DNA from: Ascoidea asiatica JCM 7603
Taxonomy: Eukaryota > Fungi > Ascomycota
Direction: 5' to 3'
Assembly (NCBI GenBank): GCA_001600695.1
Contig: BCKQ01000004.1
Location: forward strand, 271,708-335,707
DNA: 64,000 bases
In this document: in pieces, positions 1-64,000 of the stretch
Numbering within the stretch: the first letter of the stretch is position 1
Layout: every line of letters begins with the position of its first letter
Made by a program: the position numbers and the translations under genes
Notes under the pieces: generated by a model
What the model was told of the DNA's origin: nothing
Database searches by the model: none
The model's input: the letters and a program-made list of their open reading frames with translations, nothing else

Positions 1-221
1 TTTGTTAAATAAAGGTTAACAGTATCACCTTTATTAACTTGAAGTTTTGGTAATGGCCAAGTATTATTCCAACCAACAACAGTTCTATTAAAAGTACCAT
101 CTGGATTTGCATCAACATAAGTTACATTATAATACCAAGTATGAGTTGTAGCATTAACATAATTTGAGAAAAAAGTTAATAACAAACATAAAGATATAAA
201 AGACTTAGATATTGGATTCAT
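1..221 (-). CDS. FET3: Multicopper ferroxidase Fet3-like, 5' part only (runs off window start)
   Basis: Not in the ORF track. Manual translation from ATG at 221 gives MNPISKSFISLCLLLTFFSNYVNA-TTHTWYYNVTYVDANPDGTFNRTVVGWNNTWPLPKLQVNKGDTVNLYLT: a signal peptide plus the Fet3-family N-terminus. Confidence 0.85.
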   Translation of the reverse strand, partial: MNPISKSFISLCLLLTFFSNYVNATTHTWYYNVTYVDANPDGTFNRTVVGWNNTWPLPKLQVNKGDTVNLYLT

Positions 222-2328
222 TTTTTTTTAATTTATTCTTATTTTATTTTTATTATTTCTTATTAAATCTTATTATTAGTTTATTCTTTTAGGGAAAAAA
301 AAGAAAGTAAATGAAATAAAAGAATATAATAAAGCCAAGATATTCTCTTATTGAGTTAATTGAGCCTAAATTAGCTTAATTAGAAGAAGAATAATAATAA
401 TAATAAAAAAAAGAAATAATATACACAATTATTATTAGAATATAGGTATATAAAAATATAATAGAATATAATAAAATAAATAATTAAAAAGAGCAAATTA
501 TTCTTTTTTGAAAATAGAGAAAACCAATTAACTTATATATGAAGAAAAATTAGATATAAAGAAGTGAAAAGGGAGGAAAAAAAATCAAAAAAATCAAAAA
601 AATCAAAAAATTTACGAAAGAAATGAATGGAAACAAAATACAAAACTAATTATACAGTAGGTAAAAATAATTGATAATTGACAATTGAAGGAATAAAAAG
701 AATTGAAAGAATCATAAAATGGAGTTAATAGGAACTAACTGATCGAATTGATTGAATTTAAAATAATTAATAAGGAAAAAAACAAAATTTTTGTAAAATT
801 GTTAGTTAAAAAGTGACTGCATTTAAACGTAATACGGATTAAAAGACTTAAAATGAAAATTGCAGAGAAGAGAGAGAAGTGAGATACAGCAATTATTGGA
901 AGGTTAAAAGCAGTGAATATGAAAAATGAGACGATTAAAAAGGCTGTTTGCTCATTCCAATGAGGTTTCAATTGGTTTATATTCGGTGAAAGGATTATGA
1001 AATATGAGTTTTTATATTGTTTCAGTCCAGTTTCTTTCATTATTTCAATGTATTTCTATCACTTTTTCCTTTATATTTTCAATATTTCAATTTTATTTGA
1101 TATATATTTTTTTTTCTTGTCTTCAGTGAATAGATTCATGAGGATTTTTGGGTGTTTTTGGAATTTGGCAGAAAAGAAAAAAAATCCCGAAAAAAAAAGG
1201 GAATTGATTGAAAAGATAAAAGCAGCAGGCGCGTGCTGTGATTGGCCCAGCGGTGAGGACCCAGAAAACAGATTTTTTGCAACGGCGCTGGGAAAAGTCC
1301 ACGGTGCAGGTAAATGCAGCGCCGCAGCAAACAGGGGGTCTGGCTTGATGATGGTCATGCGCTATACCTTGATATATGCGACTATAATTTATTATTCACG
1401 AGGGCTCTGTGCAGTTAAAATGTGTTTTTAGAGGGGGTTGTCCCCTGTGCAGACAGAACAGTATGCGCTTTCCTCGGAAGATCTCTCCCCAGGAGCCCAG
1501 CCTGCCCAGAATCGCATTTTCCCAAATGATTCACATTCAAGCTTTTGGGCCTGAAGAAATCAGGGCTTTTGGGCCACAAAATGGATTTTTGGCTTCACTT
1601 GAAGCGACAACAATTTCTTACACAAAAGAGTGATTGTATTTCATTTGGTAATAAATGAATAACTGGTAAGTGGCATGACAGTGACAGAAGGGAAAATAAT
1701 AGTGAAAATAGCAGAAAGAGTACAAGTAGAAAACAAAAACACAGAAAATAGACAGTGGACAGTGGACAGTAGAAAATAGAAAAAGGTGTGTCTTTAAACC
1801 CTCTGCAAGCTCGATGTTTTCTTGCAAAAAAAACCCTTATGCTTTAGGCCTTTAAAACCGACGAGCATGCTCAATAATCGTAACTTACCAAGATCATTTA
1901 ATTAGCACCCATTGTCAATTGTCGGTTTTTGCAAAAGAAATAAGAGGGTCTCCAATTTTGATTCCAAAAGATTATCATTGCAACCGTTTTCAACTTTCAC
2001 TGTTGCGAACTGTGATTTAATTCACTCATTCCTGAATTGAATTCTTTTCTCTTGGCTTTTTTCATTTGCTTTTTTTCCTTTTCTCTTTTTCTTTTCTCTT
2101 TTTTCAGCTGTACCAAAATTTAGTCAAATCACGGTTAGGACAATGTTGTCCCTAATACTTGCTTAGGACTTCCATCTCCATATTTAGGGATTTCTAGCAA
2201 AAAAATCAAATTAATAAATATTGAAATAATTACGTAAGAACACCTTACAAAAAACGTGACTGAGCTTAATTTTTTAATTTTTCAATTTATTTTTTTTGAA
2301 CAGGAAAAATAAGAAAAAAAGTAATTGC

Positions 2329-2339
2329 AAAATTTTTCA
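2329..2339 (-). promoter_or_regulatory. RRPE element (TGAAAAATTTT) in NOP58 promoter
   Basis: aaaatttttca lies ~220 bp upstream of a ribosome-biogenesis gene. TTAGG/CCCTAA motifs also occur at ~2135-2190. Confidence 0.65.
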
Positions 2340-2561
2340 GCAGATAATTCAATAAAGCTTAGAAAAAATATATTTCATTATTTTATTTATCTTATAGACA
2401 AAAAGTATTGATTAAAGATATTAGAATCCATAACTTATTTTTGGTTTTGATAATTATCTTTAATATATCTTAATATACCTCAATATATCTTAATATTCAA
2501 AATTCAATATAAGTTATTAGATATAAATTATTAGATATTTTAAAAATAAAAATAAAAAAAA

Positions 2562-4196
2562 ATGTCTTTGATTTTAACTGAAACTGCAGCAGGTTATGCT
2601 GTTTTAAAATCTTCTGATAAAAAAATTTATAAAAGTCCAACTTTAATTCAAGATTTGAATTCTTCTGAAAAAGTTTCAAATCAATTTAAAATTGCTGCTT
2701 TTTCTAAATTTAATTCCGCTGCAAATGCTTTAGAAGAATCAAATTCAATACTTGAAGGTAAAGTCTCAAATCAATTACAAAATTTATTAGATGATTGTGT
2801 TTCAAATAAAAAAACAACTTTAGTTGTTTCTGATACAAAATTAGCAAATTCAATTAATAAATTAGGTTTAAATTTATCCATAATTTCTGATGCTGCTTCT
2901 CTTGATTTATTTAGAGCTGTAAGAGAATATTTACCAGATTTATTACCTGGTTTATCAAATAATGATTTATCAAAAATGTCTTTAGGTTTAGCTCATTCTA
3001 TTGGTCGTCATAAATTAAAATTTTCAACTGATAAAGTTGATACAATGATTGTTCAAGCAATATCTATATTAGATGATCTTGATAAAGATTTAAATATTTA
3101 TGCAATGAGATGTAAAGAATGGTATGGTTGGCATTTTCCTGAATTAGCAAAAATTGTAACTGATTCTGTTGCTTATTCAAGAATAATATTAAAAATGGGT
3201 ATAAGAATAAATTGTTCAGAAACTGATTTTTCTGATATTTTACCAGAAGAAATTGAAGAAAAAGTTAAAACTGCTGCTGAAGTTTCAATGGGTACTGAAA
3301 TAACTGATGATGATTTATTAAATATTAAAGCTCTTGCAACTCAAGTTGTTGAATTTTCAAATTATAGAGAACAATTATCAAATTATCTTTTTTCAAGAAT
3401 GAAAGCAATTGCTCCAAATTTAACTTCTTTATTAGGTGAATTAGTTGGTGCAAGATTAATTGCTCATGCTGGTTCTTTAATGTCTTTAGCAAAAGCTCCT
3501 GCTTCAACTGTTCAAATTCTTGGTTCTGAAAAAGCTCTTTTTCGTGCTTTAAAAACTAAACATGATACTCCAAAATATGGTTTAATTTATCATGCTTCTC
3601 TTGTTGGTCAAGCAACTGGTAAAAATAAAGGTAAAATCGCAAGAGTTTTAGCTGCAAAAGCTTCAATAGCTTTAAGATATGATGCTTTAGCTGAAGAAAG
3701 AGATGATTCCGGTGATTTAGGTTTAAAAGTTAGAGCTAAAGTTGAAGATAGACTTAGTGTATTAGAAGGTAGAGATTTAAGAACTTCTAAAAAAATAGTT
3801 AAAGAAACTCCAAAATTTGATATATCTGAAGCAAGAGCTTATAATGCTGATGCTGATGCTATTCCTGATGTTTCAATGAAAGAAGAAGATGAAGATTCTG
3901 ATGATGAAAGTGATGCTGAAACTTCAAAAATAGATATTAAAAAAGAAAAGAAACATAAAAAGGATAAAAAAGATAAAAAAGATAAAAAAGATAAAAAAGA
4001 AAAGAAAGATAAGAAAAGTAAAAAAAGAAAAAGAGATGATGATGATGAAGGTGAAAAAGAGGATCTTGAAATCAAAAAAGAAGTTGAACCTTCTGTGAAA
4101 AAAGAACATAAAGTAAAGAAGGAAAAGAAACATAAAAAAGATAAAAAAGATAAAAAAGAAAAAAAAGATAAAAAACACAAGAAAGATAAAAAATAA
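2562..4196 (+). CDS. NOP58: Box C/D snoRNP core protein Nop58
   Basis: N-terminal LTETAAGYA, Nop-domain motifs ([36 protein letters not shown]) and a KKD/KKE-repeat tail. Confidence 0.96.
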
Positions 4197-4634
4197 CTGG
4201 ATTTTATTTAATATAATATTAAAATACTAATTGAACCTATAATTCTCTCAACTAATCATATTTACTACAATAAAAAATTCAATAAATTCATTTATCTTTT
4301 ATTTTACTGAATTCTAAACATTTTTCTCAATTTTTACAATTTTTTTTCAATTTTTTACATTTTAAAAATTTCATTTTCATTATTTACGTTTTATATTTTA
4401 AATATCTCTCTAATGTACTTTATTCCACATATTGACTTATAGATTAAAAGTCTAGATATACAATTTTTAAGAAAAAAAAAAATTTAGAAATATATGTAAT
4501 GGAAACATGAGATAATGTTTAAATTATTACTTACTATCATTTACAATCTATCAGGGGGGTATCGAAAATATAGTCAAACCAAACCATTTTCTAATATAAT
4601 CAAGAAATTTATAACTTAAATCCAAAAAAACAAT

Positions 4635-7397
4635 TTAAGGATTTGTATCTTCTGGGTCATCAAGAATTGCTTTAAAAGAAAATGGCTCATATGCATAACC
4701 TTCACCTTCAAAAAATTTCGACATAGATTCAACCCAATGTAATCTAAGTGCATGAAGCATTGCAGATGTACCTTCCATAAGAACCAATATACAAACAGTT
4801 AATACAAACCACATTCCAAACATAAAAAATGCGATTAAAACACTAGTTAACCCAAATTTAGAATCATTGAAAGCATTACTTATTGTCATTGACCATAGAA
4901 CTGTTGATAATTGTGCATGAGCTAATGATAAAGCCCATAATCTTAAATAAGAAGCTGTATGAGAAACACAGTTCAAACAAAATTCAATTGTATGAATAAC
5001 TTGATGAATCATTATATCGCCAAAATTGAAATCTTCTTTAGTACTATTATTTGAATTTTTATTATCAATTGTTATTTCAGTATTAATTTCATAATGATCA
5101 CTATTATTTTCATTATCAGAATTATTTCCATAATCAACAATCACAAACCGATTATCACTAATACTTAAGGAATCTTGAACTTGATTATTTAAGTTATCTA
5201 ATTCCTGTGCTTCTAAAGATCTATACCCATTACTTACAGCTTTATTATATTTATATCTTAAAACCATTGGTTTATATAATAAAAGCCATGGAATACATAT
5301 CAATGCTATTAATAATAAAGCAACTTGAACAAAAGATTGACCTTTATATAATTGTTCATCAACAGTTCCTGGAGATAAAAACATGTTAATTAACATATTC
5401 AATAAACCTGGGGCAGGCTTTTTTATTTTAATCCAATCGATACACCATTTGTAAACAATAGTTATTGAAAGATAACCAAAAATACTTTGCATAAAAAGCA
5501 TACTTGGAATAAAATTACCTATCATATCAACTTTTGAATCAAAAAATTTATAATTTATATATGAAAAACATAATGAATAAGTCATATGTAAAAATCCCAT
5601 TAATATAGATAATTTCATTTTATATGAATTTAAAAATAATAAACCATTATCAGTTCCATGCCAAGCACTATCAATACCAAAGAAATAAACTTTATGATTT
5701 TGATTTTGAGTTGCTTCAATAAGATCACCTTGATTGAATTCTTTTGGCCATTCCCAACCAGATTTGAATAAAGTCATTGAGATTGAAAAAATATCATTAT
5801 AAACAAGACCAGTAAACATTGAAAAAATACCCATTAATAAAATTAAATATCTACCTGAAAAAGCCATTTCAAAAATATCATCTTTTTTAACTTTAAGATA
5901 AAATTTTTCATTAATCACAAGATATAAACCAACTAACATTACTATAAAACCATGGCCAAAATCACCAAACATTAATGCAAACATAAATGGAAACGTTATA
6001 ATTGTTGGTAAACCAGGATTTACTTCTCTATAAGAAGCAATACCATATGCATCACATAAATTTTGAAATACATTTGTGAATTTATTGGTTTTATGATAAG
6101 TTGGAGGGGTTCTATTTGTTTTTAAAACATTTATGACTGCAGTTGTTGAAGTATTTAAACCATTTGAAGATCTATCAGTTATATCTCTCATTGCATTTTT
6201 AACTAATTGTATATCATAAGTTGGTACCCAACCTTCAGCAATAAAAGTATGTCTTTGATTTGAATTATCAAAATCAAATTTATTTAAAGTAATAAAAATA
6301 GATTTTTCTAATTTAATATAAATTGACCATTTAATAAATTTGTCAGAAATTATAGTTAATTCGGAATTTAAAGTTTGTTGAGTATTTTCAATAACATCAT
6401 TGATATCTTGTAATTTAATATTTAAATTTGATAAATTCCTATTATTAATATGATAATCGTTATCAATTTTAAAAATTTTACCATCTAAAGATTCTATAAT
6501 TCTTTTTGATTTATTTACTAAAGATTGACCATGAGTATAAAGAATAATAACATCTTTTAGAATTGAAGTATTTGACTTTTCATCAATTATTGGATCAATT
6601 ATTGGAATATGATCAAGATATAAATTACCTCTTAAAACTCTCCAAAGAATTCTTTCAACTGTATCTACTTTATCTCTTGGTATTGTACCAGTTAAAAAAT
6701 CTATATTTAAATTATTTATTGGATTTGAGATTGGATCTAAAATTTGATCTGAATTTGAAACTAAAGGAGATGCTAAAGGAGTATTTTGCTCATAATCATA
6801 TTGTAAAGATTGTTGTTCATTTAATAAAGGTATATTATCATTATGATCAATAGATACTCTTGTATTTAAATTTACTTGAGCTTGATGTTGTTGAGATTGA
6901 GATTTATTGAAAAATGAATCACTTTCAATTAAAACTTGTCTATTTTCAATTAAATTAAATTTTTTTTTTTTTAAATTTAATAAATTATCATTTAAATCCC
7001 TAATTTTAATTTCATAATAATTAATAATTTGAATAATTTCATCAATTTCAGAAGTCTTTAAAGGTGGAAAAACTGGTAAATTCTTAATTATTGTTGGATC
7101 TAAAGATTCATTAATATTTGAAAACTGATCAATAATTTGATAATTATAATTTATTGAAATCAAATTTGAATATAAAATTTCATTTAAATAACGTAATTGT
7201 CTTTGAACATTATCTAATCTTCTTAATTCTTTAACAAAGTTTCTTTGAAATGAATTTATGTTTTTGTTTAAATCTCTAAATTGAACATTACTCATTGAAC
7301 CAAAGGCAGCTACAACATCTCTCGATATTTCAGACGCTATATACATCTGTATTAGCGACATATCCGCAGAACGAAAGATGGCTTCTTGGTTATTCAT
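4635..7397 (-). CDS. STV1: V-ATPase V0 subunit a (Stv1-like isoform)
   Basis: EAIFRSADM N-terminus, FPFMFALMFGDFGHG, HTASYLRLWALSLAH. WHGTDNGLLF and WLLLYKP resemble Stv1 more than Vph1; the isoform call is less certain than the family call. Confidence 0.9.
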   Translation of the reverse strand: MNNQEAIFRSADMSLIQMYIASEISRDVVAAFGSMSNVQFRDLNKNINSFQRNFVKELRRLDNVQRQLRYLNEILYSNLISINYNYQIIDQFSNINESLDPTIIKNLPVFPPLKTSEIDEIIQIINYYEIKIRDLNDNLLNLKKKKFNLIENRQVLIESDSFFNKSQSQQHQAQVNLNTRVSIDHNDNIPLLNEQQSLQYDYEQNTPLASPLVSNSDQILDPISNPINNLNIDFLTGTIPRDKVDTVERILWRVLRGNLYLDHIPIIDPIIDEKSNTSILKDVIILYTHGQSLVNKSKRIIESLDGKIFKIDNDYHINNRNLSNLNIKLQDINDVIENTQQTLNSELTIISDKFIKWSIYIKLEKSIFITLNKFDFDNSNQRHTFIAEGWVPTYDIQLVKNAMRDITDRSSNGLNTSTTAVINVLKTNRTPPTYHKTNKFTNVFQNLCDAYGIASYREVNPGLPTIITFPFMFALMFGDFGHGFIVMLVGLYLVINEKFYLKVKKDDIFEMAFSGRYLILLMGIFSMFTGLVYNDIFSISMTLFKSGWEWPKEFNQGDLIEATQNQNHKVYFFGIDSAWHGTDNGLLFLNSYKMKLSILMGFLHMTYSLCFSYINYKFFDSKVDMIGNFIPSMLFMQSIFGYLSITIVYKWCIDWIKIKKPAPGLLNMLINMFLSPGTVDEQLYKGQSFVQVALLLIALICIPWLLLYKPMVLRYKYNKAVSNGYRSLEAQELDNLNNQVQDSLSISDNRFVIVDYGNNSDNENNSDHYEINTEITIDNKNSNNSTKEDFNFGDIMIHQVIHTIEFCLNCVSHTASYLRLWALSLAHAQLSTVLWSMTISNAFNDSKFGLTSVLIAFFMFGMWFVLTVCILVLMEGTSAMLHALRLHWVESMSKFFEGEGYAYEPFSFKAILDDPEDTNP

Positions 7398-7940
7398 TTT
7401 GGGAATACAATTAACTGTTCAAGAATACTTCCAAAGTTGTTTTATTCTAATTTATTTTGATCTAATTGATCTATTCCAATTACATTACTTTATTTTTTTA
7501 TGTTCTTCTTTATGTTCATCTTTTATACAGTATATTCAGATTTATATCTATCTCCTGTGTCTGGACAAGATAGTACGAGAATACGCAAGACGCGATCAGA
7601 TCCGCCCAGATGAACAAGTATCTTCACCGCTATCGTCACCGGGACATCCAACCGGAACGGATGTTTGTTACAAGTGTACTTTGATATCCGGACTCGGAAT
7701 GAGTGTGGAAGTATAAACCAGCGGAAAAAAAGAGTTCCACAAACACGGCGGCAGTTTATTTATTTGGTTAAACCTTTTATTTTTTTTTAGTTTATTTCAC
7801 TATACTAATTATATATTTTTATATATTTCTATATACTTTTATTTTTATATGTTCTTATCTATTGATTTAAGTTAAACTGATTGAGGGGTTCAAAAAAAAC
7901 CAATAAAATAGCCTATATACATTATTTTCAAAAAGTTCAA

Positions 7941-10304
7941 TCAATTTTTTGCTTGACTTTGAATTTTGGAATTTATTCCATCTGGAATTTTTACTCCCAG
8001 TGTGCTTAATCGTTTAATAATTGAAATTAATTGTGAGGAAATATCACCTTTATAAAATTTCTCAATATCTTTTAAAACTTTTTCTGCAATATCATATTTT
8101 TCATGTTTTGATAATGAACTTAAAACAAAATAATATGTATATCCATTTGGTTTAACTTTTTTACTTAAGTTAATTGAATTTTTTTCTTTATAAACTTTTT
8201 CTAATTCGATCATTTTATTATAATATTCTATAACTTTATCGACCATATCCTTACGTCTAAAAGCATCTATCATTAAATTAAATAATGGGATAAGAGACTC
8301 ACCTTTATTTATATCAAAATTAGAAAGTTTTTCTTCAAAATCTATTTCTGCTTCTCCAATATTTCCATTCATAGCTTTGGATTTAAGTATACTTGTAACC
8401 ATAGATGGTGTTAAAGATATTTTTGTAGCTTTTAAAACTTCAATTAATTGTTTTCCAATTTCAAATGTAGCTCCATTTGACATAAATCCATCAATGAGTG
8501 TGGAAATTGTAATAGTGTTAATTTTAATACCATTTTTACTCATTTCTTCAAAAAATGCTTTTAGTAATTTTTTACTTGGGATTTCTCCTCTTGATAAGGT
8601 TTGTTTAAAAATCATATAGAGAATTATTGAATATGTGGTAATATCTTGTGAAACTCCATTTGCTTCCATATTTTCTAAAATTGCTTTTGCTTTATCAAAT
8701 TTTTTTTCTTTAACATAATATTTCAATAATTGATTATAAATTATATTATTTGGTATAAATCCTTCATCACTCATCCAGTAATTTAAATTTTTGTGAAATG
8801 ATTTAATATCATATTTTAATAAACTTTCTAAATATGCACATTTAACATTATATGGTACTGAAGAAGTTTTTGATTGATCTGGTAACTTTTTGAATTCTTC
8901 AAATAAAATTTCATTTTCTTTGAAATGTGATGTCATTGTATTTATAGCCATTAATATAGAATATGATTTTGAATTCGGATTACTTTTTTCTTTAAATTCC
9001 TTCCATATTGATTGTGTATTTAAATATTTTTGTTCTCTATTTTCTTTACTTTTAAGTTTCACTAATAATAATGTATTCCAAGATTTTACATCTGGTTTTG
9101 GAAATGATTTAATTAATTCATTCCATATATTCAATGAAATATCAGCTCTATTACAACTTATAAAAAAACTCATAAAACTAGTTAAAATATTTTCCGGTAA
9201 TGGGATATTTTTAGATTTTGCAAAATCTTTAAATTTATTATAAATTAAATTCAAATTTTCAAAATCATGATTTTTTGAAAAATTTAATGCATCTTTAAGA
9301 ATTGTTGGATCATCAAAATCAATTAATTGAGTTCTAATAATTTCATAATTTTCAATAAATCCATTAATTTTATTTTCATCAAAATTTTCAATTCCTGTTA
9401 ATAAATGTTTAAAATTTTGTGTATCTATTAAAGTTTTAGAAGATAAAAGTGTTTGAAGTGTTTCTGCATTTAGTGATAAATTATCTATTGTAACATTTTG
9501 TATATATGCAGCAATTACTAAAGCTTTAAGAATGAAATCTTTTTTAGTTTCTTTTCTTTCAAAAGTTTCAGAGAAATTCTTTTGTTGATATTCAAGATAT
9601 GAAACCCAAATTGTAATTGCAGATTTTGGATTTTCTTGAATAATACATTGGCTCATAACTTCTATAAAATGATTTTTACTGGCAATATTTTCTTTGATTA
9701 AAAATTTAAGTAAGTCTTGTGGAATTGGAGGAATTAAGTTGGAAGCACTTTGTTCATTACCTTTATCATTTTCAGTTTCATTTTTATTGAATTTAGATTT
9801 AGATTTCGAATTAGAATTAAATTTTAATAAATCTGAATTTGCTCTTTGTAATAATTCAAGTAAAATATCATTTAAACGTCTTGCTAATAAAGAAGTAACA
9901 TTATTATGATAAGTATCAGGAACAGTTGATCTGATAATATCAATACCTGCAGTTAAATAATTTGCAGCTTCACTTGAACTATCAGATTTTAACATTTCTT
10001 CTAAACCTTGATATAAATCTTCGACTAAATCTTTATATTTAGGATTTGTATAGTTATTCCTATTATTATTCGGTGAATTCATTTTCTCAAATCTTGATAC
10101 ATTTTTAATTGAATCATTTGTATCATGGGATAAAGAATTTGAGTAAAAAGCATTTTGAGAAATTGTTCCAAGTTTTATTAAATCGATATTTCTAATTGGA
10201 GTAAATTTGGAATTTCCAACAAGTGCACCAAAAGCATTACTTGAATCCCAAAGTTGCTTGGGAAGGTACTTTCCCAATGAAGCTTTTGATCTTACTTTGA
10301 GCAT
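7941..10304 (-). CDS. Mitochondrial pentatricopeptide-repeat (PPR) protein
   Basis: Basic presequence-like N-terminus. PPR-like units include PDVKSWNTLL, PNNIIYNQLLKYY..GVSQDITTYSIIL, LFNLMIDAFRR and PNGYTYYFVL. Confidence 0.8.
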   Translation of the reverse strand: MLKVRSKASLGKYLPKQLWDSSNAFGALVGNSKFTPIRNIDLIKLGTISQNAFYSNSLSHDTNDSIKNVSRFEKMNSPNNNRNNYTNPKYKDLVEDLYQGLEEMLKSDSSSEAANYLTAGIDIIRSTVPDTYHNNVTSLLARRLNDILLELLQRANSDLLKFNSNSKSKSKFNKNETENDKGNEQSASNLIPPIPQDLLKFLIKENIASKNHFIEVMSQCIIQENPKSAITIWVSYLEYQQKNFSETFERKETKKDFILKALVIAAYIQNVTIDNLSLNAETLQTLLSSKTLIDTQNFKHLLTGIENFDENKINGFIENYEIIRTQLIDFDDPTILKDALNFSKNHDFENLNLIYNKFKDFAKSKNIPLPENILTSFMSFFISCNRADISLNIWNELIKSFPKPDVKSWNTLLLVKLKSKENREQKYLNTQSIWKEFKEKSNPNSKSYSILMAINTMTSHFKENEILFEEFKKLPDQSKTSSVPYNVKCAYLESLLKYDIKSFHKNLNYWMSDEGFIPNNIIYNQLLKYYVKEKKFDKAKAILENMEANGVSQDITTYSIILYMIFKQTLSRGEIPSKKLLKAFFEEMSKNGIKINTITISTLIDGFMSNGATFEIGKQLIEVLKATKISLTPSMVTSILKSKAMNGNIGEAEIDFEEKLSNFDINKGESLIPLFNLMIDAFRRKDMVDKVIEYYNKMIELEKVYKEKNSINLSKKVKPNGYTYYFVLSSLSKHEKYDIAEKVLKDIEKFYKGDISSQLISIIKRLSTLGVKIPDGINSKIQSQAKN

Positions 10305-10732
10305 TCTGAAGAAGAGAATAGATGAAAATATCCAAATAAAGAACTAAATCAAATTCAGTCCAAATTTCAGAATTTCAATGACTTTCCTTAATTCTATTTT
10401 TCACTTTGTCTACAAATGAAAAAAAAAGCTTTTGACTAATGTTAACAAAAAAAAGAAAATCATGATATATAAAGATCACGTGCGCAGTAAACCAAAATGA
10501 TAAATTTATTAATTTTAGATTTTAATGGAATATTTTTCCAATAAATGATTCAATGGAAACAAAAAATATATATTTGCGTAAAAAGTTAATAATTAAGTAG
10601 GGAAAAGACATTGAAACACACCAAAAGAAATAAAGCAATTGAAAAAAAGAAGAAAATGCAAAGAAGAGAGAAGAGATGATTATTGTATATACTATATAAA
10701 TAATGAGTTTGAAATAAATTTTTTTAAAATTG

Positions 10733-11995
10733 TTAATTAGTAAATTGAATTTGAATTTGAAGACCAGTAGGAAGTTGGCTATCGCTTACTAATATTAAAT
10801 CATTATCATTAATTAATTCATAAACTAATTTACTCAAATTATCTCTTGTTAAAATTTCCAAAGATTCTGGTATTGAAAAATATAAATCTTTTTTATTTGT
10901 AATTGAAGTTAAAGAAGGATTTTTTAGATTCTTTTCTAATTTAATTAAATTTATTAAATCAATTAATTTTAAATTATTTGAAATTTTTAAAATTTCAAAA
11001 TTTATACCACAAATTGAACAATTTTTTTTTATTTCAGGTTCAAAATTAAATGTATAAATTTCTTGATCACCAGTATATGACATATAATATTCTAAAATTG
11101 GATTACAACTTGTGATATATTTAAAAGCTTCGTTACAACATGATGCAGCAATTATAGCATTTGTTGAAGCTATTGAAGGTATAATATTTTTAATTACACC
11201 TAAAGTTAAAGATTTTGTAACACCATTAATATTAAATTCTTTTGATCTTTTTAAAGCAGATTTGTAAATCCAATTTAATTCTTCTAAATTATCAGAATTA
11301 TAATTTTTATTTGGAAAAACTTTTGGCCATTCTAATAAAATTGACCATTCAATACAATGTTCAGGTAATCTTGGAGTATTTGCAATTGTACAGACAGGAT
11401 AAGTTTTTTTATTACTTAATAAATTTAAATTACATTCATAACATGAAGTTAAAGTTGGTATAATAATTCTTGATTGACCTCTGAAACCTTCAGTACCACC
11501 ATCAATAATTGGTATAATTGAATTAAAATCATTTTCATCAACTAAATTATAAACTAAAGAATTAATATATCTTCTAGCTTCAACACTATCTAAACCACAA
11601 ATTATTAATTTAAATTGTTTATAAAAATTTTCATTTTTATCTTGAATTTTACAATTATGAAAAGTTACATTGATATTTTTAATTTTTTTTTTAATAAAAT
11701 TTGCTGCAATTTCTGCTTTATATTTTCCAATATCATTTTTTCTAAATAAAAATTGTCTATTTAAATTTGAAATATCTATTGTATCCATATCAATTATATG
11801 AATATTTTTAAAACCAGATAAAGAAATATTTTTTAAAATTTCACAACCTAAACCACCAGCGCCAATAATTAAAATTTTAGAATTATTTAAAACTGATAAA
11901 ATTTTTAAATTATTTGGTTCAAATTCTTCATCAGTAAATGGACCTTTTTTATTTAAAAATGGTAAAATTGAGGAATTATTTCTTTCATTATACAT
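10733..11995 (-). CDS. UBA3: NEDD8/Rub1-activating enzyme E1 catalytic subunit
   Basis: ILIIGAGGLGCEILK, DMDTIDISNLNRQFLF and the catalytic YPVCTIANTPRLPEHCIEW. The first ATG is at 11995 in an A-rich context; the ORF track starts at a TTG (12106). Confidence 0.92.
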   Translation of the reverse strand: MYNERNNSSILPFLNKKGPFTDEEFEPNNLKILSVLNNSKILIIGAGGLGCEILKNISLSGFKNIHIIDMDTIDISNLNRQFLFRKNDIGKYKAEIAANFIKKKIKNINVTFHNCKIQDKNENFYKQFKLIICGLDSVEARRYINSLVYNLVDENDFNSIIPIIDGGTEGFRGQSRIIIPTLTSCYECNLNLLSNKKTYPVCTIANTPRLPEHCIEWSILLEWPKVFPNKNYNSDNLEELNWIYKSALKRSKEFNINGVTKSLTLGVIKNIIPSIASTNAIIAASCCNEAFKYITSCNPILEYYMSYTGDQEIYTFNFEPEIKKNCSICGINFEILKISNNLKLIDLINLIKLEKNLKNPSLTSITNKKDLYFSIPESLEILTRDNLSKLVYELINDNDLILVSDSQLPTGLQIQIQFTN

Positions 11996-12592
11996 TTTTT
12001 TTTTCTTAAATTTATTTTTAAATTGATTATTATTAATTTTATTATTTAAAAGAATATTATTTTCATCTATCTTCTTTGAAAAGATAGATATCGAAGAAGA
12101 ATCCAATTTTAAAGATTTCTTATATGAAAAAAAATTAGTGATTGAGAAATAAATAAAAATTTGAAAAAATTAAATTAATTGAATAATATTATTTAACCTT
12201 CATTTAGTTATTAATCTAATAATAATGTTATAATAAAAGTATTTAATATTTTAATTAGAAATATATATATATAAATTATAAAAAAGAAGGTTAAATAATG
12301 TTACCAATCGTATTAATAATAATAGTATTGAGTATTATTATTGAAGAAAGATAAAGATTCCTTTAAGCGCTGAAACAAATAAAGATATTAACTTCAATGG
12401 GTGGAACATGTGATCAAAGTATGCACATTTACAGTATAATATGTATTAACGTTAAGAAACTAAATCAATTAAAGAATGAATGAATAAATGAATGAATAAA
12501 TTAGATTAGATTAAATTATATAATATATTGAGAATTGTTAAAGCTATAAAAAAGAAGAAGTTAAAAAAGAAGAAGTGAAATTATATTTTTAA

Positions 12593-13588
12593 TTATAATA
12601 AAAATAATGGAATTAAAGAAATTAAAGATATTATAATATATAAATTAATTGAATTATAATTATGATTTAAATTGATTGAAGGAGAATCATTACTTTGTTC
12701 TACATCTGGGAAAGTTGAGGAAGAGAATAAAGTTGAAATACTCTCTTCAGTATCATCATTATTTTCACTAGAAATTGAAATTGTTGAAGAAGATGAAGAT
12801 GAAGATGAAGATGAAGAATCTGAAGAAGATATGATTTGAGTTAATAAGGTTGAAACTGAATTGAATGAGAAAGATGTAAATGAAGATGATTCTTCAGTTG
12901 AGGATTCCTCAGTGGTAGAAGATTCAGCAGCAGATGAAGAGGAAGAAGTGTTTCGAGTAGTTGAGGTTGTTGAAGGAGCGGCGGAGGAAGACGAAGTGGA
13001 AGAAGAGGCTGATTTGGATGAAATAGTTGATGAAGTAGCAGAAGATGATGATGATGAAGAAGAGGAAGTATCATCAGAATCAACATTTGAAGGAGTGTAA
13101 TCAGTTAAACTAGTTGATTTTCCAACCAAAGCAGTTCTTAAAGTAATATCAATTGAATTATCACAAGAATAATCTTCAGTATATATAGTATAAGTTGAAT
13201 TTGAATCATCAGGACAAGCAACAAAATCAGTATTATTATTTAAATTTAATAAACTTGAAGAAATTGACCAATCATTTGAAGATTTTTTATTACCAAAAGA
13301 TAATTTATCATTATCTATATATACATAATTATTTGAAGAATTTAATTTTAAATAACCATCATTTGTAATAGTAGCTTCTAATTGTTGAGGATATTCTTCA
13401 CTTGGATGTATTATTAAAGAAGAATCTTTTAAAAGAACTTGTTCAAATTCAATATCAGTTCCTGATGCTAATGAATATAAATAAAATAAAGAAGAATCAT
13501 CACTATCATCGGCGTTAATTTGTTTTAAGTTAAAAGAAGAAAAAGCTAATAAAGCTAAGGATTTAATTGATAATTTAGAGAAAAACAT
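12593..13588 (-). CDS. Ser/Thr-rich, probably GPI-anchored cell-wall protein (Rhd3/Pga30-like N-terminal domain)
   Basis: Signal peptide, small domain with FVACP...C, long Ser-rich stalk and hydrophobic C-terminus. Confidence 0.75.
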   Translation of the reverse strand: MFFSKLSIKSLALLAFSSFNLKQINADDSDDSSLFYLYSLASGTDIEFEQVLLKDSSLIIHPSEEYPQQLEATITNDGYLKLNSSNNYVYIDNDKLSFGNKKSSNDWSISSSLLNLNNNTDFVACPDDSNSTYTIYTEDYSCDNSIDITLRTALVGKSTSLTDYTPSNVDSDDTSSSSSSSSSATSSTISSKSASSSTSSSSAAPSTTSTTRNTSSSSSAAESSTTEESSTEESSSFTSFSFNSVSTLLTQIISSSDSSSSSSSSSSSTISISSENNDDTEESISTLFSSSTFPDVEQSNDSPSINLNHNYNSINLYIIISLISLIPLFLL

Positions 13589-14978
13589 TATAATTATTTA
13601 AGGATAAGCTAAGAAATGTTTAATGCTGGATTGACTGATTATGGAAATTATTATGATAAGATTTAATTTTTAATATAAAAATGATTTTCAAATGGAGTAA
13701 ATTTGAGTATTTGAAGGATGTTTATTTTATGAATGAAAAGGATTCAGAGAGAATAACCATTGTTTTATATATTGATATATATTGTTATATATCTTGTTAT
13801 ATATATTGTTACATGTTGCCAGTACTGGCATTGTGTGTGTGATAAGTCATTAGTTATTATTGCTCTATTGCATTATTGCATTTCTCGAGTTGTTATTAAT
13901 GGAAGTGCTCTCAAAGCAGCAGACCTGGGAACAGAACTGGCAGCAGAACTGCACTCGCTCCTCGCTCCTCCAGCTGGGATAAAAATAAACAGGCTCGAGT
14001 AGTGTGGGTGTTTGCCGTGGTGATGGTGGTCTACAGGAAAGTCGACAGGATCACAGTCTATTTATAATATTCCATTACCACTTCTTCAGAATATCCATCA
14101 TCTCTTATTTATATTTATATTAGTATTTATATTTATATTTATATTAATATTTATTTATATACTGTAAAATAGTATACCATCTGCATTCCTCCGCATGGCA
14201 ACCCGTATATTTCTGGCTTTGTTGGTGCAATTACGACATTTCTCTTCAACGTCCAACGTGCTGAGGAACTCATGCAGGGAACACGCAATTACGCAACTCG
14301 TCAATCCACCACTCAACTTCCATCGGCTGTTGTTGTTCCAATGCTGCGGTGCGGTGCTGTGGCTTCACTTGACCACAAACAACGAACAAAAAAAAAGAAT
14401 TTCTTCTCAAACAGGGCTCTGGCAACATAAAAAACAGGGCTCTATCTCTCTAGACGGTCGTCTGAGGAGTTTGCCGCTTCTTTGACGCTATCATTACTTC
14501 TATCATGTGACTTAACTTTTTCAACGTCCATGCAATCACTTTTTATTTTTCCATTGAAAAACTAGAAATTTTCTCTTTGTTAATTTCACCCATACCAAAC
14601 CAACAAAATCCAACCAATCAGCGTCCGTTTTTCTCGTCTAAATATTTTCTCCATGAAAAATTTATTCATAAGGGAACTGAATACCATCATTACTTCAAGA
14701 TTTTACTAACGAAATTGAATCAATTATTGATGGAAATTATTCTTTTAATGGAACTTTTTCTTAAATGAATTCAAAACCTTATGCTAATATTATTATGATC
14801 TTAATTCAAAATCAAAAAAAATAATAAAAATAACAAAATTAAGATTAAAATCATATTCTCTATGACGGTTTTTTAAGAAACTTCAACTAAAGTTACACTA
14901 GTTCCAATATTCCCCCATATTTTTTCTTTCTTTTTTTAGTCCAAATTTATTATTTTTTTTCTTTTTTTATAAAAAATC

Positions 14979-16256
14979 ATGAATATAATTAGAAATACTA
15001 ATTTTTTCAAAAAATTTATAATTCTGAAAACCTTTGAAAAAAATTTAGAATCAAATTTAGAATCAAATTTAGAATCAAATTCAAAATCAAGTTTAAAATC
15101 TGAAATTAATTCAAGATATAAAGCTCCAAAATCACCATCTGGAGTTCCATTATTAAAAATTTTATCAAATTCATTTCCATTAACTTTAAAAGAATCTTTC
15201 AATGATTATAACTTATATAATAATAACTCAAATAAAATTCAAAATGATTTATTATCTATATTAGATTGTTATCCAAATGGTAATGAAAATTTTAATTCAA
15301 AAATTTTAAAAATTAAAATTGATAATAATAATAATTATATTAATGAATTTTTTATTTATCCAAAAAATAGTAATCAAGAAAATTTAAATCATTTAATTTT
15401 ATTACATGGATATGGTGCAGGTATTGGATTTTTTATTAAAAATTTTGAAAGTTTTTTAAAATTTAATAAAAAAAATTGGTGTTTACATGCAATTGATTTA
15501 TTAGGTTATGGAAATTCTTCAAGACCAAATTTTAATTATAAAAATTTAAAAGATTGTGAAGATTTTTTTATAAATTCTTTAGAAAATTGGAGAATTAAAA
15601 GAAATTTAAATAATAAAAATAAAATCTTATTTTGTTCACATTCTCTTGGTGCTTATTTAACAGTAATTTTTAATTTAAAATTTCCAAATAAATTTAAAAA
15701 AATTTTAATGTTAAGTCCAGCAGGTATAATTAAACCACAATCAAAACCAATACCAAGTTGGTTTAAAATTTTATGGAATTTAAATATTTCACCATTTTCA
15801 TTAATTCGAAATTCAGGACCTTTTGGTTCATATCTTGTTAGTGGTTGGTCATTTAGAAGATTTGATAATTTAAAAAATAAAAATTTAAAAAATTTATTAC
15901 ATAAATATACTTATAGTATTTTTAATAATAAAGGTTCTGGAGAATATATTTTAAATTATGTTCTAGGACCTGGTGGTATACCAAGATTTCCATTAATTGA
16001 TTTTAAAAATAATAGAATAAAAAATTTAACTTGTGATACAACTTGGATTTATGGTGAAAATGATTGGATGGATGTTAATGGCGGTTATGAAGCAATAAAA
16101 CTATTAAATAATAAAACTATTAATGAAAATGGTGATAAAATTACTGCTGATATTAAAATCATTAAAAATGCTGGTCATCATGTTTATTTAGATAATATTC
16201 AAGAATTTGATAGGATTCTTTTAAATGAATTAATAAAATTTGAAAACACTTCTTAA
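14979..16256 (+). CDS. Alpha/beta hydrolase, Cld1/Ecm18/Ict1 family (lipid deacylase/acyltransferase)
   Basis: LLHGYGAG, DLLGYGNSSRP, SHSLGAY nucleophile elbow and the HHVYLD HX4D motif. Confidence 0.85.
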   Translation: MNIIRNTNFFKKFIILKTFEKNLESNLESNLESNSKSSLKSEINSRYKAPKSPSGVPLLKILSNSFPLTLKESFNDYNLYNNNSNKIQNDLLSILDCYPNGNENFNSKILKIKIDNNNNYINEFFIYPKNSNQENLNHLILLHGYGAGIGFFIKNFESFLKFNKKNWCLHAIDLLGYGNSSRPNFNYKNLKDCEDFFINSLENWRIKRNLNNKNKILFCSHSLGAYLTVIFNLKFPNKFKKILMLSPAGIIKPQSKPIPSWFKILWNLNISPFSLIRNSGPFGSYLVSGWSFRRFDNLKNKNLKNLLHKYTYSIFNNKGSGEYILNYVLGPGGIPRFPLIDFKNNRIKNLTCDTTWIYGENDWMDVNGGYEAIKLLNNKTINENGDKITADIKIIKNAGHHVYLDNIQEFDRILLNELIKFENTS

Positions 16257-17078
16257 AAAGAAATAGATTGATTAAAACCAATTTTTGATCGAAGTGATAA
16301 TCACTTATCGAGTTACGAAAAATAAAAGAAAAAAAGGTCTGATCGCGTGACCAATTTCCGTATTTCAATTTGAATTCCGAGGTCCTTTCAAATCCCGAAA
16401 AAAAAAACACTTATTTTTTGCTCAAGGCACGCAAAGACCCCAAAATATTAAACGACCCGTTTTTTTTTTAGGGCCCGTCGGATAGTCAATTTGTTCCTGG
16501 AACAGAAATCCGTCAAACGAGCTTGTCACGGCATTTGAAAATTGTTTATTTATTTGTGGCTGGTGAATAAACAATCAGCAGGGCAACCCAATGCAGGAAC
16601 ACGTTGAGCTGGACAACACTCCGCCTGTAACAACCACCATGTCGTGCTGTGAGTGGCCAAAGCCGAGGAGTTTTCTTGGCATTTGAGTAAGCCACCGAAT
16701 CCCGCAGTAATTCCACCAAGTTTCGGGTCGCAAGACTCCCTTCCCAAAGCAACCCCGACCCGTTTCAGGTCTTGCGGTCCTGCTGCTCTGCCGTGTGCTA
16801 CGCTCACCTGCGTTCTAACCAGCCTGCCTTTCCTTGCTGTTATATTTCACCATCTTCTTTATCTTCTTGTTCATTTCTTTCTTCTTTTCTTTTCCTGGAC
16901 TAGTTTTGTTGTCGTGTGTGCATTTTCCTTCTGACGTTTTTGTTATATTCTTCATATTCTAATATATTTCATTCCATCTTCATTTACATTTATATCAATA
17001 TCCTTTATGAAATACTGATAATATTTATAATATAATCCATAACCATATAATATTAACAAAAAAGAAACAATATTAATA

Positions 17079-19883
17079 ATGTTAAAAGATATTTTAATAA
17101 GAATAATACTTTTTTTAAATAAAATAACGAATTTAATATCAAAAGTTTTTTCAATCAAAAAAAAAAGTAAGAATTTTACTATTCTTTCAATATCTTTATT
17201 ATTAACTTCAATTTTTACTTTATTAATAATTTCAAAAGATTTAATTTCAAAAGAATTTATTTTAACTTTAAATGAATATGGTTCTTATGAATATAAATAT
17301 CAAAATTCATTATCAAATTCATTATCAAATTCTTTTAAAAATTCAATATCAAATTCGATTTATAAATCTTTAAAAAAAAATCAAAAATTTGATATAAATA
17401 ATGATTATAAAAATTTAAAATTAAATAAAATTGATACTTTTTATCATTTTTCTCCATTTATCAAAAATATATCTGAAATTATTTATTTTCCAAATGAATT
17501 AATTTCAAATGAAATTTATTTACCTTCAACAACTTCTTCAAAAAAAACAAATAAATTAATTAAATATCAATTAAATTTATTAAAAAAAAATACTATTTTT
17601 CAATATTTCTCAAAAAAATTTGATCCAAGATTATCTCCACTTTTAAATATTGCTTTATTAAGACAATCTTTACAAAATTTTAATAATAATCAAAAAGATA
17701 ATTTAGATGATTTTAAAAATTATAAAATTCCATTTAATTGGTATTCTTGGATTAATTTATCTGATAGATTAAAATTAGATTCAAATCATAATCTTAATTC
17801 TACTTCAAATTCTTATATAAATTCTTATTCATATTTTGATCCTCATTCTTCTTATCTTGAATCAATAACTGGTAATGATTATGATCATTTTTTAAAATTT
17901 CAGAATTGTGAAGATTTTAAAACTTATTTTGAAATTGGTCAATCTGATTTTCCATGTAAATCAATTAATCAAAAAAATCAAAAAGATAGTAATCCAATTA
18001 ATAATAATGAAATAATTCCATATGATCCATTTAAATTAAATAATAATTTATTCACAATAACTGATTTTCATGATGATCCACAACATGTTCAAGCAAGAAA
18101 ATTAATGGGTGCTTCATATTTATTAAATGATGCTCCTCCTCCAACAAAATTAGTTTTTTTAAATTTAAATTCAAATTATTCTGTTATAATTCCAACAAAA
18201 AAGGGTAATGTTGATGATTTATTATCTGATTCTTTAGCTTATCTTGAATTTGAATTTTATTTACCAAATTTAAAGGTATTTAATAATTTTAATAATAATG
18301 AAAATAATAATGAAAATAAAGAAAATAATAACAGTAATGAAAATCAAAACTCTTTTAATCAATCTGAAATTCTAAAATCTCAATCTTGGGTTAATTTATT
18401 ACTTAATGGTTTAAATTTTCAAGACGAAATTCAAAAAATCAATAATGTTATAAATCAAAATGATAATTTATTCAAAAATTCAATTAAAAAAGAAAGTGAA
18501 ATAGTCTATGACAATTTCAGATTTTTTAATGATCAATTATTCAATCCTTCTTTAGAAATTGAAAAATCTTCATTTGTTTTCAATTATGATAATGAAATTG
18601 AAAGATTAAATAATTTATTAAATGAAAGATATAAGAATATTAATGAAAATGAAAATGAAAATAATGAAGAAAATGAAATTTTGAAAAATTTAAAAGAAAA
18701 TGATCTTGATTATAAATTATTACAAATTATTTTAAAAAATAAAGAAATTGAACCAAATTTTGATAAATATTTACATGAAGCAAAAATTAATGATTCTCCA
18801 AAAAGTGATGGTAATCATTATGATTGGAGATTTTTTAATGGTGCTGATTATTCAAATGAAGAAATTTCTGCAATTTTACATCGTATTTCAAGAGCTTGGT
18901 TAAGATTTACAAATAATGCTGGTATTGAAAGTTGGATAATGCATGGAACTTTAATTGGTTATTATTGGAATGGCTTAAATTTACCTTGGGATACAGATTT
19001 AGATGTTCAAGTTTCAGTTAATTCATTAATTAAATTAGCAAGAAATTTTAATAATAGTTTAATTGTTGATATTTCAGATTCAAATGAAGCTGAAAGAGCC
19101 ATAAGTACTTATTATCTTGATATTGGTACAAGTTTTACTTCAAGATCAAAAGGTAATGGATTTAATTCAATTGATGCAAGATTTATTGATACAGAAACTG
19201 GTTATTATGTTGATATAACTGCAATTGCATTAACTTTAAAAAAAGAAGATGAAATTGAATTTGAAAATGAAAAATTTGAAGATGAATTTTTTAGTTTATT
19301 AGATGATGATTATAGAAAAAAAAAATCAGAAAATGAAGAATTAGTTAAAAATGATGATTATAAAAATGAAATGAGAGGAATTAAAGATAATTTAATTGAA
19401 AATGAATTAATTTATAATTGTAGAAATAATCATTATTATTCATTAGATGAAATATCTCCATTAATTTCAACATATTTTGAAGGTGTTAAATGTAGAATAC
19501 CTCATAGATCAATTCATACAATGGAAAGAGAATATTCACCGATTGCTTTAGAAGAAAAAGAATTTCTTGATTTTAGATATAGAGAAAAATTAAGATTATG
19601 GGTACCGGAAGCATTATGTTCAGCAGATATAAAAGATGATCAATGTATAGATTTTGTTAAAGATTTTAAATTATCAGTTATATTTGATGAATTTTCAGAA
19701 ACAAGATATTTTACAAAATTTATCAAAGAACAACATAAAATAACTTTAGATGAAAATGAATATGATATAAGAAAAGATGAATTAAAAAAATGGAAAGAAT
19801 TTGGGATTATGAGACATGATCCATGGTATATTCAACATACAAAAGAATTAATTGAAGAATTTTATAATGCTGCTAAATTATAA
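17079..19883 (+). CDS. MNN4: Mnn4/Mnn14-like LicD-family mannosylphosphate transferase
   Basis: Type II membrane anchor; HYDWRFF, WIMHGTLIGYYWNG..LPWDTDLDVQ and IDARFIDTETGYYVDIT. Confidence 0.8.
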   Translation: MLKDILIRIILFLNKITNLISKVFSIKKKSKNFTILSISLLLTSIFTLLIISKDLISKEFILTLNEYGSYEYKYQNSLSNSLSNSFKNSISNSIYKSLKKNQKFDINNDYKNLKLNKIDTFYHFSPFIKNISEIIYFPNELISNEIYLPSTTSSKKTNKLIKYQLNLLKKNTIFQYFSKKFDPRLSPLLNIALLRQSLQNFNNNQKDNLDDFKNYKIPFNWYSWINLSDRLKLDSNHNLNSTSNSYINSYSYFDPHSSYLESITGNDYDHFLKFQNCEDFKTYFEIGQSDFPCKSINQKNQKDSNPINNNEIIPYDPFKLNNNLFTITDFHDDPQHVQARKLMGASYLLNDAPPPTKLVFLNLNSNYSVIIPTKKGNVDDLLSDSLAYLEFEFYLPNLKVFNNFNNNENNNENKENNNSNENQNSFNQSEILKSQSWVNLLLNGLNFQDEIQKINNVINQNDNLFKNSIKKESEIVYDNFRFFNDQLFNPSLEIEKSSFVFNYDNEIERLNNLLNERYKNINENENENNEENEILKNLKENDLDYKLLQIILKNKEIEPNFDKYLHEAKINDSPKSDGNHYDWRFFNGADYSNEEISAILHRISRAWLRFTNNAGIESWIMHGTLIGYYWNGLNLPWDTDLDVQVSVNSLIKLARNFNNSLIVDISDSNEAERAISTYYLDIGTSFTSRSKGNGFNSIDARFIDTETGYYVDITAIALTLKKEDEIEFENEKFEDEFFSLLDDDYRKKKSENEELVKNDDYKNEMRGIKDNLIENELIYNCRNNHYYSLDEISPLISTYFEGVKCRIPHRSIHTMEREYSPIALEEKEFLDFRYREKLRLWVPEALCSADIKDDQCIDFVKDFKLSVIFDEFSETRYFTKFIKEQHKITLDENEYDIRKDELKKWKEFGIMRHDPWYIQHTKELIEEFYNAAKL

Positions 19884-20375
19884 TCAAACTACTCACTTCT
19901 CTTTTTTTTTATTTTTTCTTTTTTATTTTTTCTTTTTTCTGTCTTTTGATGTTTCTTTTCTGTTAACCAGACTATTCATTTCTTTTGTTATATGCTATTA
20001 TTAATCTTTTTATCGTTTGTTATAAAAATTTAGATTCTAAACTTGTTAATATTTAATTCTTTAATTTTTTTTTTGATTTTTTTATTGTTTCAGTTGTTTT
20101 GTGTCATTTTCTTTTTTTTATTTTGGTACATACTTTTGTATTGCATTATTGATATTGGAATAAAATAAAAAAGTTCCAAATGATATCAAATTTATAGATA
20201 AAAATTGACATTTCGTTAATTTTGAAAGAGGTAATGTTTTTTAATAAATATTTAATAAAATTTTACTATTATTAATAAGACTAAAATTATATACATGATT
20301 GAAAGTAACGATACAGGGTATATATAAAAAAGAGAAATTGAATTGAATATAAATGTATTGAATTTTTGATGAAAA

Positions 20376-20732
20376 TTAATTAGATTTTGAATTATAAGTA
20401 CCATTTAAAGGTATAGCAGAAGCATTATTATTTTCAATTTCTTTTTCAATTCTTGCTTTCTTAATATCATAAAATCTTTTTTCTTTAAAATATTTTACCC
20501 AACTTTTTGCACAATCTTTTTCAAATTGAGTAATTTGTGAAGAGCATGTATCCTTTATTAATTTTTGAACTTTTGGATTTGGATCAATTGCATTTTCAAT
20601 ATTTATTTTATCTAAACAGGCAAAATATTTATCACGACTTTCCCAACAGTTCTTCCTTGAAGCTCTTAAAGGTAATGTATTTGTAGGAGTTGATTCTGAA
20701 TTTGAAGAATTGAACCAAGAGAATATTCCCAT
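20376..20732 (-). CDS. COA6: Cytochrome c oxidase assembly factor 6
   Basis: RKNCWESRDKYFACLD...C...FEKDCAKSWVKYFKEKR, the CX9C-CX10C pattern. Confidence 0.9.
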   Translation of the reverse strand: MGIFSWFNSSNSESTPTNTLPLRASRKNCWESRDKYFACLDKINIENAIDPNPKVQKLIKDTCSSQITQFEKDCAKSWVKYFKEKRFYDIKKARIEKEIENNNASAIPLNGTYNSKSN

Positions 20733-21521
20733 TTTTGAAAAGTAAATATTTGATTGTTTGATATTTCAGAAAAATAGTTTTTAGATAATAAAAAGGTTTG
20801 CTTAATGAATGTTCAGTAAATGATTAATAAGAGTGATTTGAATGAGTTTCTTTTTCTTCTTCTTCTTCTTATTCTTCTTCTTCTGTTTCTGCTTCTTTTA
20901 TATTCAAATGCCAATTTCCATTCTAATGAGGCTAATGGAAACCTCAGAAAGAACCCATCAGACTGGTTTTAAGAAAAGTACATGGATATAAATCCATGCC
21001 CGGAAAGTATGTCCGCATTACGTAATCAAGTTATGTATGTACTTCAAAGTTATCTGATGTATCCAACTGTATTCTGCTGTTTTTTTAATTTTCACAAATG
21101 CGGATCCTATGTTAGTCGGTTATAGCCAGACGATACCCGACTCACTTAACGTTAGGAAATTTCACCTGTTTCCTTTGGTGAAATATTCATCGTAGAGAGT
21201 GTGACTAAATCTGAGCATTTTCAAATAACCAACTCATTCGACTAAGAGCTCAGAACTATTATCCTTTTCATATTCATTGGATATATTGTTGAACTGGAAG
21301 TTGATATTATTCTCTTTAATTTGATTTGGTTCTTCACCTTTTTTCTTTTTTCTTTATTCAAAAATAGTCGTTAATCAAAGTTAAGATAACAGAATCTCCG
21401 AAAAGAAAAAAAAAAAAAGAAAAGAAATTTTTGAGACTAACAATAGAAATCTACGATCTCTTTTATATTTCTCAATTGATTTAAAATAAAATCATTCAAG
21501 TGTTTTTCATCAGGTATAATT

Positions 21522-22306
21522 ATGACTTTACAAAATCCTATAATAAAGGGAATCATCTTTGATATGGATGGGACTCTTTGTATGCCTCAAACTTGGATGT
21601 TTGGTATGTAGTTTCTTTTTTATTTTCTACATTTTTAATACTAAACATTTCTTATAGTGAAATATAATACTAATAAATTTTTTTTAGGTGCTATGAGAGA
21701 AGTATTAGGAATAGAAAAAGGAATTGATATAATTCATCATTTAGAATCAATCTCAGATCCAGATTTAAAATTATTTAAAAATAATCAAATTTTAGATATT
21801 GAAAAAAAAGCAATGAATGAAATGCAACCAAGAGATGGTTTAAATCAATTAATGTTATATATTGATGAAAAAAATATTAAAAAATCAATATGTACAAGAA
21901 ATAATTTAAACCCAGTTTTATATTTAAATTCAAATTTCTTACCAAATATTGAATTTTTTCCAATAATTACAAGAGAATTTAATCCCCCAAAACCTTCTCC
22001 AAAACCAATTTTACATATTTTATCAAATTGGAATTTAAATTCAAAAAATATAATCATGGTTGGTGATTCAATTGATGATATGAAAGCTGGAAAAAGTGCA
22101 GGTTGTATAACATTTTTAATAACAACTGATGCAAATCATCATTTAAAAACTGCAAAAGAAACTGATTTTGTCATTGACTCGTATGTATTTATTAGTTTAT
22201 TTAATCAATCTCTCACTCATTTATGTTTCAATACTAACTTCTTTTTTTTTATTTAAGTCTAACTGAATTACTCCAAATATTAAAACAATGGGATAATAAT
22301 GCTTAA
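21522..22306 (+). CDS. HAD-like hydrolase (YOR131C-like), 3 exons: 21522-21603, 21688-22180, 22258-22306
   Basis: Exon 1 supplies HAD motif I (IIFDMDGTL). Both introns start GTATGT, have TACTAAT/TACTAAC branch points and end in TAG/AAG. The spliced C-terminus is DFVIDSLTELLQILKQWDNNA*. Exon 2 has KPSP and MVGDSIDD. Confidence 0.88.
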
Positions 22307-22361
22307 TATTTTTATAATTAGAATATATGTATACATTATAATTTATGAAATAATTTTTAAT

Positions 22362-22892
22362 TTAATCACATTTTTTAATAAATTCACCAGTTCTTCCACC
22401 ATTTTTATAAATCAATTGAATATCAGAAATTATCATTCCTTTATCAACAGCTTTACACATATCATAAATTGTAAGAAGTCCAATATTCACTCCAGTTAAT
22501 GCTTCCATTTCAACACCAGTTTTACCATCACAATTAACTTCGCATATTAATTTTATAGAGCCAAATTTACTAAAATTTTTTAAAATTTTAAATTCACTTT
22601 TAATTTTTGTTATTTGAATTGGATGACAAAGCGGTATTAATTCTGATGTCTTTTTAACACCCATAATACTAGCAATTCTTGAAATTGAAATTACATCACC
22701 TTTAGGATTAGACATTGAAAATATTGATTCAATTACTTCTTTTGTACTAAATGATATTATTCCAGTTGCTATTGCTTTTCTAGAACTTATAATTTTGTTA
22801 TTAATATCGACCATATTTGCTTCACCATTTAAATTTAAATGAGAAAATTCAGAATATCTATTTTCATTTTTATTGTCATTACTATTATTCAT
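22362..22892 (-). CDS. MOCS1B: Cyclic pyranopterin monophosphate synthase MoaC/MOCS1B (probably expressed as exon 22362-22927 of a MoaA-MoaC fusion)
   Basis: SHLNLNGEANMVDI, KGDV, KKTSELIPLCHP and GKTGVEMEALT..LTIYDMCKAVD. Confidence 0.93.
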   Translation of the reverse strand: MNNSNDNKNENRYSEFSHLNLNGEANMVDINNKIISSRKAIATGIISFSTKEVIESIFSMSNPKGDVISISRIASIMGVKKTSELIPLCHPIQITKIKSEFKILKNFSKFGSIKLICEVNCDGKTGVEMEALTGVNIGLLTIYDMCKAVDKGMIISDIQLIYKNGGRTGEFIKKCD

Positions 22893-22927
22893 ACTTTTAG
22901 TAGATGATAAAAATCTCCTTTTAAAAA

Positions 22928-23002
22928 CTAAAATTAGTTAGTATTTAGTAATTAAAGAAATATAGTTGAACGTATGAACAAAAAAAATTAAAAATAATCA
23001 AC
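22928..23002 (-). other. Predicted 75-nt spliceosomal intron spanning the MoaA stop codon
   Basis: On the minus strand: GGT G|GTTGAT...TACTAAC (22937-22943) taattttAG|TT TTT AAA AGG. Removing it joins MoaA and MoaC in frame. Confidence 0.75.
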
Positions 23003-24089
23003 CACCAATTAATATCATTGGTCTATTTTTCATATTTTTTAAATCTTCAATATCTGCATGACTTTCTTTCTTATTTTTAACAGCATTATTTATAGCAATT
23101 AATAATTTTTCTTCTTGATTTGATCTAATTAAATCTCTTAAATTTAATTCATTATTATCAAATAAACAAACTTTTAAATTTCCATCAGAAGTAATTCTTA
23201 ATCTTGTACAAGTTGAACAGAAATGATCAGAAATTGAAGAAATAAAACCAAAAGTACCTTTAAAACCATTAATTTTGAAATTTTTTGAAGTATCACCATA
23301 ATTTGAATCTAATTTAGAAATTTGATTTGGAAATTCTTTTAAAATTTTAGTATACATTTCATCTTTTGAAACAAATTTTTTCATTGAAAATTTATTACCA
23401 TCAAAGGGCATAAATTCAATAAATCTAACTTGGATTTCATTTAATTTAGTTAAATTTATAAAATTAATGATTTCATCATCATTTAAATTTTTCATTATAA
23501 CAACATTAATTTTAATTTTTGGTATACCAAGATTAATAGCAGTATTTAAAGAAGAAATAACATTATTAAATCCTTTTCTTCTTGTAATAAATTCAAATTT
23601 TTCTTCAATTAAAGTATCAAGACTTAAATTCAAACCTGATAAACCATTTTCAAATAATTTTGGTAATTTTCTATTTAAAGTTATACCATTTGAAGTTAAA
23701 CAAATTTCTTTTAAATTATTATTTGAATTTTTTTTAAAATTATTTAATTTCTGAAAAATTTCAATAATATCTTTTCTTATAGTTGGTTCACCACCAGTTA
23801 ATCTAATTTTTGAAATACCATTTGAAATAAAAATTTTTGATAAATAAATTATTTCATCAGTTGTTAAAAGTTTTTCATTTGAAGATAAATTTATACCATT
23901 TTCAGGCATACAATACTTACATCTAAGATTACATCTTTCAGTTAATGAAATTCTAAGATAATTATGATTTCTACCAAAACTATCAGTTAAAAAATCAGTG
24001 AAAGGTTTCGCAGTTTTTATTGATTTCCATCTTGGATCTGTATTTGTTGAAATATTTCGAATTAAGAATTTTTTAATAACTGAATTCAT
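22998..24089 (-). CDS. MOCS1A: GTP 3',8-cyclase MoaA/MOCS1A (radical SAM)
   Basis: YLRISLTERCNLRCKYCMP (CX3CX2C), RLTGGEP, FCSTCTRLR..KVCLF and C-terminal RPMILIGG. The N-terminus is presequence-like. Confidence 0.96.
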   Translation of the reverse strand: MNSVIKKFLIRNISTNTDPRWKSIKTAKPFTDFLTDSFGRNHNYLRISLTERCNLRCKYCMPENGINLSSNEKLLTTDEIIYLSKIFISNGISKIRLTGGEPTIRKDIIEIFQKLNNFKKNSNNNLKEICLTSNGITLNRKLPKLFENGLSGLNLSLDTLIEEKFEFITRRKGFNNVISSLNTAINLGIPKIKINVVIMKNLNDDEIINFINLTKLNEIQVRFIEFMPFDGNKFSMKKFVSKDEMYTKILKEFPNQISKLDSNYGDTSKNFKINGFKGTFGFISSISDHFCSTCTRLRITSDGNLKVCLFDNNELNLRDLIRSNQEEKLLIAINNAVKNKKESHADIEDLKNMKNRPMILIGG

Positions 24090-24952
24090 CTTTTATTGAA
24101 CCTTTGAAAGAATATGATTATGGAAAGAATGAAAGATAATTATTCTATTTTAATTCATTGATAACTTATTTCTTCAATTTATAGAATAATGGAGCTTTCT
24201 TTATAGTTAAAATATAAAATATAAAAAATAAATCAAAGATAATGATTATCATAATATTTATTTACTGATGATTCAATCGATAGCAGATTTTGGACTGTAA
24301 CAGGAAATTAACGTTGATTTATAATTTCTATCGGCGGACCGTGTATTCAGGCTCAAATACTTCTACAGTAACGGAACTGCGAGTATTAAGAAAAGAGGAA
24401 AAAAATGCACTGAGAAGAAAACTGCATTGACAATAGATTTTAAAAATATGTCAAAAGAATGTCAAAAGATTATCTTAAATATATTACAGAAAATAGATTA
24501 CGGATTAGAAATTACAGATTACAATCATACGAGAAGATAAATTTCAAATATTAAAATAACTAAATTTGAAATGATAAAATTTAATAAAATTTAAGATATA
24601 AATATTATATTATAAATTATTTATTAGAAAATCAAAATTAATTGAAGCAAAAAAGAACAAAATAGAACTTTGAAGATTTGTCCATAGATAAAATTTACAA
24701 CTTTTTAAAATTATAAAAAATTATAGAGAATTAGAATAAGAATTAAAAATACAACTAATATACCAACTACAGAACAGAATGTATGAGATGATTAGGATGT
24801 TAAATGAATAAAAATTGATTAATTTTTGATTATTTTTGTTTGAATAAATAAGGGTAATAATAATGGTAAAATGATAAAGGGAATAATTAAACTAGCAAGA
24901 AACGATTTGACAAAAATTTAAATGATTTTAAAAAAAGATATTCTTAAAACAT

Positions 24953-25312
24953 TTAAATGAACATTAAACCGGCAACAGCTAAAGCACCAGATAAACCATA
25001 AGCTAATTTGTTGGCACCATTAGCAGTAGCAACTTCTGGAGTAGTAGAGTTAGCAGAAGTAGAGGATTCTACTGCAACAGATGAAGTGGCAGTTAATGGA
25101 CAGTAAGTAGTGTAAATAGTTTCTTCACCTTTAACAGTTTCAGTAACAGTAGTGACACCAGTGGTGACTGGAATTTCAGTACAGACAGAAACACCTGAAC
25201 ATGAAGTAATGGTGATAATAGTTGTAGAAATGTCAGAAACAGTGACATTAGCATAAGAAGCAGAAGCAGCAACGGCAGAAGCAGCGATTAATAAAACTTT
25301 TGAGAATTGCAT
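24953..25312 (-). CDS. Small GPI cell-wall mannoprotein, Ccw12/Pga59-like
   Basis: MQFS signal peptide, TITSC...TTGVTTVT...TIYTTYCPL motif and NGA omega site with hydrophobic tail. Codon usage suggests high expression. Confidence 0.85.
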   Translation of the reverse strand: MQFSKVLLIAASAVAASASYANVTVSDISTTIITITSCSGVSVCTEIPVTTGVTTVTETVKGEETIYTTYCPLTATSSVAVESSTSANSTTPEVATANGANKLAYGLSGALAVAGLMFI

Positions 25313-27239
25313 TTTGAAAATATTTGATTTGGTATTAAAAATTTGAAAATTGAAAAATTAACGAGATTAAAGCGAATGTACTAAGATATAACTTATTAAG
25401 ATCTGAAGATAAAGAAATAAAAAGGAAGAAGAAGAAGAAAGAAAGAAAAGAGAAATAAATAATAAAAAAATAATATTGTGAAAACACGAAGATATTTATA
25501 TTCTTTCTTAATGCTTGAAAAGATTTAAAAATCCCTGTGAGAAAAAAAAAAAAAAAAGCATTTTCAAACGTTTGAGTCTATATTTAGACTCCTGTAAAAG
25601 AAAGTTGATTTTAACTTCCTTTTTATTCAACTGGATTTCCGAATTAAGCCCACTTCATCCCATTTTTCTACGCTGGTCGTTCTGAGTTGGGAAGAATATC
25701 GCTAATCTTAGCTTCCATTGCGAGGATATAATCTGTGTACATAAAAAAGCAGCGTTATAAAGCATAGGAAATGGGCTACTACGCATTTAGTTGCGCTCAA
25801 TGCGTGTTGCTGGTTCTGAATACTCGGCGGACAGACGCATGTCCTGCAAAAAAGTAAGAGGCAATGCTTTTTAATTGGCTGCCGCGGAAGTCATTAATAA
25901 GAGCGGCCCATCTTTTGGTCTGCTCCGCCTTCTCCAACAACAACGGACGCGCCGTGATGGACGGCCTGTGAGCAGTATGACCGAATCAACATCTGACGCA
26001 TTTTCCTCTCGAGTCACTTTCAAATATTTTGAACCTGCCGGTGGTCGGACGATGGCAAAAATAAGTCGAAAACGTGATAGAAAATGTCTAGTAATAACTT
26101 CGAAAAGAAAACAAGTGAGAGGCCTCGGAAACTTCCGAAAGAAGCAGTTACCTGAATCGATAAAAGAAAAACAAATAAAGATGTTACTCTGACTACTGAA
26201 ATACAAACAAGAAATAAATTACGTAATCATCATTAGGAGTATTACCCTTTTCAAGATCTCAAAGGAGTAATTTTCTCAAGTCACAAACTTCAGAAATCAA
26301 TTGTTTACATACTCAATACAATTTCAAGGAGTATTTCCAACAGCTAAAGCAGAAAGGAAAGACTATTTGCTTCTGTCGAATTTTTTATTATTGTAACAAA
26401 TTACACTTATCTAATGTAACTCTGATCTCATAAATTATGATTTGAGCAATGGTTTATAATTTTCCTGATCGGGGTTTAAAACCGGTTTTGTGGAATGACG
26501 TTTGAATTATTTTGAATTATTCTGAGGTATTGGAAATTCAAGCTTTCTTGAATCACACTTCAATCAGTGATTTATTAGTTCTGTGATTCAAATAACACAA
26601 ATCTGTAACAAGAAAATAGAAGAAAGATTATTGCAATTTCGGTTTTTCAATAGATAACGAAAATCAATCGATAATTGCTTTCAATAGTATTTAATAAATC
26701 AAAGAAAGTTTATCAGACCATTAAAACTGACATAAGGCTGTATGGTCAATTGATTTTTTTTTGAAAAAAAACTTCTAAAAGATTATCAAAGTAATATAAT
26801 AAACTTATACTCAGAAATCGAGTTAAAACCACCTTTCTGGATTGAAAAGAAATAATAGGTAAGAAAGAGTAAACTTTTACAAAAAATTTATCAAATTTAG
26901 TAACATAAACAGCTGATAACGTTACCTTTAAGTGATTCAATTTGGTGAAGTAAATTTGGCGGAATTGATTTTCCTATTCCCGGTTATCTGGTATCCGTAC
27001 AAAAATATCAAGTGCTTTCAACAGAAGTTATACCTCAAGCTTATTTCACTTTACTTTATCAAATAACATAAATTAATATTGCAGACACTTTATCTTGAAA
27101 TATTTACATTTTACTTCAAACCTACAAAATTCGGTACTTACAAAAGTTTTGAGTGAAATAATGAAAAAAAATCATAATTTGAAACGGATTGTACATTTAT
27201 TGTTTTAAAACTATGATATAATTAAGTTGAAAATAATAT

Positions 27240-28282
27240 CTATGCTTTAGCTAAAGCTTTTTTATTAGCATATCTGTTTTGTTTTTTTAAAACCATAACC
27301 TGGAATCTTTCAAAATCAGTTAATTCAGCACGTCTTTTTCTTTGAGCAATTTTTTTAGCCCATGATGTTGCTGCCCATTGTTTTAAAATATCTGCGGCTT
27401 GAAATTTTTTTGCAACTGTAGCAGTTCTTGCACCTCTTGGTAATTTTTCAACAACTAATGTGGTTAAAACAACATTAGCTAATGATATAGATTGTCTTGG
27501 TACACCACATGCTGGTCCATCAACTAAAACCTATTCGGAAAAAAAAAAGTTATTAAAAAAAATTGACAATAAGTTAGTATTTAAATTTTTTATCAACAAA
27601 AATGAAAAATCAGTGGTTCCAATATATAAGAGAAACTTTATGTTTGAAAATGAAATGAAAGATAGATTTGAAGATTTACTGATTTCAGAATATAATAGTT
27701 TATAAAAAAAAAACTAATTGAACACTATATTTTATCATTTTTTTTAAAAAATAATGTTTTATAGAATATTTTCTGATTACACTTTTCTTGAATTCAATCA
27801 TACCAATTTTTAGATTTTTATTTAACTCATTAATGAATCAATTATGAAATACAAATTCCAAGTAGACTAACTAAATCTTTTTAATTTTTTATGGTTGGTA
27901 TACTATTTTAACAAACTTTCAAATTTATGGAATAAATATTATTTATGTTTTATAATTTGGAATTGATTCTAAAAGTTGTTAAATCCTTTACTTGGATAAT
28001 AGATTTTACTCTTCTGAATGTTTTATAATTTTGATTATTTTTCAATATCACCCTTATTAATTTTCTATTCCATTTTTGTTATATATCTTTAATGAACTTT
28101 ATTCCCATTATTTCCTCTTATTTTTGATTCTTTTTTTTTTAGTTGATACATACACGTTTTTGATCAATGATTTCAACAACTGTTGCAAGTTTTCCTTTAT
28201 ATTGACCTTTGTTGACTAAAACAACACGACCAACTTCTACAAGTCTCCATTTACTAGCTTTAACTGATGTTTCTGTTGACAT
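27240..28282 (-). CDS. RPL14: 60S ribosomal protein L14 (eL14), exons 28154-28282 and 27240-27530
   Basis: Not in the ORF track. Exon 1 reads [23 protein letters not shown]...EIIDQKR. The 623-nt intron runs GTATGT...TACTAAC (27573-27579)...TAG. Exon 2 reads VLVDGP...ALAKA*. Confidence 0.95.
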
Positions 28283-28500
28283 TTTGATAATCTTTTGGAT
28301 ATTTTTCTTTTGCTATTTTCAATAATATTCTCTGTCACTTTAAATTTATCAATTTTGAATATATTATTACTTCAATAATTTCAATTTCATAAAGCTACTT
28401 TTTGCCAACACTCCAACAAGTCACGAGTCTTCAGAATCGATTTCAAAAAAAACAAAAATTATAATTTGAAAACTATCGCAATACTCTAAAAGAATACTTT

Positions 28501-28665
28501 AGCCCTAATCACATGATAGTTATTTGGAAAAACTACGCTTGTGCTAACAGTCACTTGTTTTTTTAAACCAAAAAGCCCTAAATAAACTCCCGTGATGAAA
28601 ATATTGTTTTTTTTATAACCTAATAACGTCAAACCTTTTATATTTTTGGTTCTCTAGACCTAAAC
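28501..28665. promoter_or_regulatory. Tbf1-like (GCCCTAA) sites with adjacent Cbf1-like TCACATGA in RPL14 promoter
   Basis: agccctaatcacatga at 28501 and aagccctaaa at ~28572, with further cctaa at ~28619 and ~28659. Confidence 0.5.
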
Positions 28666-28876
28666 CTTAATTGTTTTTTTGCGGGAACTTTGTTTTACAT
28701 AACAAATAAAGATTGAAGTAATCTAAATTTCGGCTAATTAAACTCTTTTTCGCAATATTACAAAGAATAAAAGGGTGTGAATAATCAAAAACTTCAGAAA
28801 TTCTGTTTAGTTCATATTTTTGTTACTTGTATTCTTATTTTTTTTATGTTTTTTTAAAAAATTTATATTCTAAAAT

Positions 28877-31800
28877 CTATAATGCTCTTATATAAACAGG
28901 TGCTCGTTGAGTGTGTTGTAAAATATTATTACTAGAATTAAATATTCTCTCATCAAATATTGTACCCCATTCATATTCACCTTTAGCTAAAATTACTGCA
29001 CCTAGCTCATATATACTACTTTCTCCAGGCTTAATATACGGTTCAATCGCCATTTGTAAAGTTCCATTATATAAGATTTTTCTTTCTATTGATCCTCCTG
29101 CAACAATTGGTATATGCCTTATAAAACCTTTAATATTTTCAGAAGACCTATTTGTAATTCTTGTTTTTATAATAAAGAATTGTTCTGTTTGCACTTCCCA
29201 ATATAATCCATTATGAGCTATAGGTTGAATATTATCATCATCATTTATTGCAGGTATTAATTCAATATCAATACTAATTTTTTCAACTTTTAGTACACTA
29301 ATCATTCTTTGAGATAATCGAATTCCTCTTAATTCAATAAAGCCTTTTCTACCAGTTCTATCTTCACTCCAAAGACCTTTTATATGACGAAGAACTTCCT
29401 TCCTGTACCAAAAAGACTCTTTTATAAATCTGGTTTCTTCTTTTGTACCCTTTTGAGAATGTTTTATATATTGTCTATTTCTTAAACTTGGAATTTCTCT
29501 ATCAAGATATTCTGATGAAAAATTTATTCTCTTTATAGGTAATAAGTATCTTTGAGTATGACTTGGCCCAATTGAGTCACCAATGAAATATGAATTATTT
29601 TTATTTGCAATATTCTCGATATCTGAAATATTTTCTCTTATTCCATCTTCATTATCTAAATCGTCTCCCGTTTCAAATAAAAATTCACTACTTCTTAGAT
29701 CAATATTAAATTTTTGATTCCAAGAATTTTTCAAATCTAAAACTAATAAACAATAATCAGAAATATTTTCACCTTTTTTATGAAGATACGACCAAATATA
29801 ATCTTGATCTCTTAACATATTTTTATCCGCACTAAAATTATTATCAATAACTTGAGAATGATCCTTAACATTATAAAATAATGGAATTAAATCACATCCA
29901 GCAAGTTCTATACTAGGTTGAACAGTAATATATACTGGAATACTAACTCTTCTAAAATATTTTTCATTATCTTTAAGTTGATTTCCATAATCTAATATAA
30001 TTGTTGCATTTTTCATACCTCTTTTACCTTTAACATCTATATCTAATGAAACAATATCATAAGGTTTAACTGATTTTAATTTACCAAAATCTCCCTTTCT
30101 GACTTTTAAAGGTTTTCTTTTCAAAAGATAATATTCAATTTCATATACTTCATTAACAGGAGTATCTCTCGATTCCAATGAGTTTCTTAAAGGTTCTATT
30201 GTTGAATCTAAAAAGCTAAATGCTAGATAATTTATTATAATATTAGAAAGATTTTTTAATTTAACATTCAAAGAAGACTTTTCACCTTCAAGAAGCATTA
30301 ACCATGAGTTATTTAAGGACAAGTTTGTCAAAATCAAAATTGGTTGAGGTTGAATCACTTTATATTTCAAATTTTTAAAATTTATCCTCTGACTTATTAC
30401 ATTATTTTTAAGATTTTCTTTCGATAGATGAACCAATACAGAATTGAAATTATCTGAATTCTTTTCTGAAGATATCTCATTTACATTTTCCTCAAGTATC
30501 ATATTAAAATAATCAGGTTTACCTTCTTTATTTACAGGTAAATTAGATCTAAGACCTGTGATTTTTATTTTTTGAGGAAGTTGTATCTTTTCAGTAGCAG
30601 CTATCTTAAAAAACTGCGATTCACAATTACAAACTTTTAAGGTGCAGCCTATAATATTCATAAAACCTGAGTTTAATGGCTTTACGCTGACCAGAATAGA
30701 TTGAAAAGAATTTGATAGAATGACAAAATGATTATGATTGTTATTCATCAATGTTTCAAGTTTGACTCTACCATCCGTTTCAACCTTAATCTCATTAATC
30801 TCTATATCAAACAGAAAAGGATTTTGAACTCTTATTTGTAAAGTTATTGATTCGTCTTGAATTAAATCCACTGAATCATCATAAAATTCATCTGAAATAA
30901 AATCAATTTTTTTGTTACTTAAGGAAATTCTATTTTTTGAAAATCTTTTAGCACTTTTACGAATTTCATATGGATTATAAAGTAATGCACTTGGTGAAGA
31001 TAAAGTAGATCTTTTAGAAGTAGTAGGTGTAGAATTGTTTGGAGTTAATTCTAGAGCTGATTCATCTCCCAATAATCTTATAGGTCTTAAACTTTCATCA
31101 AAGTTTTTAATAAGAAATACATCTCTGATGATAAATGGATCCCAGTAATATATCTTTATACTTAAATTTAAATTTCGAGAAACATCAACCCCCTTTTTGA
31201 TCATATCATAAAGCTGTATTTGTTCGTTTTTTTTCAAGCAATGTAAATATCTAGTCAATAAAATAGAACTAAAATTAAGCACTCCATGTAAATCATTCAA
31301 AGATTCACAAAAGTTGATACAGGATTTAAGGATTACTTTTTGAGAATAAGACCAATTCGCTTTTGTAGAATCAAATAAAGAAGATTCTGGAGATACACCA
31401 ATACCATAAGCAAACATCAATGAATCAAGAAATTTATGAACATTTTCTTCAAATGGCTTCGAAGGCCTTTCTGATGAATCAACATTACTTATACTTATTT
31501 CATTTCTATTAAAATTATTGTTCACAGAATCTAAGAGAACAAAGTAAGATCCCTCATCAGGTTTTGACTTAGATTGAAACCTTTTACTTAAAGGATTATT
31601 TTTGAAAAATTCAGGTGTTAAAGTTGACATTAACATTTTCAAAATAAACGACATTTTTCTGTAAAGCTCTAAGTCTCCAAATATTGAAGCCAAAGCACAA
31701 TATACTTTACACTGCGATAAAACATCCATTTTTTTGAGCTGAACTGTAAATATTTTGTTGGAAAATTTTATTATATCATATTTGTTAAAATATGTAGAAT

Positions 31801-33190
31801 TTATCTCTCTTGTTGAAATCTTTTTTCCACGAATAATATGATCTAAAACTTTTGCATTCAAGCCACCACCAACATGTATAACAGACATAAATTTCATAAA
31901 TCTTAAAATTGTTTCACAATAAACTAGTTGAGGAACATAATCTTCATGATCTTCGAATGTTAAAGAATAATAAAATAATGTTCTTTTAGTTAATTTATAT
32001 ATAATATCAGGAATAGGTAGACTCTCATTACCAGTAGTTGCATTTTTAGAAGATTTAGAAGAATTTAGGGTAAATGAATTCCTAGGTGATGTAATAGGTG
32101 ATTCGTAATTTACAGGTGCAGTTGAATCAGATCTATGTCTATCTTTTAAGTAATTAAACGAAATGCTTGAGTTTGGAGAACTTATATTTGAGTTATTTGA
32201 ATCTTTATCTTTTGAAGTTCCGATTATAGAATCAAGACCTATTGGAATTTTATAAGGGATTCCAAGAAAAGATAGTAAAAGAAAACAAATTCCGATCCCT
32301 TCCAAAGTAGAACCAAGCCACAAGAAATCATTCGCCATTTTTAATAATTGGGCAGCTTCTCCGAATTCTTTTAATGCATCAGTTACTTTTCCTGCTAATA
32401 AAAAAAAATTTCCAAGAATTTTTTGTTGTCTACCTTTCTGTCTACTTTCCTTTTTTTCTGTAGAACCTCTTAATGATAATTTGCTGTTTAACTCAAGAGC
32501 TAAAGTTGAATCTGTTGAGAGTCTCGATTTTGACTTTGATTTTGATTTATTGGATATTGCAGAAACTGCTGGAAGGGCAATTGAATCCCTCGGGCGATGA
32601 GAGGATAAAGAAGTTTTTAAAACATCACTTGCACTTATTGTTCCAGGAGATCTTAAAGTGACATGTTGAAACGATTGAGCATATAATGACAAGGCAGATA
32701 GAAAATTATGAGTTATACTTTTTATTATATCTTCTGGCTTTGAAAAAGGAAAATTATATATATTATTTTGAGTTTGATTAGAAAGTTTATCAGTAGAAGA
32801 GTTACAAATTATTATATTTTGAACAATTGAAGTATTATATTTTTTCTTTAAGTTAACCAAATGCTGTTTTAATTGATCCAAATCTAAAATTTCTGAATAA
32901 TTCAATACACCAACAATTATAAAATTCTTCCTAAAAGGTTCAAAATCCTGAAAAAAAATTGATTCTTCATCATTCAAACATAATCTTAAATCATATATAA
33001 TTCTTCCACTTGGAGAACTCTGAGGATTGAAAATTGAGGATTTCACAGATTCGATTTCGCTTAATTTAACTTCAAAAAAGCCTTTAATTGAATCAAAACA
33101 TGTTAGGAAATCTTGATCCGAAATATTATCAATTGGAATAAATAGTGTTTTTACTCTTGAAGGGGCAGTATATGAGTAAGCATCCAACAT
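28877..33190 (-). CDS. TRS120: TRAPP II subunit Trs120 (TRAPPC9)
   Basis: YSYTAPSRVKTLFIPI, FQDFEPFRK, GRQQKILGNFFLLAG, NDFLWLGSTLEG and YWDPF. Confidence 0.9.
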   Translation of the reverse strand: MLDAYSYTAPSRVKTLFIPIDNISDQDFLTCFDSIKGFFEVKLSEIESVKSSIFNPQSSPSGRIIYDLRLCLNDEESIFFQDFEPFRKNFIIVGVLNYSEILDLDQLKQHLVNLKKKYNTSIVQNIIICNSSTDKLSNQTQNNIYNFPFSKPEDIIKSITHNFLSALSLYAQSFQHVTLRSPGTISASDVLKTSLSSHRPRDSIALPAVSAISNKSKSKSKSRLSTDSTLALELNSKLSLRGSTEKKESRQKGRQQKILGNFFLLAGKVTDALKEFGEAAQLLKMANDFLWLGSTLEGIGICFLLLSFLGIPYKIPIGLDSIIGTSKDKDSNNSNISSPNSSISFNYLKDRHRSDSTAPVNYESPITSPRNSFTLNSSKSSKNATTGNESLPIPDIIYKLTKRTLFYYSLTFEDHEDYVPQLVYCETILRFMKFMSVIHVGGGLNAKVLDHIIRGKKISTREINSTYFNKYDIIKFSNKIFTVQLKKMDVLSQCKVYCALASIFGDLELYRKMSFILKMLMSTLTPEFFKNNPLSKRFQSKSKPDEGSYFVLLDSVNNNFNRNEISISNVDSSERPSKPFEENVHKFLDSLMFAYGIGVSPESSLFDSTKANWSYSQKVILKSCINFCESLNDLHGVLNFSSILLTRYLHCLKKNEQIQLYDMIKKGVDVSRNLNLSIKIYYWDPFIIRDVFLIKNFDESLRPIRLLGDESALELTPNNSTPTTSKRSTLSSPSALLYNPYEIRKSAKRFSKNRISLSNKKIDFISDEFYDDSVDLIQDESITLQIRVQNPFLFDIEINEIKVETDGRVKLETLMNNNHNHFVILSNSFQSILVSVKPLNSGFMNIIGCTLKVCNCESQFFKIAATEKIQLPQKIKITGLRSNLPVNKEGKPDYFNMILEENVNEISSEKNSDNFNSVLVHLSKENLKNNVISQRINFKNLKYKVIQPQPILILTNLSLNNSWLMLLEGEKSSLNVKLKNLSNIIINYLAFSFLDSTIEPLRNSLESRDTPVNEVYEIEYYLLKRKPLKVRKGDFGKLKSVKPYDIVSLDIDVKGKRGMKNATIILDYGNQLKDNEKYFRRVSIPVYITVQPSIELAGCDLIPLFYNVKDHSQVIDNNFSADKNMLRDQDYIWSYLHKKGENISDYCLLVLDLKNSWNQKFNIDLRSSEFLFETGDDLDNEDGIRENISDIENIANKNNSYFIGDSIGPSHTQRYLLPIKRINFSSEYLDREIPSLRNRQYIKHSQKGTKEETRFIKESFWYRKEVLRHIKGLWSEDRTGRKGFIELRGIRLSQRMISVLKVEKISIDIELIPAINDDDNIQPIAHNGLYWEVQTEQFFIIKTRITNRSSENIKGFIRHIPIVAGGSIERKILYNGTLQMAIEPYIKPGESSIYELGAVILAKGEYEWGTIFDERIFNSSNNILQHTQRAPVYIRAL

Positions 33191-34179
33191 ATCTGATCAA
33201 CAATAAAGAAGAATCTAGAAATAAAGTAAGTTTAAAGGCACAAATAAAATGAATGAATTTTTAACCTTTGTTCCTTGTTTCTTTTCCTTTAACTTTCATG
33301 AAAGCTTTGAACAATTGAAGTAATTGGCTTTCTTTTTAATTATTCAATATATTTGCAAATTTAGATGAATCGTTTAAATCAAATCATAATTCATTATTTT
33401 TCAGAATTAGCCTGCTACGTATTATGAAAACAGTAATGGACAATTGATCCACAACTTATCAGTTTTGAAGCTGATCCTTGGTTTTAACAGCGGACCGGAA
33501 ATCTACTCAAAGCCTATTTTATGCCGTGGCACGATAACTTTCCAAAATCTAGCCCAAACTAAACTCTCTCTGGAGAGATCAAATACTTTAAAAAAGTTTT
33601 TTCATAAAGTAGCATTACATATCTTCATTAGTATTTTAATTATTCTTAGAAGTTAATAATTCACGAATATGTATAATTAAAATTCAAAAATGATGGCCGA
33701 GTTTGTTTTGAGTTTCCCGGAAATTTTTATATAGAAAAATAAAGAGCACAAAAGTTATTTTGTGTTGTTCAAAATCAACGATTAATATGCAATTTCATAT
33801 ATGAAAAAATAATTAAAGCAGATTACATAATTGCATCATCATAATATATATTTGGTGAAAAGCAAAAAAAATTCGAAACTATGATGTTTTGCAGCGAGTT
33901 TTTATCTCCCCGTTTTGGCAATAATAATAGAACATCATTGTAAATAATTCTAGAAAAATTGCTTAAAAAGCTTATAAGCATTCAAAGTAGATCAAGAAAT
34001 TTCAAGTGATAAAAGCATAAGCCTCGCGAAATATATACCTTTAAAAGGGATAAAAAGTTAATACATTTTTATAGAAAAAAACAATATTACAAAAATATTA
34101 TAAATATTCCTTGTAATAAAAAAGGATCAAATATCAATAAAATATTTATCATCAGTAGCATATGCGCAATGATATTTAC

Positions 34180-35466
34180 TTAGTATCTATTTTTGATATA
34201 ATTTTTTCTCAAAGCTATTTTTTTCAATTCCTCCTCTTTTTTCTTATTCATTTTTAATATAAAATCTGTAGGACTAGCTTCTGGATGTTTTGTGAAATCA
34301 ACTTCTGATTCTTCTTCTTCAGAATTAATATCATTGGATTTCATGATTCCATTTGATTTAGTTCTACTAGAATCCCATGCAAAAGTTTTTAGCTTTTCAT
34401 AATTTGCAGCTTCTCCATTTAAATGACGAACAAATAAATTACTATTATTGATATATCCAGTGTTAACATCTCGTATGGATCTTGTTTTTGGATTATATGA
34501 AATTTCTAAATCATCATCTTCATTTTCTCTTTTTTTAGAATTTATACCTTTAAGATAAACAGCTTTGTCTTCAAGAATTCTAATGATTTTTTCACCATTA
34601 GCTTTCTCATTTTCAATTTTTGATCTATAAATTTCTTTTGTTAAACCTAATTCATTTAATTCTATTTCTTCATCTGAGGAATCATAATCATCATAATCTT
34701 TTTTTTTCATGCATTCAATTAACCTGTCTAATTCTTTCATTTTTTCCTTTTCTAATTTCTTTTTTTCATTTTCTTGCCATATTTTCAAAGAATCATTCCA
34801 ATTATCACGATTGTAACCGTACCATCTATCACGCCTTTCATCATAATTATCCAATTTATTTTTAGAATTATCACCGTCGCTTCGCACATTAACTGAGCTG
34901 AAGGTATTTTTGGGTGTATTTTTGGTTTCACAGTCACTTTCATTATCACTTTTCTTTTCGTTTTCTCTTTTTCTGTATTGAATACTTGTTGCAACTTGTT
35001 TTTCTAAACAATCTCGTTTGGTATGATTTATAGATCCACAATTTGTGCAAAAGTTTGATTTTGAATTAAAAGGATTATTATCTGCTTGTATATTTGGTTT
35101 AGAAATTTTATTTTTTGTAAATTCAAGCTTGTTATTATGTTTTCTTTTCGAATTTTTTTTATTTTCAGAATCTTTTGATAAGAATGATATTTTGTTATCT
35201 CCTATTTCTTTGAATGTATCATTTATTCCATATCCATGTTTAGAAACTGAAAAATTTTTCGGTTTATCAAAAGGATCTTTTCTTTGATGCGCTAAATAGT
35301 CCTCACTTTCATGATTACTATTCACATCACTTTCAGCTTTATACCAAGGAGATTCAGAAATAAATTTAGGAATATATTGATTTTTTTGGGCCGCTTTTCG
35401 TGAAATACTTTTATTATTATCATTGGATCCATTTCCGTTATTTTTGAGATTTAGAGAAGTTCCCAT
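34180..35466 (-). CDS. SLU7: Pre-mRNA splicing factor Slu7
   Basis: NQYIPKFISESPWY, DYLAHQR, zinc knuckle CTNCGSINHTKRDC, YDERRDRWYGY and YNPKTRSIR. Confidence 0.9.
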   Translation of the reverse strand: MGTSLNLKNNGNGSNDNNKSISRKAAQKNQYIPKFISESPWYKAESDVNSNHESEDYLAHQRKDPFDKPKNFSVSKHGYGINDTFKEIGDNKISFLSKDSENKKNSKRKHNNKLEFTKNKISKPNIQADNNPFNSKSNFCTNCGSINHTKRDCLEKQVATSIQYRKRENEKKSDNESDCETKNTPKNTFSSVNVRSDGDNSKNKLDNYDERRDRWYGYNRDNWNDSLKIWQENEKKKLEKEKMKELDRLIECMKKKDYDDYDSSDEEIELNELGLTKEIYRSKIENEKANGEKIIRILEDKAVYLKGINSKKRENEDDDLEISYNPKTRSIRDVNTGYINNSNLFVRHLNGEAANYEKLKTFAWDSSRTKSNGIMKSNDINSEEEESEVDFTKHPEASPTDFILKMNKKKEEELKKIALRKNYIKNRY

Positions 35467-35883
35467 TTATTTAATGTTATTGATTATAGTAATTCTGATC
35501 TCTGAACTTTTATTATTAATATAGTTTTTCACCGCTTTTAAATTCTACAAAATAATTTTAATAAAAATTAAAGATTAGCTTTACCCCACTGAAAAACCAG
35601 TAATTTTTGATAATAAATCAATTATAAAAATATATTAACAACTGGAAATATTAATTATTTCATTAAACTGGCATCATTATTGAAATACACATTTTTTTAA
35701 TCTTATCAGCCTTTTCTGGATGACTTTATTCTTTGATCGGAACCAGCCGTGTGGGTGCTTTGGAGAAATTATTCATTATTCAGCTATGTCCGACATAATA
35801 AACCTTCGACTTGAAATCTAATTTTTGAAGGTTTTACACTTTTAGTATTTGTTGAGGAATAAATATTTTTGAAGTCTGTAATA

Positions 35884-37296
35884 ATGGTTGAAAGAACTGA
35901 AATGTCACTAAAAGAAACAAAAAAGGAGTTATTGAGGCTACAAAATGAAAATAAACTCTTGAAAGAGAAACTAGCACTAAATAAATCCCAGACACTGAAA
36001 AAAGTAGAAAATGCTTATTTAAAAGAGAATGATATTAAGAATTTTACAGGACTTTCATTAAAAGAATATAGAAAATATGGAAGACAATTACTAGTTCCTG
36101 ATTTCAATGGAGTTAAGTCTCAGATTGCACTCAAAAATTCTAGGATTCTTGTTGTTGGAGCAGGAGGATTGGGATGTCCAGCATTACTCTATCTCACTGG
36201 TTGTGGAGTAGGGGTTATAGGGATTATAGATCATGATACAGTCGATTTATCAAATTTACATAGGCAAATTCTTCATAATACAAAAGAAATCGGAAATTTA
36301 AAGGTTGAATCAGCAAAAAATTATCTTTCATTATTAAACCCCGATGTAGAATTTGAGTTATATCCTGAATCATTAAATAACGAAAATGCCTTCAAGATAA
36401 TTGATAAATATGATTTAGTATTGGATTGTACAGATACACCAATGTTACGTTATCTTATAAATGATGTTTGTGTTTTATTAGAAAAAACGATTATATCAGG
36501 TTCTGGTTTAAAAACAGAAGGGCAATTATCAATTTTGAATTTTATGCAAACAGGACCCTGTTATAGATGTTTTTATCCTAGACCTCCTCCTCCAAATAAC
36601 GTAACTTCTTGTCAAGATGGTGGTGTTATAGGACCCTGTATTGGTATAATTGGAACTATGATGGCAGTTGAGACAATAAAAGTATTAACTAACTATTATA
36701 CATTGGAAAATTTTCAGTCATTTTTGACAATATATGATGGGTTTGCAAATATATCCCAAACTCTTAAAACCTTCAAAATGAGAGGAAAACAAAAAAACTG
36801 TAAAATCTGTGGTACAAATCCAGAAATTACAAAGGATATGATAATTAATGGTGATATTGACTATGTCCAATTTTGTGGACGTCTTGATTATAACGTTTTA
36901 GATTCAGAAGAAAGAATTTCGTCTGATTTTTATTATAAATCGGTTTTGAAACAAAATAAACCCCATTTATTGATTGATGTTAGGCAAGCAGTTCAATGGG
37001 ATATTGCGCATTTGCCAAATTCTATACATATTGAGCTCAGTGATCTTAAAAATATTGGAACAATATCAGATTTAAGGTCTTTGCTAAATTCAAGGTTAAT
37101 CGAACAGGATAAAAAATTCAAAGAAGATGAAGATTTAGAAAATGAAACAATATACTGTGTATGTAGACGTGGTAACGATTCTCAGTTGGCTGTTAAATTT
37201 TTAAAAACAGAGTTCAACTTAAAGAATGTTTTTGATATTACTGGAGGTCTCGCTAAATGGTCAGAGAATGTGGATACTAAATTTCCTGTTTATTGA
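35884..37296 (+). CDS. UBA4: Adenylyltransferase/sulfurtransferase Uba4 (MOCS3)
   Basis: MoeB/E1 domain (GAGGLGCP, SNLHRQILH, PCYRC, CKIC) plus rhodanese CRRGNDSQ and FPVY end. The first ATG is at 35884. Confidence 0.93.
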   Translation: MVERTEMSLKETKKELLRLQNENKLLKEKLALNKSQTLKKVENAYLKENDIKNFTGLSLKEYRKYGRQLLVPDFNGVKSQIALKNSRILVVGAGGLGCPALLYLTGCGVGVIGIIDHDTVDLSNLHRQILHNTKEIGNLKVESAKNYLSLLNPDVEFELYPESLNNENAFKIIDKYDLVLDCTDTPMLRYLINDVCVLLEKTIISGSGLKTEGQLSILNFMQTGPCYRCFYPRPPPPNNVTSCQDGGVIGPCIGIIGTMMAVETIKVLTNYYTLENFQSFLTIYDGFANISQTLKTFKMRGKQKNCKICGTNPEITKDMIINGDIDYVQFCGRLDYNVLDSEERISSDFYYKSVLKQNKPHLLIDVRQAVQWDIAHLPNSIHIELSDLKNIGTISDLRSLLNSRLIEQDKKFKEDEDLENETIYCVCRRGNDSQLAVKFLKTEFNLKNVFDITGGLAKWSENVDTKFPVY

Positions 37297-37771
37297 AATT
37301 GAATTTAGAAAAAAAGGAAAATTAGTTGTATTTCCTTTGAATAATCCTTCTTTAAAGTAATAAAAGGTATTGATAAAAATTTTATATTTTATAAAGGTTA
37401 TAGAAAAGTATATAATTGATTCAAAATGAGTCAAATGAAAAATAGTATTGTGAGAAAAAAATTATGCATCCAATAATATATATGAATATCAATCAAGCAA
37501 ATTTAAAAGCAAAGCAAATCGAGAAAAAAAAAGCCAAAAAAAAAATATTTAGAAAATCATAGATATCAAACTAAAAAAATAAAAGGTATCAACCATTCAT
37601 TCCTTTAAACATAAAAAAAAAATAAAACTAAAAAAAAAGTGAATTCAAAAATTTGAACCAATCCATTTCCAACAATGCAGTTAATAAAAGGGGGAAAGGA
37701 ATCAAGAGAAGTAAAAGAAGAAATATCTTAAGTGATTGTTGTGGCAGTTGTTAGTTCTCTTCAAATTGAAA

Positions 37772-39745
37772 TTATTCTTTCCATCTCTCTAAAACCCCTT
37801 CCGCCCACCTGCTGAGTAACAATTCTTCTACATTATCTCTTTTTCTAATTTCTTTTGGTTTATCCGAATTATCTGAGGATGTCGAAGAATTACTGTTTAA
37901 ATGCTTAGGAATTATGAGAGAAGAAAGCTTTTGATTTTTATCCACACCTTTCAAGACATCTTTTAGAAACTTAAATAATAAATCTGAATTATTTAAAGTA
38001 TTCTGGGATGAATTATTCGAAATTTCTGTTGAACTTGAAAGAATCGAAGCATTTCTCGTACTAAAGGTCTGTTTTTTAGAAGTTGAAATTTCTTGCAGTG
38101 TAGAGTTTGAATCAATTTCTTCATTAATAACTTTTTCATCATTTTCAATAGTAACAAAATCTTTTAAGCAATTAATCAAATTATTGAGTTTATTATATTG
38201 AGATGAATTTAGATCATATTTAACCCGGTGATTTTTCTTGTAATTTGTTAATGATTCGTCTAAAACCAGATTTTCTTGATTCATATTTATAGACGATGAT
38301 GAATTGAAAAATTTGCTTGAAGATTCATTGATGATTTTAGTAAAATCTTCTTTGATTAATTCTTTTTTATTTGAAAATGATTGATGATCCAAAGTTTCAT
38401 CTAATGATTTTCCATATAGAGAAGAATCTTTTTGTTGGGGTAACATTGAATTTTGAGATGATATTAAATCAGAGCCAGAATATATTGAGTTGTTATCGTT
38501 ATTGTTCGAATAAGATGCAGAGAGATGTGGATTATGATTTGTAAATTCATTATAACACACAGAGGGTGAGTTTTGGGAAGGTAAATAGGATGAATTAGTA
38601 GATGTTACTGAAGATGAATGTGAATAGCTACTACTAGCTTGAGAGTGATTTGATGCTGAACTTCCTGAACTTGATCTACTTCCGGATTTTACTGGAGATT
38701 GTTTTGGAGTTTTAAAAATAATTGAGTCATTGGAATTTGAATTTTGAGTCTGATTTTGATTTGAAGATAATTTAATAGTATCGAAATCAAAAGAAATTTG
38801 AGAAGTTATGTCATCTTTGTTCTCTTTTATAATAGTTGGTTCATATATTTTTGAATTAGATCTTGCATAATCGGTATGATCAAGTTCCCATTCTTTTCTT
38901 ATTTTAATTAAATCTTTTAATAAAATATTATCACCAGCTTTTCTAATAAATTTATGTTTTAATAGTTGTTTTGCAGTTGGTCTTTCATTTGGATCTTTTT
39001 GTAAACATAATTTAATAAAATTTTGAAATTCTAAAGAATAATTTTTATTTTTTGGTAAAGCAGGAGAAGGATTTTCAGGAATTAGAAATAAAACTTTTAA
39101 AGGATGTATATTCGATAATGGAGGTTTTCCTAATGCGAATTCTATTGCAGTTATTCCAAGAGACCAAATATCAGCTTTATAATTATAATCTTGTTGTAAA
39201 ATAACTTCTGGAGACATCCAAAATGGAGTACCAACGAAAGTATTTCTTCTGCTTAAATTATTTGTTAACTGAGTTGCTACACCAAAATCACCAATTTTAA
39301 CATCACCATTAATATTAACTAAAACATTAGCTGCTTTAACGTCTCTATGAATTTTACTTGATTGATGTAAATAATTCAAAGCTTTTAATAATTCTCTACA
39401 TAAAATTGAAATATATTTTTCTTCAAATGGTTTTGGTAATAAAAGATCAAGACAAGAACCTCCATCTAATAATTCCATTATTATCCATAGCTTAAAGCCT
39501 TTAACAAAAGAACCATAATATCTTGTTATTTGAGGAAAATTACAATTTGATAATATTGTTATTTCTTTTTGAATTTCATCTATATCTTCATCGCAAGATT
39601 CCAAATCTATTTGTTTTACAGCAACATTTATTTTTTCAATTAAATCATATCCTTTATAAACTACACCAAAAGATCCTTTACCTAATTGCTCAGATAATTT
39701 AAATTGATCAGCAGAAAAAATTCTTTGAGATTTACTTGAATTCAT
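37772..39745 (-). CDS. STE20/GCK-family Ser/Thr kinase, Sps1/Sid1-like
   Basis: N-terminal kinase domain (GKGSFG, HRDVKAAN, DFGVATQL, RNTFVGTPFWMSPE) and C-terminal EELLLSRW. Confidence 0.85.
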   Translation of the reverse strand: MNSSKSQRIFSADQFKLSEQLGKGSFGVVYKGYDLIEKINVAVKQIDLESCDEDIDEIQKEITILSNCNFPQITRYYGSFVKGFKLWIIMELLDGGSCLDLLLPKPFEEKYISILCRELLKALNYLHQSSKIHRDVKAANVLVNINGDVKIGDFGVATQLTNNLSRRNTFVGTPFWMSPEVILQQDYNYKADIWSLGITAIEFALGKPPLSNIHPLKVLFLIPENPSPALPKNKNYSLEFQNFIKLCLQKDPNERPTAKQLLKHKFIRKAGDNILLKDLIKIRKEWELDHTDYARSNSKIYEPTIIKENKDDITSQISFDFDTIKLSSNQNQTQNSNSNDSIIFKTPKQSPVKSGSRSSSGSSASNHSQASSSYSHSSSVTSTNSSYLPSQNSPSVCYNEFTNHNPHLSASYSNNNDNNSIYSGSDLISSQNSMLPQQKDSSLYGKSLDETLDHQSFSNKKELIKEDFTKIINESSSKFFNSSSSINMNQENLVLDESLTNYKKNHRVKYDLNSSQYNKLNNLINCLKDFVTIENDEKVINEEIDSNSTLQEISTSKKQTFSTRNASILSSSTEISNNSSQNTLNNSDLLFKFLKDVLKGVDKNQKLSSLIIPKHLNSNSSTSSDNSDKPKEIRKRDNVEELLLSRWAEGVLERWKE

Positions 39746-41789
39746 TTTGCTTTTCTAATAAAAACAATTGCTATTGGATTTTAATTTTCAATCTTTTAAC
39801 TTTTCTTTCAAAAAATACTATCAAGAATATATATACTGTATAAATCTTTTTAAATGATTTCGAATCTATTTAAGATATAGACAAATCAAAAAAATAAAGC
39901 AACTTTTCCACTATTAGTAACTTTAATATTTTGTTTTAAATAAAATTTAATAACACCAGTATTGCATTGATTTGTTGAAATCAATTTTACAATTTTATTT
40001 AAAAGAAAGTTTCTTTAAGGTTTGTAAACTGGCAGGGATAATATGTTCAAGAAATACTAATGTTTTTGACAATTTCTTTTCTTGATTCACTTGTAATTAA
40101 CAGGAGTTGTTTATTTTGATTAGCTTTTCTCTTTGACTAATATCATACTGCGTATGCATACAAATCATTATTTATTTCAATGATGTTAGGAGTCGATAAA
40201 TAGAATTACAATGGTGTATCATTAGTTGTCTGATACATATCCTTTAATAACGTAAGTTTCTCTTCCCAATAAAACCCAAATCAGTTGGAATTTGGAAAAT
40301 AATCCTGATATGAATCAGCAAAAAAGGTTTTGTTTGTGTTTACAATTTACCTAATCAGGAACATTTTTCACAAAATGCAACACTGCGTTGAATACTGCTT
40401 AGAACGCGCACATTCCAGCTGGATTCTGCATCCGTCAACGCACCGCCCATTAAAGCTTCCCTCATTAGGTAGTTCCGGGTTTAAAATTCCCAGTTTTGGA
40501 TTTCCAAAGGTTAAAAATTCTAGTTTATTAAAATTTCACAAGAATTTTAATAACAATTTTTAATCATATTCTGTGCAAGAATTTAAAAAAGGATTTCCAC
40601 AAGAATTTCGACAATTATGTAAATTCGCCCGAGGCAATCCTCTACAATTATGATCATTCATTTTTTTTATTTTGGCGAAAAAAGGTTTAAAGGTTGAAAT
40701 TGGCATAGAAAATGAAAATCAAAACAATAAATTTATTTGATTCTCAAAAGTGGATAGAAGTATTTCTTGAAGTGTTATCAATTCGAATTATTTTTAACTG
40801 CGATCTTCCGAAACATTTGAGCCTCAAGTTTCATAATTTTTATACTAGTAAATATTCACTTCTTAGATCTTTTTTCTAAACCGTTTTAACCCAAGAAAAA
40901 ATTCGCCTGATTGATATTTTCTTCGTCAGCAGAGATTTAGGGCATACATTTAGGACACACGTTTAAGACAGATTTAGGGATTGTCTGATGGAGAAACAAT
41001 TTAAAATTCAAATTTAGGATTAAAATTTAGGATTTAAATTTAGAATGAATATTTTCGGATCATTCCTTGTATGAAAAATATATTATGATCGAATATCCTC
41101 CTTGAGATAAAGCAGATGGAAAAGTTTGTGAATATAATTCTTCAAAGAATGTGATATTGATGTATTGTAGTATCATTGAAAATCAACTATTTTGATTAAT
41201 GCTTTGGGTTAGCTTATTATGTTTTTTGCTTATTTAATTTTTAAAGAGATTAATTAAAATAGGTTACCGTATTTGTAAAACAGGTATATAAATATATAGA
41301 TATATATGTATTAGGTAAGCTTAATGATAAAAAAAGGTTAAAACAAAAAATTTTTAATAAAAAAAAATGAAGGATCAAACAATAATAAAAGTTAAAAGTA
41401 AATCAAAAGTAAATCAAAATTAAAATTAAAAGATATTAAAGTTAAAATTAAAATCATAGCTCAAATTCTAAGTAGAATTAAAACTAAAAATCAATTAAAA
41501 ATAAAAATAGAATTTTAGTAATAAAAGTAAATCAAAACAAAAAAAAAAAGTAAAAATAAAATAAAAAATCAAATTAAAATCAGATAAAATTAAATAAAAA
41601 AAAGCAGAAAGAGCTTATTCATTACTAATGAGAAAAATATAAAATGAAAATGCAATTGGAAACAATCGAAAAAAAAATTTGAAGCACAAAACAGCATACT
41701 ATCTGAAAAATCCTTTCAATTGAATTTAATTCGTTTAACATTGCCAATAATAATAAATTTATCAAATCAATGTTAAAAACGTTCCAGCC

Positions 41790-44700
41790 TTATTTGGTAT
41801 AACTAGCGAATGGATTAACCGCACGAACAGTTAAACATGGTAAAGCCATTCCAATTTCAGCCCTTAATAAAATAGGTACTTGACGTGATTCATGAATTTC
41901 TTGAACACAATAGTTTCCTTCAACTCTAGTGATTATATCAGTTAAATATGGTTTTAATGGACCATCACCATCTATTTCACCACAACTTTCTTTAGATTCT
42001 TCACTTTGAGATATTACATTAGATCCTGAAACAACTCTTTGAGGTTTTATAACTTCACCAGAGCTATCACCTTCAGGCTTGATTGGAGAATTTGGTAAAC
42101 TTTGAGATCCAGTTGAATCCTTTTCAAGATTACCTTTTGATAAATCATCTGGTAATAATACTTTTGGTATAGTTAAATGTAATTTATTTAACTTTTCTAT
42201 TAATTCTTCTGATCCAATTTGTCTTTTAGATAATTTAGCCTTCTTTTGATATGAAGCTGCTTCTAAAGCAGATGTTCTAAATTTATTTTTGATCGAAGTT
42301 CTGTATGATAAAGGTTGTTTTTCATCAACAGGAATGAATGTAGCTGAATCAACACCTTTTTCCCAAAATAATTCTAAAACTTTCTTGTTTTTATCAAATT
42401 CCGCTTTAAGTAATGGAAGTTGATCACCATGAACTCTTTTTTCAATACCAAGTTCTGGAATTAAAACATCAAATGATGATTCATAAACCTGTAATACTGT
42501 TCCTATACATAATAATTGCCCAGTAGATTCACTCATGGAATTTATAGTTTGGGATAAAAGTAAATGAATTGATTGTTCTTGTGCACTTTTAGAACAATCT
42601 TTTTTGAAATTACAGTATTCAGCTGTCATTCTTAAAGATTCAACATCTTCTTTGAATTCACTTTCTCCTGCTAATACTGCTTTTACTTGTCTATGAACAA
42701 TTAAATCAGCATATCTTCTTGACGGAGAAGTAAAATGTGTATATAAAGGTAAATTAAAATAATAATGTCCATACATTTCGGAATCAACTTTTCCAGCAAC
42801 ATAATATTTACCTCTATTTAAACATTTACTTAATAATACTTCAACACATTTTCTTTGAGTATCGTCTGTAATAGATAAAATACTATTTTGTAAAGTATCC
42901 GAAGTTGATGCATCAAGTGTTAATCCTAATGTTGCAATCTTTCTCAAAAATGTTTCAAATTTAGCCAATGTTGGTATTGGGTCTCTTCTCAAAAATGCTT
43001 TATCACCTAATTTAGCATATATTTTTTGAGCAATTGTTGCATTAACTTTATGATAAATTTCTTCAATTACAGAATAAGATAAATTGTTATTAAAAATGTT
43101 TAAATCAAGTCTGATCATTTCATCATCGAATTGATCTAATAAAGTTAATACAGGAGTATTTTCAAGATGATTATTTCTTAATCTTTGACGTCTGAATTCT
43201 TTTGAGATTAGAGCAAGGGTTCTAATATAATCAGCAGTAGCAGAAGAGATTCCTTGATTGATTTTACCTTTTATTAAAATATCATCCATTTCATCATATG
43301 TAATGATTTGTTTTGGATTGATAATACTTTCACCAATCCAAACATCATCAATTTCAAAGCTATTTGTATCAATTTGGAAAACTGTAGATAATGATAAAGA
43401 TTCTTGACCTTCTGCAAAACTGATAAGATCAATAATTTTTTTAGGAAGCAAATTTTTGATAACATTTTGAATAAGATGAACAGAAATGTTTCTTTTTTTA
43501 ATTTTCTTATCGAGTAATGTTCCTGCTTTGACAAAATAACTAACATCAGCAACATGTACACCAATTTCAATTTTATCATCATTAAGTCTTTCAATATGAA
43601 TTGCACTATCAGAGATTTCGCCAGTTGGAGTTAAACCAATTACATATTCATGTTCAAATACTCTTCTATTTTGATCTTTTAATCCATCTTCAATGTTTGG
43701 TAAATCATTAAATAATGCCAAGTCTTTTTGAGTAACACGTTCACCAGGATCAGCAAATTCATCACCAAGAAAATTATTATCTCTTAATATAGATTTAATT
43801 TCTGTTTTTGGATCTTCAATTGAACCTAATTGACTAATTAAAGTTCCAAAAGGATGTAATGAAGTAATGGGCCAACGTTTAATAGAGGCAACAAATAATT
43901 TATCGGAATATTTATCATGATTTTGAACAAAATCTTTTGGAGCTTGTTCTGTTGGAATAGCAATTAAAGGAACTTTTTTATCAGTTGGTTTAAACCAAAC
44001 AATTTTTGGAGCTCTACCAGAATTATTATTTGAATTATCTTTAGATTGTTGAGAAGGACGAACAAGACCAAGAGTACCTGCAAATAATTGACTAGGAATA
44101 CGATCAATTACAGCTACAACATGGCCAGCAAATAATGGTTTATAATTATCATTAATTTCTTCTTCCTCGACCAAAAGTAAAGATTGACCTTCAACTTCAA
44201 CATCATCATTTTTTTTTTGAGTTGGTCTTTGTTTAAGAGAGCCTCTTCTTTTAATTGGTCTTGGAACACCATGGACATTATCAACAGTTGTTGAACCTTT
44301 TGAAGAATTATCATTTTCCGTCGAACCCGAAAAAGTACTTGCATCGTTATGTAAATCGTCATTTGGAGCAGAAGAAATTCCAAAATCTTTTCTTTTTCTT
44401 TTTTCTTCTTTTTCTCTTTTACTACTCCAAACTTCATCAACAACTAATAATTCAACAGCAACTAAATCACCTTCTAAAGCTCTATTACGATCTTTTGAAC
44501 CACAAATATAAATATCAGCATCCAATAAACCATCAGTCGAAACATAGGCATCAGATCTATTTTTTTTATTAACACGTAAAATACCAGTTACTAGACGACC
44601 ATCATTAATTAATTCTGGTAAAGAACTTTGAGGTAAATAAGGAGCGAATAAAGACTTTCTTTGTGGACCTTGAGAAACAGAATTATTACCAAATTGAGAT

Positions 44701-46151
44701 TGATTTGGAAAACCAGGTAATTGAAAACCTTGAATTGAAGACATTGAAGAAAATGATCCTGCGCCAAAAGAAGATTTACCTCTATGGCCAGGAGTGAAAG
44801 AGGGAATTTCTAAAGTGTTATTATAATCAGAAGTATTTTGTTGATTATTATTAATATTTTGTTGATTATTATTATTGTTATTATTATTGTTATTAATATT
44901 AATTGGACCTTTTAGATTACCTAAAGATTGAGAATTTGTTAATTTATGTTGAATTTGATTTTGAACAGGCATTAAATTTTGATTTTGGTTAGATTGATTA
45001 TTTGATTGATTATTATTTGATTGTTGAATTCTCCAATTTGAGTTAATATTAGAATTATCATAATTTCTACTAGCATTTTTAAAATGGCCAGAAGATGGTT
45101 TTCTTTCATGCAAAGAACTGTTATTACGACTATGAGATGGAGTACGATTTGAATCAGAAGAACTTGAAGAATTTCTTTGATGACCACCAAACATTGGTTG
45201 TGGAGGTAATAAAGATTCTGAATTTGAATTTGAAGGAATAGGACTGGAATTAGAAGAAGGTGGAAATTGAAATGAATTTACAGAAGGTTTATCATTTACT
45301 TGATTATTTTGTTTGTTTTGAGAAGGAGATGTTGGAGTTTTTGGAAATTGAAAACCTGGAGGAGGTAAAATATTTTCAATAGTTGATTCATTGATTTTTG
45401 CAGGAGAATTATTTAATTGATTTGGATTTCTTTGAGATTGAGCAATTTGAGCAGCTTTTTTGGCTTCATTTAAACCTAAAGAGTGTCTTCTGGAATGACC
45501 TCCACCACCACCAGAACTTTTTTGACGTTGATGACTTGGAGAATTAGGTAAATTTAAATTTAATATATTATTATTATTATTATTATTATTAGGATTAGTA
45601 TTTTGCTGCTGTTGAGATTGAGATTGTTGTTGTTGATTTGGAAATACACTATAAGATTGAGAAGTTTTATGAGCAGGAGATGGATTAAGATTTAATTGTG
45701 GAATTGGTGGAACATTCAAACCATTATTTGGTAAGGCAAAAGAGCCCATAGAACCCATTGTTGAAGAAGATTGAGATCTTCTATGAGAACGTTTTTGATT
45801 TTTTTTATTTTGGTTATTATTTTGATTTTGATTTTGATTTTGATTTTGATTGTTATTATTATTATTGTTTTGATGTTGATTCATCATAAAATTTTGTTGA
45901 GCAGCTTGTTGTTGTAAGATTTGCTGTTGTTGTTGTTGAACAATTTCTAATTGACGCTGTAGAGCAAACTGTTCAATCATTAAAGTTGTTAAATCACTTG
46001 GTGATCTTCTGTGAGCAATATGTAATTGTTTTTTTCTATTCCTGGATTGATTTTGACCTTGTTTACTGGGAATATTCTCAGAACCAGGAACCTGAAGAGT
46101 ATTATTAACATTATTATTATTGTTATTATTGTTATTGCTATTAGATTCCAT
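41790..46151 (-). CDS. SSD1: Ssd1 RNase II-family pseudonuclease / mRNA-binding translational repressor
   Basis: LHIAHRRSPS, HSRRHSLGL Cbk1-type sites, N/Q-rich N-terminus, RKSLFAPYLPQ, YTHFTSPSRRYAD and LPCLTVRAVNPF. Confidence 0.96.
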   Translation of the reverse strand: MESNSNNNNNNNNNVNNTLQVPGSENIPSKQGQNQSRNRKKQLHIAHRRSPSDLTTLMIEQFALQRQLEIVQQQQQQILQQQAAQQNFMMNQHQNNNNNNNQNQNQNQNQNNNQNKKNQKRSHRRSQSSSTMGSMGSFALPNNGLNVPPIPQLNLNPSPAHKTSQSYSVFPNQQQQSQSQQQQNTNPNNNNNNNNILNLNLPNSPSHQRQKSSGGGGGHSRRHSLGLNEAKKAAQIAQSQRNPNQLNNSPAKINESTIENILPPPGFQFPKTPTSPSQNKQNNQVNDKPSVNSFQFPPSSNSSPIPSNSNSESLLPPQPMFGGHQRNSSSSSDSNRTPSHSRNNSSLHERKPSSGHFKNASRNYDNSNINSNWRIQQSNNNQSNNQSNQNQNLMPVQNQIQHKLTNSQSLGNLKGPININNNNNNNNNNQQNINNNQQNTSDYNNTLEIPSFTPGHRGKSSFGAGSFSSMSSIQGFQLPGFPNQSQFGNNSVSQGPQRKSLFAPYLPQSSLPELINDGRLVTGILRVNKKNRSDAYVSTDGLLDADIYICGSKDRNRALEGDLVAVELLVVDEVWSSKREKEEKRKRKDFGISSAPNDDLHNDASTFSGSTENDNSSKGSTTVDNVHGVPRPIKRRGSLKQRPTQKKNDDVEVEGQSLLLVEEEEINDNYKPLFAGHVVAVIDRIPSQLFAGTLGLVRPSQQSKDNSNNNSGRAPKIVWFKPTDKKVPLIAIPTEQAPKDFVQNHDKYSDKLFVASIKRWPITSLHPFGTLISQLGSIEDPKTEIKSILRDNNFLGDEFADPGERVTQKDLALFNDLPNIEDGLKDQNRRVFEHEYVIGLTPTGEISDSAIHIERLNDDKIEIGVHVADVSYFVKAGTLLDKKIKKRNISVHLIQNVIKNLLPKKIIDLISFAEGQESLSLSTVFQIDTNSFEIDDVWIGESIINPKQIITYDEMDDILIKGKINQGISSATADYIRTLALISKEFRRQRLRNNHLENTPVLTLLDQFDDEMIRLDLNIFNNNLSYSVIEEIYHKVNATIAQKIYAKLGDKAFLRRDPIPTLAKFETFLRKIATLGLTLDASTSDTLQNSILSITDDTQRKCVEVLLSKCLNRGKYYVAGKVDSEMYGHYYFNLPLYTHFTSPSRRYADLIVHRQVKAVLAGESEFKEDVESLRMTAEYCNFKKDCSKSAQEQSIHLLLSQTINSMSESTGQLLCIGTVLQVYESSFDVLIPELGIEKRVHGDQLPLLKAEFDKNKKVLELFWEKGVDSATFIPVDEKQPLSYRTSIKNKFRTSALEAASYQKKAKLSKRQIGSEELIEKLNKLHLTIPKVLLPDDLSKGNLEKDSTGSQSLPNSPIKPEGDSSGEVIKPQRVVSGSNVISQSEESKESCGEIDGDGPLKPYLTDIITRVEGNYCVQEIHESRQVPILLRAEIGMALPCLTVRAVNPFASYTK

Positions 46152-47728
46152 TTTTAAGAGGATTATGTTATTTAAGAAGAAAAAAAATAATATTAATAGT
46201 AGTAATAGTAATTGAAGTACTAATAATAAGCTAAGTAAAAATGATTGATTGAGTAATTAAAAAAAAATATTAAACTAGGTAAGTAAGTGAGTAAGAAGAT
46301 ATTGAATTATATAATTGATGAATTAAAATTAAATGAATGAAGATAAAAAAGGGATATAATTCAAAAATAGGCTAAAAATAATTCAATTTGAATTATTATA
46401 ATTGATAAAGATTTGAATTAAGCAATTGATTGATTAAATTAATTGATTAATTGAATTGATTGCTTGATGTAGTAGTAGATGAGATAGATTTATTCAATTG
46501 ATTAATTTTCAAGAACGAATTTGATTAAAAACACGTTTTAGGTAATGAAGAAGAAATAAAAAGAATTAAGATGATATTAGTTTTGATTAATAATAATATA
46601 TTTAGATAGATAGATATAGATATAAATATAAATATAAATATAAATATAAATATAGATCGATGGATTGATAGGTAGTTAGATAGATAGATAGATAGATAAA
46701 TAATTAATAAGGAATAGTAATGATTTGGGGGATAGAATATACAATACAATACCAGGAATATGATTAAGATTCAAGTGTTTAATTGAAAATGGTCATAAAT
46801 TATTAGTAGAAAAAAATAAATTGACAGAGAGATGATAGAAATAGACCTGATAAACTTGGTAGACTTTGAATATATTCTATTGATTTCAGTAGTGGAATTT
46901 GTATCAATTACTTAATTATTGACAATTGAAAGTGAAATTGACTACTAGCTATTAACTGTTAGTTATTAGTTATTGAAGATTGAATATTGAATATTAAGTA
47001 AATTATAAATTTTCCAGTATGCAATGGACTAAAATTCTGCTTTAGAATGCCAGAAGATATTCTTATTATTCTTATTATTCTTCTGCTTCTTACTATTAAA
47101 TTTTTTTTCTTAAGTGTGGTAGTGGTAATAAATAATGTGAGTTTGCTACGGTGGGTGTTAACTGTCACAAGAATAATACAATAATACAATAATAATAATA
47201 ATACAATGCCAGTTTCCTCGCACATTTCTCTGTGGGCACTGGTCTGGACGCTGGCCTGGGCAACGGAGTACTCACTGCGTGAGTCTCATACGGTCCATGC
47301 TGCTCTGGTTGGCCACTCTGGCCGTGGTGAGCCACTCGCGGCTGGAGATTTCTTGCTTCAGAAAGAAAGAATTGGATCCGGTTCCGTGATGCGGTGCGGT
47401 GCCTCTGACTATGGTTTGCTCTGGCGGTGATGCCATCTGGCTACTTGCTATAAATAGCCTTTTCTTCTTTCTTTCTCTGTGTACTTTACCGTCATTCCCT
47501 TCTCCACCACCAAAATACTGAATCTTTTACCAGTTATTACAATAGTGCTCTCACTATTATTGCTCTTTCTTTAAAGAAGTCACCTGATACATTTATTTTT
47601 TCTCTCATTATTTTGGTATATACGGTATTCAATTGCCAAGAAAAGTATTTTATTTACAGTCGGAATTAGACTAGAATATATTACTATATATGGAATAGAT
47701 ATACTGTATAAAGTATTCTGTATAAATA

Positions 47729-48985
47729 TTAAAATTTTGATTTCTGATTATCAATTTTAATATTACCTAATTTTTCATTCAATTTAATTTCATACAATAG
47801 ATTGAATAAATTTTCTCTGACATTTGGATCATTTTTGTTTAAGTTATTTTTTGAAATAAAATTATTAACATTTTCTTTTTCAAAAGTATAATCATTTAAA
47901 AGTTTTTTACTATTTTCATTGAAATTATTAATTAAAATTTCAATTAGACTATCCGGATCTTCACAATTAACTAAATGTTCACCATTTTTAATTTCAATTT
48001 TTTTGAAGTTTTTAATATTAACTTTAAGAAAATTATAAACCTCATAATTATTCCATTTACTTTTATCACCAATGATATGTATAACTTGAATTTTATTCGA
48101 AATTGAATTTAAAAAAAATTTATTTAAATTATTTTGATTTTGTATTAAACTATTTGATAATTCAATATCATCACCAATTGAATTTGAAAGATATGAAATC
48201 ATTTGTTGTTTGATATCTGTTTTTAAATGAATTTCTGATTTTTTTTTGTCTTCACTATCTTCAGTATATAAAATTTCTGATTTTAAAAAATTTTCAAGTA
48301 TAATTGGATTAAATCTCTTGAAAATTGAATAGTTTTTAAAATAATTTTCGCATTCTTTTAAATTTTTAAAATCTGTTTTGATTATTTTATTTAAAATTTT
48401 AAATCTTTTGAAAACTATATTCAAATCTTCTCTATTAATATAAATTACTGGATCTATAGCAAAAACTAAATTGATCAAATTTGGTTCTAAACTTGCAGCA
48501 TAAAGTGCTTGATATCCACCCATTGAATGTCCAATTAATATATTTGTTTCCTTTATATAATTATCATTATAATTGAAATTCATTTCTGTTTTAATAATTT
48601 TGATTAAATCATTTGAACTATCTTTCCATTCATATTCAACACCTAGTTTATTTTTATTTATAATATTTGAATCTCCATGATTAACATTATCTATAGCTAT
48701 AGCCCAATTCAATTTCCATGATTTTTTTATATTTTTATTATCATATTCAAATAATTTATCAATATGATAATCCCAAATTTCTTTGTTCATTCCAGTTCCA
48801 TGAAGAAAAATTAAATTAAACGGAATTCTGTTGTCTTTATTGTTATCTTTATCTTTTTCTTTTTTCTCAAACTTATTATAAACAATTTTTAATTTATCAT
48901 TTGGTAATAAAGTTGATCCTTTATATCTTGATTCATTGGCATCAATCACTTTTACTGTTTTTATATAGTATTCATTCATTTTCAT
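47729..48985 (-). CDS. LPX1: Peroxisomal alpha/beta hydrolase, Lpx1-like
   Basis: NLIFLHGTGMNKEIW, IDNVNHGDS, IGHSMGG and GEHLVN. The C-terminal SKF is PTS1-like. Confidence 0.75.
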   Translation of the reverse strand: MKMNEYYIKTVKVIDANESRYKGSTLLPNDKLKIVYNKFEKKEKDKDNNKDNRIPFNLIFLHGTGMNKEIWDYHIDKLFEYDNKNIKKSWKLNWAIAIDNVNHGDSNIINKNKLGVEYEWKDSSNDLIKIIKTEMNFNYNDNYIKETNILIGHSMGGYQALYAASLEPNLINLVFAIDPVIYINREDLNIVFKRFKILNKIIKTDFKNLKECENYFKNYSIFKRFNPIILENFLKSEILYTEDSEDKKKSEIHLKTDIKQQMISYLSNSIGDDIELSNSLIQNQNNLNKFFLNSISNKIQVIHIIGDKSKWNNYEVYNFLKVNIKNFKKIEIKNGEHLVNCEDPDSLIEILINNFNENSKKLLNDYTFEKENVNNFISKNNLNKNDPNVRENLFNLLYEIKLNEKLGNIKIDNQKSKF

Positions 48986-49506
48986 TAATTTTACTAAATA
49001 TTTCTTTTAAAAATACAATAAAATCGAATCAAATTAGACCAAAAAGACCTTTTATTTAAATCCATCCAGTTAAATCCATTCACATTCTCATTATAATATT
49101 TATTTAATAGACAGTTGATTGCAATAGATAAATTGAAAAGGAGAGAGAATAATAAACTTATAATGAGCATGATTCTTGTATTATTACTTATTCTTCTTTC
49201 TAAATTACATCACAACCAGTGCCATTGATTCATATGCTTTTGAATCTACCCCAAATTGAAAGGAGTCCCTGATATATGGTCTCTTTTCTGCTTTCTTTCT
49301 TGTTTTCTCTTGTGATGGACTTCTTCTCCTCTCTCGATGGAGTTCTCCTGTGACCCGATGGTTCTGCAGCGCACACCGGCAAGTTCCGCTCCAATTTCCT
49401 CAACAATGTGTCACCGGACCGAGTTTACATGTGACTTAACTATATCTAACATCCTTAAATCTCGGATGAGATCCCGTAAGAATGCTATCGGGTCTGCACT
49501 TGGCTG

Positions 49507-49996
49507 TGATTGTAGTTCGCACGAAATATCTAATTATTACTAAGACGATAACTACTTCAAATTATAATCAATTGTTAATTAAATTATAAAATATATAAAA
49601 ATTATATAAAAAATATGGGAGGTAAGTGCCCTATTTATATTAGTGGAAAATAGGAGCGGGAAACCTATTTTAAAAATAAATTTGTAAATTTAGTATGTGA
49701 AAGTTCACTTCCCATACTTAAGAAAAAAAATGGAATAAAGTATTGTTCTAGAAGACACTACGTCATTCTAAGAACAAACACGAAGATTCCAATACATTCG
49801 AGATACACACAGAACTTCGAAGAAAAAATAAATAATGCAGACCCAGAACGTTCTAGTACACTTAACATGCACACGAAAGTTCTGACAACGCAATAGAATG
49901 TACTCGTAGAACAATCTATGCAATCTGAGAAAATCCACGAATAGGCCAGAATAATTGAAGACAATTCTAGTGAAAAAATAAAATAACTAACAATCA
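49507..49996 (-). repeat. 3' LTR (490 bp)
   Basis: Direct repeat of 55335-55669 with terminal inverted repeats TGATTGTAGTT / AACTAACAATCA. Confidence 0.9.
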
Positions 49997-50009
49997 AATA
50001 GCACCAGAA

Positions 50010-53000
50010 TTACCAGTTCATGGTCCTGGAGATGTTCGTTAATTTTGATCTATCACTATTTAATAATTTTTGAGAATGATTGAAAATATTTTCAATTGGA
50101 TGTTTATCGTCAATCAAGGCAGGCAATAATCTATTACAATTTACTTTATTTTTAATATCAGCACAGTTTAAAGTTGAGCGTTTGTAAACAATATTATGAA
50201 AAACGTTTTTCACAATATATGGAGCATCATAATATGGTTCTAATTTGAGGTTTCTAACTTTTTATTCTAAAACATAATCACCCACTTCAAAAAATTTAAT
50301 GAATGCTTTGTCTTCTTGAAGGTCTTTTTGGTATTGGCAATGTTCCACTTAATTTTGGAATGTTCCTTTCTTTTTTTATTTAGCTTTGAAATTTGTAAGA
50401 CTCTTAATTGAGTAGAGTCTTGATTCTCGGCCTCTGGAGGTTCTCTTGCATAAGGTCGCATATCATTTCTTGAACCTGAATATACACCAAAAGCTAGAAA
50501 GTAAGGTGCAAATGCATATTTTGAGTTTCATGACCTGTATGGATTTAATGCAGCATTAATAAGGAGGTCCCATTCTGAGGAATCATTCAAATGAAATAAA
50601 ATTTGTTTGAATAAACCATTAAACTTCTCACATTTACCATTAGTCTCTGGGTGATGTGGAGTGGTTTTGCGACATTTGATTCCTAAAGAATCTAATTTCT
50701 CAATAACATTAATTGCAGGAAACCCAGAACTATTATCCATACTTATTTCTTTCATTTGACCATGCTTAGTGAAGATCGTTTGAATTAAATTTAAAATATG
50801 TAACGAGCCAGTATCTGGTGTTGCAACAGCATAACCATAAGCTGTACCATAATCAATTGCAGTGATACAAAATTTATTTCAGATGAAGTTTTTTTAAAAG
50901 GACCAATATAATTCATCACCCATCGTGAGAAGGCTGTTCCAGAAGAAATTGGAGTTAATGTCTTAGAAATAGCTGATGGCTTTTTCATAAGCTGACAATG
51001 AGGACAAACTCTAATAACTTCTTGAAATAATAGGATACTATCAGGATGAAAGTATTTTTCATTTACCATGTTTTCTAGATTTCCAATGGAACAGTGAGCA
51101 TTTGAAAGATGAACTTTTTCAGACACTTCCTTAAACTTATCTTCACTTAAAACAATAGCTAAACGATCTTTATTTCTAATATGTAGTTGATTATCATAGA
51201 CAATAAAGTTAGCAAAGATAAATTTAGAACACATATTTTTAGGAATTTCTTTATTTTGAAAAAATTCTTTAATTCTAATAAGATCGAGTTCACACAAATC
51301 CTTAATTGATTTGATGGTTTTGATCCGAGTTTCAGTTTCATTAAGTTCATCAATTTCCATTAATGTCTCATTTGCTTTTTCATCAACCAAATCAGTCCTT
51401 CTTGATAGTAAATCAGGAACCACATTTTGTTTTCAAGCCTTATATTGAATATCACAATCATAATATTCAATGATTTCAATGAATGTTCTAACTCTTTTTC
51501 CAGGATCTCATTTAGTTCTAATATATTGAAGAGATGCATGATCGGTTCTAACAATAGTTTTGCATCCTTCAATATATTTTTCAAAAGGAAGCAACGAATG
51601 AACAACAGCTAAAAGTTCTCTCTCTTGAGCAGAATACTTTTGTTGTGTTTTTGAAAATTTTCTTGATTCAAAAGCAACAGGATATAATTGGATCATTCCA
51701 GTTTTCTCATTTTTATAGGGTTGGAGTAATACACAACCTAAAGCAAAGTCAAAAGCATCAGTTTCTAAAATTGCAACTCTCTCAGGTTCAAATGCTTTTA
51801 AAACAGGAGCAGTAGTTGATGTTTTCTTCATTGATGTAAAGCATTTAATTTGAGAAGGTTTTAATTCAATTTTTGTTCCTGGTTTAGGAGACCCAACCAA
51901 TAAATCTGTAAGTGGGATCATTTGTTGAGAAAAATTTGAGATAAATTTTCGGTAATATGAGCATAAGTTAATGAAACCTCTTATATCAGTAATTGATTTT
52001 GGTAATGGCCAATTTAAGATTTTCTCGATCTTTGTAGGATCAGTTTTGATTCCTTCTGAAGAAACAATATGTCCTAAAAAGTTAACTTCTTTGCAAAAGA
52101 ATTTTGACTTCTTCACATTTAATTGAAGTTTTTCTTTTCCAAGTTGAGTAAGGACCTCATTAACTTGATCAATATGATCTGCTTTATTATGGCGGTAACT
52201 AATAATATCATCAACATAAACCATAACATAAGTTAGGTGGCCTAAAATTTTCATCATAATTGATTGAAAGGTATAAGTACCATTGACTAAGCCAAAAGGC
52301 ATGACATTGAATTGATAATGCCCTGAATTGGAAGAAAAAGCAGTTTTAGCTTTACTATCATTAACTAAAGCAATTTGGTAAAAGCCATTTTTAATATCCA
52401 AACAAGTGAAGTATTTAGCAATATTGAGTTTATTTAGGAAAATATCAATAGATGGCAAAAGAAAATAATGCCTAACACTAATAGCATTTAATTTCATACA
52501 ATCAAAGCAAACTCTATAAGTTCTATCATCTTTTGGAACAAGAACTAATGGAAAGTTCCAACCACTTTTAGTTTCAGAAATTAATCGTTCTTCTAGATTT
52601 GATTTAACAAATTCATCAATGAATTTTTGTTGAAGAGGACTATAGTTGTAACTTCCAATATAAATTGGTGTTTCAGAAGTTGTTTCAATAGTGTGTTTAA
52701 ACAGTCTTTCTGGAGGTAATCTTGAAGTTGAATCATTTAAGTAAGAGTATTTCTTAAGATCACACACTTGTTCCTCATTTGACTCTGATGTTGAGACATA
52801 AAATTTTTCTAATTCATCAACATTTTCTGGACTCAAAATACACTTTTTATCTTGTTTAAAAAGCATAATTGTAAATCTATCACTACCTTTTGCACAAAAT
52901 TTATGGTCGTAAAGAAATCTACTTCCAATAGTAATATGGAAAGCTTTTGTTGAACTTTCTGGCAAAACAGCACATTTAATGTCAATTAAACCAAAGTTTT

Positions 53001-54744
53001 CAATGAATAGTGGTAAAATGACATCATTCTTGACTATCATTGTCCCTGTAAAGCCATGGATTGTTGTAGGCTTACGCTGTAGCATTTTGATTTTCAAGCC
53101 TTTTAAGGATGATTTAAAAACATAGTTGGATTCAGCACCAGTATCGAAAAGAATTTTCATCATTTTATCATTAACAAAAGAATTGAAATATCTATTAGGA
53201 AACTTTTTGTTGTTGGGGTTAATTAATCTAAAATGTTCATCGTCAGAAAACGATTCTGAGGTCAGTTCCAGCTCTGACTTTTCGGATTGGTCTTCCTCCA
53301 CTCTTTCTTCAGCAATTTTTTTGTATTTTTTATACCAGAAACAAGTATTTCCGAAATGTCCTGGGAGATTACAGAAATCACAAGTTTTGGTTGTGGAACG
53401 AATTGCATTGAAGTTTTCCTTTCAGTTTGAATCAATAATTGATTCAAGATTATTGAACTTATAAATATCATTGTCAATAATAACTTCATTTGAAACAGCT
53501 GTAAAAACATCTGTTGAACTAAACAAGTTAAGTAATTTGTTGAGCAACTCAATAGTTTTTTTGGATGGAAATTTTGTTTCCCATTGAATTTGATGAGGAA
53601 ATTCATTTTTAATTTGAGAAATAATTGTTTATCTCATGAAAGTACTAGAAACAGCATTTAAAGGAAGACTTTTATAAGAATTTCTAAATCTTGTAATATA
53701 ATCGACAACTTTTTCATTTTCAGAGTGTTTAATTTCTTTGTATTGTTGAATTAAAGCTCTATAATTTTGATCTGTGTCTATACCTCCTAGAATGAAAGCA
53801 CAGGCAGCAGGCCATGAAGGGTTTTTTAAACCATTTCTTGCAATGGTTCTAATGAAATTAATCCATTCTAAATTTATATATTCTGGAATATACTTATTAA
53901 GATTTATTCCCCATAAATCATATCTTAACCTATTCATTTTGAAGTAAGTTTCAATAGATTGTAATTTTAGAATTAATTTTCTATCGTGTCTTCCTTCAAA
54001 AATTAAATTTTGTTTTAATTTTGGTGGTTTTGAAGTACCATCCATACCAATACCAAAAGTATCTCTGTTTATTGCCATACCTGGCCAAAGTAAAACACTT
54101 TCAACATTTGGATTCTCCTAAGCAGCAGACTCAATCTTTATTTCATCAAATTTAATTTGATTGAGATCATATCTCCAGTTATTAACCTCATTCAGTTCAG
54201 TGAATATGTTCTGGTTATTTTGGTTGGGTGCTTGAAAACCTTGTGCAAGCTTTTGAACTTTTGGAGCAGCAGCTGGTATAGTTGGTGATTTAAGAATTTC
54301 TTCTTTGATTTTGTCTTCAGTTTCAAAAACTCTAGTGTTATTAGCATCATCGGTAGTATTGACATTTGGATGAGCAGCAACATTTTTAATACCTGTATCA
54401 CTAGTTGTGTCTGAAGCAGAACCATCTTCTTGTTAAACTTTAGCAACAGGATCATTAATTGGAGAACTTTTAGATAAAGAGGATGTAATGGCTTTATGCA
54501 TATCTTTAAATAAATCTATATCCGATGTTTGATTTCTAATAGTAAATCTGAATTCATCAAAATGCGTACTGTGTTTAAGAGTGTTTGAATATTTATTTTT
54601 AAATTTTTCACTAATATCAGATCTTAGTTTGTGGATTGATTCACTAACTGATGAAACTTGTTTATCCATTTTATTAAATGGAACTTCATTTAAGGCAATG
54701 TTGTCATTAAATTGTTTGGATAAAAATTTAATAGTTTCAGTCAT
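50010..54744 (-). pseudogene. Frameshifted gag-pol polyprotein
   Basis: Gag fragments at 54744-53400; CCHC knuckle CDFCNLPGHFGNTC (53341-53382); protease LFDTGA; RT YVDD; RNase H LETDA and YSAQERELLAVV; integrase H..H..CPHC, HPETNGKCEKFN and a GPY/F-like KLEPYYDAPY. It is broken into many ORFs. Confidence 0.9.
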
Positions 54745-55334
54745 GATTATATTTGTTTTCAGTTAAAACTGTGTTGCTTATTTTTAGTTATCATTTTAAA
54801 TAATTATTTGGGTTTTGAAATATTTTTTTTTTTTGTTTTTTTTTTTAAGTTGTATTTAATGGAGTATTATAATTGAGAAAAAAGGAATAAAAAGGAATAT
54901 CAGTTGAAGTATCAGTAGTATAAATAATTTCAAAGAGAAAGTAATATTAAAGAAAATATATTATTAGATTCGTTTATTGTCTTAACAGTTCCATACAATT
55001 TTAAATTGGTTTTAATTTGAACTGTGCAATGAGTAGAAGACTAGCATGTCAAACCATGAGATAACTCAATTCGGATTAAATCACTATTATTCAATTAATT
55101 CTAAGCACCATAAAGCTAAGATCACTGTTCTATAACGGTCAAACGTGTCCAAAATAGTATATGAGGGAATTAGATGTCAGAGCATTAATCACTTTTCTAG
55201 ATTTCTCTCTTGTTAATATAATGATAAGAGACTTAAATTCGTACTCAGATTTACCTTGGAAGATAGAAATCAATAAAAAAAAAATAATAATTATCTTTAA
55301 TAAAGAATTGATATTCCAGATTTATTAATGAATT

Positions 55335-55669
55335 TGATTGTAGTTTAAACGAAATATCTAATTATTACTAGGAAGATATCTAATTCAAATTATAATCAAT
55401 TGTTAATGAAAATATAAAATATATAAAAATTATATAAAAAATATGGGAGGTAAGTGCCCTATTTATATTAGTGGAAAATAGGAGCGGGAAGCCAATCCTA
55501 AGAATAAATTTGTAAATTTAGTATGTGAAAGTTCACTTCCCATACTTAAGAAAAAAAATGGAATAAAGTATTGTTCTAGAAGACACTACGTCATTCTAAG
55601 AACAAACACGAAGATTCCAGTACATTCGAGATGCACACAGAACTTCCAAGAAAGAATAACTAACAATCA
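55335..55669 (-). repeat. 5' LTR (335 bp, lacks ~155 bp present in the other LTR)
   Basis: Matches 49507-~49825 plus the terminal AATAACTAACAATCA. Confidence 0.9.
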
Positions 55670-56106
55670 GCTGTTTGGCTTACGCACCCCAGGTTTATTT
55701 TTTCTTTAGATCTTGTATTATTAATTCAAATTTTTATCAGGTTTAATCAAATTTTACAATTTCAACAGGGTTGTTTTTTCAATTTATAATAATAACACTA
55801 AATAATGTCAAGAAATAAATCCTATTTCAACATTTGTGTTTGTTTTTAACATTTTACTTCAGGAGTAATCCAATGATATTGAACAAATGAAGCTTTATTG
55901 CTTTATCAACATCTAATTCAATTCATTAATAAAGTGGATTAACTAAATTCTCCAATTTTTAATTAATTAACTATTATATAATTTATCATATAAATTGTTT
56001 CTATACTCTTCACTTTTTTGAACATTATTTTATAATACTTACTTATTTTATTCCTTATATTCAATTCATAGTATACAATTTACAATAAAGATATAAAGAT
56101 ATTAAA

Positions 56107-57750
56107 ATGACTTATCCAACAAATTTAAATGATGTACTTGGTAATGTTCAAATTAGAGCACCAATTCCAAATGATGCAAAACATTTATTATCAATTGAAT
56201 GTTTATCATTTTTAACACAATTACAAAATAATTTTAATGAAAGAAGATTAAATTTATTAAAAAAAAGAGAAGAAATTAAATTACCAAATTTTTTACCAGA
56301 AACAAAATATATTAGAGATGATTTATCATGGTCTGGACCAAAATTATCACCAGGTTTAGAAGAAAGAAAAGTTGAAATTACTGGTCCAACAAATGATAAA
56401 AAAATGGTTATAAATGCATTAAATTCAAAAGTTTCTGCATATATGGCAGATTTTGAAGATTCTTTATCACCAACTTGGTTAAATATAATTAATGGACAAA
56501 ATAATTTATATGAAGCAATTAGAAAAAAAATTGAATTTAAAACTTCAAAAAAACATTATAAATTAAATGATTTAAATAATTTACCAACAATTATTGTTAG
56601 ACCAAGAGGTTTACATTTAAATGAAAATCATTTAATTATTAATAATAAAGAAATTTCTGCATCATTATTTGATTTTGGAGTTTATTTTTTTAATAATGCA
56701 AAAGAATCAATTAATCAAGGTATTGGACCATATTTTTATTTACCAAAAATTGAACATCATTTAGAAGCAAAATTATGGAATGATATATTTAATTTTTCTC
56801 AAGATTTTATTAATTTAAAAAGAGGTACAATTAGAGCAACAGTTTTAATTGAAACTTTACCTGCAGTTTTTCAATTAGATGAAATTATTTATCAATTAAG
56901 AGATCATTCAAGTGGTTTAAATTGTGGTAGATGGGATTATTTATTTTCATATATTAAAGTTTTAAGAAATTCAAAAGAATTTATTTTACCAAATAGATCT
57001 CAAGTTGATATGAAAGTTAATTTTATGAAATCATATGTTAAATTATTAATTAATACATGTCATAAAAGAAATGTTCATGCAATGGGTGGTATGGCAGCTT
57101 TAATACCAATCAAAAATGATTCAAATGCAAATGAAAAAGCAATGAAAAATATTTATCAAGATAAATTAAGAGAAGTTTTGGCAGGTCATGATGGTACATG
57201 GATTGCACATCCAGGTATTGCACCAATTGCTTATGAAGTTTTTAATAAATATATTCCTGGACCAAATCAATTATTTAAATTTAATGATAATAATAATGAA
57301 ATTTATAATGAAATTAGTAATTATAATTTATTATCTCCATATGTTGAAAATGGTGAGATTACTGAAGAAGGTATTAGATCAAATATTCGTGTTGGAATTT
57401 TATATATTGAAAGTTGGTTAAGAGGTATTGGATGTGTTGCAATTAATTATTTAATGGAAGATGCTGCAACTGCAGAAGTTTCAAGATTACAAATTTATCA
57501 ATGGACAAAACATTCCGTTAAACTTTCAAATGATAATAATATAATTGTTAATAAATATTATATTTCAAAGTTATTTAGAGAAGAAACTGAAAAATTAGTT
57601 AAAAATGGTAAAGAAGGTAATAAATTTGAAATTGCTTCAAAATATTTCAAAGAAGGTTGTATTGGTGATAAATTTTATAATTTTTTAACTACAATGATTT
57701 ATGATGAAATCACAACTGTTGGAAGAAGTATCAGCGTTACCAAATTATAA
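56107..57750 (+). CDS. MLS1: Malate synthase
   Basis: VEITGP, YMADFEDS, IVRPRG, GLNCGRWDY and LMEDAATAEVSR. The C-terminal TKL is PTS1-like. Confidence 0.96.
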   Translation: MTYPTNLNDVLGNVQIRAPIPNDAKHLLSIECLSFLTQLQNNFNERRLNLLKKREEIKLPNFLPETKYIRDDLSWSGPKLSPGLEERKVEITGPTNDKKMVINALNSKVSAYMADFEDSLSPTWLNIINGQNNLYEAIRKKIEFKTSKKHYKLNDLNNLPTIIVRPRGLHLNENHLIINNKEISASLFDFGVYFFNNAKESINQGIGPYFYLPKIEHHLEAKLWNDIFNFSQDFINLKRGTIRATVLIETLPAVFQLDEIIYQLRDHSSGLNCGRWDYLFSYIKVLRNSKEFILPNRSQVDMKVNFMKSYVKLLINTCHKRNVHAMGGMAALIPIKNDSNANEKAMKNIYQDKLREVLAGHDGTWIAHPGIAPIAYEVFNKYIPGPNQLFKFNDNNNEIYNEISNYNLLSPYVENGEITEEGIRSNIRVGILYIESWLRGIGCVAINYLMEDAATAEVSRLQIYQWTKHSVKLSNDNNIIVNKYYISKLFREETEKLVKNGKEGNKFEIASKYFKEGCIGDKFYNFLTTMIYDEITTVGRSISVTKL

Positions 57751-58006
57751 TCAAATCTCAATAAAATTTTAACTCCATTATGATTTTTTATTAATGAACT
57801 TTTATTTCTAAATAATTTTTATTTAATTTTTTAATTTATTTTATTTTTTATTTACAATATGAAATACTTTCTTTTTTATTCAAAATGATTAACTTCAGTA
57901 TGTATGTCTTCAATATCAATATCAATATCATTATCATTATCATTATCATTATCAATATTAGAACGAGTCTCATACAAGACCCAAAACCATGGACTCAGTT
58001 TCTTTG

Positions 58007-58083
58007 TTTTACGTTTTGCGTTTTACATTTTACATTTTACATTTTGCGTTTTGCGTTTTGTGTTTTGCGGTTTGCGGTTTGCG
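58007..58083 (+). repeat. 7-bp tandem repeat, 11 units (TTTTACA/TTTTGCG/GTTTGCG variants)
   Basis: Read directly from the sequence. Confidence 0.85.
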
Positions 58084-59263
58084 GTCGATGAGGGTTATTG
58101 ACGGAGAATGGCAGCGAGTGATCGAGGTAAAATGAAAAATAAAACATAAAATACGACCCTCACGCAGTTGCAGCTGGGTCGGCTGCGTCAGTTATCAGAG
58201 ATCTCCACTGCGACGGTACCTCCAGTTCTGGTCTAACTTTACTGCGGGAGCTCCCATCCAGATTTATTTTCTGATGTTTTCACATAATTTCTGATACCAC
58301 TTTGTTTTACCTTTATTTCTTTTACTTCTTCCTTATTTCTTTCTTCTTTTGGTTCTATGATATGATTTGATATAGTTTGATTTGATTTGATTTGACTTTA
58401 TTCCTTCTTTTATTTGTTTCATTTGATTCATTTCATTGTTTGATTTTTGCATTCTTGGATTCTTTTATTTTTTTTATCCTCCTTATCCTTTTGCTTCTTT
58501 AATAAACTAGTAATATCTGATTATTTTAATCATTCATCTATTTATCCTTTGCTTAACTTAATCAAATCATCTTTGACTATATTTATACTTAATTAATTAT
58601 CTACTTTTCATATCAATCAAATATTATAATATTTATCCTTAAAAAGCATTTATCCTTAAAGTCTTATACTTGTAGTTTACAAGTATAAATGACATTGTTA
58701 TCAATAGCTATCTAATTACTGATATCATTCATAATTCGTTTCCATTTAAAACTTTCAAAAAAAATATAAAAAAATATAGTCAATTAAATCAAGTTTATTC
58801 AAATTTATTCAAAACTAAAATTCAACAACTTTATCACATTTTTTACAATCTTATAATTTTAGAAAACTTCAATAATTTAATATTTCATTATATTAATATT
58901 TCAAATATCTTAAATAGTTCATTAACCTCTTATATCCTTGCATATTTTTATATATCTTTATATCCTTATTTCTTTATTTATAAATCATAATCATAATAAT
59001 TAATCATATATATACTTATACTCCATACTCATACTTATACTCATAATAATATCATTATCATTATCCTTATCATATCATAATATTAATTTTCCATAATTAT
59101 TCATTTTCTTTTTATTTAAAATTTCATCAAAATTTTATTTTATTTTTTAACATATTATCTCTCATATCATCTTATCTCATTTCTTTTCATTTCATTTAAA
59201 TTCTTATAAATTTCATCTCATTTCATTTATTTTTTCTCTTTCTTTTTTAAATTCTCAATTAAA

Positions 59264-62200
59264 ATGTCTTTACCATTATCTTCAACTTTATCTCCAATTG
59301 ATTCACAATATTTATTAAAAAATAAATCTGAAAAATTGAATCAATTTTTTGCAATTAATATCAAAATTCCACCTCAAGTTTTAGATTATTTAAATGATTT
59401 GGATTTTAAAAATTTTGGTAAACCAAAACTTATAGTTAAAAATGGGTCATTGTCTTTAAAATTTTTCAAAAAAAATGGTACGGAATTAATTTTTCCAACT
59501 TCTTCATCTTTAATTGATTCTTCAACTGACGTTTATTCTTCATCTACATCCTCTACTCATTCATCAACATCATCATCTTCTTCTTTCAATCAAATTGGTA
59601 AAATTGTATCTAAAGTTCAACTTAATTTACCAATAAATAATTCTCCAAAATTACCGATTTCTTCAAATTCTGATAACCAATTAAATAATATTTCACAAAA
59701 ATCAATAATAAAATCAAACAAATCGATTATATCTAAATCGGGAAATTCTATTTCCCATATTCGTCAAAAATCTTTAAATAAGTCTCCTTTATATCAATCG
59801 AATTCACTTTCAAATTCAAATTCAAACTTAAATTCAATTTCCAATTCAAACTCTCCAAATTATTCTATATCATCATCTACAACAAAAAAGATTAATACTT
59901 TAGTAACTTCAAATTTTACAAATAATTTCAAAAATATAAAATCTTTAGAATCAAGAATGCTTCATTTAATTGCTGTTGGTCCAATAAATTCTCAAATAAT
60001 TAAATCAAAATGTAAATTAAGAGATAAAGATATAATTCAATTACCAAGTTTTTTATCAAAATTTACTGATCCATTTATAAAATCTTCAAAATCTTTTAAT
60101 GAAGATAAATTTAATGATTATTCTTCAATACCAACAAATTATAAAATTCCAAATGATATTATTGAATTTAATAATTTAAATAATAATTTGAAATTTTATA
60201 TTTTAAAAGATTTAAGTTATCAATATTTAAGTATTTGGAATTTTCCTTATAATAGTCCAAATGTTAGATCTTCAATTTTAAATAATATGAGTAATGCTTT
60301 TAATAGATTAGACTATTCAACTAATAACCCAATACGTAAAATGCTTATAGATCCTAAAATTCTAAAACAAAAAGAGATCGAATCAAATAAAGAAGCAGAA
60401 AAATTAAGAAATCAATCTTATAAAGAAAAACAACAACAAATCGAAAACGAAAATGAAGAAGTTTATAGAAAAAATTTAATAAAACAAAAAGAGAAAGAAT
60501 TGAAAGAAAAAGAAAAGGAAAAAGAATATGATACATCTTTCAGAGATCAAAGATTAAAAGAAATTGATTTAAGAGAGAAAGAAGAAAGAATTAAACTTCG
60601 TAAAGAAAAAGAAGAAAAACAACAAAAATTAAAATTAGAGAAAGAAAGACAAGAAAAAATACAAAAAGAAAACGATGAAAAAAATGATAGAATAAGATTA
60701 CAAAAAGAAAAACAAGAAAAACTTCGGGTGCTAAAAGAGAAAGAAAGACAGGAACAATTAAAAAGAGAAAAACAAGAAAAACTAGAAAAACTTAAAATTC
60801 AAAAAGAAAAAGAACAGCGAGAAGAAAGACTTAGAATTCAGAAAGAAAAAGAAGAGAAAGTTAGAGTTCAAAAAGAAAAGCAGGAAAAATTAAGAAAACA
60901 AAGAGAGAAAGAAGAAAAAGAAAATCAATTGCGTTTACAAGAAGAAGAAGTGGAAAGAAAAGAAAAAGAGAGACTACGGAATAAGAGAGAAAAAGAAAAA
61001 GAAAAAGAAGAAGAAGAAGAAGAAGAAAGGTATAAACTTCTAATGGAAAGGGAAGAAAAACTAAGGATCGATAAAAAAAGAGAAGAGGAAGAAGAAAAAT
61101 TGAGGATTCACAAAAAGAAAGAAGATGAAGAAAATAGAAAGAAAAATTTCAGAGAAGAAAATGAAAGAATTAGACAGTTGGAAATCAACAGAGAATATCA
61201 AGAAGACAATCAAATAATACTGGGTGAAGGAAATTCTAGAAAAAGAAAATTGGCATCAGATGAATATCTTTCGTATCCTTCTGAAGATGACGAATTTATA
61301 GCGCCTTTGAAAAATAACTCCTCTCAAAGAAAGAAACTTAGAACTATTTCTTCTGGATCATTGTCTTATTCATCAACATCTTCATCAACCTCTGTATTTT
61401 CCAATCCTGGAGGATCTCCATCCGATTCCACGGTATCTTCAAGTACAGGAGTTTCTTCTCCTGAACTTATTCGTCGTAATAAAAATTCAAAACATTTTTC
61501 TTCGAATGATAAACTTTCTCAGAAAGAAATAGATTCCCCTTCACAACAATTGCAAGATTTAGCTAAAAAATTTAAATTAGGATACTCCGAATATAAAAGA
61601 TTATACGAATCAATTCAAAAAAATAAATCTAAAGTAAAAAATAAGAACAGCTCTTTGAATATTGGACATAATGATTATGACTATAAAGCTTATAATGAAG
61701 ACGTTAAAAAAGTAATTCAATTACACAACGAGCTTACACTTTGGAAAAAAAAACTCTGGTCTTTTTCTACTGTGCCCTGTTCTAATAATTTAACTTCCAA
61801 TAAAGGTTCATCTTATATCAATGATCAAAAGAAAAATGATATAAGTAGAATTAAAAAAGACATTGCGAAGAAGGAACTTCGATCTGAGAAAATCATTGAT
61901 AATCAAAGTTTTCCAACAAAGTCTCGCGAAGCACCAAAAGAATCAAAAAGTATGATTTCGTCTGTGAAAAAAGAGAAAGCCGTGCAAAGAGATGTGAAAA
62001 AACATGAAATACGTAATGAGATTAGAAAACCTGAAACAGAAAGAAGATTTGAAGCAGAAAGAAGAACTGAAACAGAAAGAAATAATTCAAGGGAAAGACG
62101 TAATCAGAGAAGTGGTAAGAATCCGGCTTCTAAAAGAAGGGATATGCCACAAGGTCGAATCAATAAAGACCGATTGAAAGATTCTCCAAATTTTCATACA

Positions 62201-62365
62201 AGATCAATGTCTCCGAAGGTTCAAAAAGTAAGAGGAAACGAACGAACTCAAAGAAAGGCAAAGAAGCCAGTTATTGTTAGTAGTATTTTTCAGTCTACGA
62301 GTCCTGAACAGAGAGACCGAAATAATAGTAGGCTCAATTCTAGAGTTGGTGGAAGACAACGATGA
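59264..62365 (+). CDS. Large charged/coiled-coil nuclear protein, possibly fungal ELL-like Pol II elongation factor
   Basis: 1033-aa ORF with RMLHLIAVGP...YILKD..YQYLSIWNFPY, an E/K/R coiled coil and LAKKFKLGYSEYKRLY...LHNELTLWKKKLW. The family assignment is tentative. Confidence 0.6.
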   Translation: MSLPLSSTLSPIDSQYLLKNKSEKLNQFFAINIKIPPQVLDYLNDLDFKNFGKPKLIVKNGSLSLKFFKKNGTELIFPTSSSLIDSSTDVYSSSTSSTHSSTSSSSSFNQIGKIVSKVQLNLPINNSPKLPISSNSDNQLNNISQKSIIKSNKSIISKSGNSISHIRQKSLNKSPLYQSNSLSNSNSNLNSISNSNSPNYSISSSTTKKINTLVTSNFTNNFKNIKSLESRMLHLIAVGPINSQIIKSKCKLRDKDIIQLPSFLSKFTDPFIKSSKSFNEDKFNDYSSIPTNYKIPNDIIEFNNLNNNLKFYILKDLSYQYLSIWNFPYNSPNVRSSILNNMSNAFNRLDYSTNNPIRKMLIDPKILKQKEIESNKEAEKLRNQSYKEKQQQIENENEEVYRKNLIKQKEKELKEKEKEKEYDTSFRDQRLKEIDLREKEERIKLRKEKEEKQQKLKLEKERQEKIQKENDEKNDRIRLQKEKQEKLRVLKEKERQEQLKREKQEKLEKLKIQKEKEQREERLRIQKEKEEKVRVQKEKQEKLRKQREKEEKENQLRLQEEEVERKEKERLRNKREKEKEKEEEEEEERYKLLMEREEKLRIDKKREEEEEKLRIHKKKEDEENRKKNFREENERIRQLEINREYQEDNQIILGEGNSRKRKLASDEYLSYPSEDDEFIAPLKNNSSQRKKLRTISSGSLSYSSTSSSTSVFSNPGGSPSDSTVSSSTGVSSPELIRRNKNSKHFSSNDKLSQKEIDSPSQQLQDLAKKFKLGYSEYKRLYESIQKNKSKVKNKNSSLNIGHNDYDYKAYNEDVKKVIQLHNELTLWKKKLWSFSTVPCSNNLTSNKGSSYINDQKKNDISRIKKDIAKKELRSEKIIDNQSFPTKSREAPKESKSMISSVKKEKAVQRDVKKHEIRNEIRKPETERRFEAERRTETERNNSRERRNQRSGKNPASKRRDMPQGRINKDRLKDSPNFHTRSMSPKVQKVRGNERTQRKAKKPVIVSSIFQSTSPEQRDRNNSRLNSRVGGRQR

Positions 62366-63122
62366 AATACTTTTATTATAATTTTTGAAAACTTAGATGG
62401 ATGAAAATTTCTAAAGTTTAATAACTCTTTCTGTTTTAAATGATTTTTTTATTTTTTTATTTGAAATTCAATAATTGGTATTTTGTTCTATTTTGATTTA
62501 CTTTTCGGGAAATGAAAAAAAACTCATGGCTCACTCAAGGATAATTTACCTGATGTTATATAGTTTTATATTGAATCATATTGAACAACATTGAAGTTCC
62601 TATTTCTGTAAATTTTATAAACTCTTGCTAATATAAAAGCTTTTAGTAAATTTAATTGCCTAAGACTAAAACCTCCACTCAAACTTGGATAAGCTTCGAA
62701 CCTTTTTTTTTAAAAATAGAATCATAATAATAATGTACAATAATCAATGAGATTTTTAAACAAAAAAATATTAAATACCTGTAAATCAGGGCAATTCAAG
62801 TTATTTGAATTGCCTTTTAAACGTTGGGAATTTGTAACATGACGTTGACGACACTCAAAAAGGTTGTTCTAAGTGACAGAAGGGGTAATCACCGTTAAAT
62901 AACAATAAAATATAAACAAAATTAAATCCTAAGTTGATTTTATCTATTCGATTATTAAAAAGATATTCAACTTAGTCAATTGATTATAATCAATTCATAA
63001 CTTAACCATCCAGAGTGCTTAAAGCTTTTTGGCTATTCAAAATTTAATATTTTACAACAAATATATGACATGCACGCAAAATATTAGTGTTTTCTGATAC
63101 TTCTGATATTTCAAGTGTGCAA

Positions 63123-64000
63123 ATGAACATGTCATTGGAAACCCTACCACCTCATTTAAGAATAAATAAAATATTTGGAACCTCTGCTCATAATCATTCA
63201 TGCTTTGCTGTAATAAATAATCAGATCGCCTACACTGCAAGTGGTGGAGTTGTTGTTTGCAGGATTGTCGATGGAAAAATAGAAAATCAGAGATTTTTTT
63301 GTGCAAATATATTAAATTCTTCCAGTCAAACCAATAATGCAATTGTTGTAAATCTCAATTATTACAACTATCTAATGAATAATAATAGCACGGATAATGT
63401 CGACTCTTTTTTGAATTCTGCTTTCCATCAATTTGTGAACAGTTGTGATTCTTCTATAAATTCACCTTTTTCTTCGAATTCCAGCTCATTTCTAAATAAA
63501 AAAGACATGTTTGGTTTTCCAAAACTCAAAACTCCAATTCAATTTTCAAATTATACAAACACTTCAAACTCACTTCTTACAACAAATTATTCAGTTTCTG
63601 AAGACCTAAGTAATGGATTGACATCTAGTTTAAATGGATCTATTGACCCATTGAAAAATAAAATTGAATTGAGCGTTAATCACTCACCAAAATCTACCAA
63701 AAAAACTTCAGCATACACATCTTCATCAAATACTTCTAAATTTAAAGATAGGATAAGAACCATAAACTGCTTAGCATTATCTTTCGATGAGAAATTGTTG
63801 GCAGTTGGAGAATTAGGGTATCAGCCTAGAGTTCTATTATATTCTTTAGCGGCTGACTCAAATGATCATCCGTTTGCGATTATTTTGGAACATCAATATG
63901 GAATAAATTCTTTAGCATTTTCTCCAAACAATAAATATTTAGCTTCTTTAGGTGTTTCCAATGACGGGTTTTTACATGTTTGGAAAATATCTAATTCAAA
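63123..64000 (+). CDS. WD40-repeat protein, WDR62/MAPKBP1-like, 5' part (runs off window end)
   Basis: Not in the ORF track. Manual translation gives MNMSLETLPPHLRINKIFGTS...IAYTASGGVVV...QRFFCA...CLALSFDEKLLAVGELGYQPRVLLYSL...EHQYGINSLAFSPNNKYLASLG..NDGFLHVW. Confidence 0.85.
   Translation, partial: MNMSLETLPPHLRINKIFGTSAHNHSCFAVINNQIAYTASGGVVVCRIVDGKIENQRFFCANILNSSSQTNNAIVVNLNYYNYLMNNNSTDNVDSFLNSAFHQFVNSCDSSINSPFSSNSSSFLNKKDMFGFPKLKTPIQFSNYTNTSNSLLTTNYSVSEDLSNGLTSSLNGSIDPLKNKIELSVNHSPKSTKKTSAYTSSSNTSKFKDRIRTINCLALSFDEKLLAVGELGYQPRVLLYSLAADSNDHPFAIILEHQYGINSLAFSPNNKYLASLGVSNDGFLHVWKISNS

What the first reader, a model, noticed from the sequence alone, without database searches (positions are those of the whole stretch)
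22362..24089. Splice-switched bicistronic MoaA/MoaC (MOCS1-type) locus: a hidden intron deletes the MoaA stop codon
Seen: MoaA ends ATT GGT GGT TGA, and MoaC lies 105 bp downstream in the same frame. The spacer has a perfect TACTAAC branch point and a TAG acceptor (22928). A donor at the GT of the last Gly codon (GTTGAT at 23002; GTGGTT at 23005 has the same phase) gives the in-frame fusion ...MILIG-VFKRRFLSSTKS-MNNS.... The donor is non-consensus, whereas the three other introns I identified in the window use GTATGT. Known: MoaA/MOCS1A needs its C-terminal Gly-Gly for activity; human MOCS1 and Neurospora nit-7 make an A protein and an AB fusion by alternative splicing; S. cerevisiae lacks the Moco pathway. 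Inference: intron retention yields active MoaA, while splicing yields an AB fusion that supplies MoaC. One weak donor would then set the stoichiometry of both enzymes. Functional alternative splicing is rare in intron-poor budding yeasts, and gene callers would annotate two separate genes.
Basis: partly seen in the sequence, partly recalled or inferred. Interest (0 to 1): 0.85.

Follow-up and report, generated by a model that had tools for sequence, protein, structure and literature searches.

The report
Splice-switched MoaA/MoaC gene in yeast
One budding-yeast gene very probably makes both enzymes of the first step of molybdenum-cofactor synthesis by keeping or removing a small hidden intron, a switch known from humans and Neurospora that is conserved in other yeasts but usually mis-annotated there as two separate genes.

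Summary
Observation confirmed. MoaA (24089-22998, minus strand) ends GGT GGT TGA. A TACTAAC branch point (22943-37) and a TAG acceptor (22928) follow, and a phase-1 donor joins MoaA in frame to MoaC. The branch motif is at chance level in the window alone, but orthologues decide it. In 12 of 13 A-stop-C loci (window included) the first AG after the branch point restores the frame from a phase-1 donor, although the A/C frame offset varies. An MPP-like R-x-[YFL]-S-[TS] motif follows the acceptor in 10 of 13 (0.3 expected), here upstream of any in-frame ATG. The likelier donor is in the FIRST Gly codon (23005; GT/GC in 12 of 13; same position as the tested Neurospora nit-7 donor), not 23002. Model: retention gives active MoaA-GG; splicing gives a 549-aa fusion from which mitochondrial processing frees MoaC. 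It is a new member of the known MOCS1/nit-7 kind, not found described for budding yeasts. Five orthologues have a second donor 4 nt downstream that would create Gly-Gly-stop.

The parts
22998..24089 (-). MoaA / MOCS1A ORF (GTP 3',8-cyclase, 363 aa), the product of the intron-retaining mRNA; both Fe-S cysteine motifs and the C-terminal Gly-Gly are intact
24045..24089 (-). Putative N-terminal mitochondrial presequence (aa 1-15: basic, no acidic residues, ends R-N-I-S-T)
   Evidence: seen in sequence; function inferred from NIT-7A/MOCS1A
22998..23006 (-). Gly-Gly-stop codons GGT GGT TGA, overlapping the splice donor(s)
23000..23005 (-). Preferred weak 5' splice site G|GTGGTT in the first Gly codon (phase 1)
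   Evidence: GT/GC at this position in 12/13 yeast loci; same position as the N. crassa nit-7 donor at nt 1460; better U1 pairing than 23002
22997..23002 (-). Alternative, less likely donor G|GTTGAT in the second Gly codon (also phase 1, in frame)
   Evidence: GT present in only 5/13 loci
22928..23005 (-). Predicted 78-nt intron (53% T) holding the MoaA stop and a second in-frame stop at 22940-22938
   Evidence: length and composition match the neighbouring HAD intron (77 nt, 55% T)
22937..22943 (-). Branch point TACTAAC (branch A at 22938)
   Evidence: exact TACTAAC in 10/13 loci, one mismatch in the other three
22928..22930 (-). 3' splice site TAG, the first AG after the branch point
22893..22927 (-). 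Exon-2 linker upstream of the first in-frame ATG, encoding FKRRFLSSTKS; MPP-like motif R-F-L-S-S at 22916-22902
   Evidence: motif in 10/13 loci against 0.28 expected by shuffling
22362..22892 (-). MoaC / MOCS1B domain (cPMP synthase), with conserved KKTSELIPLCHP, EMEAL and YDMCKA motifs; single copy in the genome

Best explanation
This is the yeast's MOCS1/nit-7 gene: one transcription unit with one alternatively retained intron. A weak donor inside the first Gly codon (23005) is used only part of the time. Retained: translation stops at TGA 23000 and gives MoaA with the essential C-terminal Gly-Gly. Spliced (23006 to 22927): both Gly and the stop are lost, giving a 549-aa fusion (...RPMILI-VFKRRFLSSTKS-MNN...) whose MoaA part is inactive. 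The fusion is imported into mitochondria by MoaA's N-terminal presequence and cut at the exon-2 R-F-L|S-S site, releasing a mature MoaC of about 181 aa. Shown here: sequence anatomy, conservation, open frames. Inferred: that splicing occurs in this species, the donor choice, import and cleavage, any regulation of the ratio.
For: Phase: in 12/13 loci the first AG after the branch point needs a phase-1 donor to reach the MoaC frame (the second AG in the 13th), although intron lengths run 52-252 nt and A/C offsets are 0, 1 or 2; nominal binomial P about 2e-5. Linker: MPP-like motif in 10/13 against 0.28 expected; upstream of any in-frame ATG in the window, K. phaffii, Pachysolen, O. haglerorum, B. 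naardenensis and one Logan yeast. In K. phaffii, O. haglerorum and C. boidinii the annotated MoaC ATG lies inside the domain, after the conserved LTH motif. Independent annotations of Pachysolen, B. naardenensis and most filamentous-ascomycete fusions join right after RPMILI with a G-initial codon (D/G/V/A), i.e. at the Gly1 donor; one 3.2-kb Logan contig carries such a contiguous fusion (P0240). In N. crassa the tested intron is nt 1460-1696 while the A CDS is 1-1467, so it starts at base 2 of the first Gly codon; NIT-7B alone is not imported and does not complement, and NIT-7AB is cleaved after import (PMC7232280). The genome holds MoeA, MoaE, an XDH-like gene and two MOSC proteins, and one MoaC only.
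Against: GTGGTT is not enriched upstream of branch motifs in 264 kb of this genome, whereas GTATGT is (5 vs 3.9 and 10 vs 3.2). O. haglerorum has GGA GGA TGA, with no GT/GC donor in the Gly codons. No yeast fusion from a Logan contig turned up. In this species the ATG at 22892 has A at -3 and would give a complete MoaC domain. The 13 loci are related, so the P values are nominal, and the motif pattern was chosen after seeing the sequences.
Confidence: 0.85

Rival explanations
1. Same switch, but the donor used is GTTGAT in the second Gly codon (23002), the first reader's preferred site, alone or alongside 23005.
For: In frame; some annotated fusions read ILIG-D (e.g. Saitoella P0120).
Against: GT at this position in only 5/13 loci against 12/13 for Gly1; weaker pairing to the textbook U1 5' end (-2.6 vs -4.4 kcal/mol); N. 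crassa uses Gly1.
Confidence: 0.15
2. Two independent genes: MoaC has its own transcript (promoter in the MoaA 3' end) and starts at ATG 22892; the branch point and acceptor are a relic or belong to a 5' UTR intron.
For: Good ATG context and a complete domain from 22892; most yeast annotations split the locus. Separately expressed O. parapolymorpha CNX1 and CNX2 (the latter from an internal MVAIH start) supported slow nitrate growth in engineered Yarrowia (PMC8456426). O. haglerorum has an ATG right after the stop that, spliced from A|GTTATT, gives a stand-alone MoaC with a presequence-like N-terminus.
Against: The product from 22892 starts MNNSNDNKNE, with no presequence. The conserved MPP-like motif upstream of that ATG would be untranslated. 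Phase conservation is unexplained. NIT-7B alone does not complement in N. crassa.
Confidence: 0.1
3. Unspliced bicistronic mRNA, with MoaC made by stop-codon readthrough or by reinitiation at 22892.
For: Same frame in this species; A. nidulans cnxABC was once discussed as bicistronic.
Against: A second in-frame stop lies at 22940-22938; the frame offset is 1 or 2 in seven orthologues; reinitiation after a 363-codon ORF is inefficient (established knowledge).
Confidence: 0.04

Closest known systems
Neurospora crassa nit-7 (NIT-7A / NIT-7AB)
   Same: Single intron starting in the first Gly codon; retention gives A with Gly-Gly, splicing gives AB; exon 2 encodes linker plus B; B is released after mitochondrial import (PMC7232280).
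   Different: Much more compact here (78-nt intron against 237; the linker before the MoaC core is under 30 aa). N. crassa's minor donor downstream of the stop has no clear counterpart. This genome shows no nitrate reductase domain, so the nitrate-linked control of the splice ratio cannot carry over as is.
Human MOCS1 (type I bicistronic; type II/III MOCS1AB)
   Same: Stop-bypassing splicing removes the GG motif and fuses A to B; the linker carries a mitochondrial processing site that frees B (bioRxiv 10.1101/429183; PMC9026282).
   Different: Humans use alternative splicing of exon 9 in a 10-exon gene, and the 95-aa linker is itself an import signal. Here it is simple retention of the only intron found; independent import by the short linker is untested.
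Functional intron retention in budding yeasts (PTC7, FES1, MDH, SRC1; PMC7491326)
   Same: One gene gives two functional proteins by retention or alternative donors in an intron-poor genome.
   Different: Here the switch selects between two enzymes of one pathway. That survey does not mention MOCS1 or molybdenum.

Membership tests
MOCS1/nit-7 splice-switched locus | MoaA ORF ending in Gly-Gly-stop, followed on the same strand by a MoaC ORF | tested here: met
MOCS1/nit-7 splice-switched locus | Splice signals that remove the stop and GG and join A to B in frame | tested here: met
   phase conserved in 12/13 loci
MOCS1/nit-7 splice-switched locus | Both mRNA forms exist in vivo | not testable with these tools
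MOCS1/nit-7 splice-switched locus | Linker between A and B with a mitochondrial processing site | tested here: met
   met as a sequence motif only: R-F-L-S-S here, 10/13 loci against 0.28 expected; cleavage itself not tested
MOCS1/nit-7 splice-switched locus | Mitochondrial import of A and AB, and release of B | not testable with these tools
   presequence-like N-terminus seen; localisation needs experiment
MOCS1/nit-7 splice-switched locus | No other source of MoaC; rest of the Moco pathway and a client enzyme present | tested here: met
   single MoaC; MoeA, MoaE, XDH-like and MOSC present; no PF00174 match
MoaA radical SAM GTP 3',8-cyclase | CxxxCxxC, auxiliary CxxCx13C and C-terminal GG | tested here: met
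   Pfam PF04055 + PF06463
MoaC cPMP synthase | Full PF01967 domain with conserved active-site motifs | tested here: met
   profile positions 1-136 of 136, E 5e-50; motifs

The most novel reading that the evidence does not exclude
The MOCS1 switch is conserved across Moco-retaining budding yeasts, unreported, and runs on interchangeable solutions at one codon pair. (i) Retention versus a weak GT/GC donor in Gly1 (this window and six other loci; K. phaffii among them). (ii) Two donors 4 nt apart sharing one acceptor, where GG|GT creates Gly-Gly-stop from exon-2 bases: 5 of 5 loci whose second Gly codon is GGG, and in three of them unspliced RNA does not end in GG. (iii) In Ogataea, either a GA donor or a newly independent MoaC with its own ATG exon. 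It would be among the oldest functional alternative-splicing events in Saccharomycotina, and would mean that yeast CNX2/MoaC has been annotated and engineered in a truncated form lacking its import route.
Probability: 0.6. Interest if true: 0.6.

Novelty: new member of a known kind. Interest (0 to 1): 0.48.

Why it matters
Functional alternative splicing is rare in budding yeasts, and this event is missing from the published survey I could read (PMC7491326). It would give a compact, genetically tractable model of the human MOCS1 switch (molybdenum cofactor deficiency type A) in yeasts such as K. phaffii. It corrects gene models: MoaC is annotated from internal ATGs in Komagataella, Ogataea and C. 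boidinii. It also bears on engineering: O. parapolymorpha CNX2 was expressed from the internal MVAIH start with near-zero mitochondrial-targeting scores, and evolved strains gained N-terminal mutations in CNX1 or CNX2 (PMC8456426), as a truncated gene model would predict. The mechanism itself is known, which caps the surprise.

Tried and rejected
One own-genome search with the MoaC ORF by reference followed it, and the free-text reading named the 7-base donor; apart from these no letters of that stretch went to a search tool afterwards. The joined spliced model was never searched; it was only translated in local scripts. The junction was probed with stored orthologue proteins P0016 and P0121, which found no yeast fusion from Logan contigs (uninformative, because such contigs break at or drop isoform bubbles). 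Gray and Nicholls 2000 is not held. Paper searches found no description of MOCS1 splicing in budding yeasts; subscription papers are not covered. Rejected: readthrough (second stop, variable frame); the TACTAAC count as evidence in itself (chance level); upstream in-frame GT donors inside MoaA (e.g. 23062, 23257, 23398), possible in frame but not conserved at a common position in the 60 nt compared across orthologues.

Full report
Observation. On the minus strand a 363-aa MoaA ORF (24089-22998) ends ATT GGT GGT TGA, and a 176-aa MoaC ORF (22892-22362) follows in the same frame. Pfam gives Radical_SAM + Mob_synth_C and a full-length MoaC domain. Both Fe-S cysteine motifs of MoaA and the conserved MoaC motifs are intact. 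The spacer holds TACTAAC (22943-22937) and, as the first AG after it, TAG (22930-22928). GT at 23005 (first Gly codon) and at 23002 (second Gly codon) both give an open A-C fusion. The branch point's own TAA is a second in-frame stop, which excludes simple readthrough. TACTAAC alone is at chance level in this AT-rich window (6 against 4.4 expected), so the claim had to be tested on orthologues.

Context. The genome (20.3 Mb, 71 contigs; window about 26% GC) is a budding yeast: the best named MoaA hits are Candida arabinofermentans, C. boidinii and Pachysolen at 61-62%. From memory, size and GC fit Ascoidea asiatica; I did not test this. It has one MoaC, MoeA/gephyrin, MoaE, a 1507-codon xanthine-dehydrogenase-like frame and two MOSC proteins, and no nitrate reductase/sulfite oxidase domain was found. 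The pathway therefore looks functional, probably serving purine oxidation (inference). The neighbouring HAD gene has a clear intron (22181-22257, + strand; GTATGT...TACTAAC...AAG; 77 nt, 55% T) whose removal restores a normal C-terminus. The proposed intron is 78 nt and 53% T. In 264 kb of this genome GTATGT is enriched upstream of branch-like motifs (10 vs 3.2) while GTGGTT and GTTGAT are not, so either donor is atypical, as a retention switch requires.

Orthologues. I fetched twelve other loci: K. phaffii, Pachysolen, C. arabinofermentans, C. boidinii, O. haglerorum, Sugiyamaella, B. naardenensis, Ambrosiozyma and four unnamed yeast-like Logan contigs. All have MoaA, a short spacer of divergent sequence with a TACTAAC-type branch point, then MoaC. 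The A/C frame offset is 0, 1 or 2 and the predicted introns run 52-252 nt. Yet in 12 of 13 loci, window included, the first AG after the branch point reaches the MoaC frame from a phase-1 donor; in Sugiyamaella it is the second AG (nominal P about 2e-5, loci not independent). The sequence after the acceptor carries R-x-[YFL]-[ST]-[TSQ] in 10 of 13 loci against 0.28 expected from shuffling the same linkers (pattern chosen after inspection, and two of the three misses have near-matches). This resembles the R-3 mitochondrial processing motif (established knowledge). In the window and five other loci it lies upstream of any in-frame ATG, so only a spliced mRNA can translate it. In K. phaffii, O. 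haglerorum and C. boidinii the annotated MoaC start lies inside the domain, past the conserved LTH motif.

Which donor. The first Gly codon offers GT in 11 loci and GC in one; the second Gly codon offers a phase-1 GT in only 5. In N. crassa the tested intron starts at nt 1460 and the A coding sequence ends at 1467 including the stop, which places the donor at base 2 of the first Gly codon (PMC7232280). Most annotated fungal fusions, including Pachysolen and B. naardenensis, read RPMILI followed by D, G, V or A. Pairing to the textbook U1 5' end also favours 23005. I put 23005 first; 23002 cannot be excluded without reads.

Mechanism. Retention gives MoaA with the Gly-Gly terminus that catalysis needs (PMC9026282). 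Splicing gives a 549-aa fusion with an inactive A part. By analogy with N. crassa, where NIT-7B alone is neither imported nor complementing and NIT-7AB is cleaved after import, and with human MOCS1AB, whose linker holds a processing site, the fusion carries MoaC into mitochondria and is cut at R366-F-L|S, leaving about 181 aa. Anatomy and conservation are shown; splicing in this species, import, cleavage and any regulation of the ratio are inferred. In N. crassa the unspliced form rises with Moco demand; nothing here tests that.

Variants seen in relatives. In all five loci whose second Gly codon is GGG (Pachysolen, Sugiyamaella, three Logan yeasts) a second GT lies 4 nt downstream. Splicing it to the same acceptor yields Gly-Gly-stop, because exon 2 begins N-TAA or N-TGA. 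GGG is only about 5% of Gly codons in this genome. In three of the five, unspliced RNA does not end in GG, and in Blastobotrys it reads straight through into MoaC, so active MoaA there should need splicing. That is independent support for an intron at this place. The window lacks this second donor and is of the retention type. O. haglerorum (GGA GGA TGA ATG) has no GT/GC donor in the Gly codons. It needs either a GA donor or a downstream A|GTTATT donor that, with the ATG after the stop, gives a stand-alone MoaC with a presequence-like start. This is unexplained and shows the arrangement can change.

Limits. The joined model was translated only in local scripts and the joined search step was left out. 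Searches with stored orthologue fusions found no yeast spliced contig, and one non-yeast-like Logan contig with a contiguous Gly1-type fusion (P0240).

Comparison and verdict. It works like, and by every sequence test belongs to, the MOCS1/nit-7 family of stop-bypassing loci; the in-vivo features are untested. I found no paper describing it in budding yeasts. The survey of Saccharomycotina alternative splicing does not mention it, and yeast engineering work treats CNX1 and CNX2 as two genes, with CNX2 starting at the internal MVAIH (PMC8456426). Earlier scan notes record the same stretch and the linker motif; these are repeats of the idea, not independent evidence. Verdict: real, a new member of a known kind, confidence 0.85, interest 0.48.

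Noticed in passing
L003, L008, L015, L020, L021 (MoaA end): Where the second Gly codon is GGG, a donor 4 nt downstream of the Gly1 donor, spliced to the same acceptor, creates Gly-Gly-stop (5 of 5): a likely two-donor version of the switch.
   Followed up: partly
L007:3078-3235 (Ogataea haglerorum): No GT/GC donor in the Gly codons (GGA GGA TGA ATG). An ATG right after the stop plus a downstream GTTATT donor would give an independent MoaC with a presequence-like start; the alternative is a GA donor.
   Followed up: partly
L009:3141-3149: The Gly1 donor is GC (GCGGTT) in this unnamed yeast: a probable GC-AG intron.
   Followed up: no
P0018 / P0250 (Blastobotrys): The unspliced frame reads through IGGLVQ... 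into MoaC with no stop, so MoaA with a terminal GG could only come from splicing. DNA not fetched.
   Followed up: no
PMC8456426; P0265 vs P0259: The engineered O. parapolymorpha CNX2 starts at the internal MVAIH (missing LTH and the linker), and the DL-1 CNX1 model (334 aa) is 27 aa shorter at the N-terminus than other Ogataea models (361 aa); both scored near zero for mitochondrial targeting.
   Followed up: partly
window 22181-22257 (+): The HAD hydrolase gene has a 3'-proximal 77-nt intron with an AAG acceptor. The spliced gene stops near 22306, about 55 bp from the convergent MoaC stop, so the 3' UTRs probably overlap.
   Followed up: yes
L003:1-1952: In Pachysolen the locus sits head to head with nitrate reductase (about 550 bp apart); neighbours differ in the other yeasts.
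   Followed up: no
G000 C3:549701, C4:428889, C16:298103, C2:1165178, C2:2305523: XDH-like, MoeA, MoaE and two MOSC genes are present, but no nitrate reductase/sulfite oxidase domain was found.
   Followed up: partly
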